This document shows, piece by piece, positions 1 through 64,000 of a DNA stretch of 64,000 bases. Source of the stretch: Thermodesulfobacteriota bacterium (GTDB lineage Bacteria > Desulfobacterota > Desulfarculia > JACQYL01). Numbering within the stretch: position 1 is the first letter of the stretch; each line of letters opens with the position of its first letter. The position numbers were made by a program, and so were the translations under genes. The stretch covers positions 1,312,001-1,376,000 of the forward strand of contig CAXXLZ010000002.1 in assembly GCA_963675595.2 (NCBI GenBank), given 5' to 3'. Under the pieces are notes generated by a model that worked only from the letters and a program-made list of their open reading frames with translations, ran no database searches and was not told the DNA's origin.

Positions 1-324
1 TTCGACGTTGTTGATCATATCCCGCAGCTGATCGAAGGAAAGCAAGAGAATGTTGACGATTTCCGGATTCGGCACGATTTCCTTGTCCCGGATCATGCCC
101 AGAACGTTTTCGATCTTGTGGGCCAGTTCCTTGATCTTGTTCAGACCCATGAAACTGGCCCCGCCCTTCACCGAATGCGCCGCCCGGAAAACCTTGTTGA
201 CTAATCCCTCATCGATTTCCGATCCGTTTTCTTCGATGACCAACAGGTCGTTTTCGATGCCCGCGAGATGCTCCCGGGCCTCTTCCAGGTACATATTCAA
301 CACTTCGTCGTCTTGGAAACCCAT
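1..324 (-). CDS. cheA: Chemotaxis histidine kinase CheA, N-terminal Hpt domain (runs off the window edge)
   Basis: Manual minus-strand translation from ATG at 324 gives MGFQDDEVLNMYLEEAREHLAGIENDLL...VNKVFRAAHSVKGGASFMGLNKIKELAHKIENVL, a typical CheA Hpt motif (FRxxHSxKG). GGAGG RBS upstream. Confidence 0.85.
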   Translation of the reverse strand, partial: MGFQDDEVLNMYLEEAREHLAGIENDLLVIEENGSEIDEGLVNKVFRAAHSVKGGASFMGLNKIKELAHKIENVLGMIRDKEIVPNPEIVNILLLSFDQLRDMINNVE

Positions 325-337
325 CTGCCCCTCCAGC

Positions 338-643
338 TTAGTCGCCGACCACTTCGAAGTGCTTGTCCAGGCGCATCGTCGTGAGCAGCCCGAGGATGTC
401 CCTGGATACATGAATCAACCTGAGCTTGCCTCCCGTTTTCAGCAGCGAATTGTGGGTGGCGATCAACACTCCCAGGCCGATGGAGTCGATCATGTCGACT
501 CCTTCCAGGTCCATAATTATCGATTGAGGAGATTGCTTCGTGAGTTCCGACAACTCTCCTCTGAATTCATCCGCCATGGACGCCACGATATCTTTACCGG
601 GCTTGACGGTGATCTGTTCGCCTTCCTTGATGATTTCCGCCAT
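338..643 (-). CDS. STAS domain protein (anti-sigma factor antagonist)
   Basis: MAEIIKEG...IMDLEGVDMIDSIGLGVL carries the STAS DLxxVxxIDSxGLG motif. Start taken at ATG 643 within ORF 338..958. Confidence 0.9.
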   Translation of the reverse strand: MAEIIKEGEQITVKPGKDIVASMADEFRGELSELTKQSPQSIIMDLEGVDMIDSIGLGVLIATHNSLLKTGGKLRLIHVSRDILGLLTTMRLDKHFEVVGD

Positions 644-1173
644 CCAGAACTCCTCGAGCCGGGGAAAATAGAAAGAATCGCGATAAGGATTCCCATGTCG
701 ACCAAACCACAGACAAGGCAACCCCTGGAGATCAGGTACCGTTCGCGGCGCTCTCGGAAGATTCGCCCCGTCGGTCCCTTTTACGGTTTCGCCGAACCAA
801 GTCGGCTGTAGCCGGGAACGACCGTCTCCGGCACAACGGAAACGCCGGCAATCCGCGCTGGAATCGACTGTTGCTTCTCGGATGAACTTCGCCGCCGTCA
901 ACGAAAAGAAACAACCGGTCCGCCCTTTTTCGGGCTCCTGCAAACCGGTTCTCCGCACATGGAAACACTACGACAGCCTCTAAACAAATTCTATTCCAAG
1001 TTTTACTGTTTCATATCATCAAATGCCACCTTAGAAAAGTACAAATACCTGGAGCAGAGGGACGGACAATCGCACTCAGAGGACCCGGCGCACTTCGAGC
1101 GCCGGGAAATCCCGTATGCAAGTCTTGCACCCGTGCCCGACCTGTCTTATAGTCTTGGCCTTTTCCTTTTGCA

Positions 1174-2796
1174 TTGAACAAGCTTTCACGTTTCCCCGGG
1201 GGAGCCGAAGTGCCGAACACCATGGAACGGCTGGAACAAGCCGTAGTGCTCGATAGTTGGGATTTTTCGGCCAAGTATGTGGCCGTCGGCGAGCTTTGCG
1301 CTTTGGCCCACCGGCACCCACAGGCTTTCACACGTCGCACCGTTGAAGCCCTCGGGAGCCTGCTTGGGAACGCCGGACTGTCATCCCAGTCTCAAAGCTT
1401 CTTTCTTTACAAGCAAACCGCTGAAACCCTCAGTTCCCTTTTTGTCCACGCCCCGGACCATCCCAATGCACATGACGCCGTGGAGGTCCTCAGGTCCCGG
1501 CTTGGATCGGAGATCCACCCGGCCCGCAGAGCCGTGGCCGAAAGCCTGGGTGCGCTGCCCTTGAGAGTGATCGGCCCCGCGCTCCCACCGCCTTCGGAGG
1601 GAGAAGCGCCCCTGCTGACTTGGGATCGCCTTCTTGAAGCCGCGAAAGTCCAAGTTTCCGACAAGCCTCGGTTCGCCGGAAGAAGCCTGGTAACCCCTCT
1701 CGTGGAAAGAGATGAACTGCTGGTGGTCAAAGCGGCCAGAAGCGGTGACCCATCGGAACCGCTGGCGCTGGAGTGCCTTTGGGCTCGATATTTCAATGAG
1801 TCAGAGGCTTCGTTTTCGGCGCCGTTTCGGTCTCCTCAACCCGTGCCCATTGGAGAGCGATTCCTTTTTCGGCTTGCGGAGTTTCCTATCCCCGTTCCGG
1901 ATACCGCGGATATCCCGCCCCGCCCCACGGCCGTGGCGCTGCTTGTCCCGAAGGACTATTTCCTTTATCCCAACTCCCCTCCCGTACCTTCACCCCGAGT
2001 CTTCGCCCACACCATCCTCGCCGACGCCCAACTGCTCGGAGAACTCACGGCCGCGGGCATCATCCATGAAGCGCCCATCCCGTTGTTCCACAACAGGGTT
2101 CAGAGGCATCGTCGCGCCGACTTGGGTATCTATGAGTGGTCCCAGGGCGGCCGTCTGGATCGGTGGCTGACCTCGTGCGCTCATCCCAATTTCGGTCCCA
2201 CCGGAATCCGCGATTTTGAGCACTTGGCGTCCTTCGACGGCACCAGTCGAAACCTGTATCGACACATCGGCAACCAAGTGCTGAGTCTGCTCCTCGTCGC
2301 CGGGAGCTATTTTCGAAACAAGGCTCCTCTCAGGAGGGGGTTGTCCGAGAGCGGAGCTCCCGTGGATTGCCGGGACTTGTTCGATCCCGACCTGTTGGAG
2401 GAGCTCGTCAGGGGCGTGTTCCTGAGCTACTACGAAGGCTTCGTGGGCGAAAAATTTCCAGGGAAAATCCCCTTCGACGCACGGCGCATTTCAGCTCGGA
2501 TGGTGGAAGAAATGGGTGTGGACCGCCACATGGAAGAATTCCTCCGGGTTCACGATCAGGAACGAATGACCGACGAAGAATTCCGAGCTTTTCTCACAGG
2601 CGTGGGATTTGCGGACGAGCAACTCGGCGGTTTCACAAAAGGAGCTGAAGACATCGCCATGATCACCGGTCCGCACCTCGGGGGGTTCAACCAGCGAATC
2701 TCGTTGCCGGAGATTCTCGAGGTGATCGAAGCGGCGTCGGCTTTGTCCATATTGGGGAGGTTCCGCCGGTGTTTCAACGGGGCGATTGAGGGGTGA
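1174..2796 (+). CDS. SidJ-related pseudokinase (putative glutamylase)
   Basis: Motifs LLVVK, IPLFHNRVQRHRRAD, GGRLDRW, HPNFGPTGIRDFEH and GPHLGGFNQ resemble the SidJ active-site elements. The true start may be GTG 1210 or ATG 1222. Confidence 0.75.
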   Translation: MNKLSRFPGGAEVPNTMERLEQAVVLDSWDFSAKYVAVGELCALAHRHPQAFTRRTVEALGSLLGNAGLSSQSQSFFLYKQTAETLSSLFVHAPDHPNAHDAVEVLRSRLGSEIHPARRAVAESLGALPLRVIGPALPPPSEGEAPLLTWDRLLEAAKVQVSDKPRFAGRSLVTPLVERDELLVVKAARSGDPSEPLALECLWARYFNESEASFSAPFRSPQPVPIGERFLFRLAEFPIPVPDTADIPPRPTAVALLVPKDYFLYPNSPPVPSPRVFAHTILADAQLLGELTAAGIIHEAPIPLFHNRVQRHRRADLGIYEWSQGGRLDRWLTSCAHPNFGPTGIRDFEHLASFDGTSRNLYRHIGNQVLSLLLVAGSYFRNKAPLRRGLSESGAPVDCRDLFDPDLLEELVRGVFLSYYEGFVGEKFPGKIPFDARRISARMVEEMGVDRHMEEFLRVHDQERMTDEEFRAFLTGVGFADEQLGGFTKGAEDIAMITGPHLGGFNQRISLPEILEVIEAASALSILGRFRRCFNGAIEG

Positions 2797-2916
2797 AAGG
2801 ACGCCTTTTCGCTTTCGACGGCCGCCTTTCCCGAGATATCGGGAAGCGCCCACAGGATAAAAACGTTTTGCCGCCCGGCACTTCGGAAAGTCCACGTCGG
2901 GCGGCGTTCGATACCA

Positions 2917-3360
2917 CTATTTCACAGGGATCGTCACCACCGGAACCGGAGAGTTCTTGACCACCTTTTCCGTGACGCCTCCAAAAGGAAAGTCTCCCTT
3001 GCGCCCGCGAGTGGCCATGACCACCAGGTCCATCTTCTCTTTCTCGATGAATTTCAGAATCTCCCGAGCCGGGTCTCCCATGACGATATGTTTGAAATAG
3101 AGAGGACAACCGTCCAGGTGACGTTCGCAAATCTGCCCCAAACGCTCCTCACCCTTTTCCTTTTCCCACTCCTGGATCTTCTTGATGTGGTCCTTGCCGA
3201 AATCCCCGTACCACGGTTCGTGTTCCCCGATGTCCTCAATGACATAAAGCAGGTGAATTTCCGTTGCATATTTCTGGGTCAGAGAAGTGACGTAGGGGAG
3301 AGCCTTTTCCGCATTGGCCGAGAAATCCGTGGGCCAAAGTATCTTTTTCACTTCCATCAC
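2917..3360 (-). CDS. Universal stress protein (UspA family)
   Basis: KKILWPTDFS at the N-terminus and DLVVMATRG...FGGVTEKVVKNSPVPV at the C-terminus. Confidence 0.93.
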   Translation of the reverse strand: MMEVKKILWPTDFSANAEKALPYVTSLTQKYATEIHLLYVIEDIGEHEPWYGDFGKDHIKKIQEWEKEKGEERLGQICERHLDGCPLYFKHIVMGDPAREILKFIEKEKMDLVVMATRGRKGDFPFGGVTEKVVKNSPVPVVTIPVK

Positions 3361-3704
3361 GTACCTCCTTCATGAGGATCCAAAGGAATTCGAGATCGGT
3401 ACGAACGCCGAACATCACGAAAAACGTTTCGACCTCGGCCGACGGACCGAAACCCGTGCCGGCCGCGCCTCCATCCGGAAACACCCAAATCTCAGGGCAA
3501 ATTTTGTGAAGCCATAACTACACCTTATTTCAGCCGTTTTGTAAAGCCCTTCTTCTCTTTCAGGCGGTGCTGAATGAAAACAGGGGAAACAAACCCGCCC
3601 CGTCCGGTCACTGTCCTTACCTTTTCAAAGCATCTGCTTGATCGCGGGATCCGCCTGCGTTATAAGCCCGACAACTCCGCCCGCGAAGTACCTTAGGAAC
3701 CCCC

Positions 3705-6662
3705 ATGAAATCCCATAAATGGTTCATCACCACACTGAAACGATCTCCCCGATTCGGTCCTTCACTAGCTCACCATCAGGAAATCCCGGGAAGCGCAGCC
3801 GTCTATGCCGACCCCTCGGTTCCGTTGCCCGATCCGCTTCCCCGCCTGCTGAACCGCATGGGAATACAACGGCTCTACAAGCATCAGGCGGACGCCCTCG
3901 ATCTGGCACGGAGCGGAAAAAACGTGGTCGTGGCCACACCCACCTCCAGCGGCAAGACCCTGATCTATTCCCTGCCGGTGCTGGAACGGATCATCCAAAA
4001 TCCCGGTTCCGCTTCAGCCCTGTACCTCTTCCCCCTTAAAGCTCTGGCCAGGGATCAGCACCGGGTCCTGAAGGAGGTGGAGGAACACATCCAACCCGAG
4101 GTCCGGCTCCGTTCGGCGGTCTATGACGGGGACACCGGGCCGGCGGAGCGGAAGCAGATCCGGATGGATCCGCCTCACGTACTCATCTCCAATCCGGACA
4201 TGCTCCATCTTGGGATTCTGCCTTACCATTCCGCATGGGAGAATTTCTTTCGAAGGCTGGAATACGTGGTCATCGACGAGTTGCACGCCTATAGGGGGAT
4301 ATTCGGTTCCCACGTGGCCCAGGTGATTCGGCGAATGCAGCGTATCTTGTCCTATTACGGCGTGTCGCCGACCTACGTGCTCTCCTCGGCCACCATCTCC
4401 AACGCGGGCGAGTTCGCCAATCGGCTGACCGATCGGCAGTTCGAGGTAATCGGCGAAAGCGGCGCACCTCGCGGGGCTCGACATTTTCTCTTCTTCAACC
4501 CGGAATTCACGAGCACCGGATTCACGGCGGCGCAACTCTTCGCGCATTGCATGCGGGAAGGCCTCAAGACCATCGTGTTCACCCAGTCCCGTCGCGTCAC
4601 GGAACTGGTCCACGTCTGGGTGAAGCAACTCGCTCCTGAACTCTCGGATCGGATCAGCTCCTACAGAGCGGGATTTCTGCCCGAGGAAAGACGTACCATC
4701 GAGCGGGACCTGAGTACCGGGAAGCTGGCCGGGGTCATTTCCACCAGTGCGCTCGAAATGGGCATCGATATCGGCGGCCTGGACGTATGTGTGCTGGTGG
4801 GCTACCCCGGAACCATCATGGCCACCTGGCAGCGGGGCGGCAGGGTCGGCAGGGAGGACCGCGACGCGATTATCTGCCTCATCGCCCAGCCCAACGCCCT
4901 GGACCAGTACTTCGTTCGCCATCCGCAAGACTTCTTTTCCAGGGGCTATGAGAGGGCGGTCCTGGACCCGGAAAACTCGGAGGTACTCAAGGCCCACCTT
5001 CCCTGCGCCGCGGATGAGCTACCCATTCGCTCCGACGATCCCGCGTATCCGCCGAAGAAATACCTCCCGCTCCTCAAGCAGTTGGCGGAAGGAGGGACCC
5101 TGCGGCCGGATCGGCAAAACGAACTGTGGTACTCCGTAGAGCGGTATCCCCATCGTTCCGTAGAGATTCGCAGCGTGGGCGAATCCTTCACCGTCATCAA
5201 CGCGGACACATCCAAAGCCATCGGGCGCGTCGAGGGGTTGCGGGCCTTCAAAGAATGCCACCCGGGCGCCGTGTATCTGCATAGAGCCTCCCAGTTTGAA
5301 ATCCTGGGGATGGATATCGAAAACACACGAATCACCGCCAGGCATGCCCAGGTACCCTACTACACTCGTTCTCAATCGGAGAAGGAAACGGAGATACTCG
5401 AAGTTCTGAAGAGCCGACCCTGTGAAAATTTCCTCGTGAAGCTGGGCAGGCTTCGAGTGACGGAACGAGTGACCGGTTATGAGAAACGTCGGATTCGAGG
5501 CCAGGAACTGATCAGCAAACACGAATTGAACTTGCCGGACCAGGTATTCGAAACCGTGGGTATTTGGATTGAAATCGACGACGTCATCAGACGCATTATC
5601 GAAAAGGAAGCCATGCAATTCATGGGAGGCATCCATGCCTTGGAACACGCGGCCATCGCCATGTTTCCCCTTCTGGCTCTTTGCGACCGAAACGATTTGG
5701 GCGGTATCTCCATCCCCTTCCACGCCCAGGTCGGGAAAAGCGCCGTCTTTCTCTATGACGGGTATCCCGGCGGCGTGGGTTTGGCGGACCAGGGGTTCGA
5801 TCTCATTGAGGAATTGCTGAGAAAAACCTTGGAACTCGTTTCGGATTGCGACTGCGAAGACGGATGTCCTTCATGTATCCATTCCCCCAAATGCGGAAAC
5901 GGCAACAAACCTCTGGATAAATCGGCGTGTATCCTCTGCCTGGAGCTACTGCTCAACGTGAGGGATCTCTCGGAAAACGAATCGCGAAGGATTTCGAACT
6001 CCGACTCTAAACCGTCCCCCGAACCGGCCCCCTGTGGCCCCCCCAGAGTGCTCTTCCTGGATGTGGAAACACGGCGATCCGCTCAAGAGGTCGGAGGCTG
6101 GAATAACGCACATCTCATGCGGGTTGCCGTGGTGGTGATCTATGACCTGCACGAGGACCGATTCCTGGAGTTTCAGGAGTCCGAAGTCCGCGATCTGGTC
6201 GATCTGATGCTCGACTCCGACTTGGTGGTCGGCTTCAACGTCAAGAGGTTCGATTACGGCGTTCTGAAAGCCTACACCAGCGTTGATCTCAAGCGAATCC
6301 CCACCTTCGATATCCTCGAGTACGTTCACAAGAAGATCGGTCGCCGCGTTTCCCTCGACAAAATGGCTTCCGCCACTTTGGGGGTGACAAAAAGCGGCGA
6401 TGGACTGCAATCCCTCGAATGGGTCCGCAAAGGAATGATGGATCGGGTTGCGGCGTATTGCCGGAAAGACGTGGAAATCACGCGTGACTTGTTCCTCCAT
6501 GGAATGGAGAACCGTTTTGTGTGTTATCGGGATGAACGCGGGAGGAACCAGCGGATCGAAGTGGACTGGAATTTGGACAAAATCATTCGCAGAAAGCCGA
6601 AACCGGATGTGCCGGAAACCTTGCGTCCGGTTCCCGGCCCTCCGCTTCGGACCGGGCCATAG
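3705..6662 (+). CDS. DEAD/DEAH helicase (MrfA/YprA/Hrq1 type, DUF1998) fused to a C-terminal RNase_H_2/DEDD exonuclease domain
   Basis: TPTSSGKT, DELH, SAT, YRAG and QRGGRVGR helicase motifs. DUF1998 cysteine cluster CDCEDGCPSCIHSPKC. C-terminal LFLDVET...VGFNVKRFDY...YCRKDV. Confidence 0.88.
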   Translation: MKSHKWFITTLKRSPRFGPSLAHHQEIPGSAAVYADPSVPLPDPLPRLLNRMGIQRLYKHQADALDLARSGKNVVVATPTSSGKTLIYSLPVLERIIQNPGSASALYLFPLKALARDQHRVLKEVEEHIQPEVRLRSAVYDGDTGPAERKQIRMDPPHVLISNPDMLHLGILPYHSAWENFFRRLEYVVIDELHAYRGIFGSHVAQVIRRMQRILSYYGVSPTYVLSSATISNAGEFANRLTDRQFEVIGESGAPRGARHFLFFNPEFTSTGFTAAQLFAHCMREGLKTIVFTQSRRVTELVHVWVKQLAPELSDRISSYRAGFLPEERRTIERDLSTGKLAGVISTSALEMGIDIGGLDVCVLVGYPGTIMATWQRGGRVGREDRDAIICLIAQPNALDQYFVRHPQDFFSRGYERAVLDPENSEVLKAHLPCAADELPIRSDDPAYPPKKYLPLLKQLAEGGTLRPDRQNELWYSVERYPHRSVEIRSVGESFTVINADTSKAIGRVEGLRAFKECHPGAVYLHRASQFEILGMDIENTRITARHAQVPYYTRSQSEKETEILEVLKSRPCENFLVKLGRLRVTERVTGYEKRRIRGQELISKHELNLPDQVFETVGIWIEIDDVIRRIIEKEAMQFMGGIHALEHAAIAMFPLLALCDRNDLGGISIPFHAQVGKSAVFLYDGYPGGVGLADQGFDLIEELLRKTLELVSDCDCEDGCPSCIHSPKCGNGNKPLDKSACILCLELLLNVRDLSENESRRISNSDSKPSPEPAPCGPPRVLFLDVETRRSAQEVGGWNNAHLMRVAVVVIYDLHEDRFLEFQESEVRDLVDLMLDSDLVVGFNVKRFDYGVLKAYTSVDLKRIPTFDILEYVHKKIGRRVSLDKMASATLGVTKSGDGLQSLEWVRKGMMDRVAAYCRKDVEITRDLFLHGMENRFVCYRDERGRNQRIEVDWNLDKIIRRKPKPDVPETLRPVPGPPLRTGP

Positions 6663-6675
6663 CCGGTCCGTTCCG

Positions 6676-7488
6676 CTATTCTCGCGCCTCGTCGAAGTGC
6701 TCCATGGCCTCGGGGATCAAACGCTTGATATTTTCGATGCGGGTCTGATCCGCGGGGTGAGTGCTCAAGAATTCCGGCGGCGCGTCTCCTTGTTTCTGAG
6801 CCGCCATGCGCTGCCAGAAGTTCACGGCCGCATGGGGATCGTAACCCGCCATGGACATGAAGATGAGTCCCAAATGGTCGGCCTCCGATTCTTGTAGGCG
6901 GCTGTAGGGAAGCAGAATGCCTACTTGGGCTCCCAATCCGTAAGCGGTCATGAAAAGCTGTTGGGTTTCAGCGGGCCGATTGGCCAGGGCCACGCTGAGC
7001 GCCGCCCCTCCGAGCTGTGCCAGAAGCCCCTGGCTCATTCGTTCGTTTCCGTGTTTGGCCACCGCGTGGGCCACTTCGTGCCCCATCACCACGGCCAATC
7101 CCACATCATCTTTGGTGACGGGCAGAATCCCGGTGTAAACCGCAACCTTTCCCCCGGGCATACACCAAGCGTTCACCGTGTCCTCTTCGATCAGGTTGAA
7201 TTCCCAACTATACCCCTTGAGCTCCTGTTCCATGCCGTTGCGGGTGAAGTAACGCTCCACCGCGATTCGAATCCGGTCCCCCACCCGTTTGACCATTTGT
7301 GCTTCCGGAGTTCCTGTGATTACCTTGTTCTCCGAGAGAAATTCCTTGTACGAATCCACCGCCATGCTCCGAACCTGTTGATCCGGAACCAGTTGGAGTT
7401 GTTGCCTTCCGGTAATGGGCACCGTCTGACAATAAGCCAGAAACAACAATAAGAAAGTCGAGAGAACCCATAGGAACTTTTTTTTCAT
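6676..7488 (-). CDS. M48 family metallopeptidase (probable lipoprotein)
   Basis: NAWCMPGGKVAVYTG, HEVAH zinc motif, SRLQESEAD and FLSTHP. N-terminal signal ends in LAYC. Confidence 0.93.
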   Translation of the reverse strand: MKKKFLWVLSTFLLLFLAYCQTVPITGRQQLQLVPDQQVRSMAVDSYKEFLSENKVITGTPEAQMVKRVGDRIRIAVERYFTRNGMEQELKGYSWEFNLIEEDTVNAWCMPGGKVAVYTGILPVTKDDVGLAVVMGHEVAHAVAKHGNERMSQGLLAQLGGAALSVALANRPAETQQLFMTAYGLGAQVGILLPYSRLQESEADHLGLIFMSMAGYDPHAAVNFWQRMAAQKQGDAPPEFLSTHPADQTRIENIKRLIPEAMEHFDEARE

Positions 7489-7904
7489 GCCCTATCCTTT
7501 CTTTTCGCGCGGTGCGAATTCAGGACTCCCCAAGGCGGTTGCCCTGTCGACGACGCCCCCGTAAGAGTGACTGTCACCCGGCCTTCCCCACGTCTCCTCC
7601 CGGTGCCGCCGCAGGGGCGATGCCCTCCCGCGTCCGCCCCATCCAAAAGACGATTCGGCCGCTTTCCCTTGACGTTAAAGCGTAGCACAAGCCTAATCGA
7701 GGGTAAATCCCCAGGTAAAATCCCCCGGACTGGAAAAGACCGACCCAAACAAGGTATGCTGTAATGGTGAAACTTAGGCAACAATACCTTTCGGCGCGAC
7801 GGGCCCCGCGCCGATACGGCTGAATCCGGGCTCATTCCGCCCTTGACGGTACCGCCGACCAATCTCCCCACGGCGTTGCCGAACGCAGGGCGACAGGAGG
7901 ACTC

Positions 7905-10169
7905 ATGCGATTACCCTGGCGATGGCTTCCGTGGAAATTCGTTATTCGGAGGCTGGCCAGAGCCCACGGAGTTTTGGACCCCCTCTCTTTGGTTTCCCAA
8001 ATATTCAAACTGGCTCAGCCCTCGGAGGTTGCCGCTCCCATGGAACTGGTTCGAGGGTGGGTGGTCTTCCATGCCAGGGGCCTCTTGAACACCCGAGCCA
8101 TACAGAGCAACCTGGACTGGATCTGGCCCTACTGGGTGCAACGTCAATTCGACCCCGGAGACACGTCCTTCCTGCCCAGGGCTTTCTCCATTACGCACGT
8201 CAATCTGACTCACCGCAACTGGACCGCCGTGGGCTTGCCCGACTGTGTGTTGTATCCCATCGTAGATCCCAGAGGTCTGGTAACGCCTTTCTTCGACGGA
8301 TGGTCGCTGGACGGGTGGGTGTTCGACGACACCGATCAGTGGCTGCTGCCCCCCAAGGCGAAGCAGGCGACTCAGAATCTCGTGTACGACGACCGGGCCA
8401 TGGCGGTGGAGACCTTGGTGGAAAACGCCGGTATGAGTCTCCGTTCCACCGTGGACGTGATTTTGGAAAACAACGACCCGGTGTGTCGGTTGCGGTACCT
8501 GATCCGAACCGATCGGCGAGCGCGATTCGCGTTGGCACTTCGCCCCTGCAATCCGGAAGGCGTCAGCATCGTGCGAAGCGTGTCCATGTCCTCCGACAAA
8601 AAGAAATGGTCCGTCAACGACGTTTCGTGCATCCGATTCGATACAGCGCCGTCACGCCACCTAACGTCCACCTACCAACAAGGAGACGTCTACCGCCGCC
8701 TTCTCTACGGGAAGGAACAGCGGAAGGCCGTATGCAAGGCGGGACTGGCCTCGGCGGCGGCCGTCTACGACGTGAAACCCGGTGTTCCGAAAGAGGTCGA
8801 AGTCCGAATCTCACTCCTCGACGAACCCGAACTGGGCGCGGCCTTCCCAACCCGAAGAAGAAGCCCGGATTGGTCCGAGGCGCTGAGAAAGGCCTGTAAA
8901 CTCGACGTACCGGACCAACGAATCCGCTTTTTATTCGACGCCGCGGTAAGAAGCATCATTCTTCACGCTCCCCTGGAAATCTATCCCGGCCCCTACACCT
9001 ACAAACGGTTTTGGTTCCGAGACGCCGTCATGATTTTGAACGCCATGATTTCTTTGGGATTACATGATCGCTGCGAACGAACTCTGGAGTTTTTCCCGGA
9101 ACGGCAAAACCATGCCGGTTTCTTTCACTCCCAGGAAGGGGAATGGGATTCCAACGGTCAAGTCATGTGGATTTTCAGGAGATTCTGCGACGCGGCGGAC
9201 CGACCTTGCAGACCGGAATGGTTGAAATCGCTCATAGAGGCCGCCCGATGGATCAAACGCAAACGCACGTCCGCCGCCGGCGACCATTTGCACGCCGGCC
9301 TGCTTCCCGCCGGTTTCAGTGCCGAGCACTTGGGAAACAACGATTACTACTATTGGGATGATTTCTGGAGTGTGGCGGGACTCAGGGAGACCGCCGTCTT
9401 GTGCGATCGCCGCGGTGATTACTCAAGCGCTCGGGCTCTGCGCGCGGAAGCGGTCCATCTCATGCGTTGTATCGAGAAGAGCCTGGAACGTTCTCGATCG
9501 CTCAGAAACTGCGACGCCCTTCCCGCCTCTCCCTACCGACGGATGGACGCGGGCGCGGTGGGGTCCATTGTGGCCGGGTATCCACTGCAACTGTTGTCAC
9601 CGCAGGATTCCAGACTGAAGAACACAGTGGAGTTCCTCATGAAGGAATGTTTCTTCCAGGGGGCCTTTTTCCAGGACATGGTGCACTCCGGAATCAACGC
9701 CTACCTTTCTCTCCATTGCGCTCAGGTGCTGCTTCGTGCGGGAGATCCCCGTTCCCTGGAAATCCTCACGAAAACGGCCGAACTGGCTTCACCCACGGGG
9801 CAATGGCCTGAAGCCATCCATCCCCGAACCCTGGGGGGGTGCATGGGCGACGGCCAACATATCTGGGCCGCGGCGGAATGGATCATGATGCTGAAACACC
9901 TCTTCGTCCGCGAAGAGGGAGAAGGCCTCGTCCTGCTTCAGGGTATTCCCGCGGAATGGACCCTGCCCGGACAAACATGCGAAATCGGTCCGGTTTATAC
10001 GGACTTCGGTCCACTGACCATTCGACTGCAAGCCGAATCGCGGGCGCTGAAGGTGAGCTGGGAACCCGGCGGGCACCTCCGACAACCCACCATGGACTTT
10101 CGCCCCCCCGGTTGGGAATCCGTCCGCGTCACCGATCCGGACACACGAGAATTAACCTTTTCAAGGTGA
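7905..10169 (+). CDS. Uncharacterised six-hairpin glycosidase-like protein (GH15-like fold)
   Basis: 754-aa ORF with AGGAGG RBS. YKRFWFRDA, GEWDSNGQ, YYWDDFW, WPEA and HIWAAAEW motifs are typical of (alpha/alpha)6 glycosidases. Adjacent to a glycosyltransferase. Confidence 0.6.
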   Translation: MRLPWRWLPWKFVIRRLARAHGVLDPLSLVSQIFKLAQPSEVAAPMELVRGWVVFHARGLLNTRAIQSNLDWIWPYWVQRQFDPGDTSFLPRAFSITHVNLTHRNWTAVGLPDCVLYPIVDPRGLVTPFFDGWSLDGWVFDDTDQWLLPPKAKQATQNLVYDDRAMAVETLVENAGMSLRSTVDVILENNDPVCRLRYLIRTDRRARFALALRPCNPEGVSIVRSVSMSSDKKKWSVNDVSCIRFDTAPSRHLTSTYQQGDVYRRLLYGKEQRKAVCKAGLASAAAVYDVKPGVPKEVEVRISLLDEPELGAAFPTRRRSPDWSEALRKACKLDVPDQRIRFLFDAAVRSIILHAPLEIYPGPYTYKRFWFRDAVMILNAMISLGLHDRCERTLEFFPERQNHAGFFHSQEGEWDSNGQVMWIFRRFCDAADRPCRPEWLKSLIEAARWIKRKRTSAAGDHLHAGLLPAGFSAEHLGNNDYYYWDDFWSVAGLRETAVLCDRRGDYSSARALRAEAVHLMRCIEKSLERSRSLRNCDALPASPYRRMDAGAVGSIVAGYPLQLLSPQDSRLKNTVEFLMKECFFQGAFFQDMVHSGINAYLSLHCAQVLLRAGDPRSLEILTKTAELASPTGQWPEAIHPRTLGGCMGDGQHIWAAAEWIMMLKHLFVREEGEGLVLLQGIPAEWTLPGQTCEIGPVYTDFGPLTIRLQAESRALKVSWEPGGHLRQPTMDFRPPGWESVRVTDPDTRELTFSR

Positions 10170-10229
10170 TCCGTTGTCTCTTTTTAGAGGCGCGAAACGA
10201 AAACCGTCTGCCGGTCCGATGAGAAGAAC

Positions 10230-11510
10230 ATGAACATCCTGATGGTAACCAATACGTTTACACCCCATGTGGGCGGCGTGGCTCGGTCTGTGGAACGGTT
10301 CACGGCCGAATATCGTCGGCAGGGACGGCGCGTGGTGGTGGTGGCTCCCGAATTCGAGGGGCAACCCGACAGGGAGCTGGATGTGGTGCGAGTCCCCGCC
10401 ATTCGTCACTTCAGCGATGGAGACTTCTCCATGAGCCTACCCGTAATCCACCTGGATTCCCTTTTCCAGGACGGATTCCGGCCCGATTTGATTCATTCCC
10501 ACCACCCCTACCTGCTGGGGGACACGGCCTTGAGATTGGGGGCGAAGTTCGGCGTCCCCGTCGTATTCACGCACCACACCATGTATGAAGAATACACCCA
10601 TTACGTGCCCGGCGACTGGGAACAACTCCGAAAATTCGTCGTCGAACTCGCCACGGGTTATGCCAACATGTGCGCTCACGTCATCGCACCAAGCGGTAGT
10701 GTCGGCGAAATCATCCGGAGCCGAGGCGTGTCCGCGCCCATCGAGGTGATCCCGACAGGCGTGGAAACCGATGATTTCCGTGAAGGCGAGAGAGACGAAT
10801 TTCGTCGGAAACACGATATTCCGGCGGAGGCCTTCGTAGCGGGTCACCTCGGTAGACTAGCTCCGGAAAAAAATCCGGAATTCCTCTGCCGCTCTCTGGT
10901 GCGGTTCCTCAGCCGCCACAAGGATGCTCATTTTCTGGTGGTGGGTGACGGACCCTCCACCCACGATATGCGAAAAATTTTCAGCAAAGCCCGGCAGGAG
11001 AGGCGAGTCCACTTTACAGGCACTTTAAAGGGACGAGACGTGGTGGACGCCTACCACGCCATGGATGTATTCGCGTTTTCCTCGAAATCGGAAACCCAGG
11101 GGTTGGTCCTGGTGGAGGCCATGGCGTCCGGAGTCCCGGTGGTCGCACTGGACGCACCCGGTGCACGCGACGTATGCCGGGATACCCGGAACGGAAGGTT
11201 GGTGAAAAACGAGGACCCGGAGGAATTCGCTCAAGCGCTGACCTGGACCAAGGATCGCTTGGGCGATTCGCCTGAATGGTTCAGCGAAGCATGCGAAGAA
11301 ACGGCCGGCGCGCACTCGTCGTCGTCCTGCGCGGAAAGGGTTTTGGCGCTGTACAAAAAGATATTGGATGAAAAATCAGCGAGAAAGGGTTTCGACGAAA
11401 AGGCATGGGATACTCTGCACAGACGAGTTAGACGGGAGTGGGAACTCTGGAACAACCGTTTGGGTGCCTTGGCCGACACCATTTCGGACGCCGTCGGCGG
11501 AGGCGACTGA
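10230..11510 (+). CDS. Glycosyltransferase family 4
   Basis: MNILMVTNTFTPHVGGV, GRLAPEKN and ETQGLVLVEAMASGVPVV. Confidence 0.92.
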   Translation: MNILMVTNTFTPHVGGVARSVERFTAEYRRQGRRVVVVAPEFEGQPDRELDVVRVPAIRHFSDGDFSMSLPVIHLDSLFQDGFRPDLIHSHHPYLLGDTALRLGAKFGVPVVFTHHTMYEEYTHYVPGDWEQLRKFVVELATGYANMCAHVIAPSGSVGEIIRSRGVSAPIEVIPTGVETDDFREGERDEFRRKHDIPAEAFVAGHLGRLAPEKNPEFLCRSLVRFLSRHKDAHFLVVGDGPSTHDMRKIFSKARQERRVHFTGTLKGRDVVDAYHAMDVFAFSSKSETQGLVLVEAMASGVPVVALDAPGARDVCRDTRNGRLVKNEDPEEFAQALTWTKDRLGDSPEWFSEACEETAGAHSSSSCAERVLALYKKILDEKSARKGFDEKAWDTLHRRVRREWELWNNRLGALADTISDAVGGGD

Positions 11511-11587
11511 GTTTCCATGAACCGCAGCGTCGGGGGAGTATTGCCGCACGTACCGTCCACTTTCAACGTTCAATCGAGGGGGTTCTT

Positions 11588-12733
11588 ATGGACAGGCTGA
11601 CGAAAGAAGACCTTAGAATATTGATGGGAATGACGCACGGCGCTTCCGTATCCATGTATTTGCCCACCCACAGGTCCGCCTCAAAAAACCAGGAAGATCG
11701 AATTCGTTTCAAGAACTTGCTCCGCAACGCCGAGGGCAAGCTCAAAGAGCGTGGGGAATCCGACCCCGGAGAAATCCTGGCCCACGCCTACGCTCTGCAT
11801 GACGACAGCATGTTCTGGCGCCATCAGAGCGACGGTCTCGCGGTGTTCGTTTCCCCCGATTATTTCCGCTCTTTTCGCCTCCCCGTTTCCTTCAAGGAAA
11901 TGCTGGTGGCCGCTCGGCGCTTTCACATCAAACCGTTGATTTCGTTCCTTACCAATGACCAGTTGTTCTACGTCCTGGCTCTCAGCTTGAACCGTGTCCG
12001 CCTGTTGGAATGCAGCCGACAAAGCTGCGAAGAAATACAAACGGAAGGAGTACCCGAAGGCATAGGTGACACACTCAAATACGACGAATTCGAAAAGCAG
12101 ATACAGTATCACACCGGCGCTTCCTCGGGCGGAGGGAGAAGACCGGCCATGTTTCACGGTCAGGGCGTGGGAAACGACGACAACAAGGACAACATCCTCC
12201 GCTACCTCACCGACGTGAACAAAGGCATAAAAGAATACATCAAAGAGCCCAAGGCCCCGGTCATTCTGGCGGGCGTGGACTATGTGCTTTCCATGTATTT
12301 GAATCTTTCCTCTCTGCCCAACGACATGGAAAAAGGAATTCCCGGGAATCCGGACAATTTGAGCAACAAAGAGCTGCACGCGCGCGCATGGGAACAGGCC
12401 AGGAGTCGTTTGGAGGGAAAAGAACGGAAGGCCTTGGAACGAATCTCCGAAATCGGCGACGCGCAACGCGTTTCGCGCAGTGTAAGGGAGGTGGTGCCGG
12501 CCGCCTTCGAGGGGCGCGTGGAAGAGCTCTTTGTTCCCTACGGAAAGCACGTCTGGGGCGCCTATGACGCGGCCGCCAATTCAGTCGACGTCCATGACCC
12601 GAAACATCCGGGAGACGAAGACCTCTTGGACTTGGCGGCGGTTCAGACTCTGATGAGAGGCGGAACCGTTTATGCCCTGGAACCCTCAAGAATCCCCGAT
12701 GGAAACCCTTTGGCAGCCGTATACCGCTATTAG
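11588..12733 (+). CDS. Bacterial archaeo-eukaryotic release factor family protein (baeRF3/baeRF7-like)
   Basis: VSMYLPTHR...DRIRFKNLL, FW...DGLAVF, GRVEELF and terminal LAAVYRY. Start ATG 11588 after GAGGGG. Confidence 0.75.
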   Translation: MDRLTKEDLRILMGMTHGASVSMYLPTHRSASKNQEDRIRFKNLLRNAEGKLKERGESDPGEILAHAYALHDDSMFWRHQSDGLAVFVSPDYFRSFRLPVSFKEMLVAARRFHIKPLISFLTNDQLFYVLALSLNRVRLLECSRQSCEEIQTEGVPEGIGDTLKYDEFEKQIQYHTGASSGGGRRPAMFHGQGVGNDDNKDNILRYLTDVNKGIKEYIKEPKAPVILAGVDYVLSMYLNLSSLPNDMEKGIPGNPDNLSNKELHARAWEQARSRLEGKERKALERISEIGDAQRVSRSVREVVPAAFEGRVEELFVPYGKHVWGAYDAAANSVDVHDPKHPGDEDLLDLAAVQTLMRGGTVYALEPSRIPDGNPLAAVYRY

Positions 12734-13014
12734 CGGACCATTCAAAGCAAGAAATCGGACTTTGAATTTTGGTCGCTCCCATCCACCAACAAAGAGATTG
12801 ACGAAAGCATGGTAGACGAGCGATCATTGGGACTGAATTTTGAGTGGACATGAGTAACAGGTGTTAATGCTTCGAACATTTCAGAAGAGGAGATGAAACG
12901 GGGAAAGAGTTAGGGAATGGTCACAAAAAGAAGTTAATTTTTATCAGTCAAGATAGCGGATCGTTTTCAAAGAATGAATCTTTTCCAAATTCTACCTCTC
13001 GATTGGAGGAGGCC

Positions 13015-13557
13015 ATGAAAATTAAGTGGATATCGGTGATCGTTGTGGCCCTGTTCGCAAGCATGTTGCTTCTGGTCGCTTGCGAAAAGGAACAGCCCCA
13101 AGAACAGCCGCAGGAACAAGTACAGGAACAGGTGCAGGAACAACCTGCTGCGGAACCTGCAACCGAGCAGGCTCAAGAGGCTATGGACAGCGCCAAGGAA
13201 AAAATGGGTGAAGCCGTGGAGCAGGCGGGTGAGGCCGCTGAGCAGGCGGGTGAGGCCGCGACCGGGATGAAGGACGAGTTCGTAAACATGGCTCAAGACA
13301 AGCTCGCCCAGGTCGAGACCGAGCTTCAAGCCCTGAAGACGACCATGGATGAAAAAGGCGAGTCCGTTACCGAAAGCGTCAAAATGGAATGGGAATCCTT
13401 ACAGGCCAAAGTAGACGATGCAAAAGCGGAACTCGACAAGATCAAGGCTTCGGGAGAGGACTCCTGGGATGCTGCCAAGATGGCCGTACAGAAATCCTTG
13501 GACGAACTCCAATCCGGATATGAAGACCTGAAAGGAAAGTTCGGAGCTGCCGAATAA
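13015..13557 (+). CDS. Lipoprotein with Q/E-rich repeats and a helical (apolipoprotein/YtxH-like) C-terminus
   Basis: GGAGG RBS and lipobox LLLVAC. Short tandem repeats EQPQ/EQVQ and AVEQAGE. Confidence 0.75.
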   Translation: MKIKWISVIVVALFASMLLLVACEKEQPQEQPQEQVQEQVQEQPAAEPATEQAQEAMDSAKEKMGEAVEQAGEAAEQAGEAATGMKDEFVNMAQDKLAQVETELQALKTTMDEKGESVTESVKMEWESLQAKVDDAKAELDKIKASGEDSWDAAKMAVQKSLDELQSGYEDLKGKFGAAE

Positions 13558-13747
13558 ACAGCCGGACTTTTAGGACACGGGGGAAGAATTCCGCCGCCGC
13601 CGCATACGCGGTTACAGGTCGAACTTCCCGCGTCGTCGAAACGAGGCCCGACGCAAGAGAAATGATGCTCTCTTGATTCGGGCTTTCGTGTGTCCGTGGG
13701 GCGTTAACGGCATTAGTGGCCGAGCCTGCGACCTAATCGGACGTGGA

Positions 13748-14932
13748 TCACTCCCTCTTACCGCGAAGCCCATCACCGCAAATCCTTCGGTACAGTTCCG
13801 TCAACCTGAAAAAGGTCCGTTCACAGGAGAAGTGCTCCACGATGCGTTTTCTTCTACGCTCCCGATCTTCCTTGGATTCTCTCCGCTCGCAAATTCTTCT
13901 CACCTGAACCGCCAGGGAGTCGGGGCTTTCATCCTCGGCCACGATCAGAGGTTCTTCACCCTCGAGGGTTTCTTCCATTCCCCCGCCCCTTACGCAAAGA
14001 ACCGGCGTTCCGCAGGCCTGGGCTTCGAGAGAGACCAGGCCGAAAGTCTCATGAAGACCGGCGTGCACGAACAAATCGGAAGCCGAATAGTATTCCGAAA
14101 GCTCTTCGGGATTCCTCAAGTAGGGAAGCCGTGTCACATGATCCCGCCTCTCGACTTCCTCCAGCACTTCGTCCCGCGTGTCTCCTTCTCCAATGATCAC
14201 CAGGTGAAAACGTTGCTCCTCGTTTTCGAGCAGGTCCATCATCCCGAACAGACTTTCCAAATTCTTCATGTGAGCCAAACGTCCCACAAACAATAGCAGA
14301 AACGTGTCCTCAGCGAGATGCAGTCGATGGAAGAGTTTCTTCCTCGCTCCCTCCCGGGGCTTGAAGGCCTCCGCGTCCACACAAAGCGGAATTCTGACGA
14401 TCCTCTCAATTCCCAGGTCGGTCAGGATGCGCTCGAATCGCAGAGTGGCCACGATGGTCGCGTCCATCCGGTTGTGGAGGCCGCGTAGGTAACGCCCCGT
14501 GTGTCTAGACACAAGTCGGCCGGGCGGAGACCCCAGGTATCTCCGAATGTCGTCGCCGAAGGCGCGAGGATAGTCGGAATGGTAGAAGGCGACCACCGGC
14601 AGATTCCATTGAAGCCCCGCCTTCAGTCCGATCCATGCGGACCAGTACGAGTCCTCCACTTCCAACAGGTGCGGGCGCTCCTCTGAAATGATGTGTCGGA
14701 TCTTCTTCCATGAAGTGAGCATCCGATAGTTGCCGGACCCGATCAATGGGAAAGACTTGATCCCGTATATTCGGGTTCGGCCTACCTCTCGCAGTTCGTC
14801 TCGTTTTGAGGGGATGATCAGCACATGCCGCAGATCGGGCCTACTTTCCAAATAGTGCATTTTATCATTGATATAACGTTTCACCCCCCCACTGGTGGGA
14901 CTATAGAACTGCACGATATCGCAAAGTTTCAT
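13748..14932 (-). CDS. Glycosyltransferase family 4 (mannosyltransferase-like)
   Basis: QFYSPTSGGVKRY, FVGRLAHMKN and HETFGLVSLEAQACGTPV. Confidence 0.9.
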   Translation of the reverse strand: MKLCDIVQFYSPTSGGVKRYINDKMHYLESRPDLRHVLIIPSKRDELREVGRTRIYGIKSFPLIGSGNYRMLTSWKKIRHIISEERPHLLEVEDSYWSAWIGLKAGLQWNLPVVAFYHSDYPRAFGDDIRRYLGSPPGRLVSRHTGRYLRGLHNRMDATIVATLRFERILTDLGIERIVRIPLCVDAEAFKPREGARKKLFHRLHLAEDTFLLLFVGRLAHMKNLESLFGMMDLLENEEQRFHLVIIGEGDTRDEVLEEVERRDHVTRLPYLRNPEELSEYYSASDLFVHAGLHETFGLVSLEAQACGTPVLCVRGGGMEETLEGEEPLIVAEDESPDSLAVQVRRICERRESKEDRERRRKRIVEHFSCERTFFRLTELYRRICGDGLRGKRE

Positions 14933-15217
14933 GTCCGTCTCGGTACGCCTGCGTTCCGTCGAACGGCTTGGTTGGTGGATGAGATTCCTACATTCATGGT
15001 TAATTTATATCACAGTAAAGGAACGGCGCGAGAAGGCCACTGAAATGACACAAAAAAACAAGGACTCCTCTCGAGAATCCGTCGGCACCTTTTTCGCAAG
15101 GAGGCTCTTTCGGGTCGCCGGAATGGAGAAATACACGATACAGCCGATTCGGTTTCCGACGACTTGTTATAGAATTCCTACCGAATCGAGAAACACAAAA
15201 AGAATAAGGAGGTCGTC

Positions 15218-15520
15218 ATGACGGCTTGTGGTGAATTTACAAGAAGCATGTTGAGGGACCCCGTTGATGTAAAGGTGGATTCTCCGGCTCTCGACCTAAA
15301 GTCCGCCCGCGATGTCGCGGACGGCAGGGCCGCCGAATTGGCCGCGGATCCCATGCTGATTGCCTGGTACGACGCGAAAACGGGCATGTTCTCTCCTACG
15401 GTGGAATGCTGCAGCGAAGAGAAACCGGGTTGGTTGGTTTACGCCGAATCCAGGGGAGGAGACTTGGTTATCGACGTCAACAAGGAAGAATACGTGTTCG
15501 TTTACCATAGGGGCAACTAG
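15218..15520 (+). CDS. AF1514 family (DUF5619-like) protein
   Basis: DPMLIAWYD...PGWLVYAESRGGDLVIDVNKEEYVFVY. AGGAGG RBS. Confidence 0.7.
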   Translation: MTACGEFTRSMLRDPVDVKVDSPALDLKSARDVADGRAAELAADPMLIAWYDAKTGMFSPTVECCSEEKPGWLVYAESRGGDLVIDVNKEEYVFVYHRGN

Positions 15521-16461
15521 TGGAATCCGTCATCACGTTAACCATGAATCCCTCCGTCGACGTGAATACTTCCATCGACAATGTGGTTCCCGAAAGGAAG
15601 TTACGTTGCGGTGAGTATGCCTATGAGCCGGGAGGAGGAGGTCTAAACGTTTCAAAAGCCCTGTCCAAACTGGGAAGTGAATCCTTCGCCTATTTCACCC
15701 ATGGCGGGCGGACGGGGCTTCTGCTCAACGACCTGATCAGCAAAGAGGATATCAACAGCCGGGGCATCCCCATACAGGGATGGACGAGGCAGAACTTCAT
15801 CGTTCTGGAAAAGAACACGGATCAGCAATACCGTTTCGGAGCACCCGGCCCCCGCCTGGAACGAGTGGAATGGGATCGGGCGTTGGAGACCGTCCTCAAT
15901 CATGAGCCGAAGCCCGGTTACTTGGTGGCCTCGGGAAGTCTCCCACCCGGCGTTCCCGATGATTTTTACGCGCGCCTGGTCCGTCGTGCGCGTGAACGTG
16001 ATATACGAGTGGCATTGGACACTTCGGGAACTCCCTTGGTAAACGCCCTTCAGGCGGGGCCCTTCCTTGTCAAACCCAATTTTCGGGAGTTGCGGCTCGC
16101 GCTGGGAAAAGACCTGTCCGAAGAGAAAGAACAGGAAGACGCCGTGGCGGACCTTGTCGCGACCTGCGGATGTGCTCTTGTGGTGGTATCCCTGGGAGCC
16201 GCCGGCGTGCTGGCTGGCACGCGCGACGGAGTGAAAAGATTTCGGGCTCCCACGGTTAAAATCCGGAGCACGGTGGGCGCGGGCGACAGTACCGTTGCCG
16301 GAATGGTGTTTCAACTCGCCCGGGGGAAGTCCCTTTCAGAAGCGGTTTGTTACGGCGTGGCCGCCGGTTCCGCCGCGGTGATGACTCCGGGAACGGAACT
16401 CTGCCGCAAAGAGGATGCGGACAGGCTGTTCGAGGTCATTGTATGCTCCGCTTCCCTGTAA
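15520..16461 (+). CDS. pfkB: 1-phosphofructokinase family hexose kinase (PfkB)
   Basis: TLTMNPSVD, PGGGGLNV, SGSLPPG, KPN and STVGAGDS. The start overlaps the upstream stop. Confidence 0.9.
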   Translation: MESVITLTMNPSVDVNTSIDNVVPERKLRCGEYAYEPGGGGLNVSKALSKLGSESFAYFTHGGRTGLLLNDLISKEDINSRGIPIQGWTRQNFIVLEKNTDQQYRFGAPGPRLERVEWDRALETVLNHEPKPGYLVASGSLPPGVPDDFYARLVRRARERDIRVALDTSGTPLVNALQAGPFLVKPNFRELRLALGKDLSEEKEQEDAVADLVATCGCALVVVSLGAAGVLAGTRDGVKRFRAPTVKIRSTVGAGDSTVAGMVFQLARGKSLSEAVCYGVAAGSAAVMTPGTELCRKEDADRLFEVIVCSASL

Positions 16462-16962
16462 GAACTCGAAGGAAAACACTCAATGTCCCGCTCCTATGAA
16501 CCGATGCCCCATGATAGACGAGAATCCCGAGGGGGACGGCGCGCATAAAGCTCGCCGAAGTCTTGAACAAGAGAGCGGGAGCCGCCGATCACGCGGTCCG
16601 GCATCCGTCTCGATCCTCCGCGGAACAACGGGGTGTTTTGATGCCTTCGACGGAGCCTATCCACTCCGGTCTCAAGGAAGCGAACAATCTCGACATATCC
16701 GGCCGGATCCATTTGCTTCCCGCCGTGGTATGGGGAACCGGATCGTCCTCCCGGTTCCGTCCTTTTCCGACACCTCGGTGCTCCGAGAAACCCCCTCTGA
16801 AATTTCATCAAGGTCGCCGTCCATTACGAGTTTCCGTCACACAACCCCTTGAGCCGGTGTCCGGAAAAGAGTATCTTGGCTAACTATGCGACTCGATTCT
16901 ATTTCTCAACATTACCAGACGGCGTCGCCCCACCGGAGACGTTTCAGGACCGGGAGAGCACC

Positions 16963-17622
16963 ATGGAGTACCCTTTTGAACTCAAGGATTGCGCTTTAAT
17001 CGCCATTGCCACCGGAGAAAAGGCGCAAACCCTCCGAGAACTCAGGGACCGACTTACCACCACCCACCAGGGCTGTATTTACTATCATTTCTGGGGTGGG
17101 CTGCTGGAAGCGCGATTCGACGATCCCGAATTCCAGAACGATTTCGCGGCTTGGGCCTGGCGCAGCCTTCACGACGCTCCTTTGGCGGAGCGTCTCGCCA
17201 TCATTGATCCCAAGAACTACGAAAATATGGACGCGCTGCGCCGCGAACTTATTGAGGTCATCGAGGAGCGACTCGATGAGAGCGAACTGCTTCCCTGGAC
17301 CAGAGCGGGGAATCAGTTTCGATTCATTCGATCACAAGTCGTCGTTTTTGATACCAAAATCAGAATCCATACCATCGAGGAACTCAAGGAGGCGATCCCC
17401 AGGATGTCCCAGGGGAGCGTCTTTTATCACTTCATCGACGCGCGCAGAAGGACCGAAAAAAGGGGCAACGACTTCTCGGAATGGGTCGTTCAGCTTGGGG
17501 AGCCCTATGAAGCTTTGGCCAATCAAATTCGGGCCATCGATCCGTACTTCACTTCACTCAGCGAACTCAAAGAGGAGTTGGAGAAGGTGATCGCAGGCTT
17601 TAAACCCAGGGAGGACGCCTGA
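16963..17622 (+). CDS. DUF5752 family protein
   Basis: PFELKDCALIAIATG...IYYHFWG...NDFAAW, internally repeated as FYHF...NDFSEW. Directly upstream of treT. Confidence 0.75.
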   Translation: MEYPFELKDCALIAIATGEKAQTLRELRDRLTTTHQGCIYYHFWGGLLEARFDDPEFQNDFAAWAWRSLHDAPLAERLAIIDPKNYENMDALRRELIEVIEERLDESELLPWTRAGNQFRFIRSQVVVFDTKIRIHTIEELKEAIPRMSQGSVFYHFIDARRRTEKRGNDFSEWVVQLGEPYEALANQIRAIDPYFTSLSELKEELEKVIAGFKPREDA

Positions 17623-18860
17623 TGGAAAGCCTTCTCGAAAGCTATGCCCGAGTCGTCGGGGGAACGGTTATCGACCACTTGTACCAGCTCGCCGAGTCCC
17701 TCGAAGGGAAAAAGGTCGTACACATCAATTCCACGAAAGAAGGAGGCGGAGTAGCCGAGATTCTCCACAGGCTCGTCCCTTTGAAATCCGAACTGGGTCT
17801 GGATGTATCGTGGGAAGTGATTACCGGAGACAGCGACTTCTACAGGTGCACCAAGGGCATGCACAACGCCCTGCAGGGCAATCGAATCGACATACCGAAG
17901 ACCCTGCTTCGGCACTATGAAGACGTGAACGCGGAAAACGCCCAACGCCTGAAGGACGTACTCGAGAACGCGGATTTCGTGTTCATCCACGATCCCCAGC
18001 CGGCTCCCCTGTTACGGATGTGCCCCAACCGTAAGGGGAAATGGATTTGGAGATGCCACATCGACGTAAGTCGTCCCTACCGGCCCATCTGGAAGTACGT
18101 TCGGGAACATGTCGAGGACTATCACGCCAGCGTCTGGTCTCTCTCGGAGTTCGCTCAATCTCTGCCCCATCCCCTCTATCTCATCGCTCCGAGCATCGAT
18201 CCGTTGAGCGAAAAGAACGTGGAACTGGACCCGAAAGAGCTGAATGAGGCCTACGAACGATGGAATCTGGATCAGGATCGCCCCATCATTACGCAGGTTT
18301 CCAGGTTCGACCGTTTCAAGGACCCTGTGGGGGTGATTCATGCCTACCGTTTGGTGAAGGACTTCACTCCGATCCAACTGGTTTTAGCCGGCGGAGGCGC
18401 CTCGGATGACCCCGAGGGACAGGAAGTGTTGGAGGAGGTTCGGGCGGCGGCCGGCGACGACCCGGACATCCATATCCTGGTGCTCCCTCCCGATGCTCAC
18501 CGCGACATCAATGCGTTACAGCGCGTATCGGACATCGTGTTGCAGAAGTCGCTCCGGGAAGGCTTCGGACTCACCGTCACCGAGGCCATGTGGAAGGGGA
18601 AACCCGTCATCGGAGGAGATACCGGGGGCATTCGCCTGCAGGTCATCAACCATCATACCGGGTTCCTGGTGAATACGCCGGAGGGCGCCGCGGTACGTAT
18701 CCGCTATCTCCTCAAGCATCAACAGGTGCTCATGGAAATAGGACGAAAAGCTCGGAAACTCGTACTGGAGAATTTCTTGCTGACGCGCCACTTGCGGGAA
18801 TATCTGACGCTCATGGTTTCAACCATGAACAACAGCCATGATCGAATCGAACTCGGGTAA
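17622..18860 (+). CDS. treT: Trehalose synthase TreT-type glycosyltransferase
   Basis: HINSTKEGGGVAEIL, IHDPQP, WRCHID, QVSRFDRFKDP and EGFGLTVTEAMWKGKPV. Confidence 0.88.
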   Translation: MESLLESYARVVGGTVIDHLYQLAESLEGKKVVHINSTKEGGGVAEILHRLVPLKSELGLDVSWEVITGDSDFYRCTKGMHNALQGNRIDIPKTLLRHYEDVNAENAQRLKDVLENADFVFIHDPQPAPLLRMCPNRKGKWIWRCHIDVSRPYRPIWKYVREHVEDYHASVWSLSEFAQSLPHPLYLIAPSIDPLSEKNVELDPKELNEAYERWNLDQDRPIITQVSRFDRFKDPVGVIHAYRLVKDFTPIQLVLAGGGASDDPEGQEVLEEVRAAAGDDPDIHILVLPPDAHRDINALQRVSDIVLQKSLREGFGLTVTEAMWKGKPVIGGDTGGIRLQVINHHTGFLVNTPEGAAVRIRYLLKHQQVLMEIGRKARKLVLENFLLTRHLREYLTLMVSTMNNSHDRIELG

Positions 18861-18940
18861 TCTTTCCGGCGGACGCCGTTTCGCCGGAGCCGCACGAAAC
18901 TCCGGCGGGAGCGATGTCGATAGAGGAAGGAGGTTGTTCT

Positions 18941-19600
18941 TTAGTCCCCGATCAGCCCCTTCTTGATGGCATATGCCGTCAATTCCGACGCACTGTGAAG
19001 GTCCAGCTTCCGCATGATGTTCGATCGGTGCGTTTCAACGGTCTTGACGCTGATGCAGAGGTAATCGGCGATTTCCTTGTTGATGTAGCTCTCGGCGATC
19101 AGTTTGAGCACTTGCCGCTCGCGGGCGGTGAGCGTATCCCACGCGGAAGACTCCTTGATGGACCCGGCGCCCTCCAGGTATCCCTCGATCACCCGATCAC
19201 TGATCATGGGACTGATGAATCGCTTTCCTTTGAACGCACTTTCCAACGCGAGCAACAACTCGTCTTTGGTCGCGTATTTCAGCACGTATCCATCCGCTCC
19301 AGCCCTGAACGCCTCCAGCACGTGCTCTTCGGTCTTGTGCACGGTCAGCACGAGAATCTTCACACCGGGATTCTGAGATTTGATTTCCCGAATGGCCTCC
19401 AGACCGTTCATCCTGGGCATGGATAGGTCCATGAGCACAAGATCGGGTTGAAGTTCGTTAACCGCTCGTATCGCCTCGAGACCGTCGGAGGCTTCCCCCA
19501 CGACCTCGTAGTCGGATACCGTTGTGATCAGCATTCGCAGCCCCGCCCGGATGATCGTATGGTCTTCCGTGATCAGAATGCGCTTCTTGTTTTCCTGCAT
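18941..19600 (-). CDS. NarL/LuxR family response regulator
   Basis: REC domain (EDH, DLVLMDLSMP, GYVLK) plus LuxR HTH (LTARERQVL...SVKTVETHR). Confidence 0.95.
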   Translation of the reverse strand: MQENKKRILITEDHTIIRAGLRMLITTVSDYEVVGEASDGLEAIRAVNELQPDLVLMDLSMPRMNGLEAIREIKSQNPGVKILVLTVHKTEEHVLEAFRAGADGYVLKYATKDELLLALESAFKGKRFISPMISDRVIEGYLEGAGSIKESSAWDTLTARERQVLKLIAESYINKEIADYLCISVKTVETHRSNIMRKLDLHSASELTAYAIKKGLIGD

Positions 19601-20111
19601 ACCGACCCTCCTCGGCCTTCCTCATCCCAAAGAGCCCGCATCAACGAATACTTAGCGAACTCGACCGCCGAACGGACAATTTTCTCCGGCGTCTGAGCGA
19701 GGCCTCCCCTTTGACCGGTCCGTGCGGTCGCCAAACAAAAAAAAATGGACGAAATGGGAAATTGAGCAATTATTCACGTAACACGCCCCCCCTCACCTGT
19801 CAAGCAACCCGAAACCGCCGATTAGAGTTGCTTCGAGCCGACCACGAAGGTCTTCGTCCCTATTCGCGACATACGCTCCACACCACCCGAACGAACCCCA
19901 CACACAATCGGCGGTTGGCCCCAATACACGTTTTTTACCGCCGTCTTCTCTTTCATTTTGACGATTCCTCATTTCTCGTCTAATTAGCACAGTGCGGAGT
20001 AAACTCGCCCCTTCGGAAGGGATTGCCTCGACGGCATGCTCGGATTCAGGTTGCATTGGAACTCGGAATCCGGCCGTCGTTCGGCATCCGTAATCTTCAC
20101 AAGGAATCCCC

Positions 20112-21221
20112 GTGAAAAAGAGAGTTCAACGTTCCTTAGTCCTCATCATGGGAGCTTTCCTCCTGGTTTCGACGGTATTTTACCTTCAAAACCGATTTTC
20201 CGCTCCCCAATTGCCCGTCGGCCTGATTCAAGCCGCTGGGCGCATCGAAGGAGATCGCGTCACCGTAGCCGCCAAATTCGCGGGGCGAATTGAACGCTTG
20301 TCGGCGTTCGAGGGTGACGAGGTGAAGAAAGACCAAGTCTTGGCGGAGATGGACGATTCCCAGGTTCAAGCCCGGTTGGCCCAGGCGGAGAAAGCGCTCG
20401 CTGCCTTGGAGGAAACCCGGAAGGCGGCCCAAACTCGGCTGGAGCTCCTCCGCAAAGAGGTCCCCCTTGCCGAGGAGCAGGCCCAGGCTGCGTTGAATCG
20501 GGCGGAAGCCGCCTTCAGGGAAGCGTCGGCCAGAGAGGAGCAGGCCCGGAGGGATGTACAAAGGTACCGCCAACTTTTTCAAAGAAACGTAGTCCCCAAA
20601 CAAGCCTTCGAGCAGGTGCAGCTGAGCTGGACCGTCGCGCGGTCTTCGGTGGATACCGCCGCCGCCGCACGAGAAGAGGCGGAGAAGCAACTGACGCTGG
20701 CCCGATTGGGCCCGGAACGAATCCAGGCCCAAGAAGATGAGCTCGCTTCCCTCGACGCCAAGATTCAACAAGCCGGAGCCGCCGTGGACGAGGCTTCGAG
20801 CGTGTCGGAAGACATGACGATTCTTGCTCCGTCCGACGGCACCATCATTACCCGAATGGCGGATGCGGGAGAAGTGCTCACCGCCGGGGGTCCTCTCTTC
20901 GAACTCGTCGACCTGGACCGACTTTACCTCAAAGTCTACGTACCGGAGATCCAAATCGGCAAGATTCGTTTGGGGCTTAAAGCGCGAGTCTTCACCGACG
21001 CTTTTCCCGACAGACATTTCGAGGCCGTGGTGCGAACCATTTCATCTCGAGCCGAATTCACGCCGAAAGAGGCGCAAACCAAAGACGAAAGAACCAAGCT
21101 CGTCTATTGGGTCAAGCTCTATCTGGATGAAAACCCGGATCATCTCCTCACTCCGGGCCTCCCCGCCGACGCGGTGATTCGATGGAAGGAAGAAGTTCCG
21201 TGGAGCAACCCGGTTTGGTGA
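20112..21221 (+). CDS. HlyD family secretion/periplasmic adaptor protein
   Basis: N-terminal TM, GRIEG...GRIERL..EGD lipoyl half, coiled coil and AEFTPK motif. Confidence 0.92.
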   Translation: MKKRVQRSLVLIMGAFLLVSTVFYLQNRFSAPQLPVGLIQAAGRIEGDRVTVAAKFAGRIERLSAFEGDEVKKDQVLAEMDDSQVQARLAQAEKALAALEETRKAAQTRLELLRKEVPLAEEQAQAALNRAEAAFREASAREEQARRDVQRYRQLFQRNVVPKQAFEQVQLSWTVARSSVDTAAAAREEAEKQLTLARLGPERIQAQEDELASLDAKIQQAGAAVDEASSVSEDMTILAPSDGTIITRMADAGEVLTAGGPLFELVDLDRLYLKVYVPEIQIGKIRLGLKARVFTDAFPDRHFEAVVRTISSRAEFTPKEAQTKDERTKLVYWVKLYLDENPDHLLTPGLPADAVIRWKEEVPWSNPVW

Positions 21222-23179
21222 ATGACCGGGACCCGAGCATCCTGGTCCATGTATCGGGGTTCACCAAGTCCTACGGAGATTCCCGAGCCTGCAGCGACGT
21301 GTCCCTGCGGGTTCGGAAGGGGGAAATCTTCGGGCTCATCGGACCGGACGGATCCGGGAAGAGCACTCTCCTCAATGCGATCTCCGGCATACTGGCCTAC
21401 GATACGGGTGTCGTCGAAGTATTCAACACACCCATGGATTCCGAAAAAAACGCCCAATTCGTCAAACATCGTTTAGGCTACATGCCTCAAGGCTTGGGGC
21501 AAAATCTCTATTCCGACCTTTCCGTGGACGAAAACATCGAATTCTTCGCCGGCCTCAACCGCCTGACGCCGGAACAACTTCGGGATCGACGCGAAGAACT
21601 TCTCAAGCTCACCCGCCTCATTCGTTTTCGCCGCCGTCCCATGAAGCGGCTCTCCGGAGGAATGAAGCAGAAACTCGGTTTGATCTGCACTCTGATGCAT
21701 CAACCGGAACTGCTTCTCCTGGACGAGCCCACCACGGGAGTGGACCCCGTGTCACGTAGAGATTTCTGGTCCATCCTCGCCCGGCTGCTCCGGGTCGGAG
21801 GCGCCACGGCCATTGTGTCCACCGCCTACCTCGATGAAGCCTCCCGCTTCAACCGCCTCGCCCTGCTGTTCCAAGGACGCATCATCGCGCACGGCGCCCC
21901 GGAAACCATTCGACAATCCATTCCCGGCACTTTGGTCACCGTGGATACACGGTTGCAGCATCAAGCGTTCGGAAGGATCGCGAGCCGCTTTCCCCTGACC
22001 GAGGCCCGAGGCCCCCGGATTCGGGCTTTCGTTAAGAACACCGGAGAACGTGAAGCGTTGGACGAGGTCCGCTCCCTCGTGGAATCCCTGCCCGTGGACG
22101 AAATCCGGGCGGACCAACCCGAGCTTGAAGACGTGTTCATCGCACTCCTCCAGGAAAAGGAATTGGTTTCCCCGTCCGCACCGGCGCCGCAGACTTCGCG
22201 GAAACACGAATCCGACCACACCGTCGAGGGTACGGCCATCGAGGCGGAAGGGCTCATCAAGGACTTCGGCGACTTTCGAGCCGTCAACGACGTGGGCTTC
22301 CGAATATCCCGGGGGGAAATCTTCGGGCTGCTGGGCGCCAACGGTGCGGGCAAGACCACGCTGATCAAAATGCTCGTGGGTATTCTACCGCCTTCTCGAG
22401 GTTCGGTACGTCTCGGCGGAAAGGACCTGGGCGCACAAGGCCGCGATGCAAGGCTCAAGATCGGTTATATGTCTCAGATATTCTCCCTCTACGGCGACCT
22501 CAGCGTTGTTGAAAACATCCGTCTCTACGCGGGAGTTTACGGTCTCTCAAAATCCGATACGAAAGAGCGGCTTCAGTGGGTGCTGGAAATGGCGGACCTC
22601 GAAAGTCACCGGGACCGCCTGACGGAGTATCTGCCTGTGGGGCTGCGTCAACGTCTGGCCCTTGGCTGCGCTTTGGTGCACGGTCCTGAAGTTCTGTTTC
22701 TGGACGAACCCACGTCCGGAGTGGACCCTCTGGGAAGACGCCGTTTCTGGGAACTGCTTTTCAGGCTGTCTCGGGAAGAAAAGGTCTCCGTGCTCATTAC
22801 CACGCATTACATGAGCGAAGCCGAGTATTGCGATCATTTGGTGTTGATGTACGAAGGCGGTGTAGCGGCCGATTCCACGCCGTCGGAAATGAAGAAACGA
22901 TTGGAGAAAGAGGCCGGAAGCCTGATCGAGATCACGGCTTCGCCCCCTTTGGATGCATTGGAGGTGCTCGAGAAAGCCGGTTTCAGAGGAGCGGCCCTGC
23001 ATGGAGAACGGATCCATGTGCTCGCACACGATCCGAAAGCGGCCGAGGAACGGATCCGCCGATCCCTCCGAAACGCCGACTTTGCCGTAACCGACGTGAA
23101 ACCATGTCCGGTTTCCATGGAAGACGTATTCGTTTACCGCGTTTCCGCCATGGAAAAACGAGAGGAGACCAACCTCTGA
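21218..23179 (+). CDS. ABC transporter ATP-binding protein with two NBDs (YbhF/RbbA-like)
   Basis: Two Walker A motifs (GPDGSGKS, GANGAGKT), LSGGMKQ and DEPT twice. GTG start overlaps the upstream TGA. Confidence 0.93.
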   Translation: MNDRDPSILVHVSGFTKSYGDSRACSDVSLRVRKGEIFGLIGPDGSGKSTLLNAISGILAYDTGVVEVFNTPMDSEKNAQFVKHRLGYMPQGLGQNLYSDLSVDENIEFFAGLNRLTPEQLRDRREELLKLTRLIRFRRRPMKRLSGGMKQKLGLICTLMHQPELLLLDEPTTGVDPVSRRDFWSILARLLRVGGATAIVSTAYLDEASRFNRLALLFQGRIIAHGAPETIRQSIPGTLVTVDTRLQHQAFGRIASRFPLTEARGPRIRAFVKNTGEREALDEVRSLVESLPVDEIRADQPELEDVFIALLQEKELVSPSAPAPQTSRKHESDHTVEGTAIEAEGLIKDFGDFRAVNDVGFRISRGEIFGLLGANGAGKTTLIKMLVGILPPSRGSVRLGGKDLGAQGRDARLKIGYMSQIFSLYGDLSVVENIRLYAGVYGLSKSDTKERLQWVLEMADLESHRDRLTEYLPVGLRQRLALGCALVHGPEVLFLDEPTSGVDPLGRRRFWELLFRLSREEKVSVLITTHYMSEAEYCDHLVLMYEGGVAADSTPSEMKKRLEKEAGSLIEITASPPLDALEVLEKAGFRGAALHGERIHVLAHDPKAAEERIRRSLRNADFAVTDVKPCPVSMEDVFVYRVSAMEKREETNL

Positions 23180-24333
23180 TGCGCCTCGACCGGATTCTCA
23201 CCATCCTCATCAAAGAACGACGCACCATTCTACGCGATCGGCTGTTCTTCCTGCTGGCGTTCCTCGTTCCGGCCATGCTCCTCCTGGCCTTTGGGTTCGG
23301 CCTCTCTCTGGACGTAAGCGAAGTCCCCCTGGTAATTTGCGATTATGACGCAAGCCCCATGAGCAGAGAATATTCCTATCGCTTCATCAGTTCTCCCTAT
23401 TTCGGGTTTCAGGGCTCTCTCAAGGATGAAAGAGAAATCCAACGACTGCTGTCGGACAATCGAATCCGGGCGGCCCTGATCATCCGTGACGGGTTTCAGG
23501 AACGCATTCTCGAAGGCCGATCCGAAGCGGTCCAGGTGCTCATCGACGGCACCTTCCCTTATCGCGCACAGACCGTGAAAGAATATGTAAACGGCATCAA
23601 TCACGACTATTCACTGGAAATTCTGGCCGGACACCTGTCGAGAACCAGAGGGATTCCACCCGAACGCGCCCTGGAAATCCTGAACCCAGTCACTCCCGAG
23701 ATACGTTACCTCTACAACCAGAGCCTCAACGACGACTGGTCCCTGCCGCCCAAATGGATCATGGTCATCATGATCATTTGCTCTCCGCTGCTTACGGCCC
23801 TCGGCGTAGTCCGGGAGAAAGAAAGCGGGGCCATCTACAATATCTACGCCTCCACCGTGACCCGGCTGGAATATCTCGTGGGCAAACTGCTTCCCTACCT
23901 GATCATCACCTTCATAAATTCCCTGATTCTCTGGTTCCTCACCCTAATCCTGTTCGGCGCCCCCTTCAAGGGAAGTCCCGTTCTTTTCATGGGGGTTTCC
24001 CTGATCTATGCGGCCTGCACCACGGGAATCGGGTTGATCGTTTCCATCCTGGTGAGAACCCAGGTGGCCGCGTCCCTGGTCACGTTCATCGTGACCGTGC
24101 TTCCCGCCATGCTCTACTCCGGCATCTTTATTCCCATTCATTCCCTGGGTCCGGGCGCCCGCTTTGTCGCAGCCGTACTCCCGGCCATGTATTATACGAA
24201 TGTCATTTCCGGCTGTTTTCTCAAGGGAGTCGGGTTGGAGGTTCTCTGGTGGGATGTCCTGGTGCTGGCCGCATACGCGGCCGGACTCCTCACCCTGGGG
24301 TACCTGATGTTCAGGAAAAGGCTGAGCCGATGA
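23179..24333 (+). CDS. ABC-2 transporter permease (YbhS-like)
   Basis: VVREKESG motif and multiple TM segments. TGATG overlap with the upstream gene. Confidence 0.9.
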   Translation: MRLDRILTILIKERRTILRDRLFFLLAFLVPAMLLLAFGFGLSLDVSEVPLVICDYDASPMSREYSYRFISSPYFGFQGSLKDEREIQRLLSDNRIRAALIIRDGFQERILEGRSEAVQVLIDGTFPYRAQTVKEYVNGINHDYSLEILAGHLSRTRGIPPERALEILNPVTPEIRYLYNQSLNDDWSLPPKWIMVIMIICSPLLTALGVVREKESGAIYNIYASTVTRLEYLVGKLLPYLIITFINSLILWFLTLILFGAPFKGSPVLFMGVSLIYAACTTGIGLIVSILVRTQVAASLVTFIVTVLPAMLYSGIFIPIHSLGPGARFVAAVLPAMYYTNVISGCFLKGVGLEVLWWDVLVLAAYAAGLLTLGYLMFRKRLSR

Positions 24334-25502
24334 AACGGGCTCCGAACACCGCGGCACCCGGTCCGGCGTTTACCTGGTGGCTCCGAATCCGGGTCATGAC
24401 CGTCAAAGAACTCCTGCAACTCTCGAGAGACGCGGTTCTCATCGTGTTCTTCATTTACGGTTTCACACTGGACGTCTATCTGGCCGGATCCGGCGTCAGC
24501 CTCGAGCTGACCAAAGCGGCCGTCACCGTTATGGATTTCGATCGTACGCCCGCATCGAGGGAACTCGCCTATCGCTTTCGTCCCCCCACCTTCGACGTCG
24601 ACTATTCGAGTACGCTCCAAACCGATGCAAACGACCTTCTGGACCGGGGAGAAGCCATGGTCGTCTTGGACATCCCTTCACGGTTCCAGGAGAAATTGAT
24701 CACCGGCGAGCACACTTCGGTGCAGATTCAAGTGGACGCAGTCAATTCGGCGCTGGGCCTGTCCGCGGCAAGTTACGGTTCCCACATCGTGAAGGAGTTC
24801 GGTTTGGAGCAGGGGCTCCGCCGCCTGGGGTTGTCTTCCTCCCCTGATGCCGTGCCCGGAGTGAAATCCGAATATCGAGTTTGGTTCAATCCCGACTATA
24901 ACAACGCCTGGTTCATGTCCATTGCGGAACTCCTCAACATTATCACCCTCCTTGCCATGCTGCTCCCCGCCATGGCCATGGTCAGGGAAAAGGAACGGGG
25001 CACCCTGGAGCAACTCCTTGTGTCACCCCTCAGCCCGTTTCAGATCATGTTCCCCAAAGTGCTGGCCATGGCTTTCGTCATCCTTCTGGGGACGGCCGTC
25101 AATCTTTTCTGTATTCTCGGCCCCGTGTTTCACGTGCCCATGAGAGGCAGTCTCACATTGTTTTTCCTGGTTACGGCCCTCTATGTGTTCGCCACCTCGG
25201 GACTCGGCCTGTTCATCTCCACTGTGTCCAAAAGCCTGGGGCAGGCCGGTCTTTTCACCATCGTCATCTACGGCCCCATGGTGTTTCTCTCCGGGGCCTG
25301 GACGCCTGCGGAAGCCATGCCTCCACTGATGCGCCCCATGATGTACGTCTCCCCCCTGGCGCATTACATCGACGTCAGCCTGGGCATATTGCTGAAAGGG
25401 GCCGGAATCGGTTTGCTGTGGGATTCCATATCGGCCATCGCGGTGATCGGCGGAATCTTGTTCGGTCTGGGGATGTGGCGTTTGCGGAGGCAGTTCCGAT
25501 GA
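24330..25502 (+). CDS. ABC-2 transporter permease (YbhR/YhhJ-like)
   Basis: MVREKERGTLEQLLVSP motif. ATGA overlap with the upstream gene. Confidence 0.9.
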   Translation: MKRAPNTAAPGPAFTWWLRIRVMTVKELLQLSRDAVLIVFFIYGFTLDVYLAGSGVSLELTKAAVTVMDFDRTPASRELAYRFRPPTFDVDYSSTLQTDANDLLDRGEAMVVLDIPSRFQEKLITGEHTSVQIQVDAVNSALGLSAASYGSHIVKEFGLEQGLRRLGLSSSPDAVPGVKSEYRVWFNPDYNNAWFMSIAELLNIITLLAMLLPAMAMVREKERGTLEQLLVSPLSPFQIMFPKVLAMAFVILLGTAVNLFCILGPVFHVPMRGSLTLFFLVTALYVFATSGLGLFISTVSKSLGQAGLFTIVIYGPMVFLSGAWTPAEAMPPLMRPMMYVSPLAHYIDVSLGILLKGAGIGLLWDSISAIAVIGGILFGLGMWRLRRQFR

Positions 25503-25606
25503 TGAAGCGGAAGGTTTCCCGTAATGAAGGAGGGTGAGTTTAAAACTTTCGGAAAGTCTTTTTAAAAGTCGGACTTAACGGTCCCTTGAAAAAGCCGGAT
25601 TATCGC

Positions 25607-25704
25607 ACGCCGCCGAAAAACGATGGGAAGCAAAGCGCACAAAGAAGCACGTCGAGTGGCGAAGGATGAAGTGCAACGCGGCGGATCGCGTTTTTCGGCG
25701 GCCT
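25607..25704. repeat. MITE-like repeat family A, internally shortened copy
   Basis: Ends GCCGCCGAAAAACG...CGTTTTTCGGCGGC. Core GGATGAAG(T/C)GCAACGC shared with 36835-36956 and 62237-62356. Confidence 0.65.
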
Positions 25705-26044
25705 CATAATGAAGCAATCCCCCGGTTGGATCAACCAACCCGAGGGATCACCGCCTGAAACCAGGACCATTACCCAACCCTTCATGCCGTTAATTTCCCG
25801 GTCTGCCCTACGCTCTATTGCGAAAGGTTACCTACGGAAAGATGCACGTACATTTGAGTCGGAGACATGATCCGCAATCTTGATCGTTAATCTAACAAAC
25901 GTCGGACTAACCGGGAATCCGGTGAAACCTGTATTTTCGGCCAAGACTTCCTAGGGAATCTCAGTAACACTACCGGATATCCCTACGGCGATAATGGCAT
26001 CAGGCGAGGGGCGGTTTGATTGCGGCTCGCCGTCACTACGTCGC

Positions 26045-27556
26045 TCAATTGGCGGACGAGAATCCATGGCAGCGAGAACAGTCGAATCTTCTGGTATGAA
26101 TACGATGCACGTCCGTGAAGACTCCGTGTTCCAAATCATCTGATTCGTCCTCATGGCAGGCGACACAGAGAGGCTTGCCGTTGTACTCCGTTTTGGGAGT
26201 GTAACCCAACGAGTCGAAGTCCAGCCGGGTTCCTCCGTAATGGCAGTTGGAGCATGTCAGCGCTCGTTCCTTGGGCGCCACCTCGTGAAACAACCCCATG
26301 TACCGCTCCGTTTCAACGTACTCATGACCGTTGTATTGCCATCCCACGGCGCCTACGCCTTCCTCCACGGCGCGATCAACGTCTCCCGTCTGAAAGAAGA
26401 TGCCGATCTTGAGAGGCAGCAGCCTGCGGGAAACGGGATCCATGGGCTGCGTCGCTTGATGACGCTTGAACGCATGAATTTTGGCTCCGACATCCTGTAT
26501 GGACCCTTCCGGGACGGCCATCTCCACACGCCCTCCAGGGCCCGCCTCCGCAGGTTCCCCGAAGATGTAGAATCGAGACAACCCATTGGAGAATCGGTAA
26601 ACCGGAGTGACCCCTTTCATCATTTCCATGTGAGGCTCATAAAGGCCGGTCGACGGATGCAACACTCCGGGCAAATCCCACCTGCGGTCCATATCGGTGG
26701 CGGTTTCCCGGGCGAACTCGGGTATGTGACACACGGTACAGTCGACTCGCGCGGTGTGCTTGTCGATATCCCACCGTTGGTGAGGTGCGTCCGAATGACA
26801 TTCCGTGCACCCGACCTGCCGGTCCGAATCCCGAGGCCGCAGGTCGGTACCTCGGCCGGCGATGCGATGATCCCGGGTCACATGGCAATCCGTGCACGAA
26901 AGCCCCGCGCCCCCCGCTGCGGTGGACGCCAGATGCACGTCCAAGTCCCTGGATGCGGTGCGGGACCCCTCCGACAAGTCGCCTCGTTTGAAGTTGTCTC
27001 CCCCTCCCGCCTTGGTGTGGCAATTCAAACAGGAATCATTGGTGGGCCGAGTAATGTGCCGAGCCGCTTCCAGCAGAGAGACGCTCATCCGTTCGGTATC
27101 CGGCACGAATCGCAAGGATCCGTCCACCCAGCCGGTCTTTCTCTTGTAGGAGTCGGAGTGACAAATGAGACAATCAATGTTTTCCAGTTGCGCCTGAGTG
27201 GGTGAGGCATCGGGTTTTTCGCCGAGACCGGGGTGGCATTTGGCGCAGCCGCCGTCCACGGTTTGGCCGGACACGTTGGTAAGCCGGCCGATCCAATTGA
27301 TATCCGGATAGATGCAGAAGTCGTTGATCCCTCCGAGCTTTCCCGCCGGGCCTTGAGGTAGGTTCACCGCCTCGGACGCGTCCCCTTTCCATTGATAATG
27401 CACCGAGGCATGGACGTCCGCGGCCTCGGCCGCATGACAGGCGAGACAGGTCTTGGTGCCTTCGAAATTCTCCACAAGAGACACGTGATCGGTATGGGTC
27501 GCCGTATCGGTGAACAAAAGGAAATACAGCGCCGCCAACAGGGCTGGTTTGGTCAT
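26045..27556 (-). CDS. Multiheme cytochrome c with 10 CxxCH motifs, octaheme tetrathionate reductase-like
   Basis: CLACH, CAKCH, CLICH, CLNCH, CTDCH, CTECH, CTVCH, CSNCH, CVACH and CSRCH. INDFC, KRGDL and DVH motifs as in OTR. Signal peptide from ATG 27556. Confidence 0.85.
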   Translation of the reverse strand: MTKPALLAALYFLLFTDTATHTDHVSLVENFEGTKTCLACHAAEAADVHASVHYQWKGDASEAVNLPQGPAGKLGGINDFCIYPDINWIGRLTNVSGQTVDGGCAKCHPGLGEKPDASPTQAQLENIDCLICHSDSYKRKTGWVDGSLRFVPDTERMSVSLLEAARHITRPTNDSCLNCHTKAGGGDNFKRGDLSEGSRTASRDLDVHLASTAAGGAGLSCTDCHVTRDHRIAGRGTDLRPRDSDRQVGCTECHSDAPHQRWDIDKHTARVDCTVCHIPEFARETATDMDRRWDLPGVLHPSTGLYEPHMEMMKGVTPVYRFSNGLSRFYIFGEPAEAGPGGRVEMAVPEGSIQDVGAKIHAFKRHQATQPMDPVSRRLLPLKIGIFFQTGDVDRAVEEGVGAVGWQYNGHEYVETERYMGLFHEVAPKERALTCSNCHYGGTRLDFDSLGYTPKTEYNGKPLCVACHEDESDDLEHGVFTDVHRIHTRRFDCSRCHGFSSAN

Positions 27557-27920
27557 GAGGGGTTCCTCTGGAGAAGGAGTACCTGGCCGGGTATTGTCCG
27601 AATCTCCTTGCTCCGACTGAGGAGGGAATCTTCCGAACGGAAGATTCCCGGGCGATTCGGACACATACTCGATTCCGCGTCTTGGCGTAATTTTTTCTAA
27701 ATTTAATTTTGTCTATCCGCAATGTCAAGCGGTCACCCTCCCATCATGCGCTCCTACGCGAAACCCGGCGCAAGAATGGGGCATTCAACCGATTCCCCGC
27801 CATCCCTTCCTACGGTAGGATTCCCGCTGTTCCTCTTCATGAGTTCTCTGATACACTGGACGGAAATCGTCCGGACAGACCGGCCCGAAGCCATCACTTC
27901 CCTTGATAACGGAGGCCCCC

Positions 27921-28622
27921 ATGCGGCAAAGAACCCTCGTCTGTATGCTGATATCGTTTGCTTTTCTTCTTCCTTACGTCTCGGGCGCCTACGCCCAAAC
28001 GTCCAAGTCCGACACGGCGGATCGCGTTCGTGAGGCCGTGTTGGTGCTCAAGGAGTTCCAGCAGAGTCCGGACCGGGAGGCCGCAGCCGGATTGATTCGG
28101 CGTTCCGCAGCCGTGGCCGTGTTTCCGTCGGTGTACAAGGGCGCGATTATCGTGGGGGCCCAGTTCGGCCGAGGACTGGTGTGCGCTTACGACAAGGAGA
28201 CCGGCGTGTGGAGCGCCCCCGCGTTTTTCACCTTGGGGGGCGGCAGCATCGGTTACCAGATCGGAGGACAGTCCGCCGACCTGATCCTGGTCATCACCAA
28301 CGAGCGGGGGCTCCGATCTCTGCTCAAAGGAAAGTTCACGTTGGGAGCGGACGCCTCCGTGGCGGCCGGACCCGTGGGCAGAACCGCCCAGGCGGACACG
28401 GACGTTCTTCTCAAGGCCGAGATCTACTCCTATTCAAGAACGCGCGGCGCTTTCGCCGGGGTCAGCCTTAAAGGAGCGGTGATCGCCTCGGATGATGAAG
28501 CCAACCGGGCCCACTACGGCAAGACGTTGTTCGCATCCGACATCCTCCTGGACCGCAAGGTCCTGCCCGAAGAGCAGGATATGGAGCTCATCCGGACGCT
28601 CAACACCTTCATGACGCCGTAA
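27921..28622 (+). CDS. Lipid-binding SYLF (Ysc84) domain protein
   Basis: WSAPAF...GGSIGYQIGGQ..D, LGADASVAAGPVGR and YSYSRTRGAFAGVSL. Signal peptide present. Confidence 0.92.
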   Translation: MRQRTLVCMLISFAFLLPYVSGAYAQTSKSDTADRVREAVLVLKEFQQSPDREAAAGLIRRSAAVAVFPSVYKGAIIVGAQFGRGLVCAYDKETGVWSAPAFFTLGGGSIGYQIGGQSADLILVITNERGLRSLLKGKFTLGADASVAAGPVGRTAQADTDVLLKAEIYSYSRTRGAFAGVSLKGAVIASDDEANRAHYGKTLFASDILLDRKVLPEEQDMELIRTLNTFMTP

Positions 28623-28716
28623 CGCTTCCGTGCCGCCTCACGGCGTCCCGGAGAGGCCGAAAGCCGGTCCGGTTCCGCACCCTTTGTCTTGAACCCATTA
28701 CGCGAGGTAACGGCCC

Positions 28717-29841
28717 ATGTTCGGCCGACGTATTCGATTATTCGAGATTTTCGGCTTCGAGGTTAAACTCGACGCGAGTTGGATCATCATCGCCGTGCTG
28801 GTGGCCTGGTCCCTGTCCATGGGCTTCTTCCCCAGCAGGTTTGCCAACCTATCCCCGAGCGCCTACTGGTTCATGGGAGTGTTGGGCGTTCTGGGCCTTT
28901 TCGCCTCCATTATCGCCCACGAAATGGTTCACTCCCTCGTAGCCCGCAGGTTCGGTATTCCCATGCGGGGAATCACGCTCTTCATGTTCGGGGGCGTGGC
29001 CGAGATGAGCGCAGAGCCTCCCAGCGCCAAAGCCGAGTTTCTCATGGCCGCCGCGGGCCCTCTGACCAGCTTCCTCCTCGCCCTTGTGCTGCTGGCGTTC
29101 TACAAAGCGGTCGGCCGATTCCTGCCGATACCCGTGGCCGGCGTCATCCGATACTTGGCCATGATCAACGGAATTCTGGCCGTGTTCAATCTGGTGCCCG
29201 CTTTCCCTCTGGACGGGGGACGAATGCTGCGCGCCGTGCTCTGGGGCGTCAAGAAGAATCTTCGGTGGGCCACGCGCATCGCGTCACGCGTGGGAGAAGG
29301 CTTCGGCCTGGCCCTCATCATCCTCGGCGTCGTTCAGTTCGTCTCCGGTAATTTCATGGGAGGCATGTGGTGGTTCCTCATCGGCCTGTTTGTGCGCAGC
29401 GCGGCTTCCTCTTCCTACCGGCAGTTGATCGCGCGAAAAGCCCTTCAAGGAGAGACCGTCCAACGCTTCATGAATCCGCATCCCGTGACCGTACCTCCCC
29501 GGATCACCCTGGAACAATTGGTCCGGGATTACATCTATCGATATCATTTCAAGATGTTTCCGGTCATCGAGGGAGACCGCCTGGTGGGCTGCATCTCCAC
29601 CAAACAGCTTAAAGCGGTGCCGGAAGAAGAGTGGGGGCGCAAAACCGTGAGCGAAACGATCACGTCCTGTTCCCTGGAGAACTCCATCGCTCCCGACGCA
29701 GACGCCGTGACCGCCCTGTCCCAAATGAACCGCTACGGCTTGAGCCGCCTCATGGTGGTCCGGGGTGAAGAGCTCGAAGGAATCATCGCCCTGAAGGATT
29801 TGCTGGAATTCCTCTCCCTCAAGGTGGAACTGGAAAACTGA
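28717..29841 (+). CDS. Site-2 protease (M50) with a CBS domain pair
   Basis: HEMVH, AGP and FNLVPAFPLDGGR motifs followed by C-terminal CBS domains. Confidence 0.93.
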   Translation: MFGRRIRLFEIFGFEVKLDASWIIIAVLVAWSLSMGFFPSRFANLSPSAYWFMGVLGVLGLFASIIAHEMVHSLVARRFGIPMRGITLFMFGGVAEMSAEPPSAKAEFLMAAAGPLTSFLLALVLLAFYKAVGRFLPIPVAGVIRYLAMINGILAVFNLVPAFPLDGGRMLRAVLWGVKKNLRWATRIASRVGEGFGLALIILGVVQFVSGNFMGGMWWFLIGLFVRSAASSSYRQLIARKALQGETVQRFMNPHPVTVPPRITLEQLVRDYIYRYHFKMFPVIEGDRLVGCISTKQLKAVPEEEWGRKTVSETITSCSLENSIAPDADAVTALSQMNRYGLSRLMVVRGEELEGIIALKDLLEFLSLKVELEN

Positions 29842-29930
29842 TTGGCGGGCATTCAGAAGGGTGTCCGAGGGGACCCTCTCTGGAAAAAGAGTCCCCTCGG
29901 GTTCCTGCCAAAGACTTTCGGCATCTTACC

Positions 29931-30025
29931 ATGTTGGACGGCGCCTGCTGCTCGTTTTGCGAATCGCGTACGCGATTCGCAAAAGCGCAACGGGGGTCCG
30001 GGGGGAGCCATGGGTCCCCCGGCGG
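29931..30025 (+). repeat. REP-like palindromic repeat family P
   Basis: Palindrome TTTTGCGAATCGCGTACGCGATTCGCAAAA followed by the GGGGGTCCGGGGGG..TCCCCCGG hairpin. Copies at 30794-30930, 52512-52645 (reverse) and 62512-62610. Confidence 0.85.
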
Positions 30026-30046
30026 CACACCCCGTGAACAGGTGTC

Positions 30047-30358
30047 CTACTTCTTCGCCTCCAATTCAGCGATCATCTCATCAACTTCTTCGTATCCGTT
30101 CTGGTAGAACTTTTCTTCCTCCGGATCCAGCGCCTTCAACAAGCGCAGAAATTCTCCGGCGTGCTCCCTCTCCTCATCGGCGATATCGGTCAGGACCATC
30201 TTGGCCAGCTCGTGGTCCGTGGATTCCGCAGCCTGCATGTAAAGCTGGATCGCTTCGTATTCGGCGGCGATCATGTATCGAATCACCCGGATCAGCTCCG
30301 GCTGCGTCAGCTTGCGGTCATTGGCAAGCCCCGAAAAGGGGTTGGCGAATTCCGGCAT
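30047..30358 (-). CDS. Ferritin-like/rubrerythrin family small protein
   Basis: MPEFANPF...IAAEYEAIQLY...DIADEEREHAGEF with di-iron ExxH motif. AAGGAG RBS. Confidence 0.88.
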   Translation of the reverse strand: MPEFANPFSGLANDRKLTQPELIRVIRYMIAAEYEAIQLYMQAAESTDHELAKMVLTDIADEEREHAGEFLRLLKALDPEEEKFYQNGYEEVDEMIAELEAKK

Positions 30359-30793
30359 GGATTGTTTCTCCTTTCTCTCTCTGGAGGTGCAAAAGAAGTT
30401 GCCCCGCCCGCGATCCGCAAGCCCATCCCAAGGGATGGAAAGCGGCCCGTCTGCGGGGTGAACCATTGCGCGTTTGGTTTGTTGCCGCGTTTCCCCAAAG
30501 GTATTCGGTCGGTTTTCCTTCGACCCTCTCGCGGGCGACGCCGAGCAGGAACCCGCCCTTCCTCCGCAACCCGTCTGCAAGTCGAAAAAACAACCGTTTC
30601 GCACCTTCAAGAAGTCCTTACTATACAGAAAACTTGAGAAAGAAACCACCCGGTCGAGAATCGACGGCAACAGCCCTTTGAAGGAGTCCGGTTAAGGCTG
30701 AGCGTCGAAAAACAGTCATCGTTCACCGGGGAACGATATCACCCCGGCCACCCTGATGCGGGCTCATTCCCAATAACTTTCAAGTATTTTAAT

Positions 30794-30930
30794 ATGTTGG
30801 GCTGAACATACCGCTCGTTTTGCGAATCGCGTGCGCGATTCGCAGAAGCGCAATGGGGGTCCGGGGGGCCATGGGTCCCCCGGCAGGGGGGTGCAGGGGG
30901 ACAGTGTCCCCCTGCGGCGCACCCCGTGAA
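30794..30930 (+). repeat. REP-like palindromic repeat family P, long copy ending CCCCGTGAA
   Basis: Near-identical to 29931-30025 with an extra GCAGGGGG..CCCCTGC hairpin. Confidence 0.85.
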
Positions 30931-31029
30931 TCCTCACCCTGCTTTCTTCCTCAGCCTCTCCACCGGTTTTCCCGGGGCCTAGGCCCTCGAATGAGCGTCC
31001 GGAATACAGGCTTGCTCGCGGCGCCATAC

Positions 31030-31048
31030 ATTGAAAACCGGATTCAAT
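31030..31048. promoter_or_regulatory. Fur/PerR-like palindromic operator upstream of superoxide reductase
   Basis: Imperfect palindrome ATTGAAAACCGGATTCAAT between the divergent ferritin-like and SOR genes. Confidence 0.45.
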
Positions 31049-31161
31049 TCCAAACCTGAACCAAGTATTCAAGAAAGACAAAATGGAGACATCAATCCCG
31101 TGTGCGGGATCGCCCTTTCATCGGCGCTTACCGCCGCGAATCAACAGACAAGGAGAATTTC

Positions 31162-31557
31162 ATGCAGAAGATTGGAGAATTGTTCAAGAGCGACGATTTC
31201 AAGAACGAAAAACACGTTCCCGTCATTGAATGCACCGACCAGGCGGCGGCGGACGAGGTCTTTGAAATCAAGGTTTCCGTAGGCAAGGAGATCGCCCATC
31301 CCAACACCACGGCCCATCATATCCGCTGGATTCAGGTCTACTTCCTGCCGGAAGGCGAAAAGGCCGCCTACGAGGTGGGGAATTTTCAGTTCACCGCTCA
31401 CGGAGAGTCCACCAAGGGAGCCGACGAAGGTCCGGTTTACACCCATCACTGCGTAACCCTCGGCGTCAAGCTGAAGAACTCCGGAACCATCATCGCCACG
31501 TCTTACTGTAACATCCACGGCCTTTGGGAAAGCTCCAAGGGAATCAAGGTAGGATGA
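31162..31557 (+). CDS. Superoxide reductase (neelaredoxin, class II SORL)
   Basis: EKHVP, HPNTTAHHIRWI and YCNIHGLW motifs. AGGAG RBS. Confidence 0.93.
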   Translation: MQKIGELFKSDDFKNEKHVPVIECTDQAAADEVFEIKVSVGKEIAHPNTTAHHIRWIQVYFLPEGEKAAYEVGNFQFTAHGESTKGADEGPVYTHHCVTLGVKLKNSGTIIATSYCNIHGLWESSKGIKVG

Positions 31558-31659
31558 CGGGCACAAACCCGCTCGCAGGGGCATGGGCGCCCCGTCGCCT
31601 GCATGTCCCCTCCCCCAACCACGCCTTATACGGAAGCTCATTCCCACGCGTTCACGGGA

Positions 31660-31745
31660 TATTCGGGAAACCTCATTGAGACAGGGTTTCCCGAACCCTT
31701 CCGAAAACTTGCTCAACGGGTTGCACGCTGCGCGTCGCAACCTGC
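31660..31745 (-). repeat. Palindromic repeat family D
   Basis: The reverse complement matches GGTTGCGACGCG..GCAACCCGTT..GCAAGTTTT.GGAAGGGTTCGGGAAACC at 52832-52921. Also at 43050-43135 and 57170-57220. Confidence 0.7.
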
Positions 31746-33416
31746 TTGCTTTGACGGGCCGTTAAGAATGCACGCATCGGTTCCATCCCGATAGAGGAGG
31801 AGCCCGGAGGCGGTGTGACTAAATACGCTCATGTTACATGACAAGCCTCTCCGCCGAAGGCGGTGGGACCTGCTGAAAGGGTTTCCTCGAAGTGCCCCGT
31901 AATCGGAAAAAGAAATACTTGGCTTCTTAAACGTGTTGACAGAAAAAAACTCTTTAACCATAGTGCCCCTCTCACCCCGCCGCGACTCCTCGATCATGGT
32001 TACAGGCCGGTGAAGAACACGATGGCCGTGTTGCATGTCATGGTTTGTTTGCCGACCTGCAACAACCGGAGTACCTCAACGATCGTATCCATTTACAGGG
32101 TCGCCGGGGGACCCATGTTCCCCCGGACCCCCATAAGCGCTAACTTAAGCATTGTTTGCTATGCTTCTTTCCGTCTGAGGAATCAGCCGCTGAAGTGCTC
32201 GTTTCCTTGGCGGTTCTCGCAAATAAAAAGATATGTTATCCCAGCCGGCAATGCATTCGGCCAAGCCGAGTTTAGGGTTCACGGCTTGTTTCAGCAGGTG
32301 TAACATAAACATGGTCTCTCTCCAGAAGCATCGATTTCTACGGTGGTTCTTTTTGGAGTGGGTATCCCCAGGGAAAAAAAGATTCGCCTGCGGCGATCAT
32401 GGCCTCCACTAAGAAAGCCACCAGTAGTTTCCCATGGATCCAGGCCTTGGCTCCTTCGATGTCGGTCTTTCTAAGATGGCCTAAACCGAGAATGGACTTT
32501 AGACGCTTGAAAGCGAGTTCAATTTGCCATCGACCTCGGTACATCTCGAGGACCTGAGAGGGCGAGATTTCACGGCCCAATGTTGTGAAAACAAATATGT
32601 AGGCCGCCGCTTCGAGGGTGTCCGGAGTAACTTGGCGACCTTTTTTCCTCGCCTCTTTTTCTATCGCTTTACGAGCTTTTTCAGTGGCGTCTTTGCTCTT
32701 CTTGATGGCACAGATTCTACCTGGAACCAAGCGTTGTTCAAATGGAACGAATGCATCCCACTCGCCAAGCTTATTTACACGTAACGTCCTTAGATGAGGG
32801 AGTAATTGGAATCGTTCCCCTTGCTTGTCCACCATGGCGACACGGTGTTTCATTCGAACCAGGACGTCGCCGCCGTTGTCTATGACATGGTGAATTCCTC
32901 TTGGTGTGCAATAGGCTCTATCCGCTACAAGAAGTTCACCGCCATGGACTTTGAAATTGGTGAAGGATTCTCCGATCTTGGGGTCTGTTACATAGACTTC
33001 GTCGCAGCGCAGCGAAGGCAATTGTATGGAATAATGGACCCTCCAAGTCGTTCCGGTACTTCCAGGTTCTTGAATGGTGGAGGCATCGATCAACCTGATG
33101 CGTGAATTCTCTCCAAAAACAACGGCGGGCAGCTTTCGAAACCATTTCTCCATGACCCCTAAGGCCATCCACCGAAACCACTCTCCGCATTTATTCAGTC
33201 GTTTTAGGAGAGCTACGTCGGAAATCGACGTAATGTTGCCGAACCTGGCTTTGGCCGCCGTCAGCCGAAGTGAGCAACCTTCCGCCAGATGGATCAGAAG
33301 CGTTCGCAACAGACCTTCGGCGTCCACGAACTTACGGTATCTGACAACGGCACCAAGTTCCCTTGCTTTGGATTGCCAGCCATCGGGAAGAAAACCCTGG
33401 AGAACTTCCCAGTCTT

Positions 33417-35292
33417 GATGCCGTCGTAAGAACCCCCCTTTACGAACAGGGCTGTTTTTTGGAGCATTGGAAGTTCAAGCGGCCATTGCAACACTGCCAA
33501 GGTTACTGTCATCGTGACATAGGCTACAAAGACGACGGAAATTATCGTTGCTGCCTCCCTCTATCGAGTTGGAAAGGGCCTTCTTGGCCTTATCAAGGCG
33601 GCTCTGGACGAACCTCTTGATGTTGATGGCCAGGGCCTTCATGAAAACAGATAAGGTGACCCGTTTTTTGCCTCGGGTCCACGATCGTTTCAATCCCGTG
33701 ACCCGATCCGCTTCGGAGATGGTGGCCTCGATGCCGGACCGGATTTTGTAGCGTTCTTTGAAATCATGGCTTTCCTGCTGTAGTCTGCGCTTGGAGGTCG
33801 CCATGTCCTTGCGCTTGTACTTCAGTCGATAATTTCCGCCCTTGATCCGTTTTACCGGACAGATGGGGAGAAATTCGCATAGGAGACAGTGCTCGCGGGA
33901 AAACACGGCTTCCACCGCTTTGCCGCGGTCAACGATCTTGCATTCAAGTGGCGCGTGCCCCCGGATACAGTAAACGACCTGGGTGCAGTCCTCGTTCGTT
34001 TCAAAGTCACTCAACTGCATCTTATTGAGATCCGGCGCTTTTCCGCAAGTCACCGGAGCGGTAAGCTCGACTCCGTGCTCGTGAGCTTGAAGGATGTTCT
34101 CGCCGCTGCCGTAGCCTGCGTCGGCGAACAACTCTTCGGGTTTGCGGCCCGTTTCCTCCAGGCGTTCGATAACGGGCATCACGTCTTTCTGGTCGCTGTC
34201 ATAGGAAGGGGCCACGTCCACATCGGTGATCACCTGGAAGGGATTTTCCTTCACGCAGGTCTCCGTGAGGGAAGCCTTATATCCTTTGCCCTTGCGCCCA
34301 TAGGTGGCGTCGGGATCCGAAGGATTCTGCAGGGAGTCCGCAGGGATTTCCTTGGGCTTCTCGAGTTCTGTTTTGTCGGGATCTCCCTCGGTGAAACGGC
34401 ATTGCTCCGACAGTAGTCGGGCCATCAGCCGGTATTCTTTCATTCGGCTGATTTCCGGATGACCTCGGAAGCGGTCCACCAGGTCGGCGAGATGGCGGGC
34501 GGACTTGTCCAGACGACGCTTGGCCCGCGATGATTTTGCATCGGCAAAATAGCCTGCGCGCTTCAAGTAGGCCTTGTCGTAAAGTCGGGGCAGTTTCTCA
34601 TACAACTTGGGATGTTTCTTATGGAGCCGTTTCAAGAACGCCTCGATGGTGCGCGTAAAGAGCCCCAGACGGCTCAGATGAGCCATGTTGGAAGTGATCT
34701 GTGTGGAGTCCAACCGCTGTTTGTCCGTGCTAAGGGCCGCCGTCTCGATGATGGCGTCCGTGATTCCGGTAAAGAGGCTCCGCGCTTGCTTGTTGTCGGT
34801 AATCAAGGTCCGGAAATTGTGCAGGGTCTTCTGGCAGACGTGAGATTCAAAGGCGTTGATGTTGAAGGCATATTGCCAACGCAGATCGAAGTCCAGAGCG
34901 CCCAAGACTTCCGCATCGGTCAGGCTGTTCATTTCCTTCAAAACACACGCTCCGACAAGGATGGCCACGGGTCTGTTGGGCCTGCCGTTGTCCTCACAGT
35001 AGAAAGGCCGGAAAGACTCCTCATCGATCATGGGAAGCACCAGGCGCCGGAACGGACCGGCCCACGTCTTCTCCAACGCCTCGATCCTGTCTGCGGGAAG
35101 GCAAATATCGTGGTCGAAAATGGTCTTTTGCGTTCTCTTAGGCCGAAACAAAACAACCCCCCTAAGGACCATATTATTAATCAAGTCAGATACTTATCAT
35201 ACAGGACCCAAAAGAAAGGTCAACCCATAAATGCCATTTTTATTCATATTTTCAACTAGATACCTTTACGGAGAGGTTTTTACGAACTCATC
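33417..35292 (-). mobile_element. IS1182/IS5-like insertion sequence, copy 1 (1876 bp)
   Basis: Imperfect TIRs GATGCCGTCGTAAGAACC and GGTTTTTACGAACTCATC. 6-bp TSD AGTCTT at 33411-33416 and 35293-35298. Confidence 0.9.
33475..35184 (-). CDS. DDE transposase (DUF772 + DDE, IS1182-like)
   Basis: GRP, RLDST, DPDA, ADAGY, CxxC..C and YKIRSGIEATISE motifs. Likely start TTG 35151. Confidence 0.88.
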   Translation of the reverse strand: MINNMVLRGVVLFRPKRTQKTIFDHDICLPADRIEALEKTWAGPFRRLVLPMIDEESFRPFYCEDNGRPNRPVAILVGACVLKEMNSLTDAEVLGALDFDLRWQYAFNINAFESHVCQKTLHNFRTLITDNKQARSLFTGITDAIIETAALSTDKQRLDSTQITSNMAHLSRLGLFTRTIEAFLKRLHKKHPKLYEKLPRLYDKAYLKRAGYFADAKSSRAKRRLDKSARHLADLVDRFRGHPEISRMKEYRLMARLLSEQCRFTEGDPDKTELEKPKEIPADSLQNPSDPDATYGRKGKGYKASLTETCVKENPFQVITDVDVAPSYDSDQKDVMPVIERLEETGRKPEELFADAGYGSGENILQAHEHGVELTAPVTCGKAPDLNKMQLSDFETNEDCTQVVYCIRGHAPLECKIVDRGKAVEAVFSREHCLLCEFLPICPVKRIKGGNYRLKYKRKDMATSKRRLQQESHDFKERYKIRSGIEATISEADRVTGLKRSWTRGKKRVTLSVFMKALAINIKRFVQSRLDKAKKALSNSIEGGSNDNFRRLCSLCHDDSNLGSVAMAA

Positions 35293-35520
35293 AGTCTTCC
35301 ATTTCCTCGGAAAAAACGAGACGCTCCATTGCCACCTCCTTTGGCGGCAACGGTACCATAAACCTCACCAAAACAAAAGGCTTAAGTTAGCGCTTATGCC
35401 CCGGACCCCCTTTTATGTGGGCTTCATCCCGCCGGCGCGCGATGAAGCCATACTATGGAGCTTTTGGGTCGGTTCAGGAGACGTGCGGAACACTGGAAAT
35501 TAATGAGCAACCCTGTTTCC

Positions 35521-35610
35521 CCCTCAGGCTCTTCGCCGAAGGCGGTGAGGCCTGTTTGAAATCTTCTGGGGGGGCTCTGGGGGACTTTTTCAAAAGTCCC
35601 CCCCGTGAAT
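35521..35610 (+). repeat. Palindromic repeat family B (CCTCTCCGCCGAAGGCGGTGAGG hairpin, GGGG(A)ACTTT..AAAGT(T)CCCC hairpin, GTGAA end)
   Basis: Copies at 36734-36826, 38569-38633, 43218-43302, 54893-54955 (rev), 57049-57141, 58487-58572 (rev) and 62704-62760, plus a split copy at 45353-45378/46764-46830. Confidence 0.85.
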
Positions 35611-35794
35611 GGTCACCAACGATCAGCTAGGGCGCTTCATCAGCAAGAGGTTTGGACCTGAGGTTCCTGATGCGCTCCTCCGGTCCCTTCGACCTGCTAA
35701 ATACCGGGGTGACCCGATGGTTTGCCGTTCCCGTCGTGTCTTACGATGGAATCCTCTCAACGGGGAAATTTCGACGGCAACGGAGGAAGAAGTC

Positions 35795-36223
35795 ATGAAG
35801 CATGCAAGACTGGGCGACAACGTCACGGTGCATTATACGCTGCGCTTGGAAAACGGTTCCGTGGTGGACAGCTCGGAAACCGGACCCCCGGTAGAATTCA
35901 TTCTGGGGGAGGGAGGCCTCCCGGCTCGCGTGGAGCAAACCCTGGTGGGCATGACCGTGGGAGATCACACCCGCCTGGACCTGACCTCGGAAGACGGCTA
36001 CGGGCCCCGATTCGATGATTTGACCATGGTGGTGAAGAAAGACCGCTTTCCCGCCGAAGTGGAGCCTCACGTGGGACTCTCCCTGGAACTGGCCCATCCC
36101 AACGGCGTGGTCCTTCCCGTGACCGTAACCGGAATGGATGATTCGTCCATTACCCTGGACGCCAACCACCCTCTCGCCGGCCGAAATCTGAGCGTGGACC
36201 TATGCCTCGTGGGCATCGCCTGA
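35795..36223 (+). CDS. FKBP-type peptidyl-prolyl isomerase (SlyD/SlpA-like, no His tail)
   Basis: VTVHYTLRLENGSVVDSS, GYGP and TLDANHPLAG motifs. GGAGG RBS. Confidence 0.92.
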   Translation: MKHARLGDNVTVHYTLRLENGSVVDSSETGPPVEFILGEGGLPARVEQTLVGMTVGDHTRLDLTSEDGYGPRFDDLTMVVKKDRFPAEVEPHVGLSLELAHPNGVVLPVTVTGMDDSSITLDANHPLAGRNLSVDLCLVGIA

Positions 36224-36451
36224 CGCTCCCCCTTTCCTCGGAAAATTCAGGGGCGGAACATCGCCCCCTGCCCATCGCCCGCAAGCGCGGTCTCCGATCC
36301 GGGGAGCGGATTCATGTGCGGAGGACATGGGCGTACAGGGCATTCGAAGACCCATAAGGGCCTCCGGCGCCTTCGGACTCTCCCCGAAACGCCTACCATG
36401 GATTTTCTTCTTGCAACGATTTCGGTTTTCGGTTATCTAAGACTTTCCTTT

Positions 36452-36527
36452 GGGCGGTTAACTCAGCGGTGAGAGTGCCATCCTCACACGGTGGAAGTCC
36501 GGAGTTCGAATCTCCGACCGCCCACCA
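36452..36527 (+). tRNA. tRNA-Val (anticodon CAC)
   Basis: GGGCGGT/ACCGCCC acceptor stem, anticodon loop CTCACAC, GTTCGAAT T loop and encoded CCA. Length 76 nt. Confidence 0.96.
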
Positions 36528-36544
36528 CCAAATGAATCTCATTG

Positions 36545-36575
36545 GGGCCATTCGATTTCGGATGGCCCTTTTTAT
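36545..36575 (+). terminator. Rho-independent terminator after tRNA-Val
   Basis: GGGCCATTCG-ATTT-CGGATGGCCC hairpin followed by a T run. Confidence 0.8.
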
Positions 36576-36834
36576 TTGGGCGGACCGGGATACAAGGTCG
36601 GCCTACGGCCGTATTTTGAGCGGGCACTGTGGCATGCCCCTACAATAGACGAGGTTCCCCCCCGTGCATGATCGCCAAAATATGGCCCATCATACAGTGG
36701 CGGTTTCGCCGTTCATAAAACGTGCAGCGGTGCGCCTCTCCGCCGAAGGCGGTGAGGCTCGCCCAAACTGCTTTGGGAGCAAGAGGGTGCGGGGGAGGAC
36801 TTTCTCGAAAGTCCTCCCCCGTGAATGCCGAAAC

Positions 36835-36956
36835 AGGGTGCTGAAAAACGATGACATGCAAGGCGCGCAAATCCCGAGAAATGAGGCGTACATAGAAGTA
36901 CGTCGCAGTGACGAGGGATGAAGCGCAACGCCGCAGATCGCGTTTTTCAACAGCCT
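36835..36956. repeat. MITE-like repeat family A, full copy (~122 bp)
   Basis: IS-like TIRs AGGGTGCTGAAAAACG and CGTTTTTCAACAGCCT. Homologous to 62237-62356. Confidence 0.75.
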
Positions 36957-37115
36957 AACCGTACTCGTTTGGACGTGTATGTCGGTAGAAAGGCTTTGAC
37001 CACGGATTATTGAAGGAGTAACTTGTTTATATAGGGGTGTGTTCCTCCTTGTATAGTATGCTCAAAACAAAACCGGAAACAACTCTGGAGATCACGCCGT
37101 TTACACGTAGTTCTG

Positions 37116-38399
37116 GTGATGCGCTTGCACCCAGAGGCGACTGAAGAGCCTTTGAAACAGATTCACGGGTATGGCGTGCGTAATTCCAAATCAATAATAT
37201 GCCTTTTCTTTGCTTTTCTACTTTGCGTCCCCGCTTTTGTCCGGAATTTGGATGCGGCCGACGAAGCGGTGAAAGCCCGGCTCACGGCTAAAGAACAAGC
37301 ATTCTTAGTAAAGCACCCGACCATCCTTTTAGGAATCGACCAGGACTGGGAGCCGTTCGTCATAGTAAGAAAGGACGGCTCCATTAAAGGTTTTGATGCG
37401 GAAATTCTGGCTCTCGTCAATCAATATGCGGGATCGAATTTCAAGCTCGTGCCGGGCAGATTCGCGGACATGGTCAAAAAAGCGCAAAACCGGGAGATCG
37501 ACGGCCTCAGTTCTACGTTCCCACACAAGGAGCGCGAGCCTTTTTTCAACTTCTCGGATACCTATCTCACCATGCAGCGGGTTGTTTTCAGTCTGAAAGG
37601 CAATCCGTATCACATTCACAGCCGTGCCGATTTGTCCGGCAAACGACTGGCGATTCAAGAAGGCAATCTGTTTGACGAGAAGCTGGTCCGGTCTGTTCCA
37701 AATGCCGTTGCCGTGCGCGAAAACAGTCCCAAGGACTTGCTTCTGGCCGTGGCCTACGGCCGGGCGGAAGCCTTGCCCGCTTATCCCACGCTCACCTATG
37801 TGGCGAACAAGTACGGCATCTCCTCCTTACAGGTGGTATGCGCCCTCAAGGACAGAATTGCCTTTGTCTTCTCCATTCGAAAGGACTGGCCCGAAGCGGT
37901 CTCCGTTCTCAACAAAGGTTTGCAGGCCATTCCCGAGGATGAAAAGGCCGCGGTTCACGCCAAGTGGTTCGGGGTTCCTTTCAGCCCGACGCCCGATTAC
38001 ACGCTGCTGCTTAAAATCATTGTTCCCTTGACGCTCCTGCTGGTTATTCTCGCCTTTTTCATCCGGCACCTCCAAAAAGTCAACGACCGGCTGAACGAGG
38101 CCAGGGCGGCGCTTGAATCGGACGTGGCCAAGCGGAAAGAGGTGGAGAAGGAAAGGGAGCAACTGATATCGGAGTTGCGGGAAGCGTTGCGGGAAATAAA
38201 GGAATTACGGGGTATTTTGCCGATCTGCTCTCACTGCAAAAAAATTCGAGACGATGCAGGTTATTGGCGGCAGGTTGAAAATTACATCCAGGACCGGACC
38301 GACGCCCAATTCACCCACAGCATCTGCCCTGATTGCCTCAAGAAGTATTATCCCGATATCGCCGATGATGTGCTCGATGAAATCAAAAAGACCGAATGA
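37116..38399 (+). CDS. Membrane sensor: periplasmic substrate-binding (SBP_bac_3) domain, TM, coiled coil and small Cys-rich cytoplasmic domain
   Basis: DWEPF, GFDAEIL and RKDWPE as in PBP2 BvgS-like domains. One TM. C-terminal LPICSHCKKIRDDAGYW...FTHSICPDC. The start is probably downstream of 37116. Confidence 0.8.
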   Translation: MMRLHPEATEEPLKQIHGYGVRNSKSIICLFFAFLLCVPAFVRNLDAADEAVKARLTAKEQAFLVKHPTILLGIDQDWEPFVIVRKDGSIKGFDAEILALVNQYAGSNFKLVPGRFADMVKKAQNREIDGLSSTFPHKEREPFFNFSDTYLTMQRVVFSLKGNPYHIHSRADLSGKRLAIQEGNLFDEKLVRSVPNAVAVRENSPKDLLLAVAYGRAEALPAYPTLTYVANKYGISSLQVVCALKDRIAFVFSIRKDWPEAVSVLNKGLQAIPEDEKAAVHAKWFGVPFSPTPDYTLLLKIIVPLTLLLVILAFFIRHLQKVNDRLNEARAALESDVAKRKEVEKEREQLISELREALREIKELRGILPICSHCKKIRDDAGYWRQVENYIQDRTDAQFTHSICPDCLKKYYPDIADDVLDEIKKTE

Positions 38400-38633
38400 A
38401 GTTCACTCAGCGCCCCTGACCGGATTCTTTCCAACTCATTGTATTCATTCATACATCGTGTCGCCGCGGTACCCTCGTTGCCCCGGCCCCTCTTGTATAT
38501 GCGGGCATCCTCGCCGACTCAGCAGATGTAAGAAGTGTCGGGAATCAGTCAGGAAATCTGATTTCTTCCTCAGGCTCTCCGTCGAAGGCGGTGAGTGCGA
38601 GGGATGATTTCCCGGAAAGTCCTCCCCCTGAGT

Positions 38634-38720
38634 GCACACGAACATATTACGCCCTTCCCTCCCTCGGCGGATGATGTGATGCAACGGTCCCGGCGAGTCA
38701 ATGCGTGCTTTCCGCGGCAA
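38634..38720 (-). pseudogene. N-terminal fragment of a REP-associated tyrosine transposase (RAYT/Y1_Tnp)
   Basis: MPRKARIDSPGPLHHIIRRGREGRNMF matches the MPRxxR...HHxxxRG..R.IF start of RAYTs. It stops where a family B repeat begins. Confidence 0.7.
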
Positions 38721-39144
38721 GATATCGTCGATGCCGCTGAACCCCTTGTCCTGAGGACGAAATCCGTCTTAAACCCATCAATCGGATCGCTTTGTTGCTC
38801 GGATTTGATATTCACACTTCAAATCGCCCTTCCCCATCTGGGAGATTGTTTCAGTGGTTACATCATAATCGGGCAGTAAGGATTTAAACCAAGTTCCGTG
38901 CGCCACTGCACAAGCGATACAACCCTGATCGGTGCGTTCCAGTTTGGCGCGTTTTGACCCTTCCAAGACAGCACATTTCGTCAATACCATCCGGAGCGTG
39001 TCGCCTTCGATGACCTGCTCCATCTCAAAAGCATCCGGGATGGAGCAGAACAATTGATGCGCGTATGTTTGCCAAACAGCAAGCGCATCGGGCAGATCGT
39101 CGGCTTTCTTTTTCCCTAAAGCCCCCAGAGTGAATCTCATCTCT

Positions 39145-41020
39145 GATGCCGTCGTAAGAACCCCCCTTTACGAACAGGGCTGTTTTTTGGAGCATTGGAA
39201 GTTCAAGCGGCCATTGCAACACTGCCAAGGTTACTGTCATCGTGACATAGGCTACAAAGACGACGGAAATTATCGTTGCTGCCTCCCTCTATCGAGTTGG
39301 AAAGGGCCTTCTTGGCCTTATCAAGGCGGCTCTGGACGAACCTCTTGATGTTGATGGCCAGGGCCTTCATGAAAACAGATAAGGTGACCCGTTTTTTGCC
39401 TCGGGTCCACGATCGTTTCAATCCCGTGACCCGATCCGCTTCGGAGATGGTGGCCTCGATGCCGGACCGGATTTTGTAGCGTTCTTTGAAATCATGGCTT
39501 TCCTGCTGTAGTCTGCGCTTGGAGGTCGCCATGTCCTTGCGCTTGTACTTCAGTCGATAATTTCCGCCCTTGATCCGTTTTACCGGACAGATGGGGAGAA
39601 ATTCGCATAGGAGACAGTGCTCGCGGGAAAACACGGCTTCCACCGCTTTGCCGCGGTCAACGATCTTGCATTCAAGTGGCGCGTGCCCCCGGATACAGTA
39701 AACGACCTGGGTGCAGTCCTCGTTCGTTTCAAAGTCACTCAACTGCATCTTATTGAGATCCGGCGCTTTTCCGCAAGTCACCGGAGCGGTAAGCTCGACT
39801 CCGTGCTCGTGAGCTTGAAGGATGTTCTCGCCGCTGCCGTAGCCTGCGTCGGCGAACAACTCTTCGGGTTTGCGGCCCGTTTCCTCCAGGCGTTCGATAA
39901 CGGGCATCACGTCTTTCTGGTCGCTGTCATAGGAAGGGGCCACGTCCACATCGGTGATCACCTGGAAGGGATTTTCCTTCACGCAGGTCTCCGTGAGGGA
40001 AGCCTTATATCCTTTGCCCTTGCGCCCATAGGTGGCGTCGGGATCCGAAGGATTCTGCAGGGAGTCCGCAGGGATTTCCTTGGGCTTCTCGAGTTCTGTT
40101 TTGTCGGGATCTCCCTCGGTGAAACGGCATTGCTCCGACAGTAGTCGGGCCATCAGCCGGTATTCTTTCATTCGGCTGATTTCCGGATGACCTCGGAAGC
40201 GGTCCACCAGGTCGGCGAGATGGCGGGCGGACTTGTCCAGACGACGCTTGGCCCGCGATGATTTTGCATCGGCAAAATAGCCTGCGCGCTTCAAGTAGGC
40301 CTTGTCGTAAAGTCGGGGCAGTTTCTCATACAACTTGGGATGTTTCTTATGGAGCCGTTTCAAGAACGCCTCGATGGTGCGCGTAAAGAGCCCCAGACGG
40401 CTCAGATGAGCCATGTTGGAAGTGATCTGTGTGGAGTCCAACCGCTGTTTGTCCGTGCTAAGGGCCGCCGTCTCGATGATGGCGTCCGTGATTCCGGTAA
40501 AGAGGCTCCGCGCTTGCTTGTTGTCGGTAATCAAGGTCCGGAAATTGTGCAGGGTCTTCTGGCAGACGTGAGATTCAAAGGCGTTGATGTTGAAGGCATA
40601 TTGCCAACGCAGATCGAAGTCCAGAGCGCCCAAGACTTCCGCATCGGTCAGGCTGTTCATTTCCTTCAAAACACACGCTCCGACAAGGATGGCCACGGGT
40701 CTGTTGGGCCTGCCGTTGTCCTCACAGTAGAAAGGCCGGAAAGACTCCTCATCGATCATGGGAAGCACCAGGCGCCGGAACGGACCGGCCCACGTCTTCT
40801 CCAACGCCTCGATCCTGTCTGCGGGAAGGCAAATATCGTGGTCGAAAATGGTCTTTTGCGTTCTCTTAGGCCGAAACAAAACAACCCCCCTAAGGACCAT
40901 ATTATTAATCAAGTCAGATACTTATCATACAGGACCCAAAAGAAAGGTCAACCCATAAATGCCATTTTTATTCATATTTTCAACTAGATACCTTTACGGA
41001 GAGGTTTTTACGAACTCATC
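39145..41020 (-). mobile_element. IS1182/IS5-like insertion sequence, copy 2
   Basis: Same TIRs and length as copy 1. 6-bp TSD ATCTCT at 39139-39144 and 41021-41026. Confidence 0.9.
39203..40912 (-). CDS. DDE transposase, same translation as 33475..35184
   Basis: The ORF-track translations of the two copies are identical. Confidence 0.88.
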   Translation of the reverse strand: MINNMVLRGVVLFRPKRTQKTIFDHDICLPADRIEALEKTWAGPFRRLVLPMIDEESFRPFYCEDNGRPNRPVAILVGACVLKEMNSLTDAEVLGALDFDLRWQYAFNINAFESHVCQKTLHNFRTLITDNKQARSLFTGITDAIIETAALSTDKQRLDSTQITSNMAHLSRLGLFTRTIEAFLKRLHKKHPKLYEKLPRLYDKAYLKRAGYFADAKSSRAKRRLDKSARHLADLVDRFRGHPEISRMKEYRLMARLLSEQCRFTEGDPDKTELEKPKEIPADSLQNPSDPDATYGRKGKGYKASLTETCVKENPFQVITDVDVAPSYDSDQKDVMPVIERLEETGRKPEELFADAGYGSGENILQAHEHGVELTAPVTCGKAPDLNKMQLSDFETNEDCTQVVYCIRGHAPLECKIVDRGKAVEAVFSREHCLLCEFLPICPVKRIKGGNYRLKYKRKDMATSKRRLQQESHDFKERYKIRSGIEATISEADRVTGLKRSWTRGKKRVTLSVFMKALAINIKRFVQSRLDKAKKALSNSIEGGSNDNFRRLCSLCHDDSNLGSVAMAA

Positions 41021-41490
41021 ATCTCTATTTTCGACCACGAACCACGGACCCGAGCGTTGATTTCCGAAGCAACATCCCAACCAAACTTGTCATAGACCTT
41101 GAGAAACCACTGCCCATCCCATGCCACAGCCAACTTAAGCATCATTTGCACACGAGCTTCAACCGGGATATCATATGATAATGCACCGGTCTGTTCAGCC
41201 ATCAACATCTCCTTTTCTCTTTGGTCATCGATTATTTGGTTACGTAAGACTTACGTTTTCGGTGGGCACGCACGAAATTCCGTCGAATCGGACCTGCCGC
41301 AAATGGCCGAACCAATCCCGATAAATGGGGCATAGTTACAAGTACGGCGCAGTGACAAGGAATGAAGCACATCGCCTCAGCTCGCGTCTTTCAACGGTCT
41401 GATGGATTCCGGGCGTTACTTTGCGCGGTCCATTGCAGAAACAAGATTCGTTGGTTTCTTTGTCATCCGTCCCATTGTATCCGGAGTCTA

Positions 41491-41904
41491 TTAATCCAGC
41501 TGCTTAGCGAAAACGTGTTGGAACGGTATTGCAATCAGGTCCACAATGATATAGGTCGCATAAATGACAACGTATAGTATGCCATACGATGGAAATTCGC
41601 CTGCAAAATAAATAGGCAAAACCACCCCTATGAACCAGATAGCCTTATAACACAACTGTAACAATAAGACAGGTGCAAATTTTAGTGGGGATCGAAGACC
41701 CAGAATGGACAACAACGCGAAAGAAAGGTAGACGCTACCCGTAACACCGAAAGAAATAATGCGATCTTGATTCGGCCATCCGAATATTTTCTCCATAACT
41801 CCAGGCATGACGATTATTCCAAGTCCAAATGCGCCCGCGCCGATAATGGTATAAATATAGAGGGCCTTAATCCAACCCAACCGCACATTGATATCTTCCG
41901 ACAT
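41491..41904 (-). CDS. Hypothetical integral membrane protein (~4 TM)
   Basis: AGGAGG RBS, hydrophobic 137-aa ORF with a PLKFAPVLLLQLCYKAIW motif. Confidence 0.75.
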   Translation of the reverse strand: MSEDINVRLGWIKALYIYTIIGAGAFGLGIIVMPGVMEKIFGWPNQDRIISFGVTGSVYLSFALLSILGLRSPLKFAPVLLLQLCYKAIWFIGVVLPIYFAGEFPSYGILYVVIYATYIIVDLIAIPFQHVFAKQLD

Positions 41905-41996
41905 GATTTTCCCTCCTTTTTATTGAAATCACGAATAGTACTTAGCTGCATGAGTTCATTATTTTTGAGCAACGGCCGAGTGGGGGACGGGGCGTT

Positions 41997-42500
41997 TCAT
42001 AGTATGAATAGTAGAATAATGAACAGGGCGGACGCCAGGATCGCCACGGCCGCCCTGTTTTCGTTCCATCGGTTCCAACGTGTTTCGAAGTCTCTACGCG
42101 CCGTTTTCCGTGCCGTTTCATCCATGGCATCGACATCCAGCGTTTGCAGCTTGTTGTTCAATGGTACGTTAACCGCTATGGTCGGCAATTGGACACCGAA
42201 AATATAGGCGATTGCGGCGGAGATCATCAGCAAACGCTCGCCTCCGGCCAATTGCCAGATACCGAGCACGGCCGAACCGGCCACGGCCACAATGGAGCCC
42301 ATCCAGACCAATATGAAAATCGGCTGATTATTTTGAATCACGCGATCCATGACCTGGAAAGCCCGGATAAAATCACGGTCATTCAGATTTGATATGCCCG
42401 GCATGATCACGATTGCAAAGGAAAACAGGAAACCTGCCACCAGGGAAGATAGAAGCGTAGCCAATATGAGGGCAATCTGAAAGATTCCATCAATGATCAT
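41997..42500 (-). CDS. DUF1772 / anthrone oxygenase family membrane protein
   Basis: AGFLFSF..VIMPG, TIAVNVPLNNKL and FETRWNRWN motifs. Confidence 0.85.
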   Translation of the reverse strand: MIIDGIFQIALILATLLSSLVAGFLFSFAIVIMPGISNLNDRDFIRAFQVMDRVIQNNQPIFILVWMGSIVAVAGSAVLGIWQLAGGERLLMISAAIAYIFGVQLPTIAVNVPLNNKLQTLDVDAMDETARKTARRDFETRWNRWNENRAAVAILASALFIILLFIL

Positions 42501-42650
42501 GGCAAATTTTCCTTTCTCGCCGAGAACGGACTCAATCCATGCCCCCCTGCGGACAATCCGCCGCTTCTTGGCACCTATTTACGGGGTGTGCCGCAGCGGG
42601 ACGCCGGCACGGGGGGCACAGGGGAGATGGTGGGCCTTCGGCCGACTTTT

Positions 42651-42678
42651 GGGCAGGCACTATGGCCTGCCCCTACAA
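42651..42678 (-). repeat. GTAG-type REP
   Basis: Minus strand reads GTAG-GGGCAGGC-CATAGT-GCCTGCCC. Related copies at ~36620-36644 and ~62800-62823. Confidence 0.65.
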
Positions 42679-43299
42679 TAGACCAGTCCCCCCGTGAATG
42701 ATTGCACTTCTTGATTGAATAGTGATCGTGGATTGCATTGGTTGGTGCATCATATAATACAAAATCATTTCCTCGCAATGGCTGTCGGCCCAAACATCCA
42801 CGACGGAAAGCCTGTCTTTCCATTTGTCGATGATCTCGGCGTGTCACTCTCTGAAGTGGACCCCTGAAACGGGACTACAGGTTAAGGGACTCTGACCCGA
42901 GGCGAAAAAAAGGGACACGAATGAATCCTCTTGGGCGGAAACCTCGGAAGAATCGCTCAAAAATGACGGGAAACCCCTATGGACAAACAGGGTGATTTCG
43001 GAGATATTCGAATTTGGAAAAATTCTTCCAGCTGTTCGCAGGATAGACGGGGAAACCTTTTGGAAAAGGTTTCCCCAGCCCCCTTCCCAAACCTCCTGAG
43101 CGGGTTGCTCGCTACCGCGTCGCAACCGGGGTGAGGGGGGCTTGGGAGACCGATTACCGGACGCATCAGGAACGGAGCCTTGGACAAGGGCGCCCCAGTC
43201 CGGAAATCCACTCATCGAGCCTCTCCGCCGAAGGCGGTGAAGCCTGCCTGAAACGTTCAAAGGGGGCGCAGGGAACTTGTCTAAAAGTTCCCCCCGTGA

Positions 43300-43533
43300 A
43301 TGAATACAACCGAAGAGGACCCGGAGCTCCTCGAAGGATACGACTTCACGAATGGAGTTCGCGGCAAATAGGCCGAGCGCTGTGCGGAAGGGACAAGCCT
43401 CCCAGCCGTTGATCCCGACGTGATGGCGTTCGTCCCGGATCATGAAGCGGATAATGAGGCGCTTCGCAGCTGGGCAAGAATCCTCAGAAGACAAAGAGCG
43501 ACCGATCAGAGGCACCTACAACGGCGTTCGTAA
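43300..43533 (+). pseudogene. BrnA-like antitoxin pseudogene (in-frame TAG)
   Basis: MNTTEEDPELLEGYDFTNGVRGK*AERCAEGT...VDPDVMAFVPDHEADNEALR resembles the EYDF..GVRGKY...DPDV..F...EAVNEALR family. Confidence 0.65.
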
Positions 43534-43625
43534 GGGCCACGCTTAATACCCGGGATAAGATGGCCGGACACCGTAGCTGTTTGTGAAGCGGCTTCACCGT
43601 GAAACCCAAATCGATGCTTTAATTG

Positions 43626-44039
43626 CTATTCGTGAGACCCCAAATGCAGAGAGGTCACTTTGATCTCCCGGACTCGACACATGGGCTTGGTCGGTTTTTC
43701 CAGCGTAACAAGCTCATCCACAACAGCAACGGCAGCCGCACCGATATGAAGCGCATCCATCGGTGACATGTCGTATTTGGCCGCAAGGTCAAGCGCTTTT
43801 GCCGTCAACTCCGCGGTGGAGGGAACATTTTCGGCTTGAGCCAACACCGATTGCATGAATTCGATTTCTTCCCGTCGTCCATGAAATGTCGGCTTGGGCA
43901 GAATTTCGAGGCGGAGGTAATCGCTGACCACCAGAGTACGATCCGGATCGTCAAGGATATCCAATGCCTTGCGGGATGTGTTCTCTTCTCCTTGAAAGGC
44001 CGCTATGAGCAGGTTGGAGTCAACGTAGGTCCGTTTCAT
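43626..44039 (-). CDS. PIN domain (VapC-like) toxin
   Basis: YVDSNLLI, RLEILPKP, DALHIGAA and LVTLEK acidic PIN motifs. Confidence 0.88.
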   Translation of the reverse strand: MKRTYVDSNLLIAAFQGEENTSRKALDILDDPDRTLVVSDYLRLEILPKPTFHGRREEIEFMQSVLAQAENVPSTAELTAKALDLAAKYDMSPMDALHIGAAAVAVVDELVTLEKPTKPMCRVREIKVTSLHLGSHE

Positions 44040-44391
44040 GATCTTCGAGTTCTCCCCGACGGCGCTTAACTTCTTCTAGTACCTCCCCCTCGCTGAGAAG
44101 GCGCATGCCCGAAGCAATCGCTTTCTTTCGAAGAGCTACGAGCCTCTTACCCAACGGTGTTCGCGGCGCGTATTCATCCCTCCAATCCGAAGGAACAACC
44201 TCGGTCGCTTGGGTCGTACTCCTTTCCCCGCCGACAGGATAGTCAAGATCAATCCATATGCAGAGCCGACCGTAGTCCGCCGCTGCTCGAAATTCATTCA
44301 AGCAGGCCCATGTTTCGGATGAAAGCGTCATCAACACCCCTGTGCTTGCTCGGCCGCTTAATTCGTCTGTTAAAGCCCAGGTGCGAGCCAT
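44020..44391 (-). CDS. Putative antitoxin
   Basis: Overlaps the PIN gene. C-terminal PRTPLGKRLVALRKKAIASGMRLLSEGEVLEEVKRRRG resembles PIN-associated antitoxin tails. Start uncertain. Confidence 0.55.
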   Translation of the reverse strand: MARTWALTDELSGRASTGVLMTLSSETWACLNEFRAAADYGRLCIWIDLDYPVGGERSTTQATEVVPSDWRDEYAPRTPLGKRLVALRKKAIASGMRLLSEGEVLEEVKRRRGELEDHETDLR

Positions 44392-44395
44392 AGAC

Positions 44396-45148
44396 TCATC
44401 CTTCGTATTCAGGTCCCAGTTCAAAAATCGTTTCCGGTGCCATCAAATTGAAAAACATGATCTTGCACGCCAAGTGAACTTCATCGAGCCGTCGCTCCAA
44501 ATCATCCCAAGACTCGTTTTCATCCAGCGTTTTGATGGTATCGATGTCCACAAGAACACCCTTAAGCCGTTTCTCGTATCCTGGAGCAACAGCCTCCGCG
44601 GGAGAAACGATTTGAACGATATGTGTCAGATCGCGTTCCTTGATTTCCGTACGAAACTGAACCGGCTTCGTGTCAATTTCGTGCCCCCCCAAGTACAAAT
44701 TAAGATTCAGACAGCCAAGGCCAAGAGGCCGGTCCAACTCAATCAGGTCGATGTACTTCAGCGAAAACCGTTCCAACGTCTTAATCAACCCGGTATCCCG
44801 AACAGTCTTTGCGAGATTGCGAATGTCGGCGGAAAACTTCTTCCAACCCGAATACGGTCGGCGACAGCTGAAGGAAACAACGCGTTCGCCGATCTGAATC
44901 GCTTGGTTCCCTTCTTCCAGGCGGATTTTCGGCATATATCGCAGATTTCGGTCATGTTCGATCACCTGGATCGGAATATCCGCAGTAGGCAATCGTACAA
45001 CATCGGCAGCATGTTTCCCCGGCAAAGCGTTGAAAAGCATCCCGGGCATCAAGTCCGCAACAGACGGCTTGTTTCCCGAAAAGCGAAGCTCCCATACGGC
45101 TTCAAGCAGCGGTTCCCTCTTGAGTCTAACTGGGATTCTCTTGTTCAT
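44396..45148 (-). CDS. TIGR04255 family protein
   Basis: LKREPLLEAVWELRF, RPYSGW, RFSLKYID and LVDID...F pattern. Confidence 0.8.
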   Translation of the reverse strand: MNKRIPVRLKREPLLEAVWELRFSGNKPSVADLMPGMLFNALPGKHAADVVRLPTADIPIQVIEHDRNLRYMPKIRLEEGNQAIQIGERVVSFSCRRPYSGWKKFSADIRNLAKTVRDTGLIKTLERFSLKYIDLIELDRPLGLGCLNLNLYLGGHEIDTKPVQFRTEIKERDLTHIVQIVSPAEAVAPGYEKRLKGVLVDIDTIKTLDENESWDDLERRLDEVHLACKIMFFNLMAPETIFELGPEYEG

Positions 45149-45399
45149 GCCCTTGTCCTTTGTCGGGACTCCGCTTTCTTCGGAAACCCGCCCTCTATTC
45201 TCAGGAAAGAGGACATCACGCTCACGGACAACTTCGAGTCCATGGTCGACCCACCGGACTTCCTCTCACAAAGCCATAGCATCCGGTCGCTTGACATTAT
45301 AGCAAAATAAATCGCAGGCATTCACGGTGGGGGGATTTTTTTATTTATTTATCGGGGGAAACTTTCGAGAAAGTTTCCTATGTGGCCTCAAGTCAAGCC

Positions 45400-45608
45400 G
45401 GAATTGGATAACCGTTTCCTATTCGCGCCCGAAGCGCCAAGTACACATGCGATGTAGAAGCGAAGATGCCGCCATTTCCCCAGCGCTACCGATGCAGCCA
45501 AACTTTATCGCGGCCGTCTCCGCTTTTTTCTCCCGGCTTGAGGCTCGGGACCCACCTCAAGTATGGGTCCCGAGCCGGTTGGGTTCTCCTAAACAAGTCC
45601 TAACCGGC
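45400..45608 (-). ncRNA. Putative bridge/seek RNA in the 3' non-coding end of the IS110 element
   Basis: Successive hairpins, then AGCC[GGGAGAAAAAA]GCGG-AGACGG-CCGC[GATAAAGTTT]GGCT (45538-45496), whose loop arms match the target. RNA boundaries are approximate. Confidence 0.7.
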
Positions 45609-46697
45609 TCATGCTTGGTCCGCTTGGAGACGAAATTCATAGGTCCGTTTTTCCATGGTCAATCGCCATAGAACAACGGCCAGTTTCCGTGCCAACGCAC
45701 AAATGGCCTTTTGTGGAAGGCCCGTTCGCGACAGGAGTTTTCGATAATGCGAATCAATGGCCGGATCCCTGGACTTCCACGTCCAGGCCGCCTCCACCAA
45801 CAGACTCCGCAGTCGCGTCTGACCCACGGGAGGAAGCGCCACTCGAGATTTCCGCTCTCCGCTTTGTCTTACCAACGGTGCGAGTCCCAGATAGCTGGTC
45901 ACTTCCTCCACCCGATGGAACCGACTCGGGCGAAACAATTCCAGGAGGAAGGTAGCCGCTGTGATGGGACCCACCCCGGGGACGCTTCGAAGGCATCGCA
46001 TTTCCTCAAAGTGTTCAGGTTTCTCGCACACACTGGAAGTCCTTTCCTCCATGAAGGCTTTTTCCTTTGTGAGGAAATTCAACTCACGGAGCAAGCTGAG
46101 CAGCGTCGCTTTGGCCTCCTTCGGCAGACGAAGCTTTCGAAGTTGCGCCACAGCGCTTCGGCCCCAATGATTGAGCCCGGGAGGCGCCTCCACACCGTGA
46201 AACAGCAGAAGGGATTGAATTCTCTGCTTAACGCGTCGAGTGCCGTCGGCCAGATCGTGCCGACGGCGAATTACGCTGCGTTCGGCCTCCTCTTCCTCCG
46301 TGGGAACGGCGATGGACTTCAATATCCCTCGGGCGGCATGGTCCGCCAACCGCATGCAATCCAGGCGGTCGGTCTTGGCCCCCGCAGTCACCGGCCTAGG
46401 GACCCGACTCGGCGCCACCACGATCACGCTGAACCCGGCTTTGGCCAAAGTGCGCGCAAGGCCGAAGCCGGTGGGCCCCGCTTCGTAGGCTACGGCTCGG
46501 ATGCGCCTCAAGTGGGGGAGCAACATGGCCACGATGGCCTCCGGAGAGGCCGAGGACACAAAAGTCTTCACCTCGCCGTCGCTGCGAAGCACGGCCACGT
46601 GGTAGCTCTTTTTGTGTACGTCGATCCCGACGTGGAAATCACGGTCGATATCCAGCTCCAAAAACTTGGCCAATTCTGTTACTTTCGTTGCTACCAT
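45609..46697 (-). CDS. IS110 family DEDD recombinase/transposase
   Basis: GIDVHK, YEAG, KTDRLD, SVPGVGPITA and YLGLAP..RQSG (catalytic Ser). AAGGAG RBS before ATG 46697. Confidence 0.95.
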   Translation of the reverse strand: MVATKVTELAKFLELDIDRDFHVGIDVHKKSYHVAVLRSDGEVKTFVSSASPEAIVAMLLPHLRRIRAVAYEAGPTGFGLARTLAKAGFSVIVVAPSRVPRPVTAGAKTDRLDCMRLADHAARGILKSIAVPTEEEEAERSVIRRRHDLADGTRRVKQRIQSLLLFHGVEAPPGLNHWGRSAVAQLRKLRLPKEAKATLLSLLRELNFLTKEKAFMEERTSSVCEKPEHFEEMRCLRSVPGVGPITAATFLLELFRPSRFHRVEEVTSYLGLAPLVRQSGERKSRVALPPVGQTRLRSLLVEAAWTWKSRDPAIDSHYRKLLSRTGLPQKAICALARKLAVVLWRLTMEKRTYEFRLQADQA

Positions 46698-46931
46698 GTT
46701 GGTCTCCTTTCTGTTTGGGTGATGCTCCATCATAACGATCGAGCACCTGAGGCCAACATGGTATTTCCCCCGGTCCCCTTTCAAAGCGTTTTGAGATTGC
46801 CTCACCGCCTTCGGCGGAGAGGCTGAGGGGGAAATAGGGTTGCTCGCTGATTTCCAGCGTCCTTTGATTTGCTGAATCGGCAAGAACGAGCAGCATGTCC
46901 GTCCAACCTATTAAAATACCTAACGTTTTTC

Positions 46932-46994
46932 GGAAGGAGCCCGAGGGAGCCCTTTTTTCAAAAAGGGTTCCCTCGGATACCCCTCTGAATGCTC
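46932..46994 (+). repeat. Palindromic repeat family C
   Basis: GAAGGAGCCCGAGGGA(G/A)CCCTTTTTTTCAAAAAGGGTTCCCTCGGATACCCCCTCTGAATGCTC, nearly identical at 52669-52731, with a variant at 29861-29906. Confidence 0.8.
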
Positions 46995-47223
46995 ACAATA
47001 AATCTTCCCCGCAGTGGTGAAAAGGGCCGGGGTTGATTTTGTGCTTCTATCCTTCAGCGGACAAACCACGATCCGAAGCAATCCGTCCGCCCCTGCCGCC
47101 GGCCCGGCTGTTTCCCGGGAATGACCATTGCCTCCCCATCCGGGTCGAACCATTGCGCAACGTGTTTGGCCAACCGGTCCAACCGGAATGTGTCAATGAA
47201 AATGAGACACCTGTTTTCAGAAA

Positions 47224-48219
47224 TTAGACTCTCACGTCATCGCTCGACGGTTTGTTGATCCACGCGGCCTTGGGCAATTTTGGCGGCTGTGGCACCTTTC
47301 CTTTGAAACGGTTGGGGTTGCTCCGGAAGGCAGCCCGAAGAACTTGGCTGCGACACGCTACAATGTCCTGGGCGAGTCCGTAATGGAGCTGTTCGGGTGT
47401 GACCAACCCGATGCCTGAATGCCGATGCTCGGGGTTGTACCAGGAGAAGAACTCCCGGCAGAAAGACCGGGCATCCTGGATTGATCCAAACCGTTTCGGG
47501 AATTTCGGGCAATACTTGAGGGTTTTAAACTGCGCCTCCGAGTAGGGGTTATCATTGCTGACATAGGGTCGGCTGTGGGTCTTGGTCACTCCAAGGTCTC
47601 CCATGAACTCGGCTACGGACTTCGCTTTCATCGCCGGGCCTCGATCCGCATGGATGATGAGTTGGCCGGACTTGATATCCTGCTTGAAGCACGTCTCTTC
47701 GATGAGTTGCCTGGCCAAAGCGGCGCTTTCCCGATGGGCCACCATCCAGCCGACCACGTAGCGGCTGAAGATGTCCATGATCACGTAAAGATGGAAATAG
47801 GTCCACTTCACAGGCCCTTTTAGCTTCGTAATATCCCAGGACCACACTTTGTTGGGTCCGGTCGCAAGCAACTCGGGCTTTTTATAGACAGGCCGCCGCG
47901 CCTGCTTTCTTCGCTCTTTGACATCACCGGATTCCGCTTTGAGAATCCGGTACATGGTCCGGATAGAGCAGTAGTACTGTCCTTCATCGAGCAAGACGGC
48001 AAAGACCTGACGGGGAGCATCATCCTGAAAACGGGAGCTGTTAAGCAGATCGACCACGGTTTCCCGCTCCTGGGGGTTCAGAGCCAAGGGAGGCGCCGGC
48101 CGAGGTGTGCGGGCCGCCGCCGGCTTCAGGCGGCGATAGAAACTCGCACGGGGCAGGCCCATGGCTCCACATGCCTGCACGGTTCCCACCTCGGTGCGCA
48201 GCTCCATCGCCGCGCTCAT
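47224..48219 (-). CDS. IS3 transposase OrfB (rve integrase core)
   Basis: PNKVWSWDIT, DIFSRYVVGW, HADRG, DNPYSEAQFKTLK and YNPEHRHSGI motifs. Confidence 0.93.
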   Translation of the reverse strand: MSAAMELRTEVGTVQACGAMGLPRASFYRRLKPAAARTPRPAPPLALNPQERETVVDLLNSSRFQDDAPRQVFAVLLDEGQYYCSIRTMYRILKAESGDVKERRKQARRPVYKKPELLATGPNKVWSWDITKLKGPVKWTYFHLYVIMDIFSRYVVGWMVAHRESAALARQLIEETCFKQDIKSGQLIIHADRGPAMKAKSVAEFMGDLGVTKTHSRPYVSNDNPYSEAQFKTLKYCPKFPKRFGSIQDARSFCREFFSWYNPEHRHSGIGLVTPEQLHYGLAQDIVACRSQVLRAAFRSNPNRFKGKVPQPPKLPKAAWINKPSSDDVRV

Positions 48220-48707
48220 GAACTGCTCCCGTCGTCGTCCAGGTCCGGCTGAGCGATCCCCAGTATCTCCGAGATTTTTTTTTGAACTTCGATGATGGTT
48301 CGCGCCTGTTTCAGTTGATTCTCGAGACGGCGGTTCTCCCTTTCAAGCCGGGCCACCCGCTCTGCCATAGGGTTCTTCTGCTTGGGCTTCCGGCCTCGCT
48401 TCTTTGGCCCAAGCGCCCTCAACTGCCCCTGGTCACGTTGTCTACGCCATGTCGCCAGACTCGAAGAATACAGGCCTTCTCGCCGAAGTAGAGCCCCGAG
48501 CCGGCCCGGTTCAGTACACGCATCGGCTTCCTCCAGGATTCTCAGCTTGTACCGGGCTGTAAATCTGCGACGAGGCTTCTTCTCTGGAACCTCCGGGTCG
48601 GGGACCGTGACGTGCTTCCCGATCGTGGTAACTCCGGTCGTCCTACGGACTCCCTCCGTTACCACGATTCCCTCATCCGGATTCTCTTTCTCTCTGTGCC
48701 TCATCAT
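48216..48707 (-). CDS. IS3 transposase OrfA (HTH)
   Basis: RRRFTARYKLRIL...LLRREGLYSS and a leucine zipper. A9 slippery run near 48275-48283. Confidence 0.9.
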   Translation of the reverse strand: MMRHREKENPDEGIVVTEGVRRTTGVTTIGKHVTVPDPEVPEKKPRRRFTARYKLRILEEADACTEPGRLGALLRREGLYSSSLATWRRQRDQGQLRALGPKKRGRKPKQKNPMAERVARLERENRRLENQLKQARTIIEVQKKISEILGIAQPDLDDDGSSS

Positions 48708-48772
48708 GCTCCATCTCCTACCCGCCCTACACTAATTTATCAACGGGTAGGTGTCTCACTCTCATTGGCACA

Positions 48773-49071
48773 GAGGGAACGGGTACCCTGTTCGTATCAT
48801 CAGGACCAAGCCGGCGACAAGCGAAGGAAAACTCCGTCATGAAGAAAACCGAAGAGGACCCGGACCTCCTCGAAGAATACGACTTCACGGATGGGGTCCG
48901 CGGCAGGTATGCCGATCGCTATGCCGAAAGGACAAACCTCGTAGCACGTTGATCCCGACCTGATGGCGTTCTTTCCGGATCATGAAGCGGTTGATGAGCC
49001 GCTTCGCGGCTTGGCAAAAATCATCGGAAAACAAAGAGAGGCCGAGCAGAGGCATCCAAGGGCGTTCGTAA
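48773..49071 (+). pseudogene. BrnT toxin 3' remnant plus frameshifted BrnA-like antitoxin
   Basis: VRIIRTKPATSEGKLRHEE resembles the BrnT C-terminus IRIISAR.AT..E...YEE. MKKTEEDPDLLEEYDFTDGVRGRYADRYAE starts at 48839 and carries a frameshift. Confidence 0.6.
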
Positions 49072-49220
49072 GGGCCACACGTAACGCCCGGGCTAAGATG
49101 GCCGGGCACCATAGCTGTTTGTGAACAGGCTACAGCGTGAAGCGCAAATCGATGCTCTAATTGATATGCTGTTTCCCGATTACGCAGGAGTTCGTACTTG
49201 GCCGGGAGAGCCGAAGTTGT

Positions 49221-50522
49221 TTACATCGCCCTCATATCGCGATCTAGCGAAGCCAGAATTCCAAGAAGGTCATCATACGTCATGCATTCGATGGCGCCAC
49301 GATCTTGCCACTTAAACCTTCTAATCTTTTCAGAATCATGCCCTTTATTACGACCCGCTATTACAATACCTTTAATCTTCGTGACTTCTTGGTCTCTGAG
49401 TCCAAGGCAATCAAGAACAGCCCCTCGATGTTTCTCATATAAGAAAAGCCAGTCTCGAACCTGACTAATGGCGTGTTCCATTTCAGCACTCGTTGCACCG
49501 TCTTTGCGTATTAGACGTATCCCAGGTCGCTCTATTTCAACCAGAGTCAGAACCCCGCTACTGTCCAAACTTGCGAAATCAGCTTTATACTTTGAAAGAA
49601 TTGCAGGCTTCTCATAGAGGCGAAGTGGATATAGAAAATGAAAAACGATTGGATTATTTTCTAAGAACTGCTGAATGTCCTCTTCTTTTGGGTTGGCATT
49701 AATAATTTTCGACAATTCCATTGATATATTATCGATAACTCTACGTTCATAAAGAGCCGTAACACTAAGATTACCAATGGTAATATCGTTATTACCCAGC
49801 AATGTATGCATATTATTTCTAAGAATATTCAACGGAAACACAGTCTTACCACACCTGCATTTGAATGCTTCCGGCACATCCTGGTACCAAACAAGTCCAT
49901 CTTCTACTTCGGCTGGCTTTTCTAGTGCAGCAATGACCTTCATTTTTGTATCGCAATATTTACACCCCAAATTCAATCGTACTGCTTTTATTGCTTTTGG
50001 GTCGCTTTTTATGGCTGAAACACGATCATGCGTTAAAGCTTGTGATTTAGCTAGGGCAAATACTAATTTACCTATAGAGGTATTAATGCCATCTTCTATA
50101 TAATAGAGACTCAACTTCTGTGGTTCTGTCAATATAACTCCGCTCAATCTTACCAACAATATTGTCCAGCAAGGCTCATCGCTAATCGATACAATGGTGA
50201 ATGAGGCAGGATTGTTAGCCTGTTCGTCTCCTTCATTGAGCTGCTCAACGTCTGATGATATAGAAATATCAGCTCGGAAGATTGGGTTATCAGTCCTGTC
50301 ACGTAAAACTATGGCGATAGGTTTTGAGAGTTCGATCCCGAAAACTGCGAGTACAAGATGGTAAGCTGATGCATCAAACGGATATATATAGGGGAGTACA
50401 ACTTTCCGAAGCCCCAAAATATCAAGCTGTGAAAGTGACGGAGGATTTCCTTGCTCAAATCTAGCTCTATGGCAAATCCCTAACAGTGCAATTCTTGGTA
50501 CTACAAGTTGACTATTTGGCAT
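49221..50522 (-). CDS. Shedu-type anti-phage nuclease (DUF4263 C-terminal domain)
   Basis: EEDIQQFLENNP, ADF...LVEIERP, AISQVRDW, GIVIAGR and TYDDLL. Visibly AT-rich relative to the window. Confidence 0.82.
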   Translation of the reverse strand: MPNSQLVVPRIALLGICHRARFEQGNPPSLSQLDILGLRKVVLPYIYPFDASAYHLVLAVFGIELSKPIAIVLRDRTDNPIFRADISISSDVEQLNEGDEQANNPASFTIVSISDEPCWTILLVRLSGVILTEPQKLSLYYIEDGINTSIGKLVFALAKSQALTHDRVSAIKSDPKAIKAVRLNLGCKYCDTKMKVIAALEKPAEVEDGLVWYQDVPEAFKCRCGKTVFPLNILRNNMHTLLGNNDITIGNLSVTALYERRVIDNISMELSKIINANPKEEDIQQFLENNPIVFHFLYPLRLYEKPAILSKYKADFASLDSSGVLTLVEIERPGIRLIRKDGATSAEMEHAISQVRDWLFLYEKHRGAVLDCLGLRDQEVTKIKGIVIAGRNKGHDSEKIRRFKWQDRGAIECMTYDDLLGILASLDRDMRAM

Positions 50523-51261
50523 TTCATTCCTACGGTGCGCTCAAGAGCGATAGATGAGACTTAACCCCTTTGGGTTCGAATTTAGCCTATGATCATCCGG
50601 TCTTCTTGGGATAACTGATCTATTATGACTTTGCCTCATATCTTGTCTTGCTGCTGACCCCATCAATGGTTCCACTCAAAAGTGTAGAGTGAACATGATT
50701 TGATGGTTGTTAATCGGGGGATATCATACTGATTGTTTTAGGATGCGATCCTCCCGTGTCTTGTGAAACCACCCAACACGCCCAACATTCCTTGCAGTCG
50801 GATGTAACCGCACAGTTTTTCGGCCGACCTGTCCAAGGAGGAGCCGTTTCACGGTGAAAGCCCCTCCGCTTCCTCCACTTCACCCCCCCATTTACACCGA
50901 AAACGACGGGTATCGTCAATTGGGAATCCCCGTCATTTTTGCATGCTTCCCGCCAAACTCATCTTTGACAGTTGCATCGCATACGGCGCTCAAGCCTCGC
51001 CCCCTGACTCCTTCTCGACTGCGTTCCTCCTACCGCTATCCCTAAGAACATTTCATTTTTTGTTCGATTCCCGCATGTTACGCCAGGCGGCCATGATCGC
51101 TCACCCCTTTTCTCGTCTCTCCCACCGCCGGCTCAACGATCAAAACCACCAAAAAGCAAACCCCGCCCCGGACTCTTTCTGAACTCCACTCTCTCTTCCT
51201 CCATCCACAAAGCCCATTACACATTTGTAATCCCTGTACCTCTGTTGAGATTGCCCCAAAA

Positions 51262-51283
51262 TCGTCAAGAAGTCGTCACAACA
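51262..51283 (+). promoter_or_regulatory. Pho box-like direct repeat upstream of pstS
   Basis: TCGTCAAGAAG-TCGTCACAACA has GTCA repeated at 11-bp spacing, ~170 bp before pstS. Confidence 0.5.
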
Positions 51284-51452
51284 ACCCACATGGAAGGGAA
51301 TAGAGTGTCTTGCCGGCAAGATTTCGGCACAGCGAGGAATGAAAGTGCTCATGAACCCGTAGCCCCCGAATCCGCCGCGAGCCCACCATCCCACTGCCGT
51401 GGATGGTTCTCCAATACGGTAACACTTCAATATCAAACGAAAGAGGGAGAAA

Positions 51453-52499
51453 ATGAAAAAAGGATTTGTTCTCAAGCTCACGATGCACATGGCCCTGACC
51501 GCTTTTCTGGCCGGGATTCTGTTGGTGCCGGCTTCGGTCTCGGCCGGAGAAGTCCGCTTGACCGGTTCCGGCGCCAGCTTTCCGGCTCCGCTCTACACCA
51601 CTTGGTTCAAGCAGTTCAGTCGAGCCGAGAAGGACATCCAGGTCAATTACCAGGCCAAGGGTTCCGGAGCCGGGATTCGTGATTTTCAGAATCACACCGT
51701 GGATTTTGCCGCCAGCGACGCCGCGATGAACGATGAAGAGATCTCCAAGGTGGAAGAAGGCGTACAGCTTCTCCCCATGACCGCCGGCGAGATCGTACTG
51801 GCCTATAACCTCAAGGGTGTCACGGGGCTTAAGCTGCCTCGCGACGCTTATCCCGCCATCTTTTTAGGGAAGATCAAAAAGTGGAACGATCCCGCCATTG
51901 CCGCCGCCAATCCCGGTCTCAAACTGCCGGATAAAGACATCACCGTGGTCGCCCGAGCCGACAGCTCCGGGACCAGCTATGTTTTCACCCAGCATTTGTG
52001 CGCCATTTCCCCGGAATTCAGAAGCGCCGTGGGCATGGGCAAAACCGTGAACTGGCCGAGTGAGGCCAAGCTGGTCAAGGCGCCCAAGAACGACGGTGTG
52101 ACCGCCACCATCAAGCAGACCCCCGGAGCCATAGGCTACATCGAGTACGGTTTCGCCCGGATGGCGAAACTGGAAATGGCCGACCTGCAGAACAAAGCGG
52201 GCAAGTTCGTGGCCCCCGGTCTCGAAGGCGGTCAGGCCGCCCTGGCCGGCGCCGTCATTCCCGACAACATGATCGTCTGGCTGTCGGATCCGGACGGCGA
52301 TGCATCGTACCCCATCGCCACCTACACCTGGATGATTTTCTACAAGAAGTACGACGATCCCAATAAGGCCGAGGCCCTGCGCAAGATGGTCGCGTACTGC
52401 CTGGACGAGGGACAGAAGATTTCCGACAAGGCCGGATATATTCCGCTGCCGGCCCCCGTTGTCGAGAAGGTGCGCGCGGCTTCCGCCAACATCCGGTAG
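51453..52499 (+). CDS. pstS: Phosphate ABC transporter substrate-binding protein PstS (1)
   Basis: GSGASFPAPLY, GSGAG, DFAASD, RADSSGTS, IGYIE and YPI motifs. Confidence 0.95.
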   Translation: MKKGFVLKLTMHMALTAFLAGILLVPASVSAGEVRLTGSGASFPAPLYTTWFKQFSRAEKDIQVNYQAKGSGAGIRDFQNHTVDFAASDAAMNDEEISKVEEGVQLLPMTAGEIVLAYNLKGVTGLKLPRDAYPAIFLGKIKKWNDPAIAAANPGLKLPDKDITVVARADSSGTSYVFTQHLCAISPEFRSAVGMGKTVNWPSEAKLVKAPKNDGVTATIKQTPGAIGYIEYGFARMAKLEMADLQNKAGKFVAPGLEGGQAALAGAVIPDNMIVWLSDPDGDASYPIATYTWMIFYKKYDDPNKAEALRKMVAYCLDEGQKISDKAGYIPLPAPVVEKVRAASANIR

Positions 52500-52511
52500 G
52501 TCCTTCGTACC

Positions 52512-52921
52512 TTCACAGGGTGTGCCGCAGGGGACGCCGTCCCCCGCTCCCCCTGCCGGGGGACCAAAGGCCCCCCGGACCCCCGTTGCGTTTTCGCGAA
52601 TCGCTTGCGCGATTCGCAAAACGAGCGGCATGTTCCGTACAACCTATTGAAACACCTAAAGTTTTTAGGAAGGAGCCCGAGGGAACCCTTTTTTCAAAAA
52701 GGGTTCCCTCGGATACCCCTCTGAATGCTCATCCGTCCTTCTCCGGCGGAGAGGCTCCGTGCGGTAAGTGGATTTGTGGACCAGCGAGTCCTTGTCGAAG
52801 TTTTCTTTGACTCGGCCTCCAAAGGATCCCTCACCCCGGTTGCGACGCGGAAGCGAGCAACCCGTTCAGCAAGTTTTGGGAAGGGTTCGGGAAACCCTTT
52901 TCCAAAAGGGTTTCCCGAATA
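52512..52921. repeat. BIME-like mosaic of repeat families P, C, B (partial) and D between pstS and pstC
   Basis: P reversed at 52512-52645, C at 52669-52731, B-like at 52738-52768 and D at 52832-52921. Confidence 0.8.
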
Positions 52922-53013
52922 CCCTGTAACCGGGCCCCTGTATCAACACACTCAAAAGGCTTGAGGCGTTTTGACCCCGGGTCGAGGCGCCCCTCAATAT
53001 CGGAGGTTTACCC

Positions 53014-53985
53014 ATGGCCAACAAACCGGCAAGGGTCGTCGAAAAAGGAAAGACGCTCTCGAGGCCCCCTTCGTCCGGAGACATCCTCTTTGATAAATCC
53101 GTCCGGACCCTGACTTATGTCTCCACCTGGGCCACGGTGCTGCTCCTGGCGTTCATCGTATACAAGATCGGGGGTCAGGCCCTGCCGGCCATGTCCGAAT
53201 ACGGCCTGGGGTTTCTCACTTCCACCACTTGGGACGTCAATGCGGGAGAATTCGGTATCCTTCCGGAAATCTGGGGGACCCTGTTCAGCTCGATCCTGGC
53301 CCTGATCATCGGAGGCTTTTTCGGCATTTCCATCGCCGTTTTCCTGACCCAGGACTTCCTGCCCCCCAAAATTGAAATGGTGTTGAAAAACATCATCGAA
53401 CTGCTGGCCGCCATTCCCAGCGTTGTGTACGGCCTGTGGGGGATTTTTGTCCTGATCCCCCTGATCCGGCCGCCGGCTGATTTCCTGCACGAAACCTTGG
53501 GCTGGATTCCCTTTTTTTCCACCAGTCTCAGCGGTCCCGGCATGTTTCCGGCCGCGTTGGTGCTGGCGATCATGATCCTGCCTACGGTGGCCGCCATTTC
53601 CCAGGATGCTTTCCGGGCCATTCCCCATAAGACCAAGGAAGCGGCTTACGGCATGGGAACGACCCGATGGGAGGCCATCCTGCGGGTGATGCTGCCCACC
53701 GCCTCCGGCGGGATCTTCGGGGCACTGGTTTTAGGCTTGGGTCGCGCCTTGGGGGAAACCATGGCGCTTGCCATGCTGGTGGGCAACTCCAACCAGATCA
53801 GCCTGTCGCTCTTCGCCCCGGCCAATACACTGGCGGCCCTGCTGGCGCTGAACTTCCCCGAAGCCGGCGCGCATGAGGCCTCCATCTTGATGTACGCCGC
53901 CTGTGTGCTGCTGTTCATCACCTTGATCGTGAATGTGACCGGCACCCTGATCATCTCCAGAACCGGATCGAGAGGGCTGAAATGA
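53014..53985 (+). CDS. pstC: Phosphate ABC transporter permease PstC
   Basis: IELLAAIPSVVYGLWG, EAAYGMG and GRALGETMA motifs. Confidence 0.95.
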   Translation: MANKPARVVEKGKTLSRPPSSGDILFDKSVRTLTYVSTWATVLLLAFIVYKIGGQALPAMSEYGLGFLTSTTWDVNAGEFGILPEIWGTLFSSILALIIGGFFGISIAVFLTQDFLPPKIEMVLKNIIELLAAIPSVVYGLWGIFVLIPLIRPPADFLHETLGWIPFFSTSLSGPGMFPAALVLAIMILPTVAAISQDAFRAIPHKTKEAAYGMGTTRWEAILRVMLPTASGGIFGALVLGLGRALGETMALAMLVGNSNQISLSLFAPANTLAALLALNFPEAGAHEASILMYAACVLLFITLIVNVTGTLIISRTGSRGLK

Positions 53986-54866
53986 GCAAACAAAACACCA
54001 TGAACGGCTCCCTGCGACTGCCGAGTCTTGAACGGCAACCCATGGAGCCGCGGGCCCTCAAGTCCATCGTTTTGAGCGCGATCACCGTTACCGCGGCGGT
54101 CGCGGCCTGTATCCCTCTTTTCTCCGTACTGATCATGCTGATCTTTCGAGGCGGCAAGCGACTGAGTCTGGAGCTGTTCTACGCCCTGCCCCCCACCGCC
54201 TTTGAGACCGGCGGCGGGTTCGGCAACGCCATTGTGGGTACGCTCTTCATGGTCGGGCTTGCGGCGTTGATCAGCGTGCCTTTCGGGGTGCTGGCCGCCA
54301 TCTACCTGGCCGAACTCGGCCCCTACAGCAAGATTGCGGCGGCGGCTCGCTTTTGCGCCAAAACCCTCACCGGCCTGCCCTCCATTTTGGCCGGCGTGTT
54401 CGCCTATGCCGCGGTGGTCCTCACCATGGGCCACTACTCGGCCTGGGCCGGCGGCATCGCCTTGTCCCTGTTGATGGTTCCCGTGGTGATGCTCACCGCC
54501 GAGGAAGCGATCAAGATGGTGCCGCGGCCGATGAAAGAGGCCGCCTATGGAATGGGCTGCACCCCTTCCCAGACCATGTGGAAGGTGATGCTTCCGGTCG
54601 CCATGCCCGGCATCATCACCGGAGTGGTGCTCGCGGTCGCCCGAGCGGCCGGTGAAACGGCGCCGCTGCTCTTCAGCGCCCTGTTCAGCGATTACTGGCT
54701 GCGTGCCAATGAACCCACCGCCTCATTGGCGGTGCTGATCTACAACTATTCCGGCATGCCCTTTGAGAACCAGATTGAGCTGGCGTGGGCGGCCTCGCTG
54801 GTCCTTGTAGTCATGGTTTTTGTGCTGAACATCATCAGCCGAGCTATCGGCCAGCGAAAAGCGTAA
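53982..54866 (+). CDS. pstA: Phosphate ABC transporter permease PstA
   Basis: GGGFGNAIVGT, GLPSILAG and ARAAGETAPLL motifs. Confidence 0.95.
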   Translation: MSKQNTMNGSLRLPSLERQPMEPRALKSIVLSAITVTAAVAACIPLFSVLIMLIFRGGKRLSLELFYALPPTAFETGGGFGNAIVGTLFMVGLAALISVPFGVLAAIYLAELGPYSKIAAAARFCAKTLTGLPSILAGVFAYAAVVLTMGHYSAWAGGIALSLLMVPVVMLTAEEAIKMVPRPMKEAAYGMGCTPSQTMWKVMLPVAMPGIITGVVLAVARAAGETAPLLFSALFSDYWLRANEPTASLAVLIYNYSGMPFENQIELAWAASLVLVVMVFVLNIISRAIGQRKA

Positions 54867-55024
54867 CGTCGTTACTAAAAGAGGAGGTCGTCATTCACGG
54901 GGGAGAACTTTTGAAAAAGTTCCCCCCCGTGCCCCCGCCTTCGGCGGAGAGGCTGTTGGGGGTCCGGGAAAACGGGTTCCCCCGGTGACCCTGTGAATAA
55001 AAACAGAAGGAGCAGAGTACGCTC

Positions 55025-55852
55025 ATGCAACCTGCATTGAAACAAACGGACGACGCGCAGGACAACGGCGTTCTGTCGGAAGAGGTGGTCCTCGACTGCC
55101 GGGTGAATAAAATCTTTTACACCGATTTTCTGGCGGTGCGGGACAGCCATGTGCCCATCAAAAAGAACCAGATCACCGGTTTCATCGGACCGTCGGGCTG
55201 CGGCAAGAGTACGGTGCTCAAGAGCGTAAACCGCATGAACGATCTGATCCGGGGATTTCGTTTTGAGGGCACGATCAACTTTATGGGAACGGATATCTAC
55301 GGCGAGAAGATTGATCCGGTTTCCGTTCGGCGCAATATCGGCATGGTCTTCCAGCAGCCCAACCCCTTTGCCCTGTCCATTTACGACAATGTCGCTTTTG
55401 GCCTGCGGCTCAACCGCTACAAAGGCGACATGCATGAAAAGGTGGAAAAGGCGCTCCGGGGCGCCGCCCTGTGGGATGACGTCAAAGACAAGCTCAAGAA
55501 CAACGGTTTGTCTCTGTCCGGTGGCCAACAGCAGCGCCTTTGCATCGCCCGGGCCATTGCCACCGAACCCTTGATCCTGCTCATGGACGAGCCCTGTTCC
55601 GCTTTGGACCCCATCGCCACCCGGCTGGTGGAGGACCTCATGGTGGAACTCAAGGAACAATACACGGTGGCCATCGTAACCCATAATATGCAGCAGGCTC
55701 AGCGCGTCGCCGATCAGACGGCGTTTTTCGCCGTGGATATCTCCAAGGGAGGACGGACCGGCTACCTCGTCGAAATGGGCCCCACCATGGAGCTCTTTGG
55801 CAACCCGCAGGAAAAGTTGACTAAAGAGTATCTGCACGGTGAGTTTTCCTGA
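55025..55852 (+). CDS. pstB: Phosphate ABC transporter ATP-binding protein PstB
   Basis: [31 protein letters not shown] and VTHNMQQA motifs. Confidence 0.96.
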
Positions 55853-55868
55853 GGGGGAGGCAAACGTC

Positions 55869-56927
55869 ATGATTAAAGTCAGAGCCTGTGTCGCGGCTTT
55901 TGCGCTGATTGCCCTATTCTGCTGGTCGGTCTCCAACGGATTCGCCGCCGACGGGAAAATCACCCTTGATAACGCGGATATCGTCGGTGCGGGCGCAACC
56001 TTTCCCGCCCCTCTCTATCAGCGTTGGATCAAAGAATTCGGCAAACAACATTCGGATTTTACCCTCTTCTATGCTGAAGTCGGCAGCGGCGAAGGCATCA
56101 AGCGCTTCATGGCCGGAGAGACGGATTTCGGCGCCAGCGACGCCGCCATGAACGACGATCAGATTGCGCGGGTCGAACGCGGTGTGCAACTCATCCCCGC
56201 CACGGCCGGTATCATCGTGCTGGCTTATAACCTGCCTTCGGTGCACGGAGAACTGCGTCTGAGCCGTGAGGTTTATGTTGACATTTTCCTCGGTAGAATC
56301 AGGAACTGGAACGACGAACGGATCACCCGGTTGAATCCTGATTTGAAGCTGCCGAATCTGAACATCGTCACCATTACCCGCAGTGATTCTTCGGGTACGA
56401 CCTGGGCCTTCACCAACCATCTGAACAGTATCAGCCCCAAGTGGAAGGAAGCGGGACTCAGCGTCGGCAAGAAGGTCGATTGGCCCGGCAACTCCATGGC
56501 GAGCCGATACAATGAAGGTGTGGCCGCGAAGATCAAATACTCCTGGGGAAGCATCGGTTACGTCGAGTACGGTATTGCCGAGCGGGCCGGACTCGCCATG
56601 GCGGCCCTTGAGAATAAGGCGGGCCTGTATGTCGAGCCGACCGATGAAAGCGGAACGAACACGCTTGCCAACACGTCGACTCAAATGCCTCCAAACCTTC
56701 GAATGTTTCTGCCGGACCCGGAGGGAACGGATTCCTACCCGATCGTCACGTATACTTGGCTTCTTCTGTTCCAATCCTATGCCGACAAGACCAAGGCCGC
56801 GAGGGTCAAGCAATTCGTCCAGTGGGGACTCACCGAAGGACAGAACTTCGCTCCGGAATACGGTTATGCCCCGCTTCCCGAACCTGTTGCCGCCGCCGCC
56901 CTGAAAGCGCTGGCTGAAGTGCGGTGA
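55869..56927 (+). CDS. pstS: PstS paralogue (2)
   Basis: GAGATFPAPLY, GSGEG, DFGASD and RSDSSGTT motifs. Confidence 0.92.
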   Translation: MIKVRACVAAFALIALFCWSVSNGFAADGKITLDNADIVGAGATFPAPLYQRWIKEFGKQHSDFTLFYAEVGSGEGIKRFMAGETDFGASDAAMNDDQIARVERGVQLIPATAGIIVLAYNLPSVHGELRLSREVYVDIFLGRIRNWNDERITRLNPDLKLPNLNIVTITRSDSSGTTWAFTNHLNSISPKWKEAGLSVGKKVDWPGNSMASRYNEGVAAKIKYSWGSIGYVEYGIAERAGLAMAALENKAGLYVEPTDESGTNTLANTSTQMPPNLRMFLPDPEGTDSYPIVTYTWLLLFQSYADKTKAARVKQFVQWGLTEGQNFAPEYGYAPLPEPVAAAALKALAEVR

Positions 56928-57399
56928 CGGATGACTCGACCTCAAATTGCGGCTCGTTCCCGGCAACCATTCACGGGCGGCCGCAGCTTCACCCCGGGCG
57001 TGCCCTTTTCTTCTCTTTTTCCTGTTTCAAGATGCGCTCACGGTAGGGAGCCTCTCCGCCGGAGGCGGTGAGGCAGGCGCAAGAAGATTTGGAAGGGGGG
57101 TGCGTGGGAAGACTTTCCCGAAAGTCTTCCCACGGTGAATGCCTAAGAAACTCTTGCAAAGAGAACCCTTGACCCCGGTTGCGCCGCGCGGCGAGCAACC
57201 GGTTCAACGAGTTTGGGAATGATGCTTAATGGCATAAATCCCTATACCGGGGGATGCTTTTGAAAAAAGCACCCTCCGGAGCGGCTCTCCGGGGAGCCGA
57301 CATGGAGGCCCACGGATCGTTCACACGCCCGCTCTGTAGGGACAATGTCTAATAAAGGACTCCGCAACTAAACAGCAGCACCCGGATAAGGATAAGCTT

Positions 57400-58458
57400 A
57401 TGAAACATCTCCAAAACACGAAGCGATTCGAGTGGCGCGCCCTGGCGGTGCTCCTTTTAATGGTCTTTTGGCACGGGCCGGTCATGGCCGACGGCAAGAT
57501 TTCGCTGGTCGGCGGCGGGGCGACTCTGCCGGCGCCCCTGTACCAGAAATGGTTCCGAGCCTACAACACGGCACACCCCGATGTGCTGATCGATTATCAG
57601 CCTCTCGGCAGCGGAGCCGGTATCTCCCAATTTCTCGACAAAAGGCTGGATTTTGCCGGCAGTGACGTGCCGTTGAGCGCTGAACAGGTCGCCGACGTTG
57701 AGGGCGGTGCGGTCCAGATTCCCATGACGGCCGGCGCCCTGGTCCTGATTTACAACGTGCACGGAGTGGACCATCTCAATCTCACCCGGGCGGCCTATAT
57801 CGGGATTTTCTTGGGGACCGTCACCCGCTGGAACGACCCGCTCATCGCCGAGGCCAACCCGGGCGCGCCCCTGCCCGACTCGGAGATCACCGTGGTGACG
57901 CGATCCGACGCCAGCGGCACCACCTACGCCTTTACCCGCCATTTGAGCGCGGCCAGCCCGGAATTCGAAAAAGCCGTCGGCGTTGCAAAAGCCCCTGTGT
58001 GGCCTAAGAAGCTCACGTCCCGAGGCAACATGATCAAAGCCCGAGGCAACGGCGGAGTCGTCAACATGGTGCAGGCCATTCCCGGCTCCATTGGGTATGT
58101 GGAATACTCCTATGCCTATCTGACCGACGTGGCCACCGCCTATCTGCAGAACAAAGCCGGACAATTCGTCGCGGCCGACCAGAAGGCTTTCCAGCTCACC
58201 GTGCGCAATACCACCGTGCGTGACGACCTCACCGTGGTCCTGACCGACCCGGCGGCCCACGGCAACTACCCGGTGGTCACCTTCACCTGGATTCTGGTTC
58301 GGAAGCAGTCCAATAAGCCCAAGGAGCAAAAAGCATTGAAGGACATTCTACGCTTTTGTCTCACCACAGGGCAGGAGCAAAGCGACAAACTCGGCTACAT
58401 TCCCCTTACCGGGGACGTGGTCGCCAAGTCATTGGAGCTGCTGGAAGACGTTCATTAA
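57400..58458 (+). CDS. pstS: PstS paralogue (3)
   Basis: GGGATLPAPLY, GSGAG, DFAGSD and RSDASGTT motifs. Confidence 0.9.
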   Translation: MKHLQNTKRFEWRALAVLLLMVFWHGPVMADGKISLVGGGATLPAPLYQKWFRAYNTAHPDVLIDYQPLGSGAGISQFLDKRLDFAGSDVPLSAEQVADVEGGAVQIPMTAGALVLIYNVHGVDHLNLTRAAYIGIFLGTVTRWNDPLIAEANPGAPLPDSEITVVTRSDASGTTYAFTRHLSAASPEFEKAVGVAKAPVWPKKLTSRGNMIKARGNGGVVNMVQAIPGSIGYVEYSYAYLTDVATAYLQNKAGQFVAADQKAFQLTVRNTTVRDDLTVVLTDPAAHGNYPVVTFTWILVRKQSNKPKEQKALKDILRFCLTTGQEQSDKLGYIPLTGDVVAKSLELLEDVH

Positions 58459-58718
58459 CAGGCCGACCGGAGTCGGATTGCAGATGCGGGGAAACCTTTT
58501 GGAAAAGGTTTCCCCCCGCCCCTTCCCAAACGTGTCGAGCGAGCCTCACCGCCTTCGGCGGAGAGGCTGAGAGTGAGATAGCGTCCCTCGAAGATTGCCG
58601 GCCTTCTTTGCCTTTCCTGAATCGCCGAACAAACTCCAAAGTCCGGCTTCGTCATGCTTCAGCGGGATGAAACCCGCGAAAAAGTCGTGGGACCTTCAAA
58701 GAGCATTCATCCCGCGGC

Positions 58719-61700
58719 TTACTGCGCGTCGGGGTACTTGAGCGAAACCGGATAGGTCCCGGACAATTGAGGGACAACGAGCGTCACCCGGCCTTGGTTT
58801 GTTTCCGTGAGTCCCAGGTTGATCGTGTACCCTTGGCCCAACACATCGTTGGAGGCGAAAACGCCGCCCGTGTAGTCGGGGTCCAGGAAAGCGGTCAGAT
58901 GCCCCGCAGCGAGCGTGACCATCACGCAGGATCCCGTTTCGTATTTCTGAAGATAGAAATTCACCGAGCCGTCCGAGCTGTTCCAGATCCCGTTGGGCGG
59001 GATGTACGGATTGGTGATCGGTGTGTCCGGATATTCGAGAGACACCGGAGTCGTCGTTGTGTGCGACGGATAATTCACCGTGAGTGCGCCGGCGGACGAG
59101 CTCGTGAGGTTCAGAACGACGGACCGGCCCTGGCTGAGCACGTCGTTGGACACGTTGATTCCGTCGGCATACCCCGTGTCCAAAAACGCCGTCAAAGCGC
59201 CCCCGTCCAAGACGACCAAAACGCAGGAACCCGTCTGATACTTCTGCAGGAAGAACTTGAGTGACGCGTCCGTGCTCCTCCATATCCCATTCGCCGGGGC
59301 TTCCTGGGAAGCTCCCACGGTTTGGATCACCTGCGTCGATTTCGGGAGCGAGATGTAGCCTTTGTCATCCATGGCGTAAAAGGATACGTCGTAGGTTCCC
59401 ATCACGGAGAAATAGCCGTAGGTGCCCTCGTATTTTCCGTCGGCCCCCGGCGAAAGGGCAATCACCGGGAGATCGGTTACCGGCTGAGTCGGATCCGTCA
59501 CGACGTAGTCGGGGGGCGTTATCACGGCCCATACATCCGTCAGTGTTTCCGTTGTCGCTATATTTTGCGTCCACAACGTCGCGGACGTTTCACCGCTCAG
59601 CGTCTGAACCGGCGACACGGTGGTAACGACGGGGACGTCGGCCAGTTGCAGGTTGCCGAAACCAATGGTGATATTCCGGGCCGTCGACAAGTCGGAATCC
59701 TCATTGGGGATCCCGTTTCCATCGGCGTCCAGGAGCGGAGTCTGCTTGAAGGTGGCAAAAGAGTGCGGCATGGCCATTCTGGACACATCAAAGGCATTGC
59801 CCACGGTTGCACCGGAAAAGACTTGCTTCCAGAAGAAATCGGAGAATGAAATCGTTCCTTTGACGAATTGAGCGGTTTCGCCCGCCGACGCACTCGTGAC
59901 CACAATGCGCGTCTTCCCCTCGGGAGCCGTAAGAAGCGGAACGAAGCTTCCCGAATAACAGGCTTCGTAAACAACCACGGCACGGCCGGAAATATCCTCT
60001 TGCAGCGTATCGAGCCATCCGTCCAATTCCGTTGCATTCACGACTTCGGTTTCATTGATTCTGAACGTGCCGTCCCCCCCGTGATCCGCCAGGTAGACGA
60101 CCACGTCACGGGCGCCCACGGCCCACGATGTCAGTACGCTCGAGAGGTTCGCCCGGGTCGCATCGAGCACAAGATCGTCCTCCAACCCGTTCCCGTCAGG
60201 GTCTCTATCCGATCCGGCCGTCACGTAATAGATGTTCTCCTTGTCAAATCCCTGCACCCGAAGGGTCCGGTATACGAATGCCGTGAGCATTTGCGTCGCG
60301 TCCCAGATATTGTTTCCGGGATAGGGACCGCCTCCGGCCACAATCACGGCTTTGTCCGAAGCAACGACTTCCGACGGGAAAAACGCCTGGATTCGGTTGT
60401 TGCTGAATTCGGAAACGAATACCGTCCCATCGGACCCAACGGTCAAGCCGACGGGCTGGCTGAGCTGCCCGGCGCTTGTCCCCCCGGCGCCCCAGGTTCC
60501 CAGGAAATCACCATTCGATGAGAACTTCTGAATGCGATCGTTCTCCAGCCATTCCGCAACGTAGACATTGCCTGCCGCGTCCACTGTGACGCACGTCGGC
60601 TTGAAAAACTGCCCGACTCCACTTCCCTCGGTTCCCCACCGCATCACGAAATCGCCCGCGGAAGTGAATTTCTGGATGCGATGATTGTCCGTGTCGGCCA
60701 CGTACACGTAGTTGTCGGGGCCGACCGCGATGCCTCCCGGTTTCTTGAATTTTCCATCGGCGCTGCCTTCGCCGCCCCATTGGGTGACATACACACCGCC
60801 GTCGGTGAACTTCTGGACGCGATGGTTATATCGATCGCATACGTAAACGTGCCCGGTGCCGTCCGCCGCCACGCCGACGGGGTCGTCGAACTGGCCGTCG
60901 CCTTCCCCGGCGCTCCCCCATCCGGTGAGGTATTCCCATGTCGGGCTGAATTTCTGAACGGACCTCTCCGTGGAGACGTCCGTCACATAGATATTGCCGG
61001 AACCGTCCACCGCGATGGCCCGTGGATTGGTGAACCGGCCGGGTTCCGTGCCGGGGCCTCCCCGTTGAGACACGTACGCACCCGTCGGCGTGAATTCCTG
61101 GATACGGTCGTTCCAAGAGTCCACGGCGTAGAGGTTCCCGGATGAGGCGGTTGCGAGACCGAAAGGCCGGAAGAATTGACCGTCTCCCTCTCCGTCGCTC
61201 CCCCATTTGGCGACAAACGAACCGTCCGGCAGGAACTTCTGTATCCGATCATTCAGGAAATCGACCACATACACGTGCCCTTGGCCGTCCACCGCCACTC
61301 CCTTGGGATACGTGAACTTCCCGTCGGATGTGCCGTTTCCGCCCCATCGGGTGACATACTGCCCGTTTGACGCGTACTTGATCACCAAGTGGGTTTGATA
61401 ATCAGTCACATACACGTTTCCGGATTCGTCCCGCGCCGAGGCATAGGCCGACTCCAAAGCTCCATCGCCGGTTCCGTCTCCACCCCACGTATCGAGCAGC
61501 TCTCCCTGACCACTGAATCTCTGAAGCGCGTTGTTGGCATCGGTCACATAGACCACGCCCGCTTCGTCCACCATGATGCCTTGAGGATACGTGAAATTCC
61601 CTTCCGAGGTCCCCCACTCGCCCCAAGAGAGAAGAAAGCCGCCTTCACTCGAGAACTTCTGCACTCGCGCGTTGTACGTGTCCGCCACATAGACGTTGCC

Positions 61701-62168
61701 GTCGCCGTCCGTCGCAACGCCGAAGGGCTGTTGGAACTGCCCGTCCCCGCCGCCGTTGCCGCCCCACTCGAGAAGAAACTCTCCATCCAGGGTGAACTTC
61801 TGAATGCGGTGGTTATCCGTGTCCGCCACGTACACGAAACCGGACGGATCCACGGCGATCCCTTGCGGCAGATCGAACTCACCGGGCTCCGAACCCTCAC
61901 GACCCCATTTGGCGATCAGTTGGCCTTCCGCGGTGAATTTCAACACTCTGTAGTTGCCCGCATCCAGCACATACACGTTATCGGTGGAATCCACCGCGAT
62001 TCCGCTCAGGAATCGGAAGTACCAGGGCTGCTGTAGGGTGGGCCATAAGCGTGCGTATTCATACGTTTCACCGGCGAACGCCTGTGCGGCCATGGGCAGG
62101 AAGCACCAGAGACCTATCGTCAATGTGATCCATATCCGCTGATGTCTTTTCACCTTGCTTCGTGACAT
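58719..62168 (-). CDS. Secreted NHL-repeat beta-propeller protein with a peptidase C13/caspase-like domain
   Basis: Signal peptide and about 12 F..P.GIAVD..G.VYVAD..N.RIQKF repeats. VYLADHGG and VYEACYSGSF give a His/Cys dyad. Duplicated ~90-aa C-terminal module. Confidence 0.85.
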   Translation of the reverse strand: MSRSKVKRHQRIWITLTIGLWCFLPMAAQAFAGETYEYARLWPTLQQPWYFRFLSGIAVDSTDNVYVLDAGNYRVLKFTAEGQLIAKWGREGSEPGEFDLPQGIAVDPSGFVYVADTDNHRIQKFTLDGEFLLEWGGNGGGDGQFQQPFGVATDGDGNVYVADTYNARVQKFSSEGGFLLSWGEWGTSEGNFTYPQGIMVDEAGVVYVTDANNALQRFSGQGELLDTWGGDGTGDGALESAYASARDESGNVYVTDYQTHLVIKYASNGQYVTRWGGNGTSDGKFTYPKGVAVDGQGHVYVVDFLNDRIQKFLPDGSFVAKWGSDGEGDGQFFRPFGLATASSGNLYAVDSWNDRIQEFTPTGAYVSQRGGPGTEPGRFTNPRAIAVDGSGNIYVTDVSTERSVQKFSPTWEYLTGWGSAGEGDGQFDDPVGVAADGTGHVYVCDRYNHRVQKFTDGGVYVTQWGGEGSADGKFKKPGGIAVGPDNYVYVADTDNHRIQKFTSAGDFVMRWGTEGSGVGQFFKPTCVTVDAAGNVYVAEWLENDRIQKFSSNGDFLGTWGAGGTSAGQLSQPVGLTVGSDGTVFVSEFSNNRIQAFFPSEVVASDKAVIVAGGGPYPGNNIWDATQMLTAFVYRTLRVQGFDKENIYYVTAGSDRDPDGNGLEDDLVLDATRANLSSVLTSWAVGARDVVVYLADHGGDGTFRINETEVVNATELDGWLDTLQEDISGRAVVVYEACYSGSFVPLLTAPEGKTRIVVTSASAGETAQFVKGTISFSDFFWKQVFSGATVGNAFDVSRMAMPHSFATFKQTPLLDADGNGIPNEDSDLSTARNITIGFGNLQLADVPVVTTVSPVQTLSGETSATLWTQNIATTETLTDVWAVITPPDYVVTDPTQPVTDLPVIALSPGADGKYEGTYGYFSVMGTYDVSFYAMDDKGYISLPKSTQVIQTVGASQEAPANGIWRSTDASLKFFLQKYQTGSCVLVVLDGGALTAFLDTGYADGINVSNDVLSQGRSVVLNLTSSSAGALTVNYPSHTTTTPVSLEYPDTPITNPYIPPNGIWNSSDGSVNFYLQKYETGSCVMVTLAAGHLTAFLDPDYTGGVFASNDVLGQGYTINLGLTETNQGRVTLVVPQLSGTYPVSLKYPDAQ

Positions 62169-62236
62169 GGTGATCTCCTCCGGGACTCGCTTTCACGGTC
62201 GGATTTAACATCCCGTTGAAAAATGCCGGCTGCCAC

Positions 62237-62356
62237 AGGCTGGTAAAAAACGACGACATGCAAGGCGCGTAAAACATTAGGGATGAGGCGCACAAAGCAG
62301 TACCGCACTGAGGAGGGATGAAGCGCAACGCGGCAGTTCGCGTTTTTCGGCAGTCT
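62237..62356. repeat. MITE-like repeat family A copy
   Basis: AGGCTGGTAAAAAACG...CGTTTTTCGGCAGTCT, colinear with 36835-36956. Confidence 0.75.
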
Positions 62357-62857
62357 GTTGAGGCTTACACTCGATCGGTATCTGTCCACGGACGTTTCCG
62401 TCGAAGATGTCGGCTTCCCGATTATGAACACAACAAAGACCGGTTCGTCCATGAAAAACCGTCCATGCGGGAGTAACCTTGTAACGAATTTCCACGAATC
62501 GGTATTTTACTATGTTGGACGGCACATGCTGCTCGTTTTGCGAATCGCGTACGCGATTCGTAGAAGCGCAACGGGGGTCCGTTGGTCTCCCGGCGGGGGG
62601 TGCCGGGGTCCGTCCCACAGCGCGTGGCGAAACCGAAGTGGGGAGTTTTTCTGCCGATTCAAGAGATGGGGGACCGCTGGAGATATGTGAGGGAATTTAT
62701 TTCCCCCCTCAGCCTCTCCGCCCAAGGCGGCGAGGCCTGTTTGCGATGCTCTTGAGGGGGCGCGAGGAGGAAAAGGTGGGCCTCCGGCCGTCTTCCGGGC
62801 GGGCACTGCGGATTGCCCTTACAACAGGCGAGGCCCCCATGAAGGGTTGCCTCTCGA

Positions 62858-63052
62858 CTACATTTTCACCATGGCTGCGCCGCAGCAGCTGAAGCTGCAA
62901 TCCGAGCTTTCGTCGGCGCAGGAGTCACAGCATTGATCCTGTCCTTCGTGGTTGCAGCTCTTGACGACCTTGAGCTCCAGCCCGCAGTTCTTACAAGCAT
63001 ATACTTCGCCGACTTTCATGTCATTGCAGTGAACATGGTTGTGATGGGCCAT
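62858..63052 (-). CDS. Small Cys/His-rich metal-binding protein (desulforedoxin-like CxxC...CC with an insert)
   Basis: MKVGEVYACKNCGLELKVVK...SCCGAAM. 10 Cys and 5 His in 64 aa. GAGGAG RBS. Confidence 0.8.
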   Translation of the reverse strand: MAHHNHVHCNDMKVGEVYACKNCGLELKVVKSCNHEGQDQCCDSCADESSDCSFSCCGAAMVKM

Positions 63053-63143
63053 TTTGCTTCTCCTCGGTTTTCAAGGGTTTCATGATACCACATGCCGAAA
63101 CAGGCAGTTGTCCTTCAAAGCGAACCGCCTTATACATATACCA

Positions 63144-63181
63144 TGACGGTGTATATACCCCCTATATGTATATACCGTCAA
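63144..63181 (-). promoter_or_regulatory. Sigma70-like promoter overlapping a CsoR/RcnR-type operator
   Basis: Minus strand TTGACG-GTATATACATATAGGGGG-TATATA. TAC...G-tract...GTA pseudo-palindrome inside a longer inverted repeat. Confidence 0.6.
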
Positions 63182-63741
63182 GCTCTCTTTAAGAATCAGG
63201 GTGTGGGGATCCGTGCGTCTCGATCCACGGATTTCATACGAATGGTGGCTGGGTGACGGCGGAAGAACGCCGAGAGAGGGGTCGGGTGAGAGGGAGGTCG
63301 GGTCTTGCTTCTTGTCCCTTTCCGGACTGAGTCGCTCCGACCGCTAACCCTTTGACGATCTGATTTCTCCTTTGATTCTCGCCCGATATGGCCGGAGGCA
63401 ATGATCGGGCATGCGGTTTTTTTGCACTTCCACTGAAGGCTACCGCCAAGCCGACGCGTCCGGGTGGGGCCCGGAGGGCCATACCGTGGTGTTTTACCAC
63501 CAAAACGGTCAGGCCGCCCGTCGGTTCACCACCATGGAAAAAAAGGGAGAACCCCGGTGCTGAGCGGACCCTTCCAGGCCCAAGCCGCCTTCACCCATGT
63601 GCCGACGGAAAGCCGCCGATAAGGCCTGCTTTAAGCCTCCTAATTCACAAGGCATCATTAAAACGATGCCCCTTATCTGCTTGAAACACGCCTGCAATTA
63701 GACAACCTATCAAAATTATAATACTTGATGAGGAGTATCGG

Positions 63742-63841
63742 CCTCACATGGTGGAAATTCCGAGTCCGAACTTCGGACCGCCCACCACCAAATAAGTACC
63801 GTCGCTCTGCGGGGCCGTTCGATTTCCGCCGGCCTTTTTTC
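63742..63841 (+). repeat. Degenerate direct copy of the tRNA-Val 3' half plus terminator (att-like)
   Basis: 44/52 identity to 36482-36533 by manual alignment, followed by a similar GGGGCC.TTCGATTTC.G..GGCC-T-run hairpin. Confidence 0.75.
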
Positions 63842-64000
63842 TCGGGTTGGAGGAAGACGGAGGCGGCCGTGCAGAGACTGCAAACGGAGCTGTCCGGTAG
63901 ATTGAGCTCGGAAGAACCTACACGGTTCCGCATCATTCGGGAGGGACTCATGTTGAAAAGATGCACGATGTTTGCGATCGGGGTTTTGGGAATCCTGCTC

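What the first reader, a model, noticed from the sequence alone, without database searches (positions are those of the whole stretch)
45353..46830. IS110/IS1111 bridge recombinase whose non-coding end encodes guides matching the host's palindromic repeat
Seen: (1) the element splits a family B repeat, and excision at the shared core restores a perfect hairpin that reads CCGGGGGAAA|CTTTCTCGAAAG on the minus strand. (2) About 230 nt downstream of the recombinase fold into hairpins, including AGCC[GGGAGAAAAAA]GCGG-loop-CCGC[GATAAAGTTT]GGCT. The left arm GGGAGAAA (45534-45527) matches the left target GGGGGAAA at 7/8. The right arm AAAGTTT (45506-45500) is the exact reverse complement of the right target AAACTTT. 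(3) A second internal loop (~45486-45433) has GGAAA and CATGTGTACTT, only partly matching the donor junction ATAGGAAATACCATG. Known: IS110 elements use bridge/seek RNAs with target and donor loops, located 3' of the gene in IS1111-type elements. Inference: an intact, compact (362 aa) programmable recombinase aimed at an abundant repeat as a safe harbour, with further potential targets in this window. The class is known; this member and its target may be new.
Basis: partly seen in the sequence, partly recalled or inferred. Interest (0 to 1): 0.85.

Follow-up and report, generated by a model that had tools for sequence, protein, structure and literature searches.

The report
IS1111-type bridge recombinase targeting a repeat hairpin

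Summary
The element is real: 1390 bp on the minus strand (window 45374-46763). It has a 362-aa DEDD/Ser recombinase, subterminal inverted repeats and a 235-nt 3' non-coding end. The genome holds 8 full copies (6 identical). Seven of 8 left flanks read GGGGAAA and 7 of 8 right flanks read C(C)TTT. Six of 8 copies lie in palindromic repeat hairpins.

Stem P1 (45514-45510 with 45472-45468) encloses a top-strand guide AAAGUUU (45506-45500), hairpin P2, and a bottom-strand guide GGGGAAA (45481-45475). This is the order published for IS1111 seekRNAs.

In homologues of 51-58% identity both guide windows track each element's own flanks (0 of 20000 permutations each). P1, P2 and P4 show compensatory changes (9 of 14 pairs).

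A match of that quality arises in 29% of shuffles. A natural variant changes the arm without changing the target.

AUAGGAAA (45422-45415) is the left-donor guide; the right-donor guide is unresolved. No RNA data exist. REP targeting by this class is already known (IS621, ISPa11, ISPpu9).

The parts
45374..46763 (-). Whole insertion sequence, 1390 bp, counting the shared AAA once at the right end
   Evidence: 8 full-length copies in the genome share exactly these ends. The copy at C2:3245342 carries A instead of G at position -4 of its left junction only, so the shared core is at most AAA.
46764..46772 (-). Left half of the split target hairpin (CGGGGGAAA); GGGGAAA is the left target plus core
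   Evidence: 7 of 8 copies have GGGGAAA here and 1 of 8 has GGGAAAA.
45353..45373 (-). Right half of the split hairpin (CTTTCTCGAAAGTTTCCCCCG). On the + strand it still carries an intact second target, GGGGAAACTTT, at 45355-45365.
46698..46763 (-). Left end, 66 nt. It holds TACCAT (46763-46758, the candidate -10 of a junction promoter), the left subterminal repeat ATGTTGGCCTCA (46759-46748), and an internal promoter-like site TTGGCC-16-TATGAT (46756-46729).
   Evidence: Sequence reading; promoter scan.
45609..46697 (-). Recombinase gene, 362 aa, with D26, E72, D110, D113 and S279-G280 (motif GLAPLVRQSG)
   Evidence: Pfam PF01548 and PF02371. NCBIfam NF033542 at 228.5 bits against a cut-off of 140. 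Alignment to IS621 (8wt6) and ISCro4 (9t56) covers the DEDD and SG motifs. The protein is identical in all 8 copies.
45542..45576 (-). Strong hairpin P0 just after the stop codon, function unknown; its loop holds ACTTGAGG, also found in the right subterminal repeat
   Evidence: Conserved in the 82% partial copy.
45524..45534 (-).
   Evidence: No match to own flanks above others' in homologues. Chance level 29%. Changed at 3 positions in a variant copy that keeps the same target.
45510..45514 (-). Stem P1, 5' strand (GCCGC)
   Evidence: RNAalifold and pair counts on 9 homologues; compensatory pairs GCCAC/GUGGC and GACGC/GCGUC.
45499..45509 (-). Top-strand (right) target guide window GAUAAAGUUUG; AAAGUUU (45506-45500) pairs with the top strand AAACTTT
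45485..45498 (-). Hairpin P2 (GCUGC-AUCG-GUAGC) between the two target guides
   Evidence: 4 of 5 pairs show compensatory changes.
45473..45484 (-). Bottom-strand (left) target guide window GCUGGGGAAAUG; GGGGAAA (45481-45475) equals the left target plus core
45468..45472 (-). Stem P1, 3' strand (GCGGC)
45439..45455 (-). Hairpin P3 (ACAU-CGC-AUGU, 45455-45445) followed by GUACUU (45444-39). GGUAC is conserved in homologues. It is a candidate right donor guide, unresolved.
   Evidence: WIN ACAU/AUGU against the partial copy's GCAU/AUGC is compensatory (read). Pairing to the donor left end is imperfect.
45425..45437 (-). Hairpin P4 (GCGC-UUCGG-GCGC)
   Evidence: 3 of 4 pairs compensatory.
45415..45422 (-). 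Left donor guide AUAGGAAA, identical to the last 8 nt of the element (ATAGGAAA, 45381-45374)
   Evidence: This segment changes together with the right end in distant homologues (AUAAGAUA, AUAAGAAAA, AUAACAGA). An exact match occurs in 0.4% of shuffles.
45374..45396 (-). Right end: TTGACT (45396-45391, candidate -35 of a junction promoter, 17 nt from TACCAT once the ends are joined), right subterminal repeat TGAGGCCACAT (45390-45380), terminal AGGAAA
   Evidence: Sequence reading. TTGAC is conserved at this place in homologues.

Best explanation
An active IS1111-type member of the IS110 family. Its DEDD/Ser recombinase is guided by an RNA made from the 235-nt 3' non-coding end.

In that RNA, stem P1 encloses a three-way target-binding module. 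[quoted passage not shown] Hairpin P2 follows. [quoted passage not shown] Together they specify the 11-bp site GGGGAAA|CTTT, which lies in each arm of a host palindromic repeat.

Further 3', hairpins P3 and P4 flank donor-recognition segments. AUAGGAAA matches the element's right end.

Recombination at the shared AAA inserts the circular form without a target duplication. Joining the ends would create a TTGACT-17-TACCAT promoter.

Shown here: element anatomy, copy number, target consensus, conserved RNA helices, and covariation between guides and flanks. Inferred: that the RNA is made and bound, the circular intermediate, the promoter, and the chemistry (by homology to IS621 and ISEc11).
For: Family. 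Pfam PF01548+PF02371 and NCBIfam 'IS110 family RNA-guided transposase' at 228.5 bits. The DEDD and SG motifs align to IS621.

Activity. There are 8 full copies: 6 identical, 1 with a single flank-side difference, and 1 variant whose 8 coding changes are all synonymous.

Target. GGGGAAA is on the left in 7 of 8 copies. On the right, CTTT occurs in 5 of 8 and CCTTT in 2 of 8.

Structure. RNAalifold on 9 homologous cores finds P1, P2 and P4 on its own. 91.1% of cells are paired, 9 of 14 pairs have compensatory changes, and 0 of 500 shuffles reach this. Slid controls give 17-51% paired. Single-sequence MFE folds of WIN, L031, L049 and L050 recover the same module.

Guides. The summed longest exact match between each element's own flank and its guide window was compared with permuted flanks.
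- Bottom-strand window: 90 against 55.7 permuted (n=12).
- Top-strand window: 86 against 45.4 permuted (n=12).
- 0 of 20000 permutations reach the observed value for either window. The same holds with one representative per lineage (n=8 and n=10).

Examples:
- L060: top-strand guide 11/11, bottom-strand guide 8/8.
- L064 and L065 differ at one guide base and at the matching flank base.
- The 82% partial copy in the same genome has the top-strand guide CUAAAGUUU beside the flank AAACTTTAG (9/9).

The guide order, top-strand match 5' of bottom-strand match, is the one reported for IS1111 seekRNAs (PMC11187229 sections 9 and 12; PMC13604230 Table 1).

Exact GGGGAAA, AAAGTTT and ATAGGAAA occur together in 0 of 2000 shuffles.
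Against: No RNA evidence: no RNA run holds the element (a blank that says nothing either way).

The 105-nt core alone is not unusually stable (z +1.56; 190 of 200 shuffles fold as well), so support for the structure rests on covariation.

In 3 of 12 elements (L048, L049, L050) the top-strand guide matches only with mismatches (exact runs of 4-5 nt). L051 (single copy, uncertain ends) fits neither guide.

The right donor guide could not be assigned.

The guide windows and element ends of the homologues were set by me from short anchors, not blind.

The recombinase (362 aa) is longer than the 330-350 aa quoted for IS1111 transposases (PMC11187229 section 6).

Two of 8 insertions are at imperfect sites (AAA|AACT, GGGAAAA|CCTTTT). 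Either mismatches are tolerated or the recognition rule is incomplete.
Confidence: 0.85

Rival explanations
1. One reading: an IS621-style internal loop in which GGGAGAAA (45534-45527) is the left target guide and AAAGUUU (45506-45500) the right one, closed by AGCC/GGCU and GCGG/CCGC.
For: The strings exist, and the AGCC/GGCU and GCG/CGC pairings are also possible in the 82% partial copy. In IS621 the left guide is 5' of the right guide in one loop (PMC11208160).
Against: The 32 nt 5' of P1 match their own left flank no better than other elements' flanks (own matches 3-5 nt). A 7/8 match arises in 29% of shuffles. Its CCGC strand is the 5' strand of P1, which has compensatory support. The variant copy at C2:2980052-2981449 and the organism-B variant change this arm at 3 positions yet sit at GGGGAAA|CCTTT and GGGGAAA|CTTTC. 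IS1111 seekRNAs have the opposite guide order (PMC11187229).
Confidence: 0.04
2. Target choice is made by the protein, or by recognition of the DNA hairpin shape; the short matches in the non-coding end are incidental.
For: Six of 8 copies lie in hairpins. The matches are only 7-8 nt. There are no RNA data.
Against: Two of 8 copies and many homologues sit at non-hairpin sites that still match their own guide windows. Guide-flank covariation gives 0 of 20000 permutations. Experimental reprogramming has been done in relatives (PMC11187229 sections 10 and 12).
Confidence: 0.05
3. The copies are inactive relics, or spread by other means such as recombination between repeats.
For: No circle junction or empty-site evidence specific to this locus. 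The one contig joint 45373>46764 may simply be another copy of the repeat.
Against: Six copies are identical, all 8 have intact identical proteins, and 8 of 8 coding differences in the variant are synonymous. Copies lie in both orientations relative to the larger repeat and at unrelated loci. A near-identical variant is held in runs labelled as a second organism.
Confidence: 0.05

Closest known systems
ISPa11 (IS1111 family, Pseudomonas aeruginosa)
   Same: Recombinase with a 3' non-coding end. A seekRNA co-purifies with the transposase. The target is a REP palindrome. The top-strand match lies 5' of the bottom-strand match (PMC11187229 sections 8-9; PMC13604230 Table 1).
   Different: Different target sequence and host. 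I held no ISPa11 sequence, so identity and RNA fold were not compared. Its folds are in figures and supplements that I could not see.
ISEc11 / ISKpn4 (IS1111 family)
   Same: Subterminal inverted repeats, a junction promoter formed on circle formation, an 82-nt short and a ~150-nt long seekRNA from the 3' end, and overlapping top- and bottom-strand matches (PMC11187229 sections 8-10).
   Different: Their targets are linear sites or attC sites. Their transposases are 339 aa against 362 aa here. All their evidence is experimental; the evidence here is computational.
IS621 (IS110 group, E. coli)
   Same: DEDD plus Ser recombinase (aligned, E 3.9e-10). Guides pair with both strands and overlap at a core. 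A donor guide equals the element end. The target is a REP sequence (title of Choi 2003, seen in a reference list).
   Different: Its bridge RNA lies in the 5' end, with two simple internal loops and the left guide 5' of the right guide. Its core is CT. Here the RNA lies in the 3' end, the target module is a three-way junction with the opposite order, and the core lies within AAA.
ISPpu9 / ISPpu10 (Pseudomonas putida)
   Same: IS110-family elements inserted in REP sequences; several circular forms; native or junction promoters (PMC12288879, abstract only).
   Different: ISPpu9's downstream small RNA Ssr9 was reported as not required for transposition. No solo copies of the non-coding end were found here.

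Membership tests
IS110 family (RNA-guided DEDD recombinases) | N-terminal RuvC-like DEDD domain plus C-terminal Tnp domain | tested here: met
   PF01548 (57.9 bits) and PF02371 (78.8 bits); NF033542 at 228.5 bits against a cut-off of 140.
IS110 family (RNA-guided DEDD recombinases) | Catalytic D, E, D, D and the Ser-Gly loop | tested here: met
   GIDVHK, YEAGPTG, KTDRLD and RQSGER align to the IS621 motifs that hold D11, E60, D102, D105 and S241. Query residues are D26, E72, D110, D113 and S279.
IS110 family (RNA-guided DEDD recombinases) | Site-specific insertion without target-site duplication | tested here: met
   8 of 8 junctions share only AAA, and the restored hairpin is perfect.
IS1111 group | Subterminal inverted repeats of 7-17 bp, set a few bases in from the ends | tested here: met
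   ATGTTGGCCTCA (46759-46748) against TGAGGCCACAT (45390-45380), 11 of 12 with one indel, read.
IS1111 group | Long non-coding region downstream of the recombinase gene | tested here: met
   235 nt at the 3' end against 66 nt at the 5' end.
IS1111 group | GL-P----S(T)G motif | tested here: met
   GLAPLVRQSG at residues 271-280; the motif is as given in PMC11187229 section 6.
IS1111 group | seekRNA with the top-strand match 5' of the bottom-strand match, overlapping at the insertion point | tested here: met
   AAAGUUU lies 5' of GGGGAAA and they overlap at AAA.
IS1111 group | Transposase of about 330-350 aa that branches with IS1111 transposases | tested here: inconclusive
   362 aa. No ISfinder sequences were at hand, so no tree was built.
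IS1111 group | Promoter formed at the circle junction | tested here: inconclusive
   TTGACT, 17 nt, TACCAT across RE|LE by sequence reading only. The circle was not observed.
Bridge/seek RNA systems | The RNA is transcribed, binds the recombinase and is needed for transposition | not testable with these tools
   No RNA run is listed.
Bridge/seek RNA systems | Donor-binding guides for both element ends | tested here: inconclusive
   The left donor guide AUAGGAAA is met and covaries in distant homologues. The right donor guide was not found; GUACUU pairs only imperfectly.

The most novel reading that the evidence does not exclude
This clade may work by an IS1111-type mechanism that differs in detail from IS621.

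(1) The target module is a three-way junction (P1 enclosing top-strand guide, P2, bottom-strand guide).

(2) The base after the left donor guide tends to match the first base of the right flank rather than of the donor. This holds in WIN, L048, L050, L036, L038 and L037. It fails in the 82% partial copy and in L049, L039, L062, L063 and L065. The base after the left target guide is nearly always U, matching the first base of the element. Together these would be handshake-like contacts made by the bottom-strand guides.

(3) The left terminal repeat pairs with the ribosome site and start codon. The recombinase would then be translated only from transcripts that begin inside the element, such as those from the junction promoter.

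A palindromic target would also give two insertion sites per hairpin.
Probability: 0.2. Interest if true: 0.5.

Novelty: new member of a known kind. Interest (0 to 1): 0.3.

Why it matters
The element adds a well-defined natural IS1111-type recombinase, with an 11-bp target and a compact guide core of about 105 nt. It also provides a set of more than 10 naturally retargeted relatives that fix which RNA positions read which DNA positions. That helps in annotating such elements and in choosing candidates for bridge or seek recombinase engineering. It does not change the picture of the class: RNA guidance, a 3' location of the RNA in IS1111 elements and REP targeting are all published.

Tried and rejected
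Rfam scan of 45000-47200 at E up to 10: only weak microRNA-like chance hits on a neighbouring palindrome, and no bridge-RNA family.

RNA evidence: the look-up of sequencing runs listed no RNA holder, so expression could not be addressed.

Read laying on contigs of 4 runs. A joint 45373>46764 (skipping 1390 nt) was seen in one short contig of X1. I do not count it as excision, because uninterrupted copies of the repeat exist elsewhere in the genome. Other joints carry unrelated inserted letters and reflect other repeat copies.

Left flank of the 82% partial copy. The element is 5'-truncated, so its predicted left target (CCTGCAAA) could not be checked. A paralogue of its right flank at C2:589895 has ...CCTAAAAA|CTTTAGG, which fits only partly.

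Right donor guide. I looked for a complement of AAATACCATG. Only imperfect candidates turned up (CAUGUGUACUU here, CGGUACUU in relatives), and the GGUAC lies within hairpin P3 in most homologues, so this is left unresolved.

L051 fits neither guide window. It is single-copy and its ends are uncertain.

The thermodynamic test of the 105-nt core was negative.

I did not run the large protein searches, structure prediction or complex prediction, because they would not change the verdict.

Supplements of the papers were closed. The seekRNA folds (supplementary figures of PMC11187229) and the bridge-RNA predictions (Supplementary Table 5 of PMC11208160) could bear on how new the three-way-junction description is.

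Papers, and what I saw of each:
- PMC11187229: outline and sections 6, 8, 9, 10, 12, 13.
- PMC11208160: section 12 and passages.
- PMC11208158: passages.
- PMC13626964: abstract, outline and reference passages.
- PMC13604230: passages including Table 1.
- PMC12288879: abstract and outline only.
- Tobes & Pareja 2006 and Choi 2003: seen only as reference-list entries.
Full report
What is there

On the minus strand of the window lies a 1390-bp element (45374-46763). Its left junction reads GGGGAAA|TACCATG and its right junction CACATAGGAAA|CTTT. It holds one gene (46697-45609, 362 aa) with the two Pfam domains of IS110-family transposases. It also hits the NCBIfam model 'IS110 family RNA-guided transposase' at 228.5 bits against a cut-off of 140.

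The protein aligns to the solved IS621 and ISCro4 recombinases (E 4e-10 and 5e-11). The DEDD motifs and the Ser-Gly loop are in place: D26, E72, D110, D113 and S279. The IS621 residues are named in PMC11208158.

The left non-coding end is 66 nt and the right one 235 nt. Subterminal inverted repeats (ATGTTGGCCTCA and TGAGGCCACAT) sit 4 and 6 nt in from the ends. The motif GLAPLVRQSG fits the IS1111 pattern GL-P----S(t)G given in PMC11187229 section 6. All of this is IS1111-type anatomy.

Copies and target

The window's genome (3 contigs, 6.79 Mb) has 8 full-length copies. Six are identical. One differs only at position -4 of its left junction. One is a 99.2% variant. There is also one 5'-truncated relative of 82% identity (C1:339446-339997).

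- Left flanks: GGGGAAA in 7 of 8 copies, GGGAAAA in 1 of 8.
- Right flanks: CTTT in 5 of 8, CCTTT in 2 of 8, AACT in 1 of 8.
- Five of 8 copies split a hairpin of the type GGGGGAAACTTTC-NN-GAAAGTTTCCCCC, in both orientations relative to the larger repeat.
- One copy splits a related hairpin.
- Two copies are not in hairpins. One of those sits in an open frame of at least 352 codons (I did not verify it as a gene).

The copy with A at -4 on the left but G at -4 on the right shows that the shared core is no longer than AAA.

The 'family B' repeat is composite. A hairpin CCTCTCCGCCGAAGGCGGTGAGG occurs about 114-128 times. Only about 16-25 of these copies continue into the target hairpin.

Exact GGGGAAACTTT occurs 19 times on both strands, against 2.6 expected from base composition. 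Three of the 19 are the untouched second arms of occupied hairpins. Because the target is palindromic, an occupied hairpin keeps a second site on the other strand; here that is 45355-45365.

The RNA

The whole 3' end folds better than shuffles (z -4.41), but single-sequence folds cannot place the guides. I therefore collected relatives:
- 15 loci from genome contigs;
- 5 genomes from the same class;
- 80 loci from metagenome contigs.

The best identity is 58%, so the element has no close relative in these collections. Near-identical copies occur in public runs under two organism labels.

The cores of 9 relatives align, and RNAalifold finds three helices on its own:
- P1: window 45514-45510 with 45472-45468.
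- P2: 45498-45494 with 45489-45485.
- P4: 45437-45434 with 45428-45425.

On this alignment 91.1% of cells are paired and 9 of 14 pairs carry compensatory changes. No shuffle of 500 reaches that, and partners slid by 1-3 columns give 17-51% paired. The centroid fold of the 105-nt core and the MFE folds of WIN, L031, L049 and L050 recover the same module. The core alone is not unusually stable (z +1.56), as one would expect of an RNA with large open guide loops. The structure therefore rests on covariation.

Guides

Inside P1 there are two open windows, separated by hairpin P2.

The 5' window (GAUAAAGUUUG, 45509-45499) holds AAAGUUU, the exact complement of the top strand AAACTTT. The 3' window (GCUGGGGAAAUG, 45484-45473) holds GGGGAAA, identical to the left target plus core, so it pairs with the bottom strand.

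In relatives the same windows read the relatives' own flanks:

| Element | Top-strand guide against own flank | Bottom-strand guide against own flank |
|---|---|---|
| L060 | 11/11 (GUUCUAAUUUU / AAAATTAGAAC) | 8/8 |
| L035 | 9/9 | - |
| L062 | 9 | - |
| L063 | 8 | - |
| L066 | 7 | - |
| L048, L049, L050 | exact runs of only 4-5 nt | 9/9 each |
| L065 | - | 10/10 |
| L064 | - | 8/8 |

L064 and L065 differ at one guide base and at the matching flank base. The truncated relative in this same genome has the top-strand guide CUAAAGUUU next to the flank AAACTTTAG (9/9).

Summed over 12 elements, own-flank matches are 90 (bottom-strand window) and 86 (top-strand window), against 55.7 and 45.4 for permuted flanks. 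No permutation of 20000 reaches the observed value. The result is the same with one representative per lineage.

Misses. L048, L049 and L050 match their right flanks only with mismatches. L051 fits neither window. I set the windows and ends myself from anchors, not blind.

The order, top-strand match 5' of bottom-strand match with overlap at the insertion point, is what Siddiquee et al. report for IS1111 seekRNAs. It is the reverse of IS110-type RNAs (PMC11187229 sections 9 and 12; PMC13604230 Table 1).

GGGAGAAA (45534-45527) fails four tests.
- Chance: a match of that quality appears in 29% of 2000 shuffles.
- Conservation: the 32 nt 5' of P1 show no preference for their own left flank in any relative.
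- Natural variation: the variant copy at C2:2980052-2981449, and the same variant in runs of a second organism label, change this arm at three positions (GGGAGAAAAAA becomes GGGGAGACAACA). Both still sit at GGGGAAA|CCTTT and GGGGAAA|CTTTC, with both guide windows unchanged.

Donor side

After P4 comes AUAGGAAA (45422-45415), identical to the last 8 nt of the element. This is the position and sense expected of a left donor guide. In more distant relatives the segment changes together with the right end (AUAAGAUA/ATAAGATA, AUAAGAAAA/ATAAGAAAA, AUAACAGA/ATAACAGA).

I could not assign a right donor guide. The conserved GGUAC(UU) pairs only imperfectly with AAATACC. Durrant et al. note that IS1111 donor-binding nucleotides often sit in multi-loops (PMC11208160 section 12).

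Expression (inferred)

Joining the ends places TTGACT (45396-45391) 17 nt from TACCAT (46763-46758). This is a junction promoter like the one described for ISEc11 (PMC11187229 section 8). An internal promoter-like site, TTGGCC-16-TATGAT, lies in the left end.

No promoter or terminator was found inside the 3' end. The RNA would therefore be made by read-through from the recombinase gene and then trimmed, as proposed for ISEc11.

Verdict

The finding is real and the class assignment is right.

RNA guidance, the 3' location of the RNA and REP targeting are all published for this class (IS621, ISPa11, ISPpu9). This is a new member of a known kind. It is useful mainly as a clean natural example with many retargeted relatives.

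Noticed in passing
window 46763-46753 with 46703-46693 (minus strand): The first 11 nt of the element (UACCAUGUUGG) are the exact complement of CCAACAUGGUA, which holds the start codon. An RNA reading in from outside folds so that the ribosome site and AUG are paired (z -2.94). An RNA starting at 46751 leaves them free. By eye the pairing is kept with changed letters in relatives (for example L036 TAGGTCATCC with GGATGACCTA, L038 TAGGCCATCC with GGATGGCC). I did not search the literature for this.
   Followed up: partly
G000 C2:2980052-2981449 (locus L056/L008); window positions 45854-45912 and 45525-45534 by homology: One of the 8 copies is a second subtype. It has 8 substitutions within 60 nt, all synonymous, over the codons of the catalytic Ser loop (GLAPLVRQSGER), plus 3 changes in the non-coding arm 45534-45524. 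Nearly the same variant is the form held in runs labelled as a second organism (one search lists 7 of its 8 coding changes plus one at 46059 that this copy lacks).
   Followed up: partly
G000 C1:339446-339997 (loci L009, L059): A 5'-truncated 82% relative in the same genome, with both target guide windows changed (CUAAAGUUU and CCUGCAAA). Its right flank matches the new top-strand guide 9/9. This looks like natural retargeting within one genome. The left flank is lost.
   Followed up: partly
L047, L048, L050 (relatives of 54-56% identity): These relatives sit in an A6-7G run with flanks reading ...ILKKA.... In L050 an rve/HTH_21/rve_2 gene (the IS3-type orfB architecture, a label I recall) starts 31 nt downstream. 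They appear to target the frameshift window of IS3-family elements. Their bottom-strand guides read UAAAAAAAG and UUAAAAAAG.
   Followed up: partly
L031-L034, L041, L043, L044 and L060: Relatives in a Desulfovibrionaceae MAG (7 copies) and in one metagenome contig insert a few bases downstream of REP-like hairpins (GGGGGAAAACTTTTTGAAAAAAGTTTTCCCCC and the like) that closely resemble this genome's target hairpin. Their site is YCCAAAA|CTTT, beside the hairpin rather than inside it.
   Followed up: partly
window 45414 and 45474; homologues: The base after the left donor guide equals the first base of the right flank in WIN (C), L048 and L050 (G), L036 (CC), L038 (G) and L037 (A). It does not in the 82% partial copy, L049, L039, L062, L063 and L065. 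Cases with A-runs are ambiguous. The base after the left target guide is U in most elements, like the first base of the element. The sample is small and I made no formal test.
   Followed up: partly
G000 C1:345115-345185 and C2:3700214-3700274: Two more family-B repeats end at ...GGGGACCGGGGGAAA| and continue with unrelated sequence (TTTCAGTTGTGAGCC..., TCAGCGAAGCC...). Something else may break or insert at the same point of the hairpin.
   Followed up: no
window 47224-48707 (minus strand): An IS3-like pair of genes (163 aa with no Pfam hit, and 331 aa with rve plus rve_3) lies 460 nt from the element. Between them is another palindrome (46935-46980), which gave the only weak Rfam hits.
   Followed up: partly
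G000 C2:2980052-2981449 flanks: With the element removed, an open frame of at least 352 codons spans the site. It ends in a hydrophobic tail followed by RRREEC, which looks like a C-terminal sorting signal (my reading, not tested). This copy probably interrupts a gene.
   Followed up: no
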